64,000 nt of DNA from positions 3,630,880-3,694,879 of the forward strand of contig CM074810.1 in NCBI GenBank assembly GCA_037447605.1. Direction: 5' to 3'. Under the pieces are notes generated by a model. That model made no database searches. It worked only from the letters and a program-made list of their open reading frames with translations, and was not told the DNA's origin. Shown piece after piece: positions 1-64,000 of the stretch (positions are counted from its first letter, which is position 1; each line of letters begins with the position of its first letter). Origin of the DNA: Zygnema circumcarinatum SAG 698-1b (taxonomy: Eukaryota; Plantae; Zygnematophyceae). The position numbers were made by a program, and so were the translations under genes.

Positions 1-1188
1 AAACGGAAGATTTGAGCACAAACTTGCAGAGCATGGAGGTGAGCTCTTCCCCAAACCCGCCGTCAGGGGGGATGTCGCTCGATCCAAATATAACCATCGC
101 AAATATTTCTCCGTACCATGTCTTGGCCATGTAGCACAACTGCAGGATGGGGGGGGGGAGGGGGGGAGAGAGGAAAAGGAGGGAGAGCGTCAGGGGTGAG
201 ATGGAAGAGAGTGAGTGGGGAGTGAGAAGGGAGGGAGGGTGTGGGGGGGAGAGTGGGGGGAGAGAGGGAGAGGGGGGAGAGCGTGAGGGAGTGAAATTGC
301 AGAGAGAGGGAGGAGGGAGTGAGAAGAGAGAGAGTGGGGGGGGATAGGGGGGAGTGCGGATGAGAGGGAGGTGGGAGAGAGAGGGAAGCGAGAGAGGGAG
401 GCGGACGATGGGGAAGGAGAGGATGGAAAAGGAAGGAGCAGAGGGAGACAGAGGAGAGAGTGAATATGTGGGAGAGAGTGATCAACAACAAAAAGTAGAA
501 AACTTGGAGGATGGAGGCGATGGAGAAGAAAGAGAGACCACATGGGCGAGAGTGAAGTTGGGGGAGGGGAGAGAACGATGGGGCAGGGCGAGATAGGGAG
601 TTAAACAGAGAAGAAGAAAAAGAGAAACGGAGAGAGCGAGAGAAAGAGAGAGAGGGAGAGCTGAAATCTGACCTGGAAACCTGCTCTACTCCTCAATATG
701 TGCTGACAGACCAAATGAAGAGGCTTCCTCTCCAAAGCCTTCAAACCAGTGAGCAGTCTCCTCACTCCGATCTCCTCTTCATTCAAAATCACATTCCTCT
801 CACTTGACTCATACTCATACTTCCCGGTGTGCTCCACCATGTATGGCAATCCCGCAATAATTCGAAAAAATTCAACCGGAGAAACTTCATAGGGGAGAAG
901 GAGGTCCGTCAAAGGCATGCGATAGGGTTTGCAGCGAAGAACAACGGGATCGGGAATTACGGAAATTCGCTGTTTGCGGACTTTTTTCAATTGTGCCCCG
1001 TTTTCGTCGATTTCTTCAAACTCTTCGGAGGGGTTGAGAGTGGCAGTAGTGGGCTGCCCGTCGATGTAATATGAGAGTTGGACGCAGAAGGAGGAGATTT
1101 CAAAGCGGGAGGCAGTTACTGTAATGGCGGTCTTTAGGGATTCCTGGGGAAGGGAGAGGATGGGAGAGGAGTGAGAGAGGCGAGGGGG
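1..1188. repeat. Near-identical copy of 2070-3258 (TPLATE exon 6 and part of exon 7) ending at a 10-N gap; probable unmerged contig overlap
   Basis: Same sequence at offset 2069-2070, including the intron microsatellites. Abuts the N gap at 1189-1198. Confidence 0.9.
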
Positions 1189-1707
1189 NNNNNNNNNNCG
1201 TTTTTGGAGGATAAAACAAACGAAGAGGTTTTGTTGCTTCCAGTTCTAGGAAGAGAGATAACGGAGTATAGCCGTAGAAATCTGTATCTCTGACGACAAC
1301 TCATGCGATTCGTTTGCGTGAAAGGTAAACTATCTTTCAATGTTTTTTGTTATCCCACTTGTTCTGTTTTTTTTTGTAATTTTAAAATTGAACCATGGCA
1401 GCTCTCAGAACATAATAGGATGGAATTCACCCTATAGTAAGCATACTTTCATAACTATGTTTGTTAGTCCATACTGAAATTGGTGACTACAATCAATACC
1501 ATCTGTTAAACCCGCATGGAACCACCCCCCGGTCTCCCCTTTCCATCCAAACACCTTCGACCTCCTTCCCCTCTCTGCCCTAAACGTAAAAGAAAAACAA
1601 ACAAAAACTGCACAAATTCAACGAGCTCTATCCGATATTAACTACTTATGCCTACGGCCCCTAAAACCCTAACAAAAACTGAAACCCTAAACCCTAAGCC
1701 CTAAATT

Positions 1708-4700
1708 TCATGCCCTCACTCGATTTTGAATAGCCACCTGCCTCGCCTTGAGCGCACTCCATCCCTGCAAGACTGCTGCCTGAAGGGCTTGCTGCTCCTC
1801 CGGGACCAATGGGGGCACCTGCTTCTCCACAACCTCATTGACCCCCTCCTCCTCCTCACTCTCATCACCCCTTACTGTTCCCGGAAAGGGAACACCATCG
1901 ATCTTCTCCTTCATGCTCTTCTTCAACAACGCTATATGCTGCGCAGTTCTCCGTTGCTTTTCCTCCAGTTCCGTCTTCAGTTCTTCCTCCGTCACAACGC
2001 GCACGGAACCGTCCGTCAGGTCGTCCAGCCAATGTTGGGGCTCCGCTGTAACGGAATCGAGCACATGTGAAACGGAAGATTTGAGCACAAACTTGCAGAG
2101 CATGGAGGTGAGCTCTTCCCCAAACCCGCCGTCAGGGGGGATGTCGCTCGATCCAAATATAACCATCGCAAATATTTCTCCGTACCATGTCTTGGCCATG
2201 TAGCACAACTGCAGGATGGGGGGGGGGAGGGGGGGAGAGAGGAAAAGGAGGGAGAGCGTCAGGGGGTGAGATGGAAGAGAGTGAGTGGGGAGTGAGAAGG
2301 GAGGGAGGGTGTGGGGGGGAGAGTGGGGGGAGAGAGGGAGAGGGGGGAGAGCGTGAGGGAGTGAAATTGCAGAGAGAGGGAGGAGGGAGTGAGAAGAGAG
2401 AGAGTGGGGGGGGATAGGGGGGAGTGCGGATGAGAGGGAGGTGGGAGAGAGAGGGAAGCGAGAGAGGGAGGCGGACGATGGGGAAGGAGAGGATGGAAAA
2501 GGAAGGAGCAGAGGGAGACAGAGGAGAGAGTGAATATGTGGGAGAGAGTGATCAACAACAAAAAGTAGAAAACTTGGAGGATGGAGGCGATGGAGAAGAA
2601 AGAGAGACCACATGGGCGAGAGTGAAGTTGGGGGAGGGGAGAGAACGATGGGGCAGGGCGAGATAGGGAGTTAAACAGAGAAGAAGAAAAAGAGAAACGG
2701 AGAGAGCGAGAGAAAGAGAGAGAGGGAGAGCTGAAATCTGACCTGGAAACCTGCTCTACTCCTCAATATGTGCTGACAGACCAAATGAAGAGGCTTCCTC
2801 TCCAAAGCCTTCAAACCAGTGAGCAGTCTCCTCACTCCGATCTCCTCTTCATTCAAAATCACATTCCTCTCACTTGACTCATACTCATACTTCCCGGTGT
2901 GCTCCACCATGTATGGCAATCCCGCAATAATTCGAAAAAATTCAACCGGAGAAACTTCATAGGGGAGAAGGAGGTCCGTCAAAGGCATGCGATAGGGTTT
3001 GCAGCGAAGAACAACGGGATCGGGAATTACGGAAATTCGCTGTTTGCGGACTTTTTTCAATTGTGCCCCGTTTTCGTCGATTTCTTCAAACTCTTCGGAG
3101 GGGTTGAGAGTGGCAGTAGTGGGCTGCCCGTCGATGTAATATGAGAGTTGGACGCAGAAGGAGGAGATTTCAAAGCGGGAGGCAGTTACTGTAATGGCGG
3201 TCTTTAGGGATTCCTGGGGAAGGGAGAGGATGGGAGAGGAGTGAGAGAGGCGAGGGGGAGGGGNNNNNNNNNNGGGAGGGGGAGAGGGAGAGGGAGAGGG
3301 AGAGGGAGAGGGAGGAGGCACGGATGGGAATAAAGGAGAGTGGGGGGGTGAGATGACAGAATGGGGGAAAACGGGTAGGGGGGGGGAGGAGGAGAGGAGA
3401 AAGTGATAAAATGGGGACGAGAGAGGGCGGGGGAGAAAGGGAGGGGGAGTACATGGAGAATGATGGGAGGAGAGAGAGAATGGTAAGGGGGAAGGAGGGG
3501 GGGATGGGAAGAGAGAGAGCGAGCGAGAGAGAGAGAGAGAAAGAGAATGATTCCTTCTCAAGCAAGTCAAGCAAGCAGTCAAACATTTCGTATCAGCACT
3601 CATTGTGGCTAAGTGAAAGTTTAGTTTCAGGGCAGTCTCGTACATGCGATCCGAGCCCTCTCACTCGCCGAACGGCTTTGGGCGCTCCGTTGAGAAGTTT
3701 GAGGCCGCCCACAAGGCCGATTTGCACGTCAACTTGGCCCACCGCCACCTCGGAAATGTTCAGAATCTGCAAAAACAATGAACAAGCTAAATACAAAGTA
3801 AAATAAAATAACCGTTTCCTCCCCTCCCTCCTCCTCCCCCCTCCCTCCCCCTCCCCTCCCCTCCATCCTCCCCCTCCCCCCTCCCCCCTCCCCCCCTCCC
3901 TCATCTCCCCTCCCCTCACACACTCTCCACCTCCCCCTCCATCCTCCATCTCCCCTCCCCCTCCCCCCTCCCTCCCCCTCCCCCCTCCCCTCCCCTCCCC
4001 CCCTCCCCCTCCCCCCTCCCCTCCCCCCTCCCCTCCCTCCTCCCCCTCCCCTCCCCTCCCCCCTCCCCTCCCCCCCTCCCTCATCCTCCCCCCTCCCCCC
4101 CTCCCCTCACCTCCCCTCCCCCCCCTCCCCTCCCTAATCCTCCATCCTCCCCCTCCCCTCCCCTCCATCCTCCCCCTCCCCCTCCCCCTCCCCCTCCCCC
4201 CCCTCCATCCATCTCCTCCCCCTCCCCCTCCCCCTCCTCCCCTCCCCCTCCCCCTCCCCCTCCTCCCCCTCCCCCTCCCCCTCCCCCTCCCCCTCCCCTC
4301 CCCTCCCCTCCCCCTCCCCCCTCCCCCCTCCCCTCCCCCTCCCCTCCCCCTCCCCCTCCCCTCCATCCTCCCCCTCCCCCTCCTCCCCTCCTCCCCCCCT
4401 CCCCTCCCCCTCCCCCTCCCCTCCCCTCATCCTCCATCCTCCCCCTCCCCTCCCCTCCCCTCCCCTCCCCTCCATCCATCCTCCTCCCCCTCCCCCCTCC
4501 CCCTCCTCCCCTCCATCCTCCATCCTCCCCCTCCCCTCCCCCTCCCCCTCCCCCTCCCCTCCCCTCACCCTCCCCCTCCCCCTCCCCCCCTCCCCTCCCC
4601 CTCCCCCCTCCCCTCCCCTCCCCCCTCATCCTCCCCCTCCCCCTCCCCTCCCCTCCCCTCCCCTCCCCCCCTCCCCTCCCCTCCATCCTCCATCCTCCCC

Positions 4701-7700
4701 TCCCCCTCCCCTCCATCCTCCCCCTCCCCTCCCCTCCCCCCCTCCCCCTCCCCCTCCCCTCCCCCCTCCATCCTCCATCCTCCCCTCCCCCCTCCCCTCC
4801 ATCCTCCTCCCCTCCCCCTCCCCTCCCCCTCCCCTCCCTCATCCTCCCCCCTCCCCCCACCCCCCTCCCCCTCCCCCCCTCCCCCTCCCCCTCCCCCTCC
4901 CCCTCCATCCTCCATCCTCCCCCCTCCCTCCCCCTCCATCCTCCCCCTCCCCTCCCCCCCTCCCCCTCCCCTCCCCTCCATCTCATCCTCCCCCCTCCTC
5001 CCCCCTCCCCTCCCCTCCCCCTCCTCCCCCCCTCCCCTCCCCTCCCCCTCCCCCTCCCCCCTCCCCTCCTCCCCTCCCCCCCTCCTCCCCCCTCCCCCCC
5101 CTCCCCCTCCCCTCCATCCTCCCCCTCCCCTCCCCTCCCCCTCCCCCTCCCCCTCCCTCCCCTCCTCCATCCTCCATCCTCCCCCTCCCCCTCCCCCTCC
5201 TCCCCCCCTCCCCTCCATCCTCCATCCTCCCCCCTCCCCTCCCCTCCCCTCCCCTCCCCCCTCATCCTCCATCCTCCCCCTCCCCTCCCCCTCCCCTCCC
5301 CCCTCCCCTCCCCTCCCCCACTCCCCTCCCCCTCCCCCCTCCCCTCCCCTCCCCTCCCCTCCATCCTCCCCCTCCCCTCCCCCCCTCCCCCCTCCTGCCA
5401 TCCTCCCCCTCCCCTCCCCTCCCCCCCCTCCCCCTCCATCCTCCCCCCTCCCCCCCTCCATCCTCCCCCCCCTCCCCCCCTCCCCCCCTCCCCCTCCCCC
5501 CTCCCCTCCCTCCTCCCCTCCCCCTCCCCCTCCCCCTCCCCCCTCCCCCCCTCCCCTCCATCCTCCCCCCTCCCTCCCCCTCCCCCTCCCTCCCCTCCCC
5601 CTCCCCCTCCGTCCTCCCCCTCCCCCCTCCATCCTCCCCCCTCCGCCTCCCCCTCCCCCTCCTCCCCTCTCCCCTCCCCCTCCCTCCCCCTCCCCCCTCC
5701 CCTCCCCCTCCCCCTCCCCCCTCCCCTCCATCCTCCCCCCTCCCCCCTCCCCACCCCCCTCCCCTCCCCTCCCCCTCCCCCTCCCCTCCCCTCCCTCCCC
5801 CCCCTCCCCCCTCCATCCTCCCCCCTCCCCTCCCCCCTCAGCCTCCCCCTCCCCCTCCCCTCCCCTCCCCCCTCCCCCCTCCCCTCCATCCTCCCCCCTC
5901 CCCCCTCCCCCTCCCCCTCCCCTCCCCCCTCCCCCCTCCCCCTCCCCCCTCCATTCCTCCCCCTCCCCCTCCCCCTCCCCCTCCCCCCTCCCCTCATCCT
6001 CCCCCCTCCCCTCCCCCCTCAGCCTCCCCCTCCCCCCTCCCCCTCCCCCTCCCCCTCCCCCTCCCCCTCCATCCTCCCCCCTCCCTCCCCCTCCCCCTCC
6101 CCCCTCCCCCTCCCCTCCCCTCCCCTCATCCTCCCCCCTCCCCTCCCCCCTCATCCCCTCCCCCTCCCCCTCCTCCCCCTCCCCCTCCCCCCCTCCACCC
6201 TCCCCTCCCCTCCATCCTCCCCCTCCCCCTCCTCCCCTCCCCCTCCCCTCCCCCCCTCCCCTCCCCTCCCCTCCCTCCTTCCCCTCCCCTCCATTCCCCC
6301 CTTCCCCTTTCCCTCCCTCACCTTCACATGCAACGTGATCCTCCGTTCCGTTACATCCGTCACATGGAACACGTCCACGAGAACAGGATCGCTGCAGCCC
6401 GCCAGCACCTGCCCCGTCCCCGTCCTTTTCTGTGACGTGACGCCGCTTGTCGCGACGTGGAGCTCCGTCCTTTTGGGCTGCCAAAGATCCCGAACCGCCG
6501 TTCGCACCACAACCTCCAACTTTCTGTCCTGTGCGGCGCCGCCCTCGCGGTATTGTACGGAGAGCTTGTGGTGGGTGAACGGGTACTCGCCGGTGGTGCC
6601 CACACGTGCGGCCCACCTGCCACGTGGCATCACGAGATGGCGACACGTCAGCACTTGAGATTGGAGGGGGGGGGGGGGTAATCAGAAAGGGAGAGATCTG
6701 GCAGACAGTCAATGTTGTCCGGAAGGGTGGGAATAATGGAAATTGTGTAGTCAAACCCTAAAAATCAAATGTCAAAGCCCCAACGGAACTAAGAGACCAT
6801 GGACACCCGGAATATCATCAAACCCTAAAACCCCAAACTGCTTGAACACTCAACCACACTAAATTTCTTGGCGAAACCAAAGAACTCTAAAATCTTGAAC
6901 GGAAGTGACGACGACGATGACCCAATGGCGGGTTGATGAGGAGGATGCAGAGGATTCTGGAAGTCACACAGAGGGGGAGAGAGAGGGAGAGAGAGAGCGG
7001 GAGAGAGACAGTGAGGAGGGAAGTGGGAGACGGAGGGATGGGGAAAGAGAGAGAGGGAGAGGACGAGGGAGAGGGAGAGGGAGAGGGAGAGGGAGAGGGA
7101 GAGGGANNNNNNNNNNGGGAGAGGGAGAGGGAGAGGAAGCGGGAGAGGGAGAGGGAGAGGGAGAGGGAGAGGGAGAGGAAGAGGGAAAGGGAGAGCGAGG
7201 GAGAGGGAGAGGGAGAGGGGGAGGGAGAGGGAGAGGAAGAGGGAGAGGGAGAGGCAGAGGGAGTGGGAGAAAGAGAGAGAACGTACTGCCGTTCCGGAAA
7301 CTTCTGAATGGCTGCGAGAAGGTTGAGCACTTGGCGGCAATGGTTGCGATTGGATGCGTCCGCCAACGGACTGCTCCGAAAGTCATCGAGTTCGCGCACA
7401 ACCATGGCGGCAGCCCTCTTGTTGCGCACACCAAGGTGCAAGGCGCACACCAGAATGGCCTGTGGTGAAAAACCACGAGGGAAGGCATCAAAAGGGAAAT
7501 TTAACAATGGTTGGATTGCTTTGAAAGTAAGTTGAGAGGGGACGGTAAAGAAGGGAAGCAGAAGTAATGGGTCGGGAAAGACAGGCCGAAGAGGATGGAA
7601 GAGCTGGGAGTCGGTTTAAAATTGAAACCCTAAAACATGGGAACAGTCCCCCCACTTTCCCCCTCCCCCCTCCCTGCTACTCCCCTCCCTCCTCCCCTGT

Positions 7701-10221
7701 CTCCCACTCTCTCACACCCTCTCCCTCTCCCTCTTCCGTCTTCCCTCCCCCTCCCTCACTCTCTTTCACCCTCCCACATGCAAACAGACAAGTTCCCCTC
7801 CTCCCAGGCCCCTCCCTGACCTACCTAGAGAAAGCACCGTCAACCCTTAACTTCAACCCACTCCCTAAACCCTAAACCCTAAACCCTAAACCCTAAACCC
7901 TAAACCCTAAACCCTAAACCCTAACCCTAAATCTTAAACCCTAAACCCTAATTCCGTACAGCCCTTCCTCCCTATCTACCTACCTACCCACCTACCTGCA
8001 CATCCTGCAGCCGGCCGGTCTGCGCGGGATCTGCGTTGTGGAGGAGGCGCCTTGCGGCGGTTACGAGCACATTGAGGGGCTCGCGGGGCTCGTCCGCGAA
8101 GAGGGGGGTCGACCCGGAGAGGTCCAAATGCTCCGCCAACGCCCACAGCACGCGGACGCGGAGACGGGGGGTGGCCACCTGGGGGGGAGGGAGAGGCGGA
8201 GGGAGAGGGGGAGGGAGAGGGGGAGGGGGAGGGGGAGCGGAAGGGTTCAGAAGGAGGACCAGAGTCCAAGAGAGGTGTGTGGGAGGGAAAGAGAAAGACA
8301 TGGCAAAATTGAAAGAGAGAGAGGGAAAGCACCGTAAACCCTCAACTCATTCCCTAAACCCTAATTCCGTACAGCCCCAACCCTGAACCTTCGTGCCTAC
8401 CTCCTGCATTCCGTCCAGCAGCTGTCTATGCAGCGCCTGCAGCCTCTGCTCCACTTGGACCTGCTCTGACGTCACCTGCCCGTCCTTCAAACTTTTCACC
8501 CCGCCCGCCGTGTCGTAATGCGCACAAAGTTTTACCAAAAGCCGCAAATAGCAGTCCATGGCGTAGGTCCTCCCTCCGCACTCCCACTTTAGGCACCCCC
8601 TGCAGCCCTCTAACACTTCAAGAGCCGACTGCATCTGAAACTGTGACTGAAACTGAAACTGAAACTGGGAGGGGAACTTGAACTGCGAGAGCGGCGGCTT
8701 CGTGTGCATGTGCGTTTTTGTAGGGTTTGAAGACTTAGGGTTTGGGGGGGGCTGGGAGAGCTGGAAAGTGGTTTCTATTAAGCAGGCGAGTAGTTCTTCT
8801 CTGAAGAGGCTTTCACATTTTACGGCTGCAAATTCTTCTCTCGTTTTCGGGTCTTCGAAAAGAAAAGATGCTATGTCTGTTCCCTGCAACGGTTTCTGAC
8901 CTCTCCGTGCGCTTTCTTTAACGAATAAATCGACGCATAGAGCCGTTCTGCAAATACATGCGAGCGCATGCATTCGGTCTGCTTCAACACGTAAATTTCT
9001 GACCATCACTAAAATTCGCTTAAATAGCGCAACTTGCAAATGGAGATCAAGGAGCTGTATGTTCGAAACCACAGCCTTCACTATGGCTTCTCTTCCGGCA
9101 GTGTACTCATTCCGATCCCAGAGAGCAAGAAAGGCTGTGATTGGTCCAGCAGCCCACTCAGGCTTGCCGCCCGGCAGCCCAGCAAGAGAGAGAACATGAA
9201 TACCGACTTCGTATATGAGAGCGGGATCGAGAGAGGAAGATAAATAGGGGGCCAAAAAACTCACTATATCGGAAACCCCCAGCATTCTTTCCGCATTCAC
9301 TAAATCCTTTTCTTCGACAACAATACTATTATTCGCTCGAACTGCGTACCCGAACCCTCCCCCATTCTGCAGCCCCAAATTAGGGTTAGAGTCAGGGTTT
9401 CCTATCACAGCCTTCATATTGTCGAGCATTCCGGAAGCCACGAGCTGTGCTGCATATGTCAACGGATACACAACGTTCCGTAATCCATCTAACGGTAACA
9501 GAGCCGCCCGATCCATGAGCAGCCCCCTCCGAGACCATACAAGCTCCGCCATGGCTGCCACTGCCTGAAGGAGAACTTCCGCCTTCCTCCTCTCTCCCTC
9601 CTCTCCCTCCTCCCCTCTTCTCCTCCTCGAAAACGAAAACTCCCCAAACAAACTCCCAACTGAAGCAAAAGCTGCGGCAGAAACTGAGTCGGAGGAGTCA
9701 GCCATGGCTTCCCCTATAGCCCTCCACCACAGCATCACCCTCTCTAACATGGTACTCGACTCAATAGCTATTTCAGCCACATCCTCTCTCACTAACAATC
9801 TCCCTACCGCCTGCACCGCTGCAGCTCGCAGAGGGGGGTGATCATGAGTCATAGCCGCCCCAAGCTCCTGCCACGTGTCACTCAGAAACTCCCCCAGTCG
9901 CCATGAAGGGAGAGCGGGAAGGAAGGAGAGGGAGACAGCTGTCGTCTCGTCATTGATGCGCAGGTGCTGGGCGAGGCTCCGGCAGACGCTCTCCCAGTCG
10001 TCGGAGGAGAGGCGGGAGGAGCGAATGCAGTCGAAGGCGAGAGCCATGGCGGTCGGGCCCGAGGTGGGCGAGGAGAGCACGTCTGAGCATATGGAAGGGA
10101 GGAGGGATGAGATGTCCCGGCCGGCGGCGGAGAGCTGGAGGGCGAAGAGGAGGGAGGAGGACACGCGGAGGGGGTCGGGGGAGATGAGGCCCGAGCGGAT
10201 ATCGGAGTAGAGCTGGTCCAT
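1708..10221 (-). CDS. TPLATE: TPLATE, core adaptin-like subunit of the TPLATE/TSET endocytic complex; 7 exons, about 1188 aa
   Basis: Exons 10221-8401, 8178-7996, 7459-7287, 6616-6322, 3766-3644, 3213-2743, 2208-1708. All are GT-AG and phase-consistent, totalling 3567 nt. Motifs match plant TPLATE: SAAGRDIS, GGKPEWA, RMHALACICRTALCV, YPFTHHKLSVQ, AQDRKLE, VSPVEFFR, WLDDLTDG, ALQAAVLQGW. Confidence 0.96.
3818..6320. repeat. About 2.5 kb homopyrimidine/homopurine tract (CTCCCC / CATCCTCC units) filling TPLATE intron 4; G-rich on the sense strand
   Basis: Directly visible. Almost only C and T on the + strand, with interspersed CATCCT units. Confidence 0.97.
7862..7950. repeat. Interstitial telomeric array (CCCTAAA)n in TPLATE intron 2
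   Basis: About 9 perfect CCCTAAA units followed by degenerate ones. Confidence 0.95.
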
Positions 10222-10244
10222 GGTGGGAGAAGTGGTGTGGGAAG

Positions 10245-10740
10245 GAGGTTTGGGGGGGGAGGGAGGGAGGGAGGGAGAGTGGGGGGAGAGAGAGGGTCGG
10301 AGGGAGGGAGGGAGGGAGTGGAGGGAGGGAGGGAGTGAGGGAGGGAGGGAGGGAGGGAGGGAGAATGGGGGAGCGAGAGGGTCGGAGGGAGGGAGGGAGG
10401 GAGGGAGGGAGGGAGGGAGGGAGGGAGGGAGGAGGGAGGGAGGGAGGGAGGGAGGGAGGAGGGAGGGAGGGAGGGAGGGAGGGAGGGAGGGAGGGAGGGA
10501 GGGAGGGAGGGAGGGAGGGAGGGAGGGAGGGAGGAGGGAGGGAGGGAGGGAGGGAGGGAGGGAGGGAGGGAGGGAGGGAGGGAGGAGGGAGGAGGGAAGG
10601 AGGAAGGGAGGGAGGGAGAGGGGGACGGAGGGAAAGGGAACCTAGGAAGAAGGGGTGCAGTAGGAAGGGGGAGGGATGGAGGGAGACAGGGAGGGAGGGA
10701 AGGAAGAAGGGGTGGAGGGAGGGTGAGAGAGCGAGGGGAT
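10245..10740. repeat. (GGGA)n tract upstream of the TPLATE start codon
   Basis: Visible tetranucleotide repeat, CT-rich on the TPLATE sense strand. Confidence 0.9.
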
Positions 10741-11598
10741 ATTAGAATACTGGAAACGAAACGAAGGAGAGGAGGGGAAGGGAAAAGGGAGAGGTTAGGG
10801 TTAGGATTAGGGTTGAGTCATCTGCGAATGGAGAGGATCTGTGGATGCCAAAAATAGGGATGGAATGAAAATAGGGATGGAATGCGAGGGTAAGTGAAGC
10901 GGGCAAGAGAGACGGGAGAGAGAAGGCGAAGAGGAGGCGCCTGCTACAGTGCCGCCATGGCTGCCGAGCTGAGAGGAGGGCAGGAAGGGAGGGCGATAGC
11001 CCTGGAAGGCATCAGTGGGAGAGAGGGTGCCTCCTTCTGAGGGGCCTTTCTCCGTTGTGAACGACACACGAGCACTATCCAATGGAAAAGCGCCACGTAA
11101 TCGTTGTGACCACGTTTTCTGACGCGATTGGTGGATTTGCGAGTTAAAGGGCCTTCCACAGCGGAAGAGCCTCTTCAAGGAGGTTTCAGGGGGTGGTTCC
11201 GTACATATTCTGGTACATGGACATACTGTATCGTACCTCACTATCCGATATAATATTGTACAATATATCTCATATCGCATGATATCGAGATATATGTAGC
11301 GTACGCACCGCCTGGAACCGATACATTTCTTAACGATATATCGCATATCGAAAAATAGTGAGATACTTGTATCGTATCGCATAATATCGGCCACCTTTAG
11401 GGCACTTTTTGACTTTTCGCCTTCGAGGCTTTCAGGTCTCGTTTTTGATATCCAATGGGTGCGTGCCACGTAGGCAGTTAGTTACACGTGACGAAATCCA
11501 ATCGGATGTTGCTCCGAATACACTGGCAATGGAGCAAGGCCCCTTGCCGAGGGAGATAGGGAGCGTAGAGAGAGAGGGAGGGAGGGAGAAAGGGAGCC

Positions 11599-14500
11599 AT
11601 GGCTGTCGATGACGACTTTTGGAAGTTCTATGACAGGCAAATGCGTGGTCTGGGGGGATTGGAGGAGAACGCCTGGAAGGTGGCTCCAAGCAGGAAGCGG
11701 AAGCAGGATGACAATCTGAAGGAAGGCGTGGCTTCTGCTTCAGGAACAGCTGGTTCCAGCCATGGCTTTAACAATCATACTGCTCCTGCAAGTCAGAGAA
11801 GGAGAACCAAGGAGGTCCCTTCCAGCTGTGTCGCAGGGCTGGAGCAAGAAGTGGTTTCTGATAGAGAAGCAGCGGGATGCCATGGCATTGATGACGATTG
11901 TCAGAATGGAACTCGGAATCAACAGCCATGTTTGGGAGATTTTGGAGTAGGAAATGACATGCAAAAGATGATGGATGTTGCTGCTCCGCATTCTCCTCCT
12001 CCTCCTCCTCCTGAGCACTTGCAGCAGCAATGCTTGGAAGGTTTCAGAACTGCACGTGACATGCAAGCGACCGATATCGGTCGTCCTTCTGCGCAGCAGA
12101 GGTTGTCTGATAATATACATGCAAAAGATTCAGCAGTTCTCATTCATAATCGTACAGTTCAGCCAAGGAAACGTACCGGACCTGGCTGTGGTTCGTCTAT
12201 TTCAGGAAGGCTGGCGAAGTCCAAACCGAAAGAGATGTCGGACGACGAGCTGGAACCAACAGATGATGCCCTTGACGAGGCAGTGCAGAAGAAGACAGCA
12301 AAACAGTCTAAAAAGGACGGTTTTTCTCCACTTCCAGCATTGGAAGCACCTCACAGCGACGCATTACCTGAAGAATTACATCATGACATCTCTACAAAAC
12401 CATCACATTGCAAGGATAGACGCACACAACCACTAAGGACTACCCCTAGAGGCACCCCCGAAATTGTGAAGATATTTGAAAGGAGGATTAGCAAGTATAG
12501 AGCAGGTATGCCTGCAGAAGATAATGCTTGTAAAGCAACCCCTTCAAACAGTGGAGGAGCAGCAGGAAGCCGCCTGGGATTAGAAATAGCTGAAGCTGAA
12601 GTGGGGGGAGCGGAGGATGAAGAGGAGACGGATATGCAGAGCAATGAGGAGGAGGATATTTTTACTAAGAGAGATGGAGATGCAGGTTTGAGTTTATCTA
12701 CGTTCAACTCAAGGAGAGACACCACGGCAGAACAACCTTCTCGTCCAAAGAGCCAAAGAGGGCCAAGAAGAATACTTCCAGGTCCTGCTGGCAAGGTTCA
12801 GCAAGAATCTTTGGCGCGAGGCTTGCAAGATTTGGGTTCGCACGAAGGCTATATTGATTCGTCTGCTGCGGAATTTATCGAAAAGGAAAATAAAGAAAAT
12901 GGGTCAGATGATGAAGACTTCTGTAAAGGCCCCTGGCTGACTGCCGTAGATTCTCTAGATGGACGGTCTTCAGGAGACGGTGAGACTGTGATGAAAATGG
13001 GCATTGAACTCAAATGAGTTGCTGTTGTTATCAGTTATAGTTTTCTTGTTTTGTGTGCTCTATATTACCAAAGTTTGATTGGCATTTGAATCCGGTTCTC
13101 TCTCTCCTTCTCCGTCTCCCTCTCCCACCCCCTCTCCCTCTCCCTCTCTCTTCTCTACCTTTGTTCAACAACACATTGGAGTGCTGTGTATCTCTGCAAG
13201 TGACCTGTCGAAGTATTCCTTTTAAGCTCTTTTAGATCCCTTGAAGCAGCGTGGCAGGTTTTGCCTTGCTTCTGTCATGGCGCCTCTCTTGGAGACTTCA
13301 TCGATTTCTTATAACCGTAATCTTACCTAGTTGAATTATTGTCTTACAAAGTGCTGCGCTGCTCGCCTTGCAGATGACTGGCCCTATTCTTGGACTTCTA
13401 TAGGATTCATTCGACAGTCAGGAACTGGAGGGCGAGTGGATCAGGTGCAGTGTGGTTCTTGGAACATTTTTTTTGCATTCCCTCCCTCCTTCCCTCCCTC
13501 CCTCCCTCCCTCCCTCCCTCCCGCCCTCCCCCCTCCCTCTCTCTCTCCATTCTTTACCTTTGACGTGCTCCTCGAATTTTAATTCATGCTCGTCTTTTGG
13601 AGTCCAACAAACGTTATTCAAAACTCATGTCGAATTCGGAAGGGAGTTACCTTTGTTAAAATATTGGAGATTTCATGAACTGCATGTAAGTTCATTAGTT
13701 GACTTGCAGTTTCGTATCTGCCTCTTATTACAACTCAGAACTCACTACTCTTATTTTGTATCGACAGATTGTTGGCGTTATCTCCTCAATTGAGCTCACC
13801 GTATTCGGAGATGCTCATATTATCTTAAAGGTATGCGAAAAGAATCGGTAAACTAGTGCAATTTTTTGAAGTTTGATGAGATATGTTCAAAATCTAATGT
13901 CTGAAGGATCTTGCCGAAAATGTTGCTTACTGCCTGTAAAACCTTTCTCAATTACATGCAGGTCTGATCCTGCAGGTTCATCATTGCAGCTTCATCCAAA
14001 AAGCTTAGATTATTATTAGCTTAGATTATTGCCTGGTTTTTTTGCGCTTGAAATATTTTTTAGAGATATTCAATTTAGTACTGAAATCCTCTGGAAATTC
14101 AGCAAAAATCCTTAATGTTTTCATTTCTAGCCCTCTCCTTTCACAGGGAATCGCAACTGAGCAGAGTATGTCAAACAAAGGAGCTGTTCTTGGTGTGACG
14201 TGACAGGACCCAACAGGAAACATTTCCGCTTCCATTCCGTCGACTGTCCTTGCAGACGATACTGTTTCAGGGGACTTGACCTGTGGTGCTGTACTCGTTC
14301 TAAAATCTGTACGTTTCACAGCTCTGTATTGGCAGGGAAAGGGGCTTTTATTGTCCCTTTGTTCACACCTGTTCGTTCAGTTCACTTATGTTGTCCTGTT
14401 CAGTTCAATAGCTGCATATGAAGGCTGCTTTTGATTCTATATAATGTGAGTGGGCTGATGTCTGAGGAAGGACTATGTGAGAAGGAATTTGAGTTAGAGC

Positions 14501-15301
14501 TTGCTCTGGGTGCAGCCTGTCATATTCAGTCCGAGACCAGGGGTGCAGAACCTCAACATCACCAATCGAAATATCGTGCAAGTGAGCACTTCATTTACCT
14601 CACTTGTCTCAGTCCCTTGACATGTATGGTCCTGCTCACGGCTATGGCTGCATGACATACATGACTATTACCTTACCTTACCTTACCTTTTTCCTGTATA
14701 TACTATTACCTATCTTCTATGCTAGACATCACCCATGTTGAACACCTAGCTCCATACAAGTATGACCCCCATGTCATATGCATGCATGGGTCCACTTCAG
14801 GTCCTAAGGTTCGTTTGTATATGGGTCATGCCATATGCCTAGTTCCTTACAAGAATGACCTCCATGTCATATGCATTGGTCCATTTCAGGTCCTGGCTGC
14901 GTTGTTGCGCCGAGGCGTAGTTTTCCGCTCTTAGCTTCTTTCTTTTGTGCTTAGGTCCTTTGCGACCAGTTCCTCGTGGTTCCTTCCCCATGCTGCTTTT
15001 GTCCATGTACATTTGATGGCCTCGCCATCGTGAGATCTATGCCACACCTTTTCTCCATAAGGGCATGTATACGTATAGGTGATTGTCATGTACATAGGTC
15101 AACATCTACATATGCCCTATTTTTTACATATTCAAAGGGCACTTGCATATGATTCAAGCAAAGTCAAAAGGCAAATGTCGAATCGTCAATTTTCATTGCT
15201 TGCAGGTGTTTGGAGTGGATACTCCACCCCCTCAGAACGACGAGGCCATGGGCCTCCTTCCTATACCAGGTCACGATAATGAAACTCCGATTGAAAAATA
15301 A
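11599..15301 (+). CDS. HROB: HROB/MCM8IP (C17orf53)-like protein: long disordered N-terminus plus C-terminal DUF4539 OB-fold
   Basis: Exons 11599-12979, 13236-13316, 13374-13444, 13768-13830, 14207-14308, 14516-14581, 15206-15301, phase-consistent GT-AG. Motifs: EDFCKGPWLTAV; GRVDQ-IVGVISS...GDAHIILK-DPTGNISASI...LTCGAVLVLK-PVIFSPRPGVQNLNITNRNIVQ-VF. The exon at 13236-13316 is the least certain. Confidence 0.8.
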
Positions 15302-16906
15302 AGAAATAATTAAATTTCTTCATTGAAACCTTTCGACCTGAGGTTGACCAATTTTTCTTCTTTTATCTCTTAGTGCTCCAGTTGATCTTTGTAAAGTATC
15401 TCCTTGTATTCAATAGGAGATATCCTTATTGGAAAAATTACATCCCGTTTGATAACGTATTCTACGACTGCTCGAGCATGAAACTCGATATTGGAGGCAC
15501 CTCATTCTGCAAGCAACTGCTCACCCGATGTTGTATCAAAAAATAGAACGCACTGGCAGGCAATACTAGTGCTGTTTTTTTTTTTTTTTTTTTAAATTTG
15601 AAACGTAATTTTTTCAAACCCTAAAAGACTAGAAACCCTCGACTCATTAACACCTTTGTTGTTGCTGATTTTCGATTTTTGATTTTTTGTTGACTCACAG
15701 CGAGGTTAAGAGCCTCACACTTACTATTGACCAGATCCGAGTATCACAGCGACAGCCATACATAGAACAATCCCACAATGATACCCAACAACCCTAAACC
15801 CAAAATTCCCTTTAGTTCTAAAGAACCCTGAAACAAGAACGTATACAATACACAGACCCCATGTCAGAACATTCCCAGACTGTGAGGGACAACACAGAAC
15901 TGGCAGAAGGAATGAAACACAACAAACAAAAACAGAGAGCCAGGAAACAGAGAGAGATTTAAGAACAGGTAACAAGAAGACAGGACGGTATAAAATAGAG
16001 CTGGAAAAAGATTTCAGGAAGAGTTCAAGGATAGAGCCGAACAATACGAAAGAGAACAGAGGAACTCCACGGAAATCACTAACAAAAGCCAATAGACCGA
16101 CCGGACTTTCATATTCCTGCCGCCTCCTTATCAGTCTTTTCATGTACACACATTCCTAATCTGTCCCATGTACTTGCAGTTCACATCTCGTACGTCTCTC
16201 TTCCTCTCCAACCACTTCCTCTCGTCCCTCTCCTACTCATCACCTCTACTAATCCCACCCTTCCTCACGCCTCTCCCCACTCATAGCCCACTTCCCTCTT
16301 ACTCTCTCACTCACACTGGGAATGGCTCCGGAGATCCTCCAAAATAAAATCCCAAACTCCACTACTTCCAACACTCTCCCCCACCTCCACGTAGTTTTCT
16401 GTCTTAACAGATTTCTACCAACCTAACAAGCCTTTCCTTATTTCCACTCTTCTCCTTATCCCTCTACCTCCCTCCCTCCCCTCACCTCCTAAACCCCGCA
16501 TGTCTCTCTCGCTCCCTCTCCCTTGTCCGCTTCAGCCCTCCCTCCCTCCCCCCCTCTCTCTCCACCTCCGTCTCCAAACACTCCCCCCCCCCCTCCTCCC
16601 TCCTCAATGATGCAGCAGGACTGCTCTCAAGCGTGTCCATGCTGCAGATCCAAAATTTAGTCGTAACAGATAGTAACAGAACGAAACGCAACTGAACGGA
16701 ACTGAACGAGGCGAAAGCACAACGGAACTGGCGCCAGAGATCGGCCCCGCATTAGAGGTTTCGAACCCCAAAGCTTTTGCCGAGTCGAGGAGAAAGAAAG
16801 CGAGAAACCGAGAGGCAGAGAGAGAGAGGGGAAGTGAGAGCGAGAGAGAGGGATAGAGGGAGAGAGAGAAAGAGAGTGAGAGAGGGAGGGGGGGGTCCTC
16901 TCCCTC

Positions 16907-19799
16907 TCACCTGGCGCTCCTGTGGAGTTTGAATCCAAAAATTCGCGGAATATAACTTGTGGTCGGTTTTGCAGGTTTGATGTACGGATAGGTCATCAGA
17001 AAAAGGTGCGGAAAAGTCGTCCCGAAATAAGCACCGTCAATATCTTCATTTGGAGTCAAGGAAAAAAGAGCAAAACCTAAGAAAAACCAGAAGCAAGACA
17101 AGGGGATGACTTTTTGGGGGAAGTTTCGGGCAGCTGGAAAAAAAGGATACTGCCTTGGTACTTGGAGCGTGGGTAGTAAATGTCTTCACATTTCGGGCAG
17201 TAAATTTTTACAGTGCTGGTCCGGGGAATGTCCGACTGCCCCATTGGCAGACACGGCTGCCCGGAACAGTAAACTCTCGGACACCGCCCGAAGTCCACAT
17301 TTTTGCACTTCTCTAGCTGAAATGTGGGAAGGAAAGAGAAAGAAAAAAGGGAGAAGAAAGGAAAAAGGGGAGGGAAAAGGTAAGGGAGAATGCAGCTGTG
17401 ATTTGAGAGAATGGAAGTGTCAGAATTGGAGTGACGGAGGCAGGCAGAGACGGAGGAAGGAAGGCCGGGAGGGAGGCAGGGAGGGAGAAACGAAGGCAGG
17501 CAGAGAGGAAGGGAGGGACGAAGGAGGCAGCGAGGGAGGGAGGAAGGCAGGGAGGGAGCGACGACGGCAGGAAGGGAGGGAGGCAGGCCGGGAGGGAGGT
17601 AGAGAGGGAGGAACGAAAGAAGACAGAGAGGGGGAGAGGGAGGGAGGGAGGAGGAGGGAGGGAGGGAGGGAGGGAGGAGGGAGGAGGGAGGGAGGAGGGA
17701 GGGAGGGAGGGAGGAGGAGGGAGGAGGGAGGGAGGGAGGGAGGGAGGGAGGGAGGGAGGAGGGAGGGAGGGAGGGAGGGAGGGAGGAGGAGGAGGGAGGA
17801 GGGAGGGAGGAGGGAGGGAGGGAGGGAGGGAGGGAGGGAGGGAGGGAGGGAGGGGAGGGAAGGAGGGAGGGAGGAGGGAGGAGGGAGGGAGGGAGGGAGG
17901 GAGGGAGGGAGGGAGGGAGGGAGGGAGGGAGGGAGGGAGGGAGGGAGGGAGGGAGGGAGGGAGGGAGCGCACCATAGCGCTCATCCCACGGGAGGTGAGG
18001 ATGTAGCGCACGTGGATGAGGCCGTAGAGCATCTCCGCCGCTGACTCGACCATCTCGTGCTGCTCCTCGTTCAGCATGTCATCTGCAACCGCCGAAATTT
18101 TGGGTTCAGGTATTCCAGAGGTATGATTAGACACACTACACAATGCGGACTCAGCATAAAAAAAATTAAAAAAAAAATAAAAAATAGCCTCCACATAATG
18201 ATGTATAAGCAAGGTAAAGCAAAGGAAGCAAATGCATTTGAAACTAAACCTTTGCTTCAGAACCAGTTCTTCAAACCCTAATTGCCCAAATTACTCGAAT
18301 CCAAATGAAAAGACCACCCAAAGGAGGGACCCCATCACTCTTTCATCCCATCTCCCTCTCCCTCGCTATATCACTCTACCCCTCAACCTCCAGCCCGATA
18401 CGAACCTTCACTCCAGCACCCAAACATAACGGAAACAAAACTACGAAACCACCCAAAAGGTATGCCCCACTACTCACCGCCATCTCTCTCTCTTTCTCTC
18501 TCCCTCTCTCTCTCCCCCTCCCCCAGCTACCAAACGTTTACTTCAGCACCCCACTTATTCAAACCCTAATTGCCAAATTGCTCCAAGTCAAATGACAACC
18601 AGCCAAAATCGACGTCTCATCACTTCCCCTGCTAGGATTCTAACCCCCCATTCACCCGCTCTCTCTCCTTCCCCGTCCCCTCTCCCTCACACACCCACAA
18701 AACCCTAAATCCTCACCATTCGGCGACTCCACGTCCAATATGAGGTCCAGCGCATAGTCATAGTACGGCACTTGGCTGCTCAGACCGCTCAGATTGAAAT
18801 CATCCTGAATGTATTCATCATCCACTTCACAAAAGAATTCATTCCCTTTAAGAGAACAAAACCACGCGATCCACGAGGTATCCTCCTCATCACTCCCACT
18901 CACATCCGAATCCTCGCTGTCAGTATCCGAGTCCTCCCCTACTCCCACAGGCACCCAAAAAACAAGGAGAAGAAGAAACAGCATAGGCTGATAAGAGATT
19001 AGGGTTCGCCTGTAAAAAAACAAGCAAAGGAGAGGAGGGGATTCGTTTTTTTGATGGAGGAGGAGGAAAAGGTGTCAGGAGCCCTAAATAAATTGAAGGT
19101 TAGAGTTTATCAGAAGGGAGAAGTTACAGACTGTTTTCCCACCATGCGTCCACCTTTCTCTCTCTCACACACACTCCCTTTCTCCATCTCCCTGTCTTTC
19201 TATCTCTGTTTATGCGTACACAAACATGAATATTGACGAATGCAGCTCACATATTCAAAACATAGTATCTCTAACGAGAAACAGTTTCTCCTCTCCCTCC
19301 TTCCCTCCCCCGTCAGTCGGTCTCCCTCCCCTTCTTCCACACTCCCCATCCCCCTCTCCCTCCCCTCCCTCTCTCCCCCTTCCCCCCCTCCCCCTCTCCC
19401 TCTCGCCCTCCCTCATTCCCCTCATCCCTCCCCTCCCCCCCTCACTCCCTCCCCCCCCTCATTCTCTCCCTCCCTTCTCCTCTCCCTTCCCCCCTCCCTT
19501 CCCCCCTCCATCCCCCCCTTCCTCCCTCCCTTACCATCGTCCGGGTATTTTGTCTTATCGAAGGACGCTCTGTTCCTCCCTGCTGACGTAGAGGGCGCCG
19601 CCACCCTCTCCTTCTCCCCCCCCCTAGAGCTGGCCCCCTTGCTGCCCGGACCTGAAATTTTATCGACCGAATCCTCCACTCTCTTTCCAGCCGCAACATC
19701 TCGGAAAAAAATATCTGGTTTATTATTGTTGGAATTATTTGCATTCGTAGTCCCTGCGCCGCCTCCAGCCGCTCCGCCTGCGCCTCGCTCCTTGTACAT
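16907..19799 (-). CDS. CKB: Casein kinase II regulatory subunit beta, plant type with N-terminal extension, about 299 aa
   Basis: Exons 19799-19535, 18938-18717, 18082-17973, 17316-17151, 17043-16907. Motifs: [82 protein letters not shown]. The terminal AG|GTGAG could alternatively be a donor. Confidence 0.97.
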
Positions 19800-20094
19800 C
19801 TTCTCAAACTAAAAAAATAAAGGGGGAAATAACAAATTAAGGGGCCCCAAAGAGGGGGAGAGGATGCTTGCGGGGAATAATCGACCGACGTATAACGGAC
19901 TTTGATGGTTCAGTTAAACGTGATCTATGTGTTGCCGCCGCACAAGCATTCTGTTGATGTAGGACCAAAAATCTGAGCGTAGGAACGCGGAGAATAGAGA
20001 ATAAGACTTGGTTTAAAAACCTGGCAAGCCATCCGAGCCAAGGTAAGACGGGCAATTAGGGTTCAGAACAAATTGCAAGAGAGACAAGGAGAGA

Positions 20095-20335
20095 GGCCGG
20101 AGGGGAGGAGAGAGAAAGAGAGAGACATGGGGGAGGAGAGAGAGAGACACATGGGGGAGGAGAGAGAGAGTGACACATGGGGGGGGAGAGAGAGATACAC
20201 ATGGGGGAGGAGAGAGAGAGAGACACATTGGAGGAGAGAGAGAGAGACACATGGGGGAGGCGAGAGAGAGAGAAACATGGGGGAGGAGAGAGGGACACAC
20301 ATAGGCGAGGAGAGAGAGGAGAGCAACAGAGTGAG
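20095..20335. repeat. Minisatellite of about 21-24 bp units (GAGAGAGACACATGGGGGAGGA) upstream of CK2-beta
   Basis: About 8 imperfect units visible. Confidence 0.8.
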
Positions 20336-22549
20336 ACAGCACGAGAGAGAGGGAGATAAAGGGGGATGGAGAGGGAGAGGGAGAGAGAGAGAGAGTGAGA
20401 GAGGAACAATGACAGACGTAGAAGAGCTGGAGGAAGAAGTAAGTGAGTGGGAGCGAACAGGGAAAAGGAGAGGGTTGGGAGAGAGAGACAGTGAGAGAGA
20501 ACCATAGGGAGAGAAGTGCGGGTGGGGGACGAGATGGGAGAAGACAGGAAACGACAGGGAGACAGAGAGGAAGAGAGAAAGGGAGAGAGAGAAGGAGAGA
20601 GAGGGAGAGAGAGGGCGAGAGAGAGGGGAGGGTAAAGAGAGAGGGAACGAGAGAGAGGGGCATGTAATTTCACAGGTTCAATACGATGTGTACAATTTTG
20701 GCTCCAGTTAGGGTTCAGTTTCGATTAACCGAATGGAAAAAAAATGAATGCAGTGCTTAAGGACAAGAACTCACCTCAATTAAGTTTCATATTCGGCATC
20801 TCTGTCTTACTCTCTCTCTCTCTCGCCTCCCCTCTCACCTTCTCTCTTCCCTTCCCTCCCTTCCCTTCCTCTCCCTCTCTGTATCTCTGTCCCTTTGCTC
20901 TCTCTCTCTCGTTCCCCCCTCGCTCTCTACCACCTCCCTCACCCCCCCAGCCGCCACCAGCTCCTCTGCTCCCTACGCCATAGCCTCCAAAACCTTAAAC
21001 ACGCCCGCCCTGAACTCCTCGCCCCGCAGTCTTCCTTTAGCCCTCAACCCTAAATCCTTCTCTCGCACTCTCTCTCCTCTTTCTTTCCGTCTCTCTCTCT
21101 CTCGCTCTCCTCTCTTCCTCTCTCCTCTCCCACTCCTTTCTCTCCTCCCTCACCTCTCCCGCTCCTCCCACTCCTCTCTCTCTCTCCTCCTTTCTCCCCC
21201 TCTCTCGTCTCTCCCACTACTTCTCACCCTCAATCTCCCCCTCCCTCTCCCCCTCCNNNNNNNNNNCCCCCTCCCACTCCCACTCCCACTCCCCCTCCCA
21301 CTCCTCCCTCGCCCTCTCCCTCTCCCTTTCCCCTCTCCCCCCTCTCCCACTCTCCCCCTCTCCCCCTCCCACGTGTTGGCGCGTTGGCGGCTGCCAAGGA
21401 TTCCCCCGGGCCATTTCTGCATACCTTACAATAGTTGTAAAATCAACCAATGAGAACCCGCCACGTGTACACAAGTTCCACGTGACATGTTCCCATTGGC
21501 CTATGTTCGACCTTATTTCAAACGGACAGACCCTCTCTGGCTCTGCCGTACATTGGCGCAACCAAATCAGAACTAGTACTCCGCCATTGAAAACCTGCCG
21601 CATTTTTGAGTTTCTGGTTTGCAGTCTGTACAGAGCACACGTGTAAAGTGCGTTCACTTGCGTCACATTGGCAATGGACATGACATCACTTTGGGCATCT
21701 AAAACGTTTTTGTTCCTGCAAAAGCCTGGGGAAAATTTCCCCAGGGTTTTCCTTTTTATCATTTCCTGCAAAATGTTTTATTTGTCAGAAACAAAAAGTC
21801 TTACGGTTGAGTTTCAGAGAATGACTAAATGTGTTATTTTGTTTATTTTTCAAAAAAGTAAAGAGAAACAGATGTTATACCTGACCGTGATTCCTGGTCT
21901 GTTTTACAAAATAAGCGAATCGTCAGTCAATTGTTTTTTTACAGACGAAAATATTTTAGGCTGCCTGTTGAAACTTTTGATTCCAACTTTCTGCTTCCAC
22001 GAGCACAGTACTAATTCTATAATTGTTCGGTCACTTCCAAAAAAATCCCTTCAAAGGAAGAAAAAATCGCGTCCACACGTGCGAACGAATCTGCCACACG
22101 TGTCCAGGCCAAATTTGTTTTTATTCTGTTACACGTGTGAGCGATCCCACGGTGTGAATGGTAAAAAACATGAATGGCGATTCAGGGTTTTACACTTACG
22201 GAAATTTTGACTTTCGTACAATAATGTCCGTCATGGTACGAATTATGACGTAATATCCACGTCATCATCAGACGTTTTGCCGTGCGGTACGGCAGGGTTC
22301 TGAGTAGAATCAATTCTGTACTGTAGCGAATCCATGGAGACCTGTACGAAAAAACCTTACCGTACAATCTGTTCCATGGTAAAGTTTTAGAAAAATATCT
22401 CGATATCTTAAAGTATCGTATGGTATCATATCGTACTATATCGTATCATTTCAATCCGATACAGAACTGGAACTGTCTGTTTTTCCAACCAGAATCGCAA
22501 CTAAAACGAGAACTGCGCTGGAACTGCGACAGCAAAACGCTAACTTTTC

Positions 22550-22640
22550 AAACCCTAAATGTGTCCGTACGCCTGAGGGTTCAGGACAACCGCCGCCTAT
22601 AAATACCCCCCTCTTTCCACTAGCTCTCCCTTTCGGCCCC
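22550..22640 (+). promoter_or_regulatory. RPL6 core promoter: telo-box, TATA box and pyrimidine-rich (TOP-like) start region
   Basis: AAACCCTAA at 22550-22558, TATAAATA at 22598-22605, CT-rich stretch from 22606, ATG at 22710. Telo-boxes are typical of plant ribosomal protein promoters, but the motif is very common in this genome. Confidence 0.6.
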
Positions 22641-22709
22641 TCCGCCTGCGCCCCTTCCTCCCCCCACCTTCCCTCCCCTTCCTCTTGCCCTACAGGAGGC
22701 GGCGGCGCC

Positions 22710-25534
<2,825 letters not shown>

Positions 25535-25973
25535 AGTAATGAAACGCTTTGGATCTCATGCTTTGAAAAGCTGCGCGTAATGTCACCCTAAAGGCACCGC
25601 TCCATTTGCTCGATTGAAGGCGCTTTGTTTTTGTGGATTTGATGGATAGTGAGGTCATTGATGGTGGGATGTATGTATGGATGGTGTTATCGCCACGATC
25701 AACAGGTTATGGGTTGTGGGTCTTGCACTCCCTCACTCTCCCGCTCCCCCTGCACTTCCCCCTCTCCTTCCCGCTACTCCCCCCTCCCCCCCTCCCCTAT
25801 CCCCCTTCCCCTATCCCCCCTCCCCATTGTCTCTCACCCCTTTCTCTTTTGATCGTTCTCAAACTCAGTTTCTCTGTTGCTATGTTTAGATTATGGGGCC
25901 CTGTAGTGAAATCTATTATGAAGATTGCTCCCTTTTTTTTTTTTGACGAAGTAGAGAAGTGAAGTTTCGAGGA

Positions 25974-26058
25974 AAGCCGATGATTAAAAGATGATATTTG
26001 CTACTCTTGACAGCTCTGCTGCTTGATGAAAGCAATCCACCAAGATCTCTGAGGCCTT
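25974..26058 (+). ncRNA. U24: Box C/D snoRNA U24 (SNORD24/snR24), copy 1
   Basis: C box-like ATGATTA; guide GATATTTGCTACT; D'-like TTGA; C' TGATGA; guide CCACCAAGATC; D box CTGA at 26049-26052. Both guides are complementary to the adjacent LSU rRNA segment GAUCUUGGUGGUAGUAGCAAAUAUUC, the known U24 double-guide layout. Confidence 0.9.
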
Positions 26059-26105
26059 TCAAGCAGAGCGCATAGTGATAGGGGGGCTGTTGCAGTCGTC
26101 CTTAG

Positions 26106-26155
26106 TAGGGATGTACATTAGAACGCAGTGTCATGTATTAGAATTCCAGTAAAAT
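26106..26155 (+). mobile_element. Solo end of the hAT-like family seen at 43866/45325
   Basis: TAGGGATGTACATTAGAACGCAGTGTCATGTATTAGAATTCCAGTAAAA closely matches TAGGGATGTACATTCGAACGCAATGTCGTGTTTTAGAATTCCAATCAAAA at 45325. Confidence 0.7.
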
Positions 26156-26270
26156 CTCCCCCCTACCCCCTCCCCCCTCCCCCCTCCCCCCTGCTTTTGC
26201 TTTTGTTTAGTTCGTTCCAAACGGTGCTAAGTACTGATTCTAGTGCAAGTCTTTAGGGGGCTTCTAAAGT

Positions 26271-26358
26271 GTGGCCGATGATTAAAAAATGATATTTGCT
26301 ACTCTTGACAGCTCCGCGCTGCCTGATGAAAGCAATCCACCAAGATCGCTGAGGCCAC
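26271..26358 (+). ncRNA. U24: Box C/D snoRNA U24, copy 2
   Basis: Same boxes and guides as copy 1, with a perfect 6-bp terminal stem GTGGCC/GGCCAC. CCACCAAGATCGCTGA matches the U24 3' end. Confidence 0.92.
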
Positions 26359-26544
26359 GCAAGAGGAACGCGTTCAGGGGTTTAGGGTGTGAGGGTTTTA
26401 GGGTCCCTGAGTTTCATCTAGAGTTTTAACGGTTTATGGACTTCGGGGTTTCAATGTTGAGTTTTTTACAAATGGTTTTAGGGTTTTGGAGTTCTGATCC
26501 TTATGTAGTGTTTTAGTGGTTTAAGGTTTTAGGGGTTTTAGAGT

Positions 26545-26669
26545 TGTACAGTTTCAGTGATGAGGTTTGAGCATGACTTTGAGCACAAGCTTGTTCTGGA
26601 CAGCATGTGGTTCAAGCACTCGTCTCGACTTTGTATCCCTTTTGTTACCGTTGGAGAACTGCTACAAGA
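26545..26669 (+). ncRNA. Candidate box H/ACA snoRNA
   Basis: Hairpin-H-hairpin-ACA layout of about 125 nt. Stem AGGTTTG/CAAGCTT; H box ACAGCA at 26600-26605; basal stem GTGGTTC/GAACTGC; ACA at 26664-26666. No target identified. Confidence 0.4.
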
Positions 26670-27347
26670 ACGAGTAAACCCCGTCTTTTTGAAATAGAAA
26701 TTATATTCAAGTCAGATCTCATAAATGCATGTCGACAAGCTTGAAACAATTCCTTTTAAAGTTTTAAGTAGACAGATCTCTCTCTCACTCTCTCCCCATA
26801 CCCCCTCTCCCTCTCCCTCTCCCTCTCCCTCTCCCTCTCCCTCNNNNNNNNNNCCTCTCCCTCTCCCTCTCCCTCTCCCTCTCTCCACAAAAGCAGATGC
26901 AGTCGCTAAAGGTAGGATTATCATGCGGCTGGATGTGCAACTCCGAATAACATTCATTAATCGATATTCAAAAAATTTATGTGTCCCGGAACTGTCGAAG
27001 GGCACCTTCACCCACAGCTTTCCAAATAGAAGGCAATCCTTTCTTTTTCAAGGTGGCGGGCTTCAAGTTGCAACAAAAATCTTGAACCCCAGAATATTTA
27101 CAGCCTCAAAACTGAAAGTATCGACTTTCCCAGCGCTCGATCCGAGCAGACATTGAGGTTAACAGTACCAAAGAGCTGCAGCATTTCTAAAACCCTAAAA
27201 CCACCAAAATGTACGAGCCTAAATCACAAAACCCCTAAAGCTCTAAAACCCGAAACCCTACCTTGAGACGGTTTGTCAGTCTGTTCTTAAAGAAAAGGAA
27301 AATACGTGAGTTCATCTCAAAATAGCATATTTTTTTTTGAAGCGAAT

Positions 27348-28562
27348 TTAAGTTTGACTATTTATGTCACACATGCATTGCATGGGATAACAAAATCCGA
27401 CTGACGGATTTATTTTTTCCCGCCTGCATCCTGACTGCCAATAGGAGCCTCTGTAGGCTGCCACTGCCAACCCTAAAATTTTCATATCTACAGTCTCTCC
27501 CTGAAAGAAAGGCCAAAAAACTTGCGGATCAAGCACAAGCGTTTCCTGCTCTCCCCTCCAACATTACCATCACAAAAAGAAAAAAAAAAGAAAAAAAAGT
27601 TCAATCTTTTTACTATCTGATTCAAGTGCGAAGAAAGAATGATTGGCGGATTTTCACATGGAGATGATACGAATGATGATTTGAGATTTTTTTTTTTTGA
27701 TGATTTGGTGATGATTTGCTACGCTCACGATATGAAGAAGTTATATAATGTAATGGGAGGTGATGTGAAGTATGCACACGAATTTTGGGCATTACACCCC
27801 TCCATCGCACCATCAAAGTTTGTAAGGGTTTTTAGGGCTTTTAGGGTTTTTAAGGTTTTTAGGGTTTTTAGGGTTTTGAGGGTCTCCAAACTCTCCAAAC
27901 TTCATGCCGACTTCATCTAAAGTCGGTTTTTTTTGTCAACGGGATAAGCCCCAAAATTGATAAAAAAAAATGTTTATTGCTCATGGGCCAATAACTTCAG
28001 GAGATTTTGAAGGTATATCATTGATGCTTCAAAAGTACGTTATGAATGCTTTTTTATGCATGCAGAATTGCACCTTCATGAAGCCGTGAAAGTAGCCGCG
28101 CTCTCCCTCCACCACGTGTCCCCAATTGCTCCGTCCGTCCGTCAGCACCAGCAGGTCACTGCAGGGGGAAACCCTAAAATCTCAGCTCGTCATGCAAAGG
28201 GAGTACCTCGCACGCATCAAAACACATACCCGTACAGTACCCGTTCTAAATGCTGACGAGATAGGGAAGCCAGGAACCCGGCGAACGGCTTTGAGGTCGT
28301 CCACGTTCTTTGGTAGCTCCGATGACATTTAGGGTTTGATGATGCTTGAGCAATTTGGAGGGTTTTGATGAGGTCAGGATGAAAGGTTGTCGGAGAGCAT
28401 GTAGGGTTCAGGAGAAATGGGAGAAGGGTGAAAGCGGGGGAAGGAGAGATGGGTTGTGGGGGGGGAGGGAGGGGGTTCAGAGAGAGTCAGAGAGAAGAGA
28501 AACGGCAGAGACGTAGAGCGAGAGCATGCAACGGGAGAAAGAGAAAGGCGAGAGAGAGAGAG

Positions 28563-28608
<46 letters not shown>

Positions 28609-29973
28609 NNNNNNNNNNGGGGTCGTGAGGGAGAGGGTGGGGAGAGGGTGGGGAGAGGGGGGGAGAGTTGGGGGGGGGAAGGGCGGAAGGGAGAGGGGAG
28701 GGAGTGGGGGGGAAGGGAGAGGGAGAGGGAGGCGGGGACAGGGGGGGGAGAGTGGGGGGGGGGAAGGGCGGAAGGGAGAGGGGAGGGAGTGGGGAGGGAG
28801 GGAGAGGAGAGGGAAAGGGAGATGGGGAGAGGGGGGGGAGAGTTGGGGGAGGGAGAGGGCGGAAGGGAGAGGGGAGGGAGATGGAGGTGGGGAGAGGGGG
28901 GCGAGTGGGGGGGAAGGGAGAGGGAGAGGGAGGGGGGGAAGAAAGGAGGGAGGGGGAGGGAGGGAGAGAGAAACAGATTGGGAGAGAGGGGGAAGGTGGA
29001 CGAAAAGGGAGCGGGGAGGGAGAGAGTGAAAGAAGAAGAGGGGTTTACGGGAGTGGGGGGGGGGAATGGAGAGTGAGGGGGAATGAAATGAAGACTTGGG
29101 AGGGGAGGGGAGAGATAGAGAGGCCGGAGGAGAGGTGGAGGGAGAGAGAGACATGGAGAGAGAAGGAGAGGTAGATATGGAAGGTGGGCGAGGAGAGGGA
29201 GAGGGGGGGGGAAGAGAGACACCGGCGAGGAGGAGAGGGAGAACGAAATAAAGGATTCAGATGAGAGGAAAAGGAAGAGGGAAAGAAGAGAGCGAGGGGG
29301 AGAAAGGAATAGAGACACAAAGTGGAGAGCGAACGAGAGAAGAGGCACAAAGAGAGAGAGTAAGAGAGGAGAGGGAGAAAGAGGGAGAGCAAGAGAGAGA
29401 GAGCGAGAGAGAGAGAGAGAGAGATGTATGCGATGTGCGTAGTCTATAAATACAAATGGGGTGCAAATGGGGTATAAGGAAGGTCTCCCACCTTCAATAT
29501 CATGGCAACCTCCAACGGACTTAAGGGACAAAACTGGTCTCCATACGCCTTTAATGTTTTCTCGTCATATTTACAACCTAATGAGACAGAACCCGGTAAA
29601 GAGTTACACCCCATTTGTACCCAATTTGGAAAAAGAAATGGAAAAGGTCGAAATACGTCGTCATGCATGTTGTAAAGGTTATGTTTGGACGAGAGTGTTT
29701 TTATTAGTTATCATGAGTGTGTGTGCATGTGAGAGTGGCAGGATGGGAGGGAGAGGAGCGGATGAAGAAGGTTTGCTTGTGAAAGGGAGACAGAGAAGGG
29801 AAGTTGCGAGAGAGGCTCAGATGCGGGAGAGAGGGGGCGGAGAGAGAGAAGGCGAGAGACGAAGAGAATAGTGGTAGAGAGCACGACCGGAGGAATGGGG
29901 GAGGAACGAAAGCTAGTGAGAGGTGGCAAGAGAGAGAGAAAGAGATAGAGGAAGAGCGAAGGAGAGAGGGGGG

Positions 29974-30017
<44 letters not shown>

Positions 30018-30024
30018 CATAGAG

Positions 30025-30055
<31 letters not shown>

Positions 30056-32269
30056 CTGACCGCTATGGACGAGCCAGTCGGGCTCGAATCGCATGTGCAG
30101 GGTCACATAGGGCCCATTCCGTCGTAATTTTTGAATTGCTTGTCTTCCCAGGCTGCTCTCCCCATGCAGTTCAAAAAATCGTTTAAACAAAAACTACAAA
30201 TAAATGGCCATGTACATTGAACTTAACAGACTAAAAATTTGAAGCAAAATCGAGTGGTTTTGAGGAATCAATAGTGGAACTTTCACCTTTTTCCTCTCCT
30301 CCCTCTCTAGCTTGATTTTTTTGGCTGCTTTCTCCCTTTATGTCACCTCCCAGTGCAGCTCTCTCTCCTCTCTCTCTCCCCCCTTAGCAGACATTCTTTC
30401 TCTCTCACTCTCCTTGCTCCATTGTCTCCTGCGAACTCTGCTATTTGCCCTTCTATCTTTCGCTCTCATTCTCGCTCACTTTCTCTTTCATCCTCGCCAT
30501 CTCCCTCTCTCTGCACCTACTGTCTCTCTCCAAATCCCCCTCCCTCTATGGGATACGAGTTGCTGAGCTCACTTTTGAATGTTGGGGAGAAACCGGAGAG
30601 CGTGAAAGTTTGCTCGGCATCGTAACCGCTAATAACAAAAGCAGAGAGAAAATGAGAGAGAGAGAGAGAGAGTGTCAGTGAGAGGAGTGAAATGGCAGAA
30701 AAACATGAGAGGGGAGAAGCAGTGAGGGAGAAGAGAGCGACGGAGAGCAAGGGATAGAGAGCGAAAGAGGAATAAAGGGGGATGAAAAGAAAAGAAATCT
30801 CAAAAATAACACACCAAATTTAAAGGAAAGTAGTCTGCTTTAATTTTTGTAATCAACATAAAGCATAAAACCAAAAAACAAAACCCAGAAACCCTAAACC
30901 CTGGAGGTTTTACAGCGCTTACTTGGAGGTCCAAAGGGAGATTTTCGACCAATTGCACGTGCCATCTTAATACGCAGAGAGAGCCGTCTTGAAGTAAAAG
31001 AGGGAGAATTTGTTGAGCTATTGCTTCTATGGTCAAATAATTCGCAACTTCGTAGATAATGGAGGAATCCACACATTTGGGTTCCACATTGGGAGGAAGA
31101 GTTCTGAAATGACAATTTTCTGATTCANNNNNNNNNNGTTGGGGGAGGGAGAGGGCGGAAGGGAGAGGGGAGGGAGATGGAGGTGGGGAGAGGGGGGCGA
31201 GTGGGGGGGAAGGGAGAGGGAGAGGGAGGGGGGGAAGAAAGGAGGGAGGGGGAGGGAGGGAGAGAGAAACAGATTGGGAGAGAGGGGGAAGGTGGACGAA
31301 AAGGGAGCGGGGAGGGAGAGAGTGAAAGAAGAAGAGGGGTTTACGGGAGTGGGGGGGGGGAATGGAGAGTGAGGGGGAATGAAATGAAGACTTGGGAGGG
31401 GAGGGGAGAGATAGAGAGGCCGGAGGAGAGGTGGAGGGAGAGAGAGACATGGAGAGAGAAGGAGAGGTAGATATGGAAGGTGGGCGAGGAGAGGGAGAGG
31501 GGGGGGGAAGAGAGACACCGGCGAGGAGGAGAGGGAGAACGAAATAAAGGATTCAGATGAGAGGAAAAGGAAGAGGGAAAGAAGAGAGCGAGGGGGAGAA
31601 AGGAATAGAGACACAAAGTGGAGAGCGAACGAGAGAAGAGGCACAAAGAGAGAGAGTAAGAGAGGAGAGGGAGAAAGAGGGAGAGCAAGAGAGAGAGAGC
31701 GAGAGAGAGAGAGAGAGAGATGTATGCGATGTGCGTAGTCTATAAATACAAATGGGGTGCAAATGGGGTATAAGGAAGGTCTCCCACCTTCAATATCATG
31801 GCAACCTCCAACGGACTTAAGGGACAAAACTGGTCTCCATACGCCTTTAATGTTTTCTCGTCATATTTACAACCTAATGAGACAGAACCCGGTAAAGAGT
31901 TACACCCCATTTGTACCCAATTTGGAAAAAGAAATGGAAAAGGTCGAAATACGTCGTCATGCATGTTGTAAAGGTTATGTTTGGACGAGAGTGTTTTTAT
32001 TAGTTATCATGAGTGTGTGTGCATGTGAGAGTGGCAGGATGGGAGGGAGAGGAGCGGATGAAGAAGGTTTGCTTGTGAAAGGGAGACAGAGAAGGGAAGT
32101 TGCGAGAGAGGCTCAGATGCGGGAGAGAGGGGGCGGAGAGAGAGAAGGCGAGAGACGAAGAGAATAGTGGTAGAGAGCACGACCGGAGGAATGGGGGAGG
32201 AACGAAAGCTAGTGAGAGGTGGCAAGAGAGAGAGAAAGAGATAGAGGAAGAGCGAAGGAGAGAGGGGGG

Positions 32270-32313
<44 letters not shown>

Positions 32314-32320
32314 CATAGAG

Positions 32321-32351
<31 letters not shown>

Positions 32352-35291
32352 CTGACCGCTATGGACGAGCCAGTCGGGCTCGAATCGCATGTGCAGGGTC
32401 ACATAGGGCCCATTCCGTCGTAATTTTTGAATTGCTTGTCTTCCCAGGCTGCTCTCCCCATGCAGTTCAAAAAATCGTTTAAACAAAAACTACAAATAAA
32501 TGGCCATGTACATTGAACTTAACAGACTAAAAATTTGAAGCAAAATCGAGTGGTTTTGAGGAATCAATAGTGGAACTTTCACCTTTTTCCTCTCCTCCCT
32601 CTCTAGCTTGATTTTTTTGGCTGCTTTCTCCCTTTATGTCACCTCCCAGTGCAGCTCTCTCTCCTCTCTCTCTCCCCCCTTAGCAGACATTCTTTCTCTC
32701 TCACTCTCCTTGCTCCATTGTCTCCTGCGAACTCTGCTATTTGCCCTTCTATCTTTCGCTCTCATTCTCGCTCACTTTCTCTTTCATCCTCGCCATCTCC
32801 CTCTCTCTGCACCTACTGTCTCTCTCCAAATCCCCCTCCCTCTATGGGATACGAGTTGCTGAGCTCACTTTTGAATGTTGGGGAGAAACCGGAGAGCGTG
32901 AAAGTTTGCTCGGCATCGTAACCGCTAATAACAAAAGCAGAGAGAAAATGAGAGAGAGAGAGAGAGAGTGTCAGTGAGAGGAGTGAAATGGCAGAAAAAC
33001 ATGAGAGGGGAGAAGCAGTGAGGGAGAAGAGAGCGACGGAGAGCAAGGGATAGAGAGCGAAAGAGGAATAAAGGGGGATGAAAAGAAAAGAAATCTCAAA
33101 AATAACACACCAAATTTAAAGGAAAGTAGTCTGCTTTAATTTTTGTAATCAACATAAAGCATAAAACCAAAAAACAAAACCCAGAAACCCTAAACCCTGG
33201 AGGTTTTACAGCGCTTACTTGGAGGTCCAAAGGGAGATTTTCGACCAATTGCACGTGCCATCTTAATACGCAGAGAGAGCCGTCTTGAAGTAAAAGAGGG
33301 AGAATTTGTTGAGCTATTGCTTCTATGGTCAAATAATTCGCAACTTCGTAGATAATGGAGGAATCCACACATTTGGGTTCCACATTGGGAGGAAGAGTTC
33401 TGAAATGACAATTTTCTGATTCACAATATGAGCGGTATAGAAAGAAAGGGAGAAGAGAGAAGAGAGAGAGGGGAGGGAGAAGGGAGGGGGGAGGGGTGGG
33501 AGGGGGAGTTACACAGGGAGAAGGGAGTGAGGGAGGGAGTGACTGAAGGAATTGAGGTGTAGATAGAGTTGGGAGAGAAGATGAGAGAGAGAGAGAGTGA
33601 GAGAGCGAAGAGAGAGAGAGGAAGGTGTGGAGGATAGGGCGTAGGTGCCGAACAGCACATGCATTTGGGACTTGTGTTGGATGTCACCTCACAATCTCCA
33701 CATCTCCTTTGAGTGATGTGATGAACCAGTCAACATCGAACACGTCGTCCATCTTCCTGAACGCAATCCAACCAAAAAAATTCAGAGTATTAACAGCCTG
33801 AAACTCGAAATCAACCCTCAAAACCCTACAAATCTCTCACTCTTCCTCCCTCTCTGTCTCCCCCTTCAACCTCTCTCGCTCCCCTCTCATCTCTCATCTC
33901 ATTTCAGCTCATCGCTTTCTCTCTCTCTTGCTTTTTCTCCCGCTCTCGCAAAAGAGAGAGTGAGAGAGACTCCCATTTGTGATGTATGCTCACTAACGCA
34001 ACATTGCAACGTTTCACAACCGTTTCGTGACAATGTTTTGGCCTTCTGAAGCTCCCAAAGAGCAATGTAAGTCTCCTAGCCTTCTTCCAGTGTCTCTTTC
34101 CCATTGCTTACCCTCTCCCATGATCCCCCCCCATTCCATTCTCTCCATCATGTTGTACAACGGAATGCATGCACAGTTGTTGGTGCATGCATGCATGCAT
34201 GCGCCGTCGGCCGGTCGGTCGGGCGGTGCCCCCATACATACATACATACATACATGGCCACTTTCCACACTTCGTGCTCCTCGAGGGCGGGCACGACCAG
34301 CGTCGCGTTGAGGAGCCGCGCGAGCACGACCGCGTTGGCGGCGCCCTTTCGCTGTTGGTTGAACCCGCCGCGGAGCGTAACTGTCATGTAGCCGTTGCTG
34401 CGAGCCGGAACTGCCAACGGAACGGAACGGAACATCACGGAACGGTAAACGGTGGGTCTGAGAAAATGTGCCATGCAGGAGGACTACTACTGGAAGGAGG
34501 CCGCTGAACCCCCCAGAACAAGTGCGTGCTAACACACAGGGGGGGTTAAGGCTCAGGGTTTAAGGTTTAGGGTTTAGGATATAGGGTTTCGGGTTTAGGG
34601 TTTAGGTTTTAAGGTTTAGGGTTTAAGGTTTAGGGTTTAGGGCTTAAGGTTTAAGGTTTAGGGTGTGAGATATAGGGTTTAAGGTTTAGGGTTTAGGTTT
34701 TAAGGTTTAGGGTTTAGGTTTTAAAGTTTAGGGTTTAGGTTTTAAGGTTTAGGGTTTAAGGTTAAGGGTTTAGGGCTTAAGGTTTAGGGTTTAGGGTGTG
34801 AGACATAGGGTTTAGGGTTGAGGTTTTAAGGTTTAGGGTTTAAGGTTTAGGGTTTAGGTTTTAGGGTTTAACTGTAGGGTGTCAGATTTTGGGTTTAAGG
34901 TTCAAGGTTTAGGGTTTCGGGTTTAGGGTTTAAGGTTTAGGGTTTAGGGTTTAAGGTTTAGGGTTTAAGGTTGAGGGTTGAGGGTTTAGGGTTTAGGGTT
35001 TAGGGTTTAGGGTTGACATATGGCGAGCTGCGCGGGCTTACTCGCAATGTCGGTGTCGCGCCGCACATCGCTGCAGGGCACGACCTCGCTCGCGTTCGGC
35101 CGCGGGAGCAGGAGGCCGGGGCCGTACGGCTCCACGGACTGCCACGTGGCGCGACACGGGGAGGATCGCGCAGGGAAGAAGATGGCGGCCATGGCAGCGA
35201 TGGCGAGGAGGCCGAGGAGGGGGACGAGCACCAGCCTCCTCCTCACCATGGCCATGGCCATGGCTGCCGCCAAGGCTGTAGCTCGGGCCAT
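27348..35291 (-). CDS. Plant O-fucosyltransferase-family (GT106 / DUF246) type II membrane glycosyltransferase
   Basis: Exons 35291-35042, 34410-34254, 33756-33688, 33399-33219, 32924-32869, 32448-32357, 31873-31788, an unresolved exon ending at about 28230, 28158-28074 and 27545-27348. Motifs: N-terminal TM helix, SNGYM...GGFNQQR...AVVLARLLNATLVVP, DVFDVDWFI.SL, RLRCRANFHALRF, PYVTLHMRFE, CPLSPLEV, FCYPMQCMC. An internal block is duplicated by the assembly. Confidence 0.88.
28842..33423. repeat. Identical tandem block 28842-31127 / 31138-33423 across a 10-N gap; probable assembly overlap
   Basis: Offset 2296, apparently identical including microsatellite lengths. N gap at 31128-31137. Confidence 0.9.
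34543..35013. repeat. About 470 bp interstitial telomere-like array (TTTAGGG mixed with TTTAAGG and TTTTAAGG) in intron 1 of the GT106 gene
   Basis: Directly visible. Confidence 0.95.
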
Positions 35292-36733
35292 TGAAGGAGG
35301 GGCTGAGACTTCCAAACTTCCAAGTTAGGGTTTTTAGGGTTTCGGGCGCAGAATTTTAGGGTTGCGATTTGTGGTTTTTCCCTTGAGAGTGACGTCAGCA
35401 AAAGCGCGACCAATCAGGTGCCAACGACCATGCTGTATATTTGTTGTACAGGCGTCGAGTCCGCAAGGACGGCCATTTTTGTCGTTTTGGTTAAAAATAT
35501 CGTTACACCGCCGTCGTATCGGCTGTGACCGGCAAAAAATGCCGTCGCCGGCCGTCTGCCGCCGGGACCGTCACCGCAGTTTCGCCGGCCGACTGAACTG
35601 TCCAGATTATAGATCCGTATGTATCAAACGCGTGTATTAATCCGTTCCCTACCCTTCCCTCCCCTTTCTCCTCCCCGCCAACCCGCTTCCCTCCCCTCAT
35701 CCATTTCCTTCTCCTTCGTCATGCCTCTTCGTCGCTCCTCTCGTTCCCCTTCCCCTTCCCACCCCCTTGCCTTGTCATCTGCTGTTGTTCTTCCCCCTCC
35801 TGTCCGTTCTTCCCCTCTTCCTTCTTCCCCTCTTGCTGCTCGCCCCAGACCTCTNNNNNNNNNNGTAGTTTTCCGCTTCTAGCTTCGTTTTATTGTGTTT
35901 CGGTCCTTTGTGACCAGTCCTTCGTGGTTCCACATTTTGCCTTTATCCATATACATTTGATGGCCTCGCCATCGCGAGTTCAATGAAAGTTTGCTGTGTG
36001 TATTAATACACTGTATAATACATGCGTATTATACAACATTTTAAAAATACAGTGTATTTTTAATGTATTTAACGTATTTTTTTTATTTTCGTGGTTAGTT
36101 GAACAAAATCTGATTATAATATTGAAATTCCAGCACTTGCCTAGTCACGTCACTTGCCAAACACTCAACACGTGTGACTTGGTCCGTACGTGTTCGTACA
36201 CCTATTCCGTACATAATTTCCGTACGGATCTATGTTCCGATTGTACGGCTGTTAACAGTTGCGTAAAGGTATTATACAGTGTATAATACAGTATTAATAC
36301 TGTATTATACATTGCATCAAACCTCAAACTGTATAATACGGATCTATAGTCCAGATCCACTATCAAATTTGCCAGCGTCGGTCAGATCCGATACGCCGTC
36401 GATATGGCGATATGCATAAATTTTGCAACTAACTGAGGCCACATTCGGATTTGCTTCTAAAAGTAGAGACTGTTTGCGAATTTGAGAAATTCAAGGGAAG
36501 TAATTACATGTGAACGAGCAAAGCAAATTGACCTACCAAGTGACCTATAAGAGACCTAAAAAATCCCAACTTCTGCACACTATTGTAGCCCTATAAACAT
36601 ACTCCAAAAAGTGATGTTGTTGGGTCAGACATGCTTTCATGTCATGACCAACTTCTCGCTTCTATGCTCTCTCTCCAACATTGAAACTGAACCCTCCCTT
36701 CCTCCCCCCCTGATTTGGTTCCAAAAGCAATGC

Positions 36734-38816
36734 TCAATTTCGCCAGAACTTTCTTTTCATGGTTTCCGGAAACCCAAGATGACAGAGTCTCTCGGCGGTG
36801 AATCCTCCCTTCTGTATGGGAACGGTTTGAAGGAAGGCTTGCAAGTGAGAGACGCAGGAGGGTCTCTCTCTCTCTCGCTCTCTCTCAAGGCTGAGGTAGG
36901 CTTCAAACAGCCTCTCTCCCACCGCCCCCCTAAAGAGCTCTTTCCAATTGGAAGGCCACGAGGTGAGGCCCAACAAGTTGCAATACTCCTATTTCACACC
37001 CGTCAAAAGCAACACCAATAAAAACAAAATTACACAACCGAAAGTAAAGGACCAAAAAAGAGATAAACGAAGCAAATGAAACGAAGTCATGTGAAGCTAG
37101 CGAATCATGGAGTGCCATCGCACGCGCCAACGGCCTCACCGTCATGCCGAACAGTTCCATGGGCACCTCTCGGAGGAGAGTTTTGTTGGTCTCCCTCTCG
37201 CAGGGCCAACAGTACGCGCCGTCACGCGCAGACCGCGACCCAAGAGGGGCCACTCGGCCGTCCATGAGACTGCGGGGGAAGGACACAAAGCTTGAGGGGG
37301 AGGGGTAAGGGGGAGNNNNNNNNNNGGGGAGGGGGAGGGGGAGGGAGAGAGAGAAAGAAAGAGAGAAAGAAAGAGAGATTCTAACCTCTTGGGCGGGAAA
37401 TCCCAGGTACGTTTTGTCAGCACACAGAAGGGAAAGTGCGGCCTGCGCAGATTCGGCAGGATGTCCGCATTCGCCAGATCTGCCTAAAAAACCCCCAACG
37501 GTCCAGAAATGAAGGCCAGAACGAGAACAAGTGCGCGGGAGAGAGAAAGAGAGTGAGAGAGAGAGAGAGCAGAAACTTGCAATAAACGAATCATTCTGCT
37601 CTTTCCCTCCTCTTCTTTCTTCCTCCGAGTTCCCAATCTATGAATGCTCCAAACTTCAGGTCACAGTTTCAGAAAATATGCTTGTATGTTTTCTTCCGAT
37701 CGTTGTCAGTTCTCAGGTTCTTTCATAGTTTAAACTTTCAAAATCGTACCAGAAACTTTTCTTCCGAAGTGAGAGCCCGCATTCCGCGCAGGTAGAGCCC
37801 CGGAATGGAGGACATTCCTGCAAGCGATGCAAGGCTCCATTCCCTTCCGCCCAAAGTGAAGCGGTCGTTTATCCCCCACCAGTCACTCCCTGCAAAGCCA
37901 CCCAAGTTTTCAGCCACAAACCAGCTCCTATTTGACAGTTTTATGTTGAAAAAGTATTCCCCCCCACCTCCCCTCCCCAACAACCAACCTGGCGGTATGC
38001 AGAAGTGCTGCATGATGTGGCCTGAAACAGGGTGCAAACCCTAAATCCTAAACCCTGAGTTACTTTACAGCAAGTTACTTTACAGTTCCTTCGCGCAACC
38101 CTAATTCACCCTAAGCCTGTCTAACATGGTGAAAAATTTCCACCTGGGGGAATGTAGAAGTTCTCCAGGCTGTAATTTTCGATGGGCTCCGGCGGGCCCG
38201 ACCAGACGGTGTCCGGCCTCGTCCTCAGCACCCACTCGTATTTAAAGCCCTTCAAAATTTCGTACTCTAAAATAATTTCTTTACAGGCCTCCAAAAGCTT
38301 GATATAGTGCAGCAGACCCTGCCGGCCCTTGGGAGATGCATGTTCAGCAATCACCTGTTCTATGACATCGTTTAACGGAACGTCCAACTGCTCCGCTATA
38401 TGCACTGCCACGACATTGCTGCCGTTGAGGAAGCGCACTTTCCATGCGGTACTGTCTAACGGAGTAACGACAAATACGTCCAAATTTTTGTACGCATGGA
38501 ACAGGTGGGCCTGGATGCTCGGGGCGGTGAGTTCGAATTCTCGGAGACCGCCAGCGAGACATAGGGCTAAGCGAGGGTGCTTAACCGGGGAATGCGGGAG
38601 GGAGGAGCGGGAGAGAGGGAGAGGGAGAGGGAGAGGGAGGAGGACGAGGAGGACAAGGAAAGAGAGGAGGAGGAAGAGGCGGGCGAGAGAGGACTTTAGC
38701 GGCCGTAGTGACTTAAAGATTCTGCGGGGTTTAGGATATTTGAAGTTTGGGGTTTCTATGAGATGCTCAACTTCAGGGAGAGGGTGGGAGGGAGAGGGAG
38801 AGGGAGAGGGAGCCAT
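36734..38816 (-). CDS. At3g26950-like (DUF7796-type) uncharacterised type II membrane protein with glycosyltransferase-like motifs, about 431 aa
   Basis: Exons 38816-38144, 37889-37750, 37483-37386, 37269-37140, 36988-36734, phase-consistent. Motifs: TM helix, RLALCLAGGLREFELTAPSI, SPKGRQGLLHY, YEWVLRTRPD, IPPGSDWWGINDRF, PFCVLTKRTWDFPP, GAYCWPC. Family assignment is from memory. Confidence 0.85.
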
Positions 38817-40087
38817 GGAGGAGGGAGGGAGGGAGGGAAGGGAGACTGGATAGGGCTGACGTCACTTATTTCTATGAGTTTATTATTATTTTTTAAGACT
38901 CTCGGGAAGCTGGAAGATGGAGTCGTTAATATTCACTAAAATGGGCCTAATTCGTTCAAGGATGGGAACGGGGAAAGAGGGAGGATCATTACGGAGGTTT
39001 TTAGTGGAGGAGGCGTCCTTATATGAAAAGAATACGGTCAGCTGGAAATGAATGCACAGTCAGGAGAAAAAGTAAGCGTGACATTGGACATCTAATCGGT
39101 TGATAACGGGGTAATGGGGCTATCGGAGAGAGAGAAAGAGAGGGAAGAGAGAGAGGGGTATATAGAGAGAGAGGGAGAGAGAGAGAGGGGGGAGAGAGGT
39201 ATAGAAAGGGGGGAGAGAGAGAGAGGAGAGAGAGAGAGAGGTATATAGACAGAGAGAGTGGTGTAGAGAGAGAGAGAGAGAGTGTGAGGGAGGAGAGAGG
39301 TATATAGGTGTAAAGAGAGAGGGATGAGAGGGCGAGAGAAAAGTGGAGGTTGGAACTTCAAGCGGGCAATTGAGGCTTTTACAAATTTGAATTTCTCGGT
39401 CAGTCTAAAACGCTCAAGTGCGGTCAGATTTGAGGACGACAATAATCACGAAGTTGGCCCTCCGGGGAGCCTTGCGGCAGTTTTTTGACAGGACCTCGCC
39501 AATGAAGTTTCAGTGAACCGGAAACGAATATAAGGGAAAAAAATAGTACGAACAAACCTAGAAACAAATTACGAAAATAGTCGAACTTTAACTTTGGACG
39601 GTACCGCCAATGATTGACTTGACGCTGGGAATTTGACCGTACAGCAAAAAGTTTTCAAGAGCAGAAAACTGAGGAAATTGAGGAGGAAACGAATCACAGA
39701 TCGCCACGTGGCAATTGTGAACATGTGACAGATTGTGATTGGTTTGTTCTCCCAGGACGAATTCTCGCCGGTCGTGAAAGGAAGCTTCCACAAAATTTCC
39801 CTTCAAGGTAGTGCTAAACAAATGAACAAAAGGAGCCAATGAGGGTCTGCCACGTGGGAAGGATTCTGGCTCTGATTGGTCCAATCTCGAGAAAGTTTGA
39901 CCTCAATTGAGACAAATGGACACATGGACATGGGCAGCATGTACAACACAACAACAACATCGGCCGCATGAACGACAACAACAACAACCTCGACAGCATG
40001 AACAACAACCTCAACCTCGGGCCCACGAGCGAGTTCAACAAGAAAGTGCTCATCACCATGCGAACCAACAAAGCCACATACATGGAC

Positions 40088-40227
40088 ATGTACGCATGTG
40101 CCCCTGCAAGGAGGCGCATTGTGGAGATGCTCGCATGCTTCCTCGCTGTACTAGAGCTCATACAAGACAAGCTCAACTTCGCCATTGTTCGGTTTTCCGT
40201 CAACAAGGAGGGTTTGCCAAAGGTCCA
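40088..40227 (-). pseudogene. Fragment of the 42173-43306 gene (codons about 37-83) with an in-frame TAG, copy 1
   Basis: 140 bp aligned by eye to 43058-43197 with 9 mismatches. TAT (Tyr) has become TAG. Confidence 0.9.
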
Positions 40228-40867
40228 CCCTAATCCTGACCCTATTCTTGCCTAAAACCCTAACCCGTTGACCCTAACCCGTTGACCCTAACCCGTTGAC
40301 CCTAACCCGAGAAAAGCCAAAATTTTTAATTTCTCTTTTTCTCAACCTGTTCGGTTTTACGGTATTGTTCAAATTCTCAAGTTCCAAAACATTCGATCCG
40401 CTTGTTCCAAAGTTCAACTAAAACTTGTGTTGTTTTGTCAATTGAACATTGAACAGTGAAGTAAAAAAATGTTCTATTTCTCAACCTAAATTGGTTGTAG
40501 TAGGGTATTCGACTGTTTCAATTTCCAATTCAAATTCATTCAATTGTCTAAAGAAATCGACTATTAGGGGAGGTCAGACATTGACCATAGCCGAATCAAT
40601 TCAGTAAGCCTGTTGGGCGAATTAAGCATTGGCTAGGTACAGTAGGACCCCATCATATATTTTCCACCTACATTTGGCAAAAATCGGGCGAAAATATTGT
40701 TTTTGGCAAATATAAGGTCCGTGTTACCAATAGGCGAGCGGAATTATGTTAGAGTTCATGTATGTCCGTACGTATCGTATCGTATCGTATCATTTTCTGG
40801 CCGAATGAGCGAGTTCAACAAGAAAGTGCTCATCACCATGCGAACCAACAAAGGCACATACATGAAC

Positions 40868-41007
40868 ATGTACGCATGTGCCCCTGCAAGGAGGCGCATT
40901 GTGGAGATGCTCGCATGCTTCCTCGCTGTACTAGAGCTCATACAAGACAAGCTCAACTTCGCCATTGTTCGGTTTTCCGTCAACAAGGAGGGTTTGCCAA
41001 AGGTCCA
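40868..41007 (-). pseudogene. Fragment of the 42173-43306 gene, copy 2
   Basis: Same 140-bp fragment with the same premature stop. Confidence 0.9.
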
Positions 41008-42172
41008 CCCTAATCCTGACCCTATTCTTGCCTAAAACCCTAACCCGTTGACCCTAACCCGTTGACCCTAACCCGTTGACCCTAACCCGAGAAAAGCCAA
41101 AATTTTTAATTTCTCTTTTCTCAACCTGTTCGCTTTACAGTATTGTTCAATCTTCAAGTTCCAAAACATTGGATTCACTTGTTCCAAAGTTCAACTAAAA
41201 CTTATGTTGTTTGCGATTAGAACCTTCAAACAGTGAAGTAAAAAATGTTCTATTTCTCAACCTAAATTGGTTGTAGTAGGGTATTCGACTGTTTCAATTT
41301 CCAATTCAAATTCATTCAATTGTCTAAAGAAATCGACTATTAGGGGAGGTCAGACATTGACCATAGCCGAATCAATTCAGTAAGCCTGTTGGGCGAATTA
41401 AGCATTGGCTGGGTACAGGTAGGGATTCCCCATCATGTATTTTCACCTACATTTGGCAAAATTAGACAGAGAATATTGTTTTGGCAAATATAAGTGGTAC
41501 TCAATCCAGCAAAGCGGAATTATGTTAGAGTTCATGTATGTTGCGTTTACCATAATTATGGTGTTGGCGTATCATTTTCTGGCCGAATGAGCGAGTTCAA
41601 CAAGAAAGTGCTCATCACCATGCGAACCAACAAAGGCACATACATGAACATGGACAGCATGAACCACACCAACAACACCAACACAGCCCTTTGTCGCCAT
41701 GCGCAACGCTGCGGTCGCCAATTACGTCACCCAACATTGTTCAGAGTGCCCCCACATCCCCATCTCTAGCGGCCCAACATGACTCTCATGGACACCATCA
41801 TCGTGCCCACAACCGCCATCTGCCCACCTCTAACCCGCGAATAAAATTTTCCCGCCGTGTGGGCCAATAGCGTCCTTCCACGTGGACATAGGATTCCGCT
41901 GCGCCTCTAGCGGACCCAATCCAATAGAATCACCATATTGTCTCGACGACCTCTGGGAGGCCAAAGAAATCGACAGCATTCCATACAATGCGAAATGTTA
42001 AGATCGCTTAATTCGAAAAACCGCCATTGACCTTCTTTAACAAAGATGCAAGGTCAAGTCCCTTATTTAACCATTGCCCTTGCCGTCCAGGATCCCATAA
42101 ATTACTTTATTGGAGTGAGTCCGGGAGGGTTTAGGGTTTAGGGTTCAGAATCAGACCATGCATCGACAAACT

Positions 42173-43306
42173 TCAAAGCTTTCCCCCTAAACTGTGGTAC
42201 AACTTCAACGACTCCCCCCCTATTCTATGCTTGAATTCTTTCAAAATTCTAGTGGTCTCATTATCTCCAAATCGAAATAACCAGTTCTCTCTCTCCTTCA
42301 CCGGATTTTGCTCCTCCATGGAACCCGTTTTACCATCTATCCACATCATTTTCGTGCCTGAATGGTACACCCAAATATTCACCACCCTCTCCATAATAAA
42401 GCACCAGCACAGCCGGTTGTTATATAAGCTTTTCTCGTTATTTAAGGGACATCTGTCCACGTCTTCATGCAGCTTCCACAACGCTTCAAGAGTCACAAAG
42501 AACGCACGCGCGAATACCATAAACTCCCGAAATAGGTCCACATGCATGATCCAATATGAGCAATACGAGTACTCGCGCTGGGCGAGGGGCATTGGAGGGT
42601 TCCAAGCTTCATACAAATGGCTCACATTGGTACCCTCTTGCAACCTTCCTTGCGTCCCAAAGAGCGCATGAAAAGCAGCCGAGTACACGTGAGAGCAAGT
42701 CACGTGCCAATAATCACAAGTTTGATAGACTTCCTTTATCCCAAAAGTAGACCAAAAGTAGAAAACTCGCGTGTCGAGGGTCCCTCCCTCTCCCTCTCCC
42801 TCTCCCTCCCCCCTCATATGAGAAATCAAACTCTGTATCGCCGCCGGCTTCAAGTCAATCCCCTTCTGCTCCGCCCTCCAGCTTTGAAACCCTAAATATG
42901 GAACCCTTCCATGGATCCGCTTCAGGTTCGAGTCCAGTGTGAACATAGCGCCATACTCGCACAGCAGACCTTGATAGGTGAGATCTCTGAGAGGAGGAAG
43001 GAGCTTTGTGGCATCCACATCCACATCTAAATACCATGACTTCCGTACCATGTTGGGATGTACGCATATGCCCCTGTAAGGCGGCTCATTGTGGAGATGC
43101 TCCCATGCTTCCTCGCTGTAATAGAGCTCATACAAGACAAGCTGAACTTCGCCATTTTTCGGTTTTCCGTCAACAAGAAGGGTTTGCCAAAGGTCCAAGT
43201 CCTCGAGCAGGTCGGTTTGTCGTATTAGAAGAAGGGCCGAAACAAGGAGGATCAATGTAACGGATCCGATGAGGCGTGAGCGCCGCCTTTCGGATGGCTT
43301 GCGCAT
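42173..43306 (-). CDS. Intronless type II membrane protein, 377 aa, DUF4422-like putative glycosyltransferase
   Basis: Single ORF starting with ATG. Short basic cytosolic tail (MRKPSERRRSR), TM helix (LIGSVTLILLVSALLLI), then motifs CEYGAMF, YLGFQSWR, YCSYWIMHVDLFREF and FIMERVVNIW. These parallel the DUF4422 pattern E.....W / YIG..HYRR / N.FIM.K.LF..Y / GF..ERL...W. Confidence 0.7.
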   Translation of the reverse strand: MRKPSERRRSRLIGSVTLILLVSALLLIRQTDLLEDLDLWQTLLVDGKPKNGEVQLVLYELYYSEEAWEHLHNEPPYRGICVHPNMVRKSWYLDVDVDATKLLPPLRDLTYQGLLCEYGAMFTLDSNLKRIHGRVPYLGFQSWRAEQKGIDLKPAAIQSLISHMRGEGEGEGEGGTLDTRVFYFWSTFGIKEVYQTCDYWHVTCSHVYSAAFHALFGTQGRLQEGTNVSHLYEAWNPPMPLAQREYSYCSYWIMHVDLFREFMVFARAFFVTLEALWKLHEDVDRCPLNNEKSLYNNRLCWCFIMERVVNIWVYHSGTKMMWIDGKTGSMEEQNPVKERENWLFRFGDNETTRILKEFKHRIGGESLKLYHSLGGKL

Positions 43307-43316
43307 GGCGAGGCGG

Positions 43317-43650
43317 CTAAAACCCTAAAACCTAATCCTAACCCTAATCCTAACCCTAACCCTAACCCTGATCCTGCACTCTGAAACTGAACCTAAACCC
43401 TAAAACTAATAAACCTCAAACCTAACCTTTAACCCTAAGATTAACGCTAAGGTCTGAACCTGCCACCAAAACCCAAATCTTAATTCTAAATCTAATTCTC
43501 AAACTTAAACCTAACCCTAATTTTGAAACCTAATAACGAACCGCAATGCCGATCCTAAATCTAACCGTAACCCTTACCCTTAAACCCAGATGCTGAACCC
43601 TATTCTAGCCTAAAACCCTCACCTAACCCTACCCCTAACCTTAACTCCAA
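43317..43650. repeat. Degenerate (CCCTAA)-type telomere-like tract directly upstream of the DUF4422-like gene
   Basis: CCTAACCCTAATCCTAACCCTAACCCTAAC and variants. Confidence 0.8.
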
Positions 43651-43673
43651 TTTCAATCTGAATCCTACAGCAG

Positions 43674-43834
43674 TAGGGGGTGTCAGACTTAAAAAATTTC
43701 AGTACGCGTGTTCGTAAGTTTGACATCAGAACGAGTACTCCAGTATAATCCCGATCCTCCTGCGGCGGAGTACTTTCGTAACCTTTGTTTTCGTAACGCT
43801 TTTCGTAAGATTTTGTTAAGTCTGACACCCCCTA
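43674..43834. mobile_element. MITE with TIR TAGGGGGTGTCAGACTTAA (assembly copy at 45133-45293)
   Basis: Perfect 19-bp terminal inverted repeat, about 160 bp long. No convincing 8-bp TSD; the outer TA could be a Tc1/mariner-type TSD or the start of a hAT-type TIR. Confidence 0.85.
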
Positions 43835-44111
43835 GTAGCCCTACATTGTCCGTACATGTTGTCAGTAGGGATGTACATTCGAACGCAATGTCGTGTTTTA
43901 GAATTCCAATCAAAAATTCGAAAATTCTAAAATTCTAAAAGTCAGGCCGTTTTATAAAACACTTTTAGACTTGCCGAGAATCGTACGGCTGTAGTATCGT
44001 ACGGAAAATATGTACGGTCAGCGCGAGAGAAGTTCAAGCTTGCGGGTGTTCAATTGCAATGGTCGTACGGTAATTCTAAAAGTGTTCTAAAACTCTGAAA
44101 CTTGTAGATAT

Positions 44112-44250
44112 TAGGGCTTGTCAGACTTAACAAAATTTGACGAAAAGGGAAAGTTACGGAAGTACTCCTCTGAAGGGTGATCGCTATATGACCGGAGTAC
44201 TCGTTCTGGTTTAAAACATACTGACGTTGTGTTAAGTCTGACAACCCCTA
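44112..44250. mobile_element. Second MITE of the same family in opposite orientation (assembly copy at 45571-45709)
   Basis: TIR TAGGGCTTGTCAGACTTAACA / TGTTAAGTCTGACAACCCCTA. Internal CAGAACGAGTACTCC and GAGTACTT motifs are shared with the 43674 MITE. Confidence 0.85.
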
Positions 44251-45324
44251 TTAGAGCGTTCTAATTCTGAAAGGGTAGTGATATTTCCACCCCTTTTTTG
44301 GATCCAAACACCCCTTCCCGGCCGGGCAGATTGCAAAAGGGATTAAAAACGGAAAATGCTTTTTTCACACCTTTTTGGAATCGATACCCACCTCCTTTCG
44401 TCGGCTGATTTTATTTTTGGTAACCAAGGAAAATGATACCCCGTCACTGCATTTTGAATACTGTATCCCGCCTCCCTGAATTTTTTTTTTGAGGGGAAGA
44501 AATATCTGCCAGCCCAAATCCGCTCGAAGTGGAAGATCCGTCAGCCACGAGATCGTTCGCGGATGTCCGTCCTTCACACGTGTGTGTCAATCGCAGCTGT
44601 CGATTCCCTCGCAGATCGCACCATTGCAGGTCACCGTTCGATCTGCAGCCGGGCTCGATCTTAGCGAATGGAAAGNNNNNNNNNNAGAAGAAGGGCCGAA
44701 ACAAGGAGGATCAATGTAACGGATCCGATGAGGCGTGAGCGCCGCCTTTCGGATGGCTTGCGCATGGCGAGGCGGCTAAAACCCTAAAACCTAATCCTAA
44801 CCCTAATCCTAACCCTAACCCTAACCCTGATCCTGCACTCTGAAACTGAACCTAAACCCTAAAACTAATAAACCTCAAACCTAACCTTTAACCCTAAGAT
44901 TAACGCTAAGGTCTGAACCTGCCACCAAAACCCAAATCTTAATTCTAAATCTAATTCTCAAACTTAAACCTAACCCTAATTTTGAAACCTAATAACGAAC
45001 CGCAATGCCGATCCTAAATCTAACCGTAACCCTTACCCTTAAACCCAGATGCTGAACCCTATTCTAGCCTAAAACCCTCACCTAACCCTACCCCTAACCT
45101 TAACTCCAATTTCAATCTGAATCCTACAGCAGTAGGGGGTGTCAGACTTAAAAAATTTCAGTACGCGTGTTCGTAAGTTTGACATCAGAACGAGTACTCC
45201 AGTATAATCCCGATCCTCCTGCGGCGGAGTACTTTCGTAACCTTTGTTTTCGTAACGCTTTTCGTAAGATTTTGTTAAGTCTGACACCCCCTAGTAGCCC
45301 TACATTGTCCGTACATGTTGTCAG

Positions 45325-46512
45325 TAGGGATGTACATTCGAACGCAATGTCGTGTTTTAGAATTCCAATCAAAAATTCGAAAATTCTAAAATTCTAAAAG
45401 TCAGGCCGTTTTATAAAACACTTTTAGACTTGCCGAGAATCGTACGGCTGTAGTATCGTACGGAAAATATGTACGGTCAGCGCGAGAGAAGTTCAAGCTT
45501 GCGGGTGTTCAATTGCAATGGTCGTACGGTAATTCTAAAAGTGTTCTAAAACTCTGAAACTTGTAGATATTAGGGCTTGTCAGACTTAACAAAATTTGAC
45601 GAAAAGGGAAAGTTACGGAAGTACTCCTCTGAAGGGTGATCGCTATATGACCGGAGTACTCGTTCTGGTTTAAAACATACTGACGTTGTGTTAAGTCTGA
45701 CAACCCCTATTAGAGCGTTCTAATTCTGAAAGGGTAGTGATATTTCCACCCCTTTTTTGGATCCAAACACCCCTTCCCGGCCGGGCAGATTGCAAAAGGG
45801 ATTAAAAACGGAAAATGCTTTTTTCACACCTTTTTGGAATCGATACCCACCTCCTTTCGTCGGCTGATTTTATTTTTGGTAACCAAGGAAAATGATACCC
45901 CGTCACTGCATTTTGAATACTGTATCCCGCCTCCCTGAATTTTTTTTTTGAGGGGAAGAAATATCTGCCAGCCCAAATCCGCTCGAAGTGGAAGATCCGT
46001 CAGCCACGAGATCGTTCGCGGATGTCCGTCCTTCACACGTGTGTGTCAATCGCAGCTGTCGATTCCCTCGCAGATCGCACCATTGCAGGTCACCGTTCGA
46101 TCTGCAGCCGGGCTCGATCTTAGCGAANNNNNNNNNNGGATACGTGGGCACGTGCCATTCGCTGTGACCGAGCCCGGCTGCAGATCAAATAGCGATCTGC
46201 CGTGTTGCGATCTGCGAGGGAATCGACGGCTGCGATTGACCGCACGCGTGGAAAAAAATTCAGGTAGGCGGGATATTCAAAATGAGGTGACGGGTTATCA
46301 TTTTCCTTGTTTCGCAAAAATAAAATCTGCCGATGGAGGGTCGGTATCGATTCCAAAAAGGTGTGAAAAAAGTATTTTCCGTTTTTAATCCATTTTGAAA
46401 TCTGCCCGGCCGGGAAGGAGTGTTTGGATCCAAAAAAGGGGTGGAAATATCACTACCCTTCTGAAATCTAAAACCCTAAAAAGTCGCTTGTACGGACAAA
46501 TGTACATCCCTG
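45325..46512. mobile_element. Non-autonomous hAT-like element hosting two nested insertions
   Basis: Ends TAGGGATGTACA and TGTACATCCCTG resemble the Ac TIR (T/C)AGGGATG. Flanks GTTGTCAG / ATTGCCAG match 6 of 8, consistent with a degenerate 8-bp TSD. GTACGG subterminal repeats are present. Confidence 0.7.
45732..46458. mobile_element. Long-TIR (over 300 bp) Mutator-like/foldback element with perfect 8-bp TSD TTCTGAAA; centre lies in an N gap
   Basis: 45732-46127 and 46138-46458 are inverted homologues starting GGGTAGTGATATTTCCACCCC. TTCTGAAA flanks at 45724-45731 and 46459-46466. Confidence 0.85.
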
Positions 46513-47064
46513 ATTGCCAGTTCCGTTCTCAACAGCGAACACGTAATAGATGTGCAATTTCTAGCAGGGTTCAGCCCAAGCCCTTCAGCAAGAAAAGGCG
46601 CAGAACCCTCACCCCTCAATGGTCACGGACCGTACAGGCGTTCGTACTCCAAAAAAGATCTTCGGATCCTGCATCGGGCTTGTTTCTGCTCTGCCATTCG
46701 TCGATCTCCCGTCCGTATCATCTGATCTTATACCTAATCGACTTTTTGTACATATAATCTTCTAAAGATATCTAGTCTTTTTGTTTAGATTCGTATCGAA
46801 TCTTTTGTTATACAATCTTCATATCCCAGACAACAGAGTCTTGTTGCCGTACGTACTTGAATCTCCAATATTCCAATCTTTTGGACCGCCTAACGGCTGG
46901 CGTATCCGCAGTCCTGATCCCAGTACGGAAAAAGGTCGTGTACGGCTTGATCCATATGTACGGACCAACGGCTCCTGTACGGCATAGTGTACGGCAGGGC
47001 TCCCATCAAACGGTCTCCTCCTATTCCCCTTCTCCGCCACATGCGCATAAATTTGAGCGGCCTT

Positions 47065-47345
47065 TCTGGGGTTTAGGGTTCAGGGGTCAGGGTTCAGGGT
47101 CTTGGGTGTAGGCTGTAGGGTCTAGATTCTAGGGTTAGGGTTTTTAGGGTTCAGGGTCTAGGCTCGTGGGTCGAGGCTGGAGGGTCAGATTCTAGGGTTC
47201 AGGGTTCAGAGTCTTGGGTCTAGGCTATAGGGTCTAGATTCCAGGGTTCAGGGTTCAGGGTTCAGGGCCGAGGATTTTTAAAAAGCGTAGGGTTTCGGGT
47301 TTAGGACTGCAATTTCAGGGCTCTGGGTTCAGGGCTGAGGTTTTA
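47065..47345. repeat. Degenerate telomere-like tract dominated by TTCAGGG/TCTAGGG variants
   Basis: GGGTTCAGGGTTCAGGGGTTCAGGG and variants visible. Confidence 0.75.
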
Positions 47346-48090
47346 GGAATTTGGTGTTTTTTTGGCGCAGCTGATTTCAAGGACGGGATTTTCTGCAAAC
47401 GATTTTTTCTTATTTATTCGGTTGCCTTATTTTTCGCGGCAGTTTGCTTCCCAAGTTTGTGTCGGCGAACCAAATGAGCTTTCGGGGCAGCGTGGCGTGT
47501 TCAAAAATTTGAGAGGGTCCAGTAGGGTAATTATTTTCGTACGAACCTGTAAAAGTTAAATTCGAAGCTTTAATTTTTTGAACTGTGAGGAGTAATGTGA
47601 GAACCATTAGAAAAATCGAACCCTTAAACCCGAAACCCTGAAAATCCTAAACTCCTGAAACCCTTAAACCCAAAAACTTTTTAAAAAAGAAAAACTTAAC
47701 GACCCTATGGATCCTAAAACTCTAAAAATCTATGAAAAACTTCTGATTTTCTGATAGGTTAAACCTTAGAAATTTTACTTGAATTACTTTTAGTGAGTAA
47801 AACCTTACATATCCAAAACCCTAAAAACCCTAATCGTATTCCAGCAACCCTAAAGAAAAAATCATATTTTAATAAGAAATATCGAAAACCTTATTTCCGC
47901 ATTCTGCCACTTTCCCTCCTCTCTCTCTCGTCCTCCCTCTCTCTCTCTCTCTCTTCCTCTCCACCCTCTCTCTTTACTCTCTCTTCCCTCTCTCTCTCTC
48001 TCTCTCTCTTCCTCTCCCCCTCTCTCTACATATATGGCTGCATATATATATATATATATATGGCTGCATATACATATGGCACATATATGG

Positions 48091-48123
<33 letters not shown>

Positions 48124-48181
48124 CACTCTCCCTCTCTCTTTGCTCTCTCTTTACCTCTCTCTCTCTTTCTCTCTCTCTCTA

Positions 48182-48240
<59 letters not shown>

Positions 48241-48341
48241 TCCTCTCCCCCTCTCTTTGCTCTGCCCCTCCTCTCTCTGTCTTCCTCCCTCTCTCTCTCT
48301 CTCTTCCTCTCCCCCCTCTCTCTTTACTCTCTCTCTCTCTC

Positions 48342-48378
<37 letters not shown>

Positions 48379-48721
48379 TCCTCTCCCCCCTCTCTCTTTA
48401 CTCTCTCTTCCCTCCTCTCTCTGTCTTCCTCCCTCTCTCTCTCTCTCTCTTCCTCTCCCCCCTCTCTCTTTACTCTCTCTCTCTCTCTCTGTCTCTCTCT
48501 CCACCGCGCCGTTTTATCAGAGCTTTTTCCATAACCCTTATCTTTGTAAAGCTCCCAAACGCACATTCTTAAAACCCTAATTTCCAAACTACAATTTTTC
48601 GAACCCCTGAAACCTCTCTGATCTGACATCGCTCTACCGCTGCTCTCCGGCAGAACTGCCACGTGTCCAACGGATTTCCGTTCCGTTCCGTTCCGTTTGA
48701 AGCTTATCACTGAACAGGCTC

Positions 48722-53495
<4,774 letters not shown>

Positions 53496-53596
53496 GTAGT
53501 GGTGTCTCTCTCTCTCTCTCTCTCTCCCCCTCCCTCTCTCTCTCTCCCTCTCTCTCTCTCTCCCTCTCTCTTGGGGTATTGCAACTTTTTTTTTCT

Positions 53597-53696
53597 NNNN
53601 NNNNNNNNNNNNNNNNNNNNNNNNNNNNNNNNNNNNNNNNNNNNNNNNNNNNNNNNNNNNNNNNNNNNNNNNNNNNNNNNNNNNNNNNNNNNNNNN
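53597..53696. other. 100-N scaffold gap; adjacency of the sequences on either side is uncertain
   Basis: Run of 100 N. NADP-ME stops here with about half the protein missing. Confidence 0.99.
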
Positions 53697-54119
53697 CATA
53701 GTGAGCCTGAAAGTAAAAGTCAATATATGCAAATGTCCTGCTCAGTCCTTAACTTATAAAAGCTAATTTTTTCCCTCCAGGGGCTCGCATCTCCTCCTAA
53801 GGATCATTTTCGGATCGCTGCAGCGTCCATGCATGAGAGCCCTGCACACAAGCAACCACCCCACCAATGTTCACAGCCGTCAATATATAATTACGGTGCT
53901 CGTAACAAACAAACAGGTCTCGTTCTTATCAAGCATATCAGCTTAACTCAAATTTTTAAGGCTGCACTCCACTTGGGTCCTTAGAATTTTTGGGTTTTAG
54001 ACCCTAAGAGCCTCCTAAAAACCTAGTCACATTATATCCACATTTTCAACAAAAACTTCGAGGCGACTGAGGCCTCCTTCCATGCCNNNNNNNNNNTCCT
54101 CCCCCTCCTCAGTCCTCAC

Positions 54120-56123
54120 CTCTGACCGGAGCCGAAACCGCATTCGGGTTCACAAGTCGGTTCACGCTTGCCGATTTGAGCGTGCACGTTTTGGCCTGCG
54201 GGCCGCTCATCGCGTAGGAGAAGGCCGCGCAGGGAGGGGCCCCCTGGCAGGCGGCGCAGCACGCGGCCTTTGTGGGGACGTTGGGGACCGCCCTCATGTC
54301 GAACCCGCTGTACTTGAACCCGTCCTCGAATGTGCACACGCCGGCGGAGCCTGAAAACATGCAAAAAAGTTGAAATTTTAGTGAAGGACATATGGTTGGT
54401 GGATAGATTACATCACGTAGATTAGAGTATGTGGTTCATTCTCCATCAGCCTGAGCCTCTCTCTCTCTCTGTCTCTCTCGATCTTTCTCTCTCTCGCTGT
54501 CTCTCTGTCCCTTCTCTCTGTTCTCTCTCTTTTTTTCTCCCCCCCTCTCTCTCTCTCGCTCTCTCTCTATTTCTCTCTCTCTCTCGCTGTCTCACTGTCC
54601 CCTCTCTCTGTTCCCTCTCTCGGTCCCCCCTCTCTCTCTCTCTCCCTCCCTCTCTCTCTCCCTCTCTCTCCCCCCCTCCCTCTCTCTCTCTCCCTCTCTC
54701 TCTCTCTCCCCCCTCCCTCCCTCTCTCTCTCTCCCCCCTCCCTCCCTCTCTCTCTCTCNNNNNNNNNNCTCTCTCTCTCTCCCCCCTCCCTCCCTCTCTC
54801 TCTCTCCCCCCTCCCTCCCTCTCTCTCTCTCTCCCCCCCTCCCTCTCTCTCTCTCTCTCTCCCCCTCTCTCTCTCTCACCTGCGACCACAGTCCCAGAGG
54901 ACAGGTTCGGGCTGGGGATGCGGTTGGCGACCGAGTACTTGAGAGCGCACTGTTTTGTGCTCTTAAAGTAGGTGAAGCCCGCGCACTTGATGGTGGTGCT
55001 GCACCAATAGCAGCAGCTCTCCTTGTTGGGGAGGTTAGCCACCACCTGGCTAGTGAACAGAGGGTACTCGACCCCATCTTCAAACTCGCATATTCCTGCA
55101 GAGCTCGCCCCACCGATCAGTTCAGTTGTATTCTTCAGCAAATTGCATGAAAAAAATAGATCAAAATAAGGTAATAGGTTTCAACCAGGGGAGCTATATC
55201 TAACAGTAGCAAAATCAAAATAAAAATTCAAAATTCAAAATTCAAAATTCGCCTTACTAGTATCAGTATGCCACATATATAAGCTAAATATTTCTGATGG
55301 AGCACTGGGGGGCAGCTGCCCCTCAGTTTTTGAAAAGATGTTCGAATTCAAAAGTTAAATAGCAGAAATACACACTCAAATTTCAGATTTTCTCTGTTGT
55401 TTCTTTCCCAACTCATGGTCAGCCCCCCCCCCTCCCCCCCAAATTCTAAAACCCTTCCCTTGATACCGCCCTGAACCCTCCCTCCCTCCCCTCGTGGTGG
55501 GGCCCACATGCCCACCTCCCCCCCAATCTAAAACCCTTCCCTTGATCCCGCCCTGAACCCTCCCTCCCTCCCCTCGTGGTGGGCCCCACTTGCCCACCTG
55601 TGGCGATCCCCGAGACGGCGGTGGGGTCGGCGGCGACAGCCCAACTGTTGGCGGCGTAGAGCACGCACTTGTTGGCGTTAGCGCCGGCGACAAAAAACGT
55701 GAAGGCCGAGCAGGTAGGGTTGGCGCGGCACTCGAAGCAGCACGTGTCCTTGCTGGCTGTGGCGGTCAACGTGGTCAACGGGACGCCATCATAGCGCGTG
55801 CCGTCTTGCATGGTGCAGCCTGCAAGCACCAGCCGCCAATGATCAATCGAACCATGAGTCGTCCACAAAATTGGGGATTGGAATCGGCTAGGGACTTATG
55901 GTTCACGCTAGCGCAACAAAAGTTTGAGGAGATGTGTGGGTCATGTGGGACGTGTGAGTATGGAATAAGGAATTAGAGTGGGTAGTATTTGATTTTATTG
56001 ATTCAAAATGAGGAAAAGGAGAGGGGCTGCAATGGGAGGGGCGGGGTACGCACCGAGGGCTGCCGTGATGTGGAGGAGGAGGGCAAGAGCGGCGGCCATG
56101 GCTGCATGCACGGAGGTGGCCAT
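54120..56123 (-). CDS. Secreted protein with signal peptide and three tandem PAN/Apple (PAN_4-like) domains; last exon unresolved
   Basis: Exons 56123-56054 (MATSVHAAMAAALALLLHITAAL), 55819-55598, 55095-54880, 54350-54120. Each domain exon is phase 1-1 with pattern C-x20-23-CC-x2-C-x5-C-x2-F-x-[YF]-x5-10-C-x-L-[KY]. Confidence 0.85.
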
Positions 56124-57285
56124 GGCGGGTAAAGGGAGGAGAGGAAACGATGAGATGAGAGAGCAGGAGCTCGAGTGAGAGAGAGAGAGAGAAGGAAGAG
56201 TGAGAAATTGGAGAGAGAGAGAGAGAGAGAGAGCGAAGGGAGAGAGAGCGAGGGAGAGAGAGAAGCAGAGGGAGGCTCTGAGTCCGATGACGAAGTGGAG
56301 GCGGCGGCGAACTAAATACCGGTGTGAGCCGGCGACCGCGGTCTCCGCCGGCAGGCGGTCGCACGTGTGACGGGTTACGGTCATTCGCCACAGGTTAGCC
56401 GGAAATACGGGGTGGTGGACACGTGGTCAGTGCCTATTTGGGCCATTGGGCAGATCAGTCCAAAGCGTGTACACGTGGCGGCACGAGCGCACTTCAGGTT
56501 CCGGCAAATGAGGATGGTTCGTACGGACGGATTTGGAGGACCCCGTTTGACATGTTTCTATCGGAATTCATCCAATGAGGAATCGCCACGTGGCAGCCTG
56601 TGCCACGTCGCGAATCGTCGCTGATGTTAGGCAAATGGAGGCCGCGAGGGCCGTCCAGGGCTCCCACTTGTTGCCGGCGGAAAATCGCCGGGCGCGGCCG
56701 CCGGCGACGGTCAACGCGGATGATTCAGCTTGTCGCGTTGCGGGCTTGTGGCTGTACGGTCAAACTGTCACCACAAGGCGACAAAACTAACCGACATACT
56801 GGCTCCAACGGCCGATACGATATACGATATATTTCAGTTTTTTCGTGCGTTGGTAGTAGCTATTTATTTGGTTTGCATTAAACGTAATAACGAGAACCAG
56901 TCCCGTTTCGCCACCTAGGAAATATGTCCACGTGGGAAGCCTTAAGAGGCCAATGGATTCTTAGACCCTAGCATTTAGTAGATGAATAAACGACAAATCC
57001 CACCGACAGAAGGGCTGAAAGTCAATGCCCGCCTGTTGTCCCATTGGCCAGGCGGTTCCGGTCAAAAATTGAGAGCCAATCAGCGGCCGCCAAACTGCCA
57101 CGTTGGTCACTGCTGTGCCGCAGGACGGTCGGGTCCTGCCGTCCGTCACCGCTATAGAACACGACACGTGGGCGGCGTGAGGTCTAACGATCGTCGTGTA
57201 GCGGTCGTCGTAGGCCTCACGGTCCCCAGGCAGGCGGCGGTGGCCGTCAAACCTACGGGGGACCGCGGGCGTTAGACCTACTACT

Positions 57286-57640
57286 GGGGGCTGTCAGTCC
57301 TAAAAAAACGTCCGGAAACGAAATTTGGACGAACGCTTCGGAGGGGCGCTGGCAGGAAGGGGGAGACGTCATGATGACGCCCATTTCGTCACTCCCGTCC
57401 GCACAGACAGGCCTTTCCGCACCTGTTTTGGCTGCGGACGAATTCATACGGACTATCTGTACGGCCAGTACGTTCTGGGACGCGCCGTCCGTCAAGCTGA
57501 CTGGCCCTTTTCGCACGGTTGACTTGGAACAGGTTCGGTTCAGGTTCGGCAAAGCAGTCAGTATCGATCATCAGTAACTTTTCTTTTCGCAATACTGATC
57601 GCGAACTTTTCGTAACTTTTTGCTAAGTCTGACAACCCCC
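57286..57640. mobile_element. Longer, diverged member of the GGGGGTGTCAGACTTA MITE family
   Basis: Left end GGGGGCTGTCAGTCCTAAAA; right end TTTTCGTAACTTTTTGCTAAGTCTGACAACCCCC, similar to the right end of the 43674 MITE. Confidence 0.6.
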
Positions 57641-58660
57641 TCTCTAGTGCCGGAAAAAGGCGCCGAGGCTTGCATGGAGAAAATGTCGTAATTAGTCGTT
57701 TAGTCATTATTAGTCAGTGGTTGGTCAGCGACTGCCGCTCTGTCCTTGTAGATCCAATCCCAGATCCTGTTGTTGAACTTGCAACCGATGGCTAATTCAT
57801 GCTTCTAGTCCAATTTAATGGCTAGAATCATGGTTAAAATAGCTAAACTTATGGCGAACTTATGGATGGCCAAGGAACATGGTTATTTCCGTCATCCAAA
57901 AAAACCCAAAAACCCAAAAATCCTGAACCCTAAATTTTGCCATACTGACGAAACCAAGCGTATCGTATCGTCTAGGAACGATATCCTCCGATACGTCACA
58001 TGTGCCATTCCGTCGCTGACGGCTGACGCGCTGTAACTGGCACGACCTATGTGGGGCCCCCGTAAACCGGCTTGGGGATACGATATATCGTATCCCGACA
58101 CGATACAGTACGCTCCTTCGTCGAAGGTGCGCACTCGGTTTAACCCTAAATCCTGAACCCTTGGCCCGAAAATGGTGATGGTAAAGAGAGGGCTTAGAAC
58201 CTGCGTGGGCTAAAATCTGCTGCGAGGGTTCAGGGCCGCTGGGAGGGAGGGAGGGAGGGAGGGAGGAAGGGAGGGAGAGGGAGAGAGGGAGAGAGGGAGG
58301 GAGGGAGGGAGGGAGAGGGTCAAGGTGAGAACTGAGAAACCTTCAAATCTCAACCCGAGAGTCTAGTACCTGAACCCTAATTTTTTTTTTTAAATTCCAT
58401 GACTCTGGAACCCTAATTCCTTAAACCCCTATTTTTTTATCTTTAAGCGCTTTAACCTTAAACGCTAACCCTAAACCTCTGGCGGTTTTTTTTTTTGGGG
58501 CGCCATGAAAATCACATTTTATTCCCGTTTTTTTATTTTCTTGCAGTTTATTTTGTTTGGACGAAGCCAGAAACATTGTCGATTGTTTTTTCAAATGTGG
58601 TCCGTAAACTACATTTCTTCATTTTTTCGAAGTTCAAATTAAAATCTAAGATTTTTAACA

Positions 58661-61474
58661 ATGGAGGCTCCAAGTGCCCCCCCGAACGGAAATCCGTCGA
58701 ACGGCGCACATGGAACAGCTCTCCTTCGCCGTTACGTAAACTTCATCAGGTTCATTTCCTTATCTTTTTTTTTTCCCTTTTTAATTTAATTGCTTATATA
58801 TCTTGAAAACTTGAAAACCCTAAAACCCTAAGAACCCTAAGACCCTAAGACCCTAAAACCCTAAAACCATAGAAACCCTAAAACACTAAAAACCCTAAAA
58901 CACTAAAACCCCGAAAACCCTAAAACCTTAGAACCCTGAAAACCCTAAAAAACCCTAAAACCCTATAAACTCGAAAAACCCTAAAACCCTCAAAAACCCT
59001 TTCAATTTCCCACCTACATTTTGGCTAAGTATGAATTTGTTTACTTTTTTATTTTTATTTTGGGGTTTTAGCGCCATTGCTTACGTGGCAGGCCTCGCCG
59101 CTGTCCTCGCTTTGCCCGGACTCGCCCAAAAATTATATGTCGACGAAAACGCGCTTTTGCCGGGTGCGTCTACGTGACACTTTCTCTTTTTTTAAGGCTA
59201 TATATACTTTTGTATGTATATTATATATATATATATATGTTTTCAGCTTTTGAATAGAATTTGATGAGGGATCATGGCCTCCTTCCTTCAACCCCAAGCT
59301 CAGTTTTTTTTTTTTTTTTTTAAAGCAGGAGCCGCTGCCCCGGCATTCGGGCAGCAGGAGGCGCTCGACGTGGAAGGCTTGGCGGCGGAAGTGCAAAAAA
59401 TCGTCGAATCTTCTGAAGACGGGTACAGGTATGTAAATATTTCTCCTCCATCCCTTTCTCTCCCCCTCTTTCTCTCTCTCTCTCGCTCTCTTTCTCTCGT
59501 TTTCCCCCACTCACTCTCACCCTCTCGCTCTCTCTCGCTCTTTCTCGTTCTCCCCGTCTCTCCCTCTCTCTCTCTCACTCTCTCTCTCGCTCTCTCGTTT
59601 CCCCCCTCTCTCACACCCTCTCACCGCTCTCTCTCTCTCTCTCTCTTCCCCACTCTCTCCCTCTCTCTCTCTCACTCTCTCTCTTTTTCCCCCTCTCCCG
59701 CTCTCTCTCTCACTCTCTCCCTCTCTCTCCCTCTCTCTCCCTCTCCCTCCTCCACCCCTCAGCCAGACCCCACCTCCACTTCCCGCAGGGCCGTCCGTGA
59801 TTGGTTGCACGGCCACGTCAGCGCCATGGAGGCCGACTGCTATTTCCATGCGTTCCGTTCCGTTCCATCCCTCCTCGCCACGTCAGCAAATTCCTCTCCA
59901 CAGTTCCTCACATGGATCCGCTCCACATTTCCGTTTTTTCTCAAATTCGAAAATTTCCGAACGCGAGATTCAACGGCGTCAAATTCAAGAAGAATTCAGG
60001 ACGATTCTGAAATTAATTGTTACCCTAAAAATTTGGGAGTGAACGTGGTGGGAATTGTGAGGGCTCCAAAAGGAGTGGGAGACGAAGCGATGGTGATGAT
60101 TACTCCGCTGAAATTATCGGAAAATTTTGACAAAAAAAAATTTCAAATTTCAAATTCCGACGCGTTCACACTGGGAATCGGAATGTCGGTTTTTCGCATC
60201 TTCAGTGCCGCCCAGTGGCTAGCAAGAGACGTCATCTGGCTGGTTGCTGACGCAAGATTTGGTGCTGACGTGGCGGTTTCTCATTGGCTGAGGGACTATC
60301 ACGAGCCTCAAGAGGGAGTTGGGAACAGCGTCGAGTTCGAAAGAATTTCTTTTTGCGGACAAAAAGTACCAAAAGACGCCAAAAAAAAGGCGAGTTTGGA
60401 TGAGCCGTTAGATGAGAGAGATCGACGGTTGTGGGAGTTCCAGCGAGGCGGAATGATCTCGGCAGGAATAGTTTTTGAGGTTGACCGGAATTGGCGGGCA
60501 GGCGGGCTCGAAGGTTTTCAGATTCGGGCAGAGGGTCCAAACGGGCAGCTTCCAAACCTTGATTTAATTGCCCTTATGGAAAAAATGTCGTCCTGGCAGG
60601 AGCGCTTGAATGCAGAACTTGACAAGTGGGCAGGAGTTGAAAATTTTTGGGCAGTTCGAGGGCTCGGATTGGCTATCGATTTCATTTCCGGGCAGGTTCT
60701 TGGAGCGTTAAATCCGCAATGGAAACTGAAAATTTCGGGGCAGGAATTTTGTGCCCAAACGGCTGCGCTTTTGAAATTTATGGCTAACCAGGTGAGGCTT
60801 AATCTTAACTTCTTTGAAACCCTCCTCTCTCTCTCTCTTCCTCTCCTCTCCTTCCTCTCTCTCCCTCTCTTTCTCTCCTCCCCGCTCTCTCTCCCCCTCG
60901 CTCTCTCCTCCCCTCTGTCTCCCTTCCCCTCTCTCTCTCCCTTCCCCTCTCTCTTCTCCCCTCTCTCTTTCTCCCCGCCTCTATCTCCCCCCTCTCTCTC
61001 TCTCCTCCCCTCTCTCGCTCTCCCTCCACCTCTCTCCCCTCCCCTCTCTCTCTCCCCTGCCCTCTCTCTCTCCCCTGCATCTCCCACAACCCCCCCGTCC
61101 CATCTCTCTTCCTCTCTCTTCGCTCCTCTCTCTGCCTCTCTCTCTCTCCTTCCCTCCCTCTCTCAATGCCTATTAGCTTCTCTCAAATTCTTCTTTTAGT
61201 CAAAGTTTTCTCAATAGAAGTTTGCTTCCTCTCATATTGTACCGAAAAGCTGACGTCATGGTGCTACGTGGCAGGCTGTGAGCATTCCAAGTGGTCCCCA
61301 CGGTCCCTTCCGAAACTTTCAGATCGATGCCATTTCTGTGACAGCTGTCGGTACGGGCCCCTGCCCGCCGTCGCGGGCAGAAGAAAATTTCGCGCAATAT
61401 AGGAATGCGCGGCTCTGGTCAGTTTATAAGATTGGAAGGTACGTTGACCTCCGAGCCCCTCCCTTCTCGCTCTT

Positions 61475-61512
<38 letters not shown>

Positions 61513-62891
61513 TTCCTCTCTCTCTTTCGCCTCTCTCTCTCTCTCTTTCTCCTCGCTCTCTCTTTCTCTCTCTCTCGTACTTTCGTCTCTCTCTCTTTCT
61601 TTCTCCCTTCCTATCTCTCTTTCGCCACTCTTGTTCTCTCTTCCTCTCTCTCGTTCGCCTCTCTCTTTCTCTCTTTCTCTCTCTCTCTTTCGCCTCTCTC
61701 TCGCTCTCTTTCTCCACTCTCTCTCCCTTTCTCTCTCTCTCTGTCACCTCTCTCTCTCTCTCTGAACCCCACCCGCCCGCCTCTCTCTCTCTCCGTTTCC
61801 ATGTCAGGACGTTGGAGTCCTCGTTCCGTTGCCTCAACAACCTTCTCGAGAAGTTTCACCACTCTCACTTCTTCTATCTGCTCTCCTCCCCTACTCGATT
61901 TGTCCCCCTCAGCACATACATTGTTCCCTTCCTCCTCCTCCTCCTCCCTCTCCTCCTTCAAGCTGCCTCCCTCTCCTCCTCCCAACATGAGCCCCCCTCT
62001 CCCTCTCCCTCCCCCCCCTCTGCTTCCCCCCCCGACCCTCCCTCCTCTCCTCCTCCTCCTAACACCGGCAAAATCTCAAATTCCCGCTTTACGGAACCGG
62101 AAAATTCGCAAAATTTGACAGATTCGGAAGAATTTTTGACTATAAAAATGTTGAATTCCGATTGGATCAACGCAATTTTCGTGGTCGGAGGAATGCATTT
62201 TTGGGGTTTCCTTGTGGCGTTGGCGCCTCCGTTGGTGGCTACGCTAACTGTTACCATGGAAAGGGTGGTCACATGGAACCCTAAAAAACTTGCGGTTTTT
62301 ATATGGCTCGGATTTTTAGGGTTCAGTTTTTGGGGTGTTCGCATTATCGTCGATCTATTTCTCAAAATGTCGACATTTCGAGTACCGAAAAAATCTGAAA
62401 TTCGAAAGGAAGTTACGGAATGTGGGACTGAAAATTCGAAGAATTTTACGGATTACGGTTTTTACGGACACATGGAAACGGGAGGAGGAGGTGGGGGCGG
62501 ATGGAAATTGGAGAAGGCGGCGATGTTGGGCTCGTTAATAATTTCAATTTCGGCCCTCTCTTGTTTAAATTTTTCCTTATCTCTGATTTCGGAAATTGTT
62601 CTCGTCCCTTTGACATTGCTCCTGAACCCCATTTCTTCAATTTCCGTTTTTTCAATTTTAGGGTTTGGGACGCAGCCCAGAAAAGGAGGGAGGAGAGGGC
62701 TAATTTGGTATGTACTGGTTCCGATTGGTTTAGGAATTGGGAGCTGGGGGGTGCTGTACGGAGGGGAGGGTTTAGGGTTTCTTTGGGAGAGCATAGAAAT
62801 GCACTTCCAGTTAGGCACAGCGTTGTACTTTCATTTGACGGTCATTGTCCTACCGTGGTGTTCTATGTTCTTACGGATTCTGTTTCAGTAA
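58661..62891 (+). CDS. GPAA1: GPI transamidase subunit GPAA1/GAA1, about 843 aa
   Basis: Exons 58661-58749, 59072-59163, 59329-59428, 59789-60791, 61275-61438, 61808-62891, phase-consistent. Motifs: YVDENALLPG, GVNVVGIVRAPKG.G.EA, WLARDVIWL, GPNGQLPNLDLI, PSGPHG.F...QIDAIS, ESSFRCLNNLLEKFHHS.FFYL, followed by multiple TM helices. Confidence 0.95.
58810..59000. repeat. Telomere-like tract of CCCTAAAA (TTTTAGGG-type) variants in GPAA1 intron 1
   Basis: AAAACCCTAAAACCCTAAGAACCCTAAGACCC and variants. Confidence 0.8.
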
Positions 62892-64000
62892 TTGAACATG
62901 GGCCCTGCTACAAAGAACGGGGAACTGGAAGGACATGGAACAGCTCCTCCTGTAAAGTGATGGTGACGTATGTAGATTTGGACGTATGTTGTGGGTGACG
63001 TCACATCATGGTGTCGGTGCTGTTCAACATCGCGCGCTATGTGCTGCGAAATTGGTTTCACGGAACTGTGAACAGCATGGAAGCGTGGCCTTCCGTGAAA
63101 TGGTTGGACCAATTTAGAAAATAATTTTTATTAGGGGAAGGAAAAGTTTATCCCTAAATAAAAATCAGAACGAGTACTCTGGTTAGAACCAAGCTCCCCA
63201 CTCTACAGTTCGAATTCTTAATACGGAATGAAATTTCCAGATTTTCGCCAAAGGCTGGAACCCGAAGAGCGACTGCCGCAATGTCGCTTATCGGATGTCG
63301 CAGAACTATCGCACTATGGAGTTAACGTCGCTCAGCAGTCGCATATTGTCGCACTATGGACTTCCTTACAACCTCCGATCGTTAGGAACTCGTTTCGGTG
63401 TACAAAATCATACGGATACCTAATTTGTGTACGGAAAACCTTAAATCCTTTTTTTCCTTACGGAAAAACCCAGTTTCCGTAAAGGTTTCGTACGAATGTA
63501 CGGCCAGGTGTACATGTTCCGTACGGTCAAAAATACACGTAAGGTCGTTGCGGGCGAACTTGACCGACTGAAAAATATCTGCGGCGGTTCTCGCCTCCCA
63601 TTGGGCCAGGTGGCGGCTACCCCCCGCCAATATTTGCGGGGCACGTGGCGGCTCCGCAGCAGCCAACCCCGTCACTTGCAGGCACGTGTCAACATCTCTC
63701 TCTCTCTCTCTCTTTCTTTTTCTCTCGCTCTCTCTCTCTCCCACTCTCTCTCTCTCTCCCTCCGTATTGCCGTCACTCTCCTCTCTACCACATTCCTCCC
63801 ACTCCTCTCCCTCCCCTCCTCTCTCTCCCCACTCCCCCTCCCCCCCCCCTCCCTACCTCCACAGCTATGGCTTCCCTCTCCACTACCTCCCTCCTCCTCC
63901 ACCCCGCCAAATCCCTAACCCCCTCCCTCTCCTCCTCCTCCCCTCTCCCCTTCCCCCTCCCCCTCCCCCTCTCCCGCCGCAGCCTCTCCCTCTCCCTCTC

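Follow-up and report, generated by a model that had tools for sequence, protein, structure and literature searches.

DUF4422 domains (Pfam PF14393) are known biochemically from one protein. The N-terminal half of WbbM from Klebsiella pneumoniae O2a (PDB 6U4B) is a DUF4422 domain and the founding GT111 UDP-galactofuranose transferase; WbbM is the only characterised DUF4422/GT111 member and uses UDP-Galf (PMC12269835). This domain is fused to a second glycosyltransferase domain, of family GT8 (PMC12269835), which occupies residues 267-502 (PMC13756512). Full-text literature on DUF4422 and GT111 contained nothing on plants or algae among the matches listed. On the Desulfobaculum bizertense plasmid NZ_CP090010.1, a true DUF4422 gene lies directly after glf, which encodes UDP-galactopyranose mutase (UGM), and such adjacency fits the Galf-transferase role of bacterial GT111. 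This gene served as our DUF4422 reference; it was obtained through a non-significant plasmid tblastn match (E 5), which was not used as evidence. Its protein matches WbbM at 3.8e-30 and, used as a seed, recruited 4624 PF14393 proteins.

A second group of relevance occurs in land plants: proteins about 1040 aa long that bear the names 'Glycosyl transferase family 1 domain-containing' or 'UDP-glycosyltransferase superfamily', such as Cucumis XP_004138684.1 and Ceratopteris KAH7299398.1. Pfam annotates only a GT4 domain in them, and their C-terminal ~370 residues carry no Pfam annotation. Arabidopsis AT5G04480, BURSTING POLLEN (BUP), is presumably a member of this GT4-fusion family. In the literature AT5G04480 goes under two names, 'UDP-glycosyltransferase superfamily protein' and BUP, the latter being described as a glycosyltransferase of the Golgi that the pollen germination plaque requires (PMC6022596, PMC6446297, PMC7733995).

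Here we describe an open reading frame (ORF) of the alga Zygnema circumcarinatum SAG 698-1b. It lies in a 64,000-nucleotide stretch of contig CM074810.1 (assembly GCA_037447605.1, positions 3,630,880 to 3,694,879 of the forward strand), which is referred to below as the window and in whose coordinates all positions are given. The explanation that best accounts for our data, and which we regard as probable, is that the ORF represents an intact gene in the nucleus of a streptophyte alga, that it encodes a type II GT-A protein, that it belongs to an unannotated Viridiplantae family remotely related to DUF4422/GT111, and that its product acts as a transferase in the Golgi lumen.

The coding sequence and its surroundings

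The ORF listing gave an ATG-initiated, intronless ORF of 377 aa plus stop on the minus strand at 42173-43306. Alignment showed it to be colinear with its homologues over the full length, with no sign of a missing exon. The features located in and around it were as follows.

42173..43306, minus strand: complete, intronless coding sequence of a GT111-like type II membrane protein (ORF list; colinear with homologues end to end)
43277..43306, minus strand: basic tail, predicted to be cytosolic, residues 1-10, MRKPSERRRS (direct reading of the sequence)
43220..43276, minus strand: hydrophobic segment, predicted signal-anchor/transmembrane (TM) helix, about residues 11-29 (hydropathy, AF2)
42326..43147, minus strand: putative luminal GT-A-fold catalytic domain, residues 54-327 (superposed on the WbbM GT111 domain; hhalign against a DUF4422 profile)
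43013..43027, minus strand: DVDVD, residues 94-98, candidate DxD-like metal/nucleotide-sugar site
42956..42958, minus strand: codon of E117 (in LCEYGA), aligned with the invariant E of DUF4422 CELT
42875..42877, minus strand: codon of R144 (in FQSWR), aligned with the invariant HYRR of DUF4422
42785..42808, minus strand: (GAGGGA)4 microsatellite encoding GEGEGEGE from residue 167, a variable surface loop (sequence, tandem-repeat scan)
42389..42391, minus strand: codon of E306 (in MERVVNIW), aligned with the invariant E of DUF4422 ERLLDVW
42176..42325, minus strand: C-terminal helical extension, residues 328-377, family-specific, absent from DUF4422 and conserved in close relatives
42106..42111, minus strand: AATAAA, 62 nt after the stop, possible poly(A) signal
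43317..43645, no strand assigned: degenerate telomere-like (AACCCT/AAACCCT)n array of about 330 bp, reaching to 11 nt upstream of the ATG

The Kyte-Doolittle profile of the protein reached a maximum of 2.2 (19-residue window) from residue 10, after the tail MRKPSERRRSR, and the AF2 model placed a helix at residues 7-45. A short N-terminal tail, a single signal-anchor helix and a luminal domain, which together make up the topology of Golgi type II proteins, were thus all found in the sequence and the AF2 model. Of the eight cysteines of the protein several are conserved, and there are two N-glycosylation sequons; both features would fit a luminal, secretory-pathway protein. The first-pass annotation, made from the sequence alone, had reported an intronless 377-aa ORF with a eukaryotic Golgi-type anchor and an in-frame (GAGGGA)n tract encoding GEGEGEGE, all of which we recovered. 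The tract falls in a low-confidence loop of the AF2 model (pLDDT <50 at residues 169-175), and this region varies in length among homologues.

Two genes on the same strand were identified next to the ORF, namely a DUF7796 gene at 37741-38816 (E 3.4e-40) and an O-FucT/PF10250 gene at about 29700-35300. As the annotation had stated of the surrounding genes, both are split into several exons by repeat-rich introns. The three together form a run of consecutive same-strand Golgi-type glycosyltransferase-like genes. No glf/UGM neighbour was identified among the ORFs at 26-56 kb of the window, whereas the bacterial example adjoins glf. The GC content of the ORF was 0.49 and its GC3 0.57, as against GC3 of 0.53-0.68 in four neighbouring exons, a small sample.

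The gene was present in contigs from six runs of the same organism, belonging to three studies; we guess these runs to be RNA. For three of the six, contigs were aligned to the locus; they covered the gene without differences, and the microsatellite and the telomere-like repeat were the only points at which they broke. One run's contig ends at 42078, about 30 nt beyond the AATAAA, and this hints at a transcript end. The earlier claim that the gene is integrated rather than a contaminant was thereby upheld by the host-type microsatellite, by GC3 lying within the range of its neighbours and by read contigs from three studies that cover the gene.

The assembly around the 5' end deserves mention. 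The block 43227-44668, which includes the first 80 nt of the coding sequence, is repeated exactly at 44686-46127 (1442 nt), and the copies end at 10-N gaps (44676-44685 and 46128-46137). Redundancy from scaffolding seems a likelier cause than true duplication of the DNA. The duplicate does not call the gene into question, because independent contigs bridge position 43227 (42819-43320). The same duplicate pattern was seen near 29444-31000 and 31740-33300, with the same ORFs appearing two times in the ORF list. A 140-nt piece of the coding sequence (43058-43197, about codons 37-83) recurs with 94% identity at 40088-40227 and 40868-41007, in two units of a 780-bp tandem repeat downstream. Telomere-like sequence also occurs as (AGGGTTT)x2.9 at 42126-42145, 28 nt after the stop, and as a related degenerate array at 34673-35011. 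An ORF fragment on the plus strand at 49543-49650, which we take to resemble the N-terminus of malic enzyme, has a GC3 of 0.94, very high compared with the glycosyltransferase genes.

Fold of the protein and its probable remote kinship to DUF4422

Scans of the ORF protein with Pfam and NCBIfam returned no family, the sole row being a chance Interferon match (E 0.15), and the Pfam DUF4422 model PF14393, whose gathering threshold is 25 bits, did not match it even at E 10. Four divergent members of the family gave sub-threshold Pfam DUF4422 matches in the C-terminal third, in the matching region, the best scoring 22.0 and 18.6 bits. When the family profile was searched against PDB sequences, WbbM was not found and only chance RGS17 matches were obtained. 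When the ESM Atlas was searched by features, DUF4422 made up 23 of the 30 closest clusters (score 0.92, 197/256 features shared).

An AlphaFold model was built from ten homologues (mean pLDDT 80, pTM 0.80). Foldseek against the PDB gave only weak GT-A rows, with WbbM at rank 19 (E 0.057). The match became clear in an exhaustive comparison with the PDB by VIA-align, which placed WbbM 6u4b_A first, with Z 15.2 and an rmsd of 3.2 Å over 211 residues, and the next chain scored 9.9. Residues 54-327 of the model superposed on residues 7-264 of 6u4b_A, and the model thus has the fold of the WbbM N-terminal domain. Since the GT8 domain sits at 267-502, the structural match is to the GT111 half of WbbM. 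This result agrees with the GT-A fold and DUF4422 similarity anticipated in the first-pass annotation. Generic Golgi type II GT-A enzymes (GT8, GT31, GT2 etc.) share the topology and the Rossmann-like core, many of them with Z 8-10, but score well below the GT111 match, and none of their Pfam models matches the ORF protein. DUF4422 clusters were also among the Atlas fold rows. Structural matches in BFVD included a phage DUF4422 protein, and the viral matches were all distant and DUF4422-like.

To compare profiles, 43 of the 4624 PF14393 proteins were aligned as a true-DUF4422 profile. Alignment of the family with this profile by hhalign gave a probability of 44.8% (P 2.2e-4) over 190 colinear columns, and alignment of the family with a single DUF4422 sequence gave 33%. 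The profile alignment paired LCEYGA with CELT, FQSWR with HYRR, a Y/F-x-IM strand with its counterpart and MERVVNIW with ERLLDVW. E117, R144 and E306 fell on E55, R77/R78 and E211, which are invariant in the DUF4422 alignment, and all three are retained in algae and, for the most part, in land plants. The DUF4422 motif DDTGDNIS had no confident counterpart in the family, and hhalign left the DVD motif unaligned to it. Four DUF4422-type motifs had been noted in order in the protein from its sequence, and the colinear hhalign columns speak for them, though Pfam DUF4422 gave no match.

Pfam and the family HMM miss the link, structure comparison shows it, and hhalign points to it at a probability of 44.8%; we therefore speak of remote homology and not of PF14393 membership. 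We regard the ORF protein as a remote homologue of DUF4422/GT111 with a Golgi-type anchor. It shares with WbbM the GT-A-variant fold, the motif order and the three conserved charged residues, at an identity of only ~13%. It differs from WbbM in that it comes from a eukaryote and carries a type II anchor at the N-terminus, a C-terminal extension of ~50 residues and several conserved cysteines.

A family of the green lineage and the origin of the gene

A word-based search recovered 13 relatives, 31-47% identical, whose sources were in every case transcriptomes of eukaryotes or metagenome contigs; the closest were eukaryotic, at ~40% identity to the ORF protein. An exhaustive profile search of 1.84 billion representatives yielded only 156 proteins. 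The labelled ones were all Viridiplantae, namely Cucumis, Citrullus and Benincasa, the fern Ceratopteris, Pyramimonas parkeae and Cymbomonas tetramitiformis. The family is thus green wherever it is labelled, but the majority of the close relatives were recovered from transcriptomes or metagenomes that bear no label, and a wholly green range is therefore not proven by these sequences.

The ~1040-aa land-plant proteins belong here through their C-terminal ~300 residues, which are homologous to the ORF protein (profile E 8.5e-58, ~30% identity). With the C-terminal 367 residues of a cucurbit protein as query, the domain was found in 759 land-plant proteins, most of them of ~1040 aa; it lies at the C-terminus, behind GT4, and is 70-76% identical among angiosperms. 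The modelled cucurbit C-terminal domain (pLDDT 83) was aligned by VIA-align to WbbM 7-263 with Z 16.1, the next chain scoring 9.6. Because this domain folds like WbbM GT111, the land-plant proteins would be two-GT-domain proteins according to the model. A Streptophyta cluster of GT1-domain proteins was row 1 of the Atlas fold search with the model of the ORF protein (TM 0.72 over 317 residues).

The green family, like WbbM, tends to be fused to a second glycosyltransferase domain. GT8 was found in 10 and GT4 in 15 of 60 members scanned, and a sulfotransferase fusion also occurred. The GT4 fusion was present in all land plants sampled, GT8 and sulfotransferase fusions in other green or environmental eukaryotes, and the stand-alone form in algae. 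The ORF protein lacks GT4 (PF00534/PF13692) and has less than 40% of the length of the land-plant protein. In a maximum-likelihood tree it fell in a clade with five unlabelled members (support 95/91), and the GT4-fusion clade of fern and cucurbit proteins was separate (support 100/99). The ORF is so a paralogue, not an orthologue, of the land-plant GT4-fusion gene, because it lies in a different, well-supported clade. The gene is best seen as a resident member of an unannotated green-lineage family, a family-level eukaryotic offshoot of GT111-like GT-A enzymes.

The first-pass annotation had recognised no land-plant family with this set of motifs and had proposed possible horizontal transfer of a bacterial-type enzyme. 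Neither view could be maintained, given that the domain ends 759 land-plant proteins and is present in a fern, cucurbits and two prasinophytes, and that no bacterial or viral relative was found. Among 185,579 prokaryotic species genomes, scanned by pattern and tblastn with a narrower family alignment, 16 pattern matches arose and none was confirmed; the same approach to IMG/VR viral sequences gave 33 pattern matches, again none confirmed, and tblastn against phages gave only chance matches.

Recent transfer would mean that the alga or its close ancestors acquired a DUF4422 gene from a bacterium, phage or giant virus and that the anchor was gained later. The gene is indeed intronless among intron-rich neighbours, its nearest characterised structural relative is bacterial, and DUF4422-like folds occur in phages and in algal giant viruses. 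Against this, neither the profile search nor the pattern scans nor phage tblastn turned up a sequence relative in prokaryotes or viruses. The closest sequences come from eukaryotes, the domain occurs in land plants as well as in a fern and prasinophytes, and in the tree the gene nests among eukaryotic members (95/91). Its GC3 is host-like, and homologues elsewhere have canonical introns. Neither relatives in a distant donor lineage nor a composition unlike that of host genes was found. We reject recent transfer because of the broad homologues across Viridiplantae, and consider it highly improbable. The ORF is, as judged from these comparisons of sequences, an old resident of the green lineage.

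The intronless state of the gene is not diagnostic, because other homologues are intronless too while some carry introns. In homologues from the ENA assembly ERZ25067493, an environmental eukaryote, a single canonical GT-AG intron in phase 2 follows the CD(E) motif (the exons of these spliced homologues were handled as separate pieces), and in Cymbomonas the gene takes up more sequence than the CDS accounts for. In one other organism, two paralogues each consist of a single ORF, on genomic contigs 8-9 kb long. The comparison with the ERZ25067493 homologues and the longer-than-CDS Cymbomonas gene would allow the ORF to be a retrogene, i.e. a processed, reverse-transcribed copy of an intron-containing paralogue that is still functional, and both the repeats around the locus and the 140-nt CDS fragment in the nearby tandem repeat agree with such an event. 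No poly(A) remnant or target-site duplication was found after the 3' end, no parent copy is known, and the two intronless paralogues elsewhere suggest that the intronless state may be old. We therefore think a retrogene unlikely. ERZ25067493 accounted for at least two of seven ENA-sourced first-exon matches, beside Copia and Gypsy retrotransposon genes, which suggests that the family has expanded in that organism.

A different matter is the ultimate source of the family. It could descend from a DUF4422/GT111 gene that a bacterium, the plastid ancestor or a giant virus contributed prior to the diversification of Viridiplantae; such a history bears on origin alone and does not conflict with the explanation that we prefer. 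DUF4422 is abundant in bacteria and phages (4624 matches) as compared to a small eukaryotic family (156 representatives), and the fusion of DUF4422 with GT8 recurs both in bacteria (Atlas row 7) and in the green family. On the other hand, the two families have diverged too far for a tree to be rooted or for the HMM to link them, the searches yielded no sequences intermediate between them, and descent from an older GT-A ancestor would look identical. An ancient transfer is thus possible, though we lean somewhat against it.

Predicted activity and candidate residues

For the resident green gene that we favour, the basic tail would be cytosolic, followed by the single TM helix and a flexible stem, with the GT-A-fold domain in the Golgi lumen. 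By analogy with GT-A enzymes and GT111, the luminal domain would bind a nucleotide sugar, and the sugar would be moved onto a wall polysaccharide or a glycoprotein glycan. Both the Golgi location and catalytic activity are predictions. The candidate functional residues are E117, R144 and E306, shared with DUF4422, and the DxD-like Asp cluster D96/D98.

The donor sugar may be a furanose, e.g. UDP-L-Araf or UDP-Galf. Land plants make UDP-L-arabinofuranose, a five-carbon structural analogue of UDP-Galf, yet to our knowledge they have no UDP-galactopyranose mutase; because they keep the domain all the same, an arabinofuranosyl donor is reasonable but speculative. A bolder proposal, to which we give little credence, is that the family represents a missing class of Golgi arabinofuranosyl or other furanosyl transferases, with the GT4+GT111-like land-plant proteins working as WbbM-style two-site polymerases for a repeating wall glycan.

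The protein could alternatively be GT-A-like and non-catalytic, serving as a pseudoenzyme, lectin or scaffold to anchor or regulate some other glycosyltransferase. It has no canonical, confidently aligned DxD, and plant Golgi glycosyltransferase families do have anchoring paralogues, e.g. GAUT5/6/7 for GAUT1 (PMC7533613). E117, R144 and E306 are nevertheless retained at invariant DUF4422 positions, and the degree of identity of the domain among angiosperms fits a constrained active site. A non-catalytic role therefore appears improbable to us, and a Golgi-lumen transferase remains the reading that we prefer.

With these results, a conserved, unannotated plant domain gains a GT111-like fold assignment and candidate catalytic residues. 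In the alga the domain comes as a small, intronless, single-domain protein, which makes it the most convenient version for expression and assay. Should it prove active, it would establish a further family of plant glycosyltransferases, and a class of wall-synthesis genes so far known by phenotype only could receive a biochemical role.

At the candidate metal site, alignment of the closest homologues showed D96 to be invariant and D98 nearly so, and land plants have DD-V-[DNE] at this position. The DNA encoding DVDVD is itself a 6-nt tandem repeat, (CATCCA)x2.7 on the plus strand (43012-43027 by TRF), and just before DVDVD the protein has a 3-residue insertion relative to all homologues.
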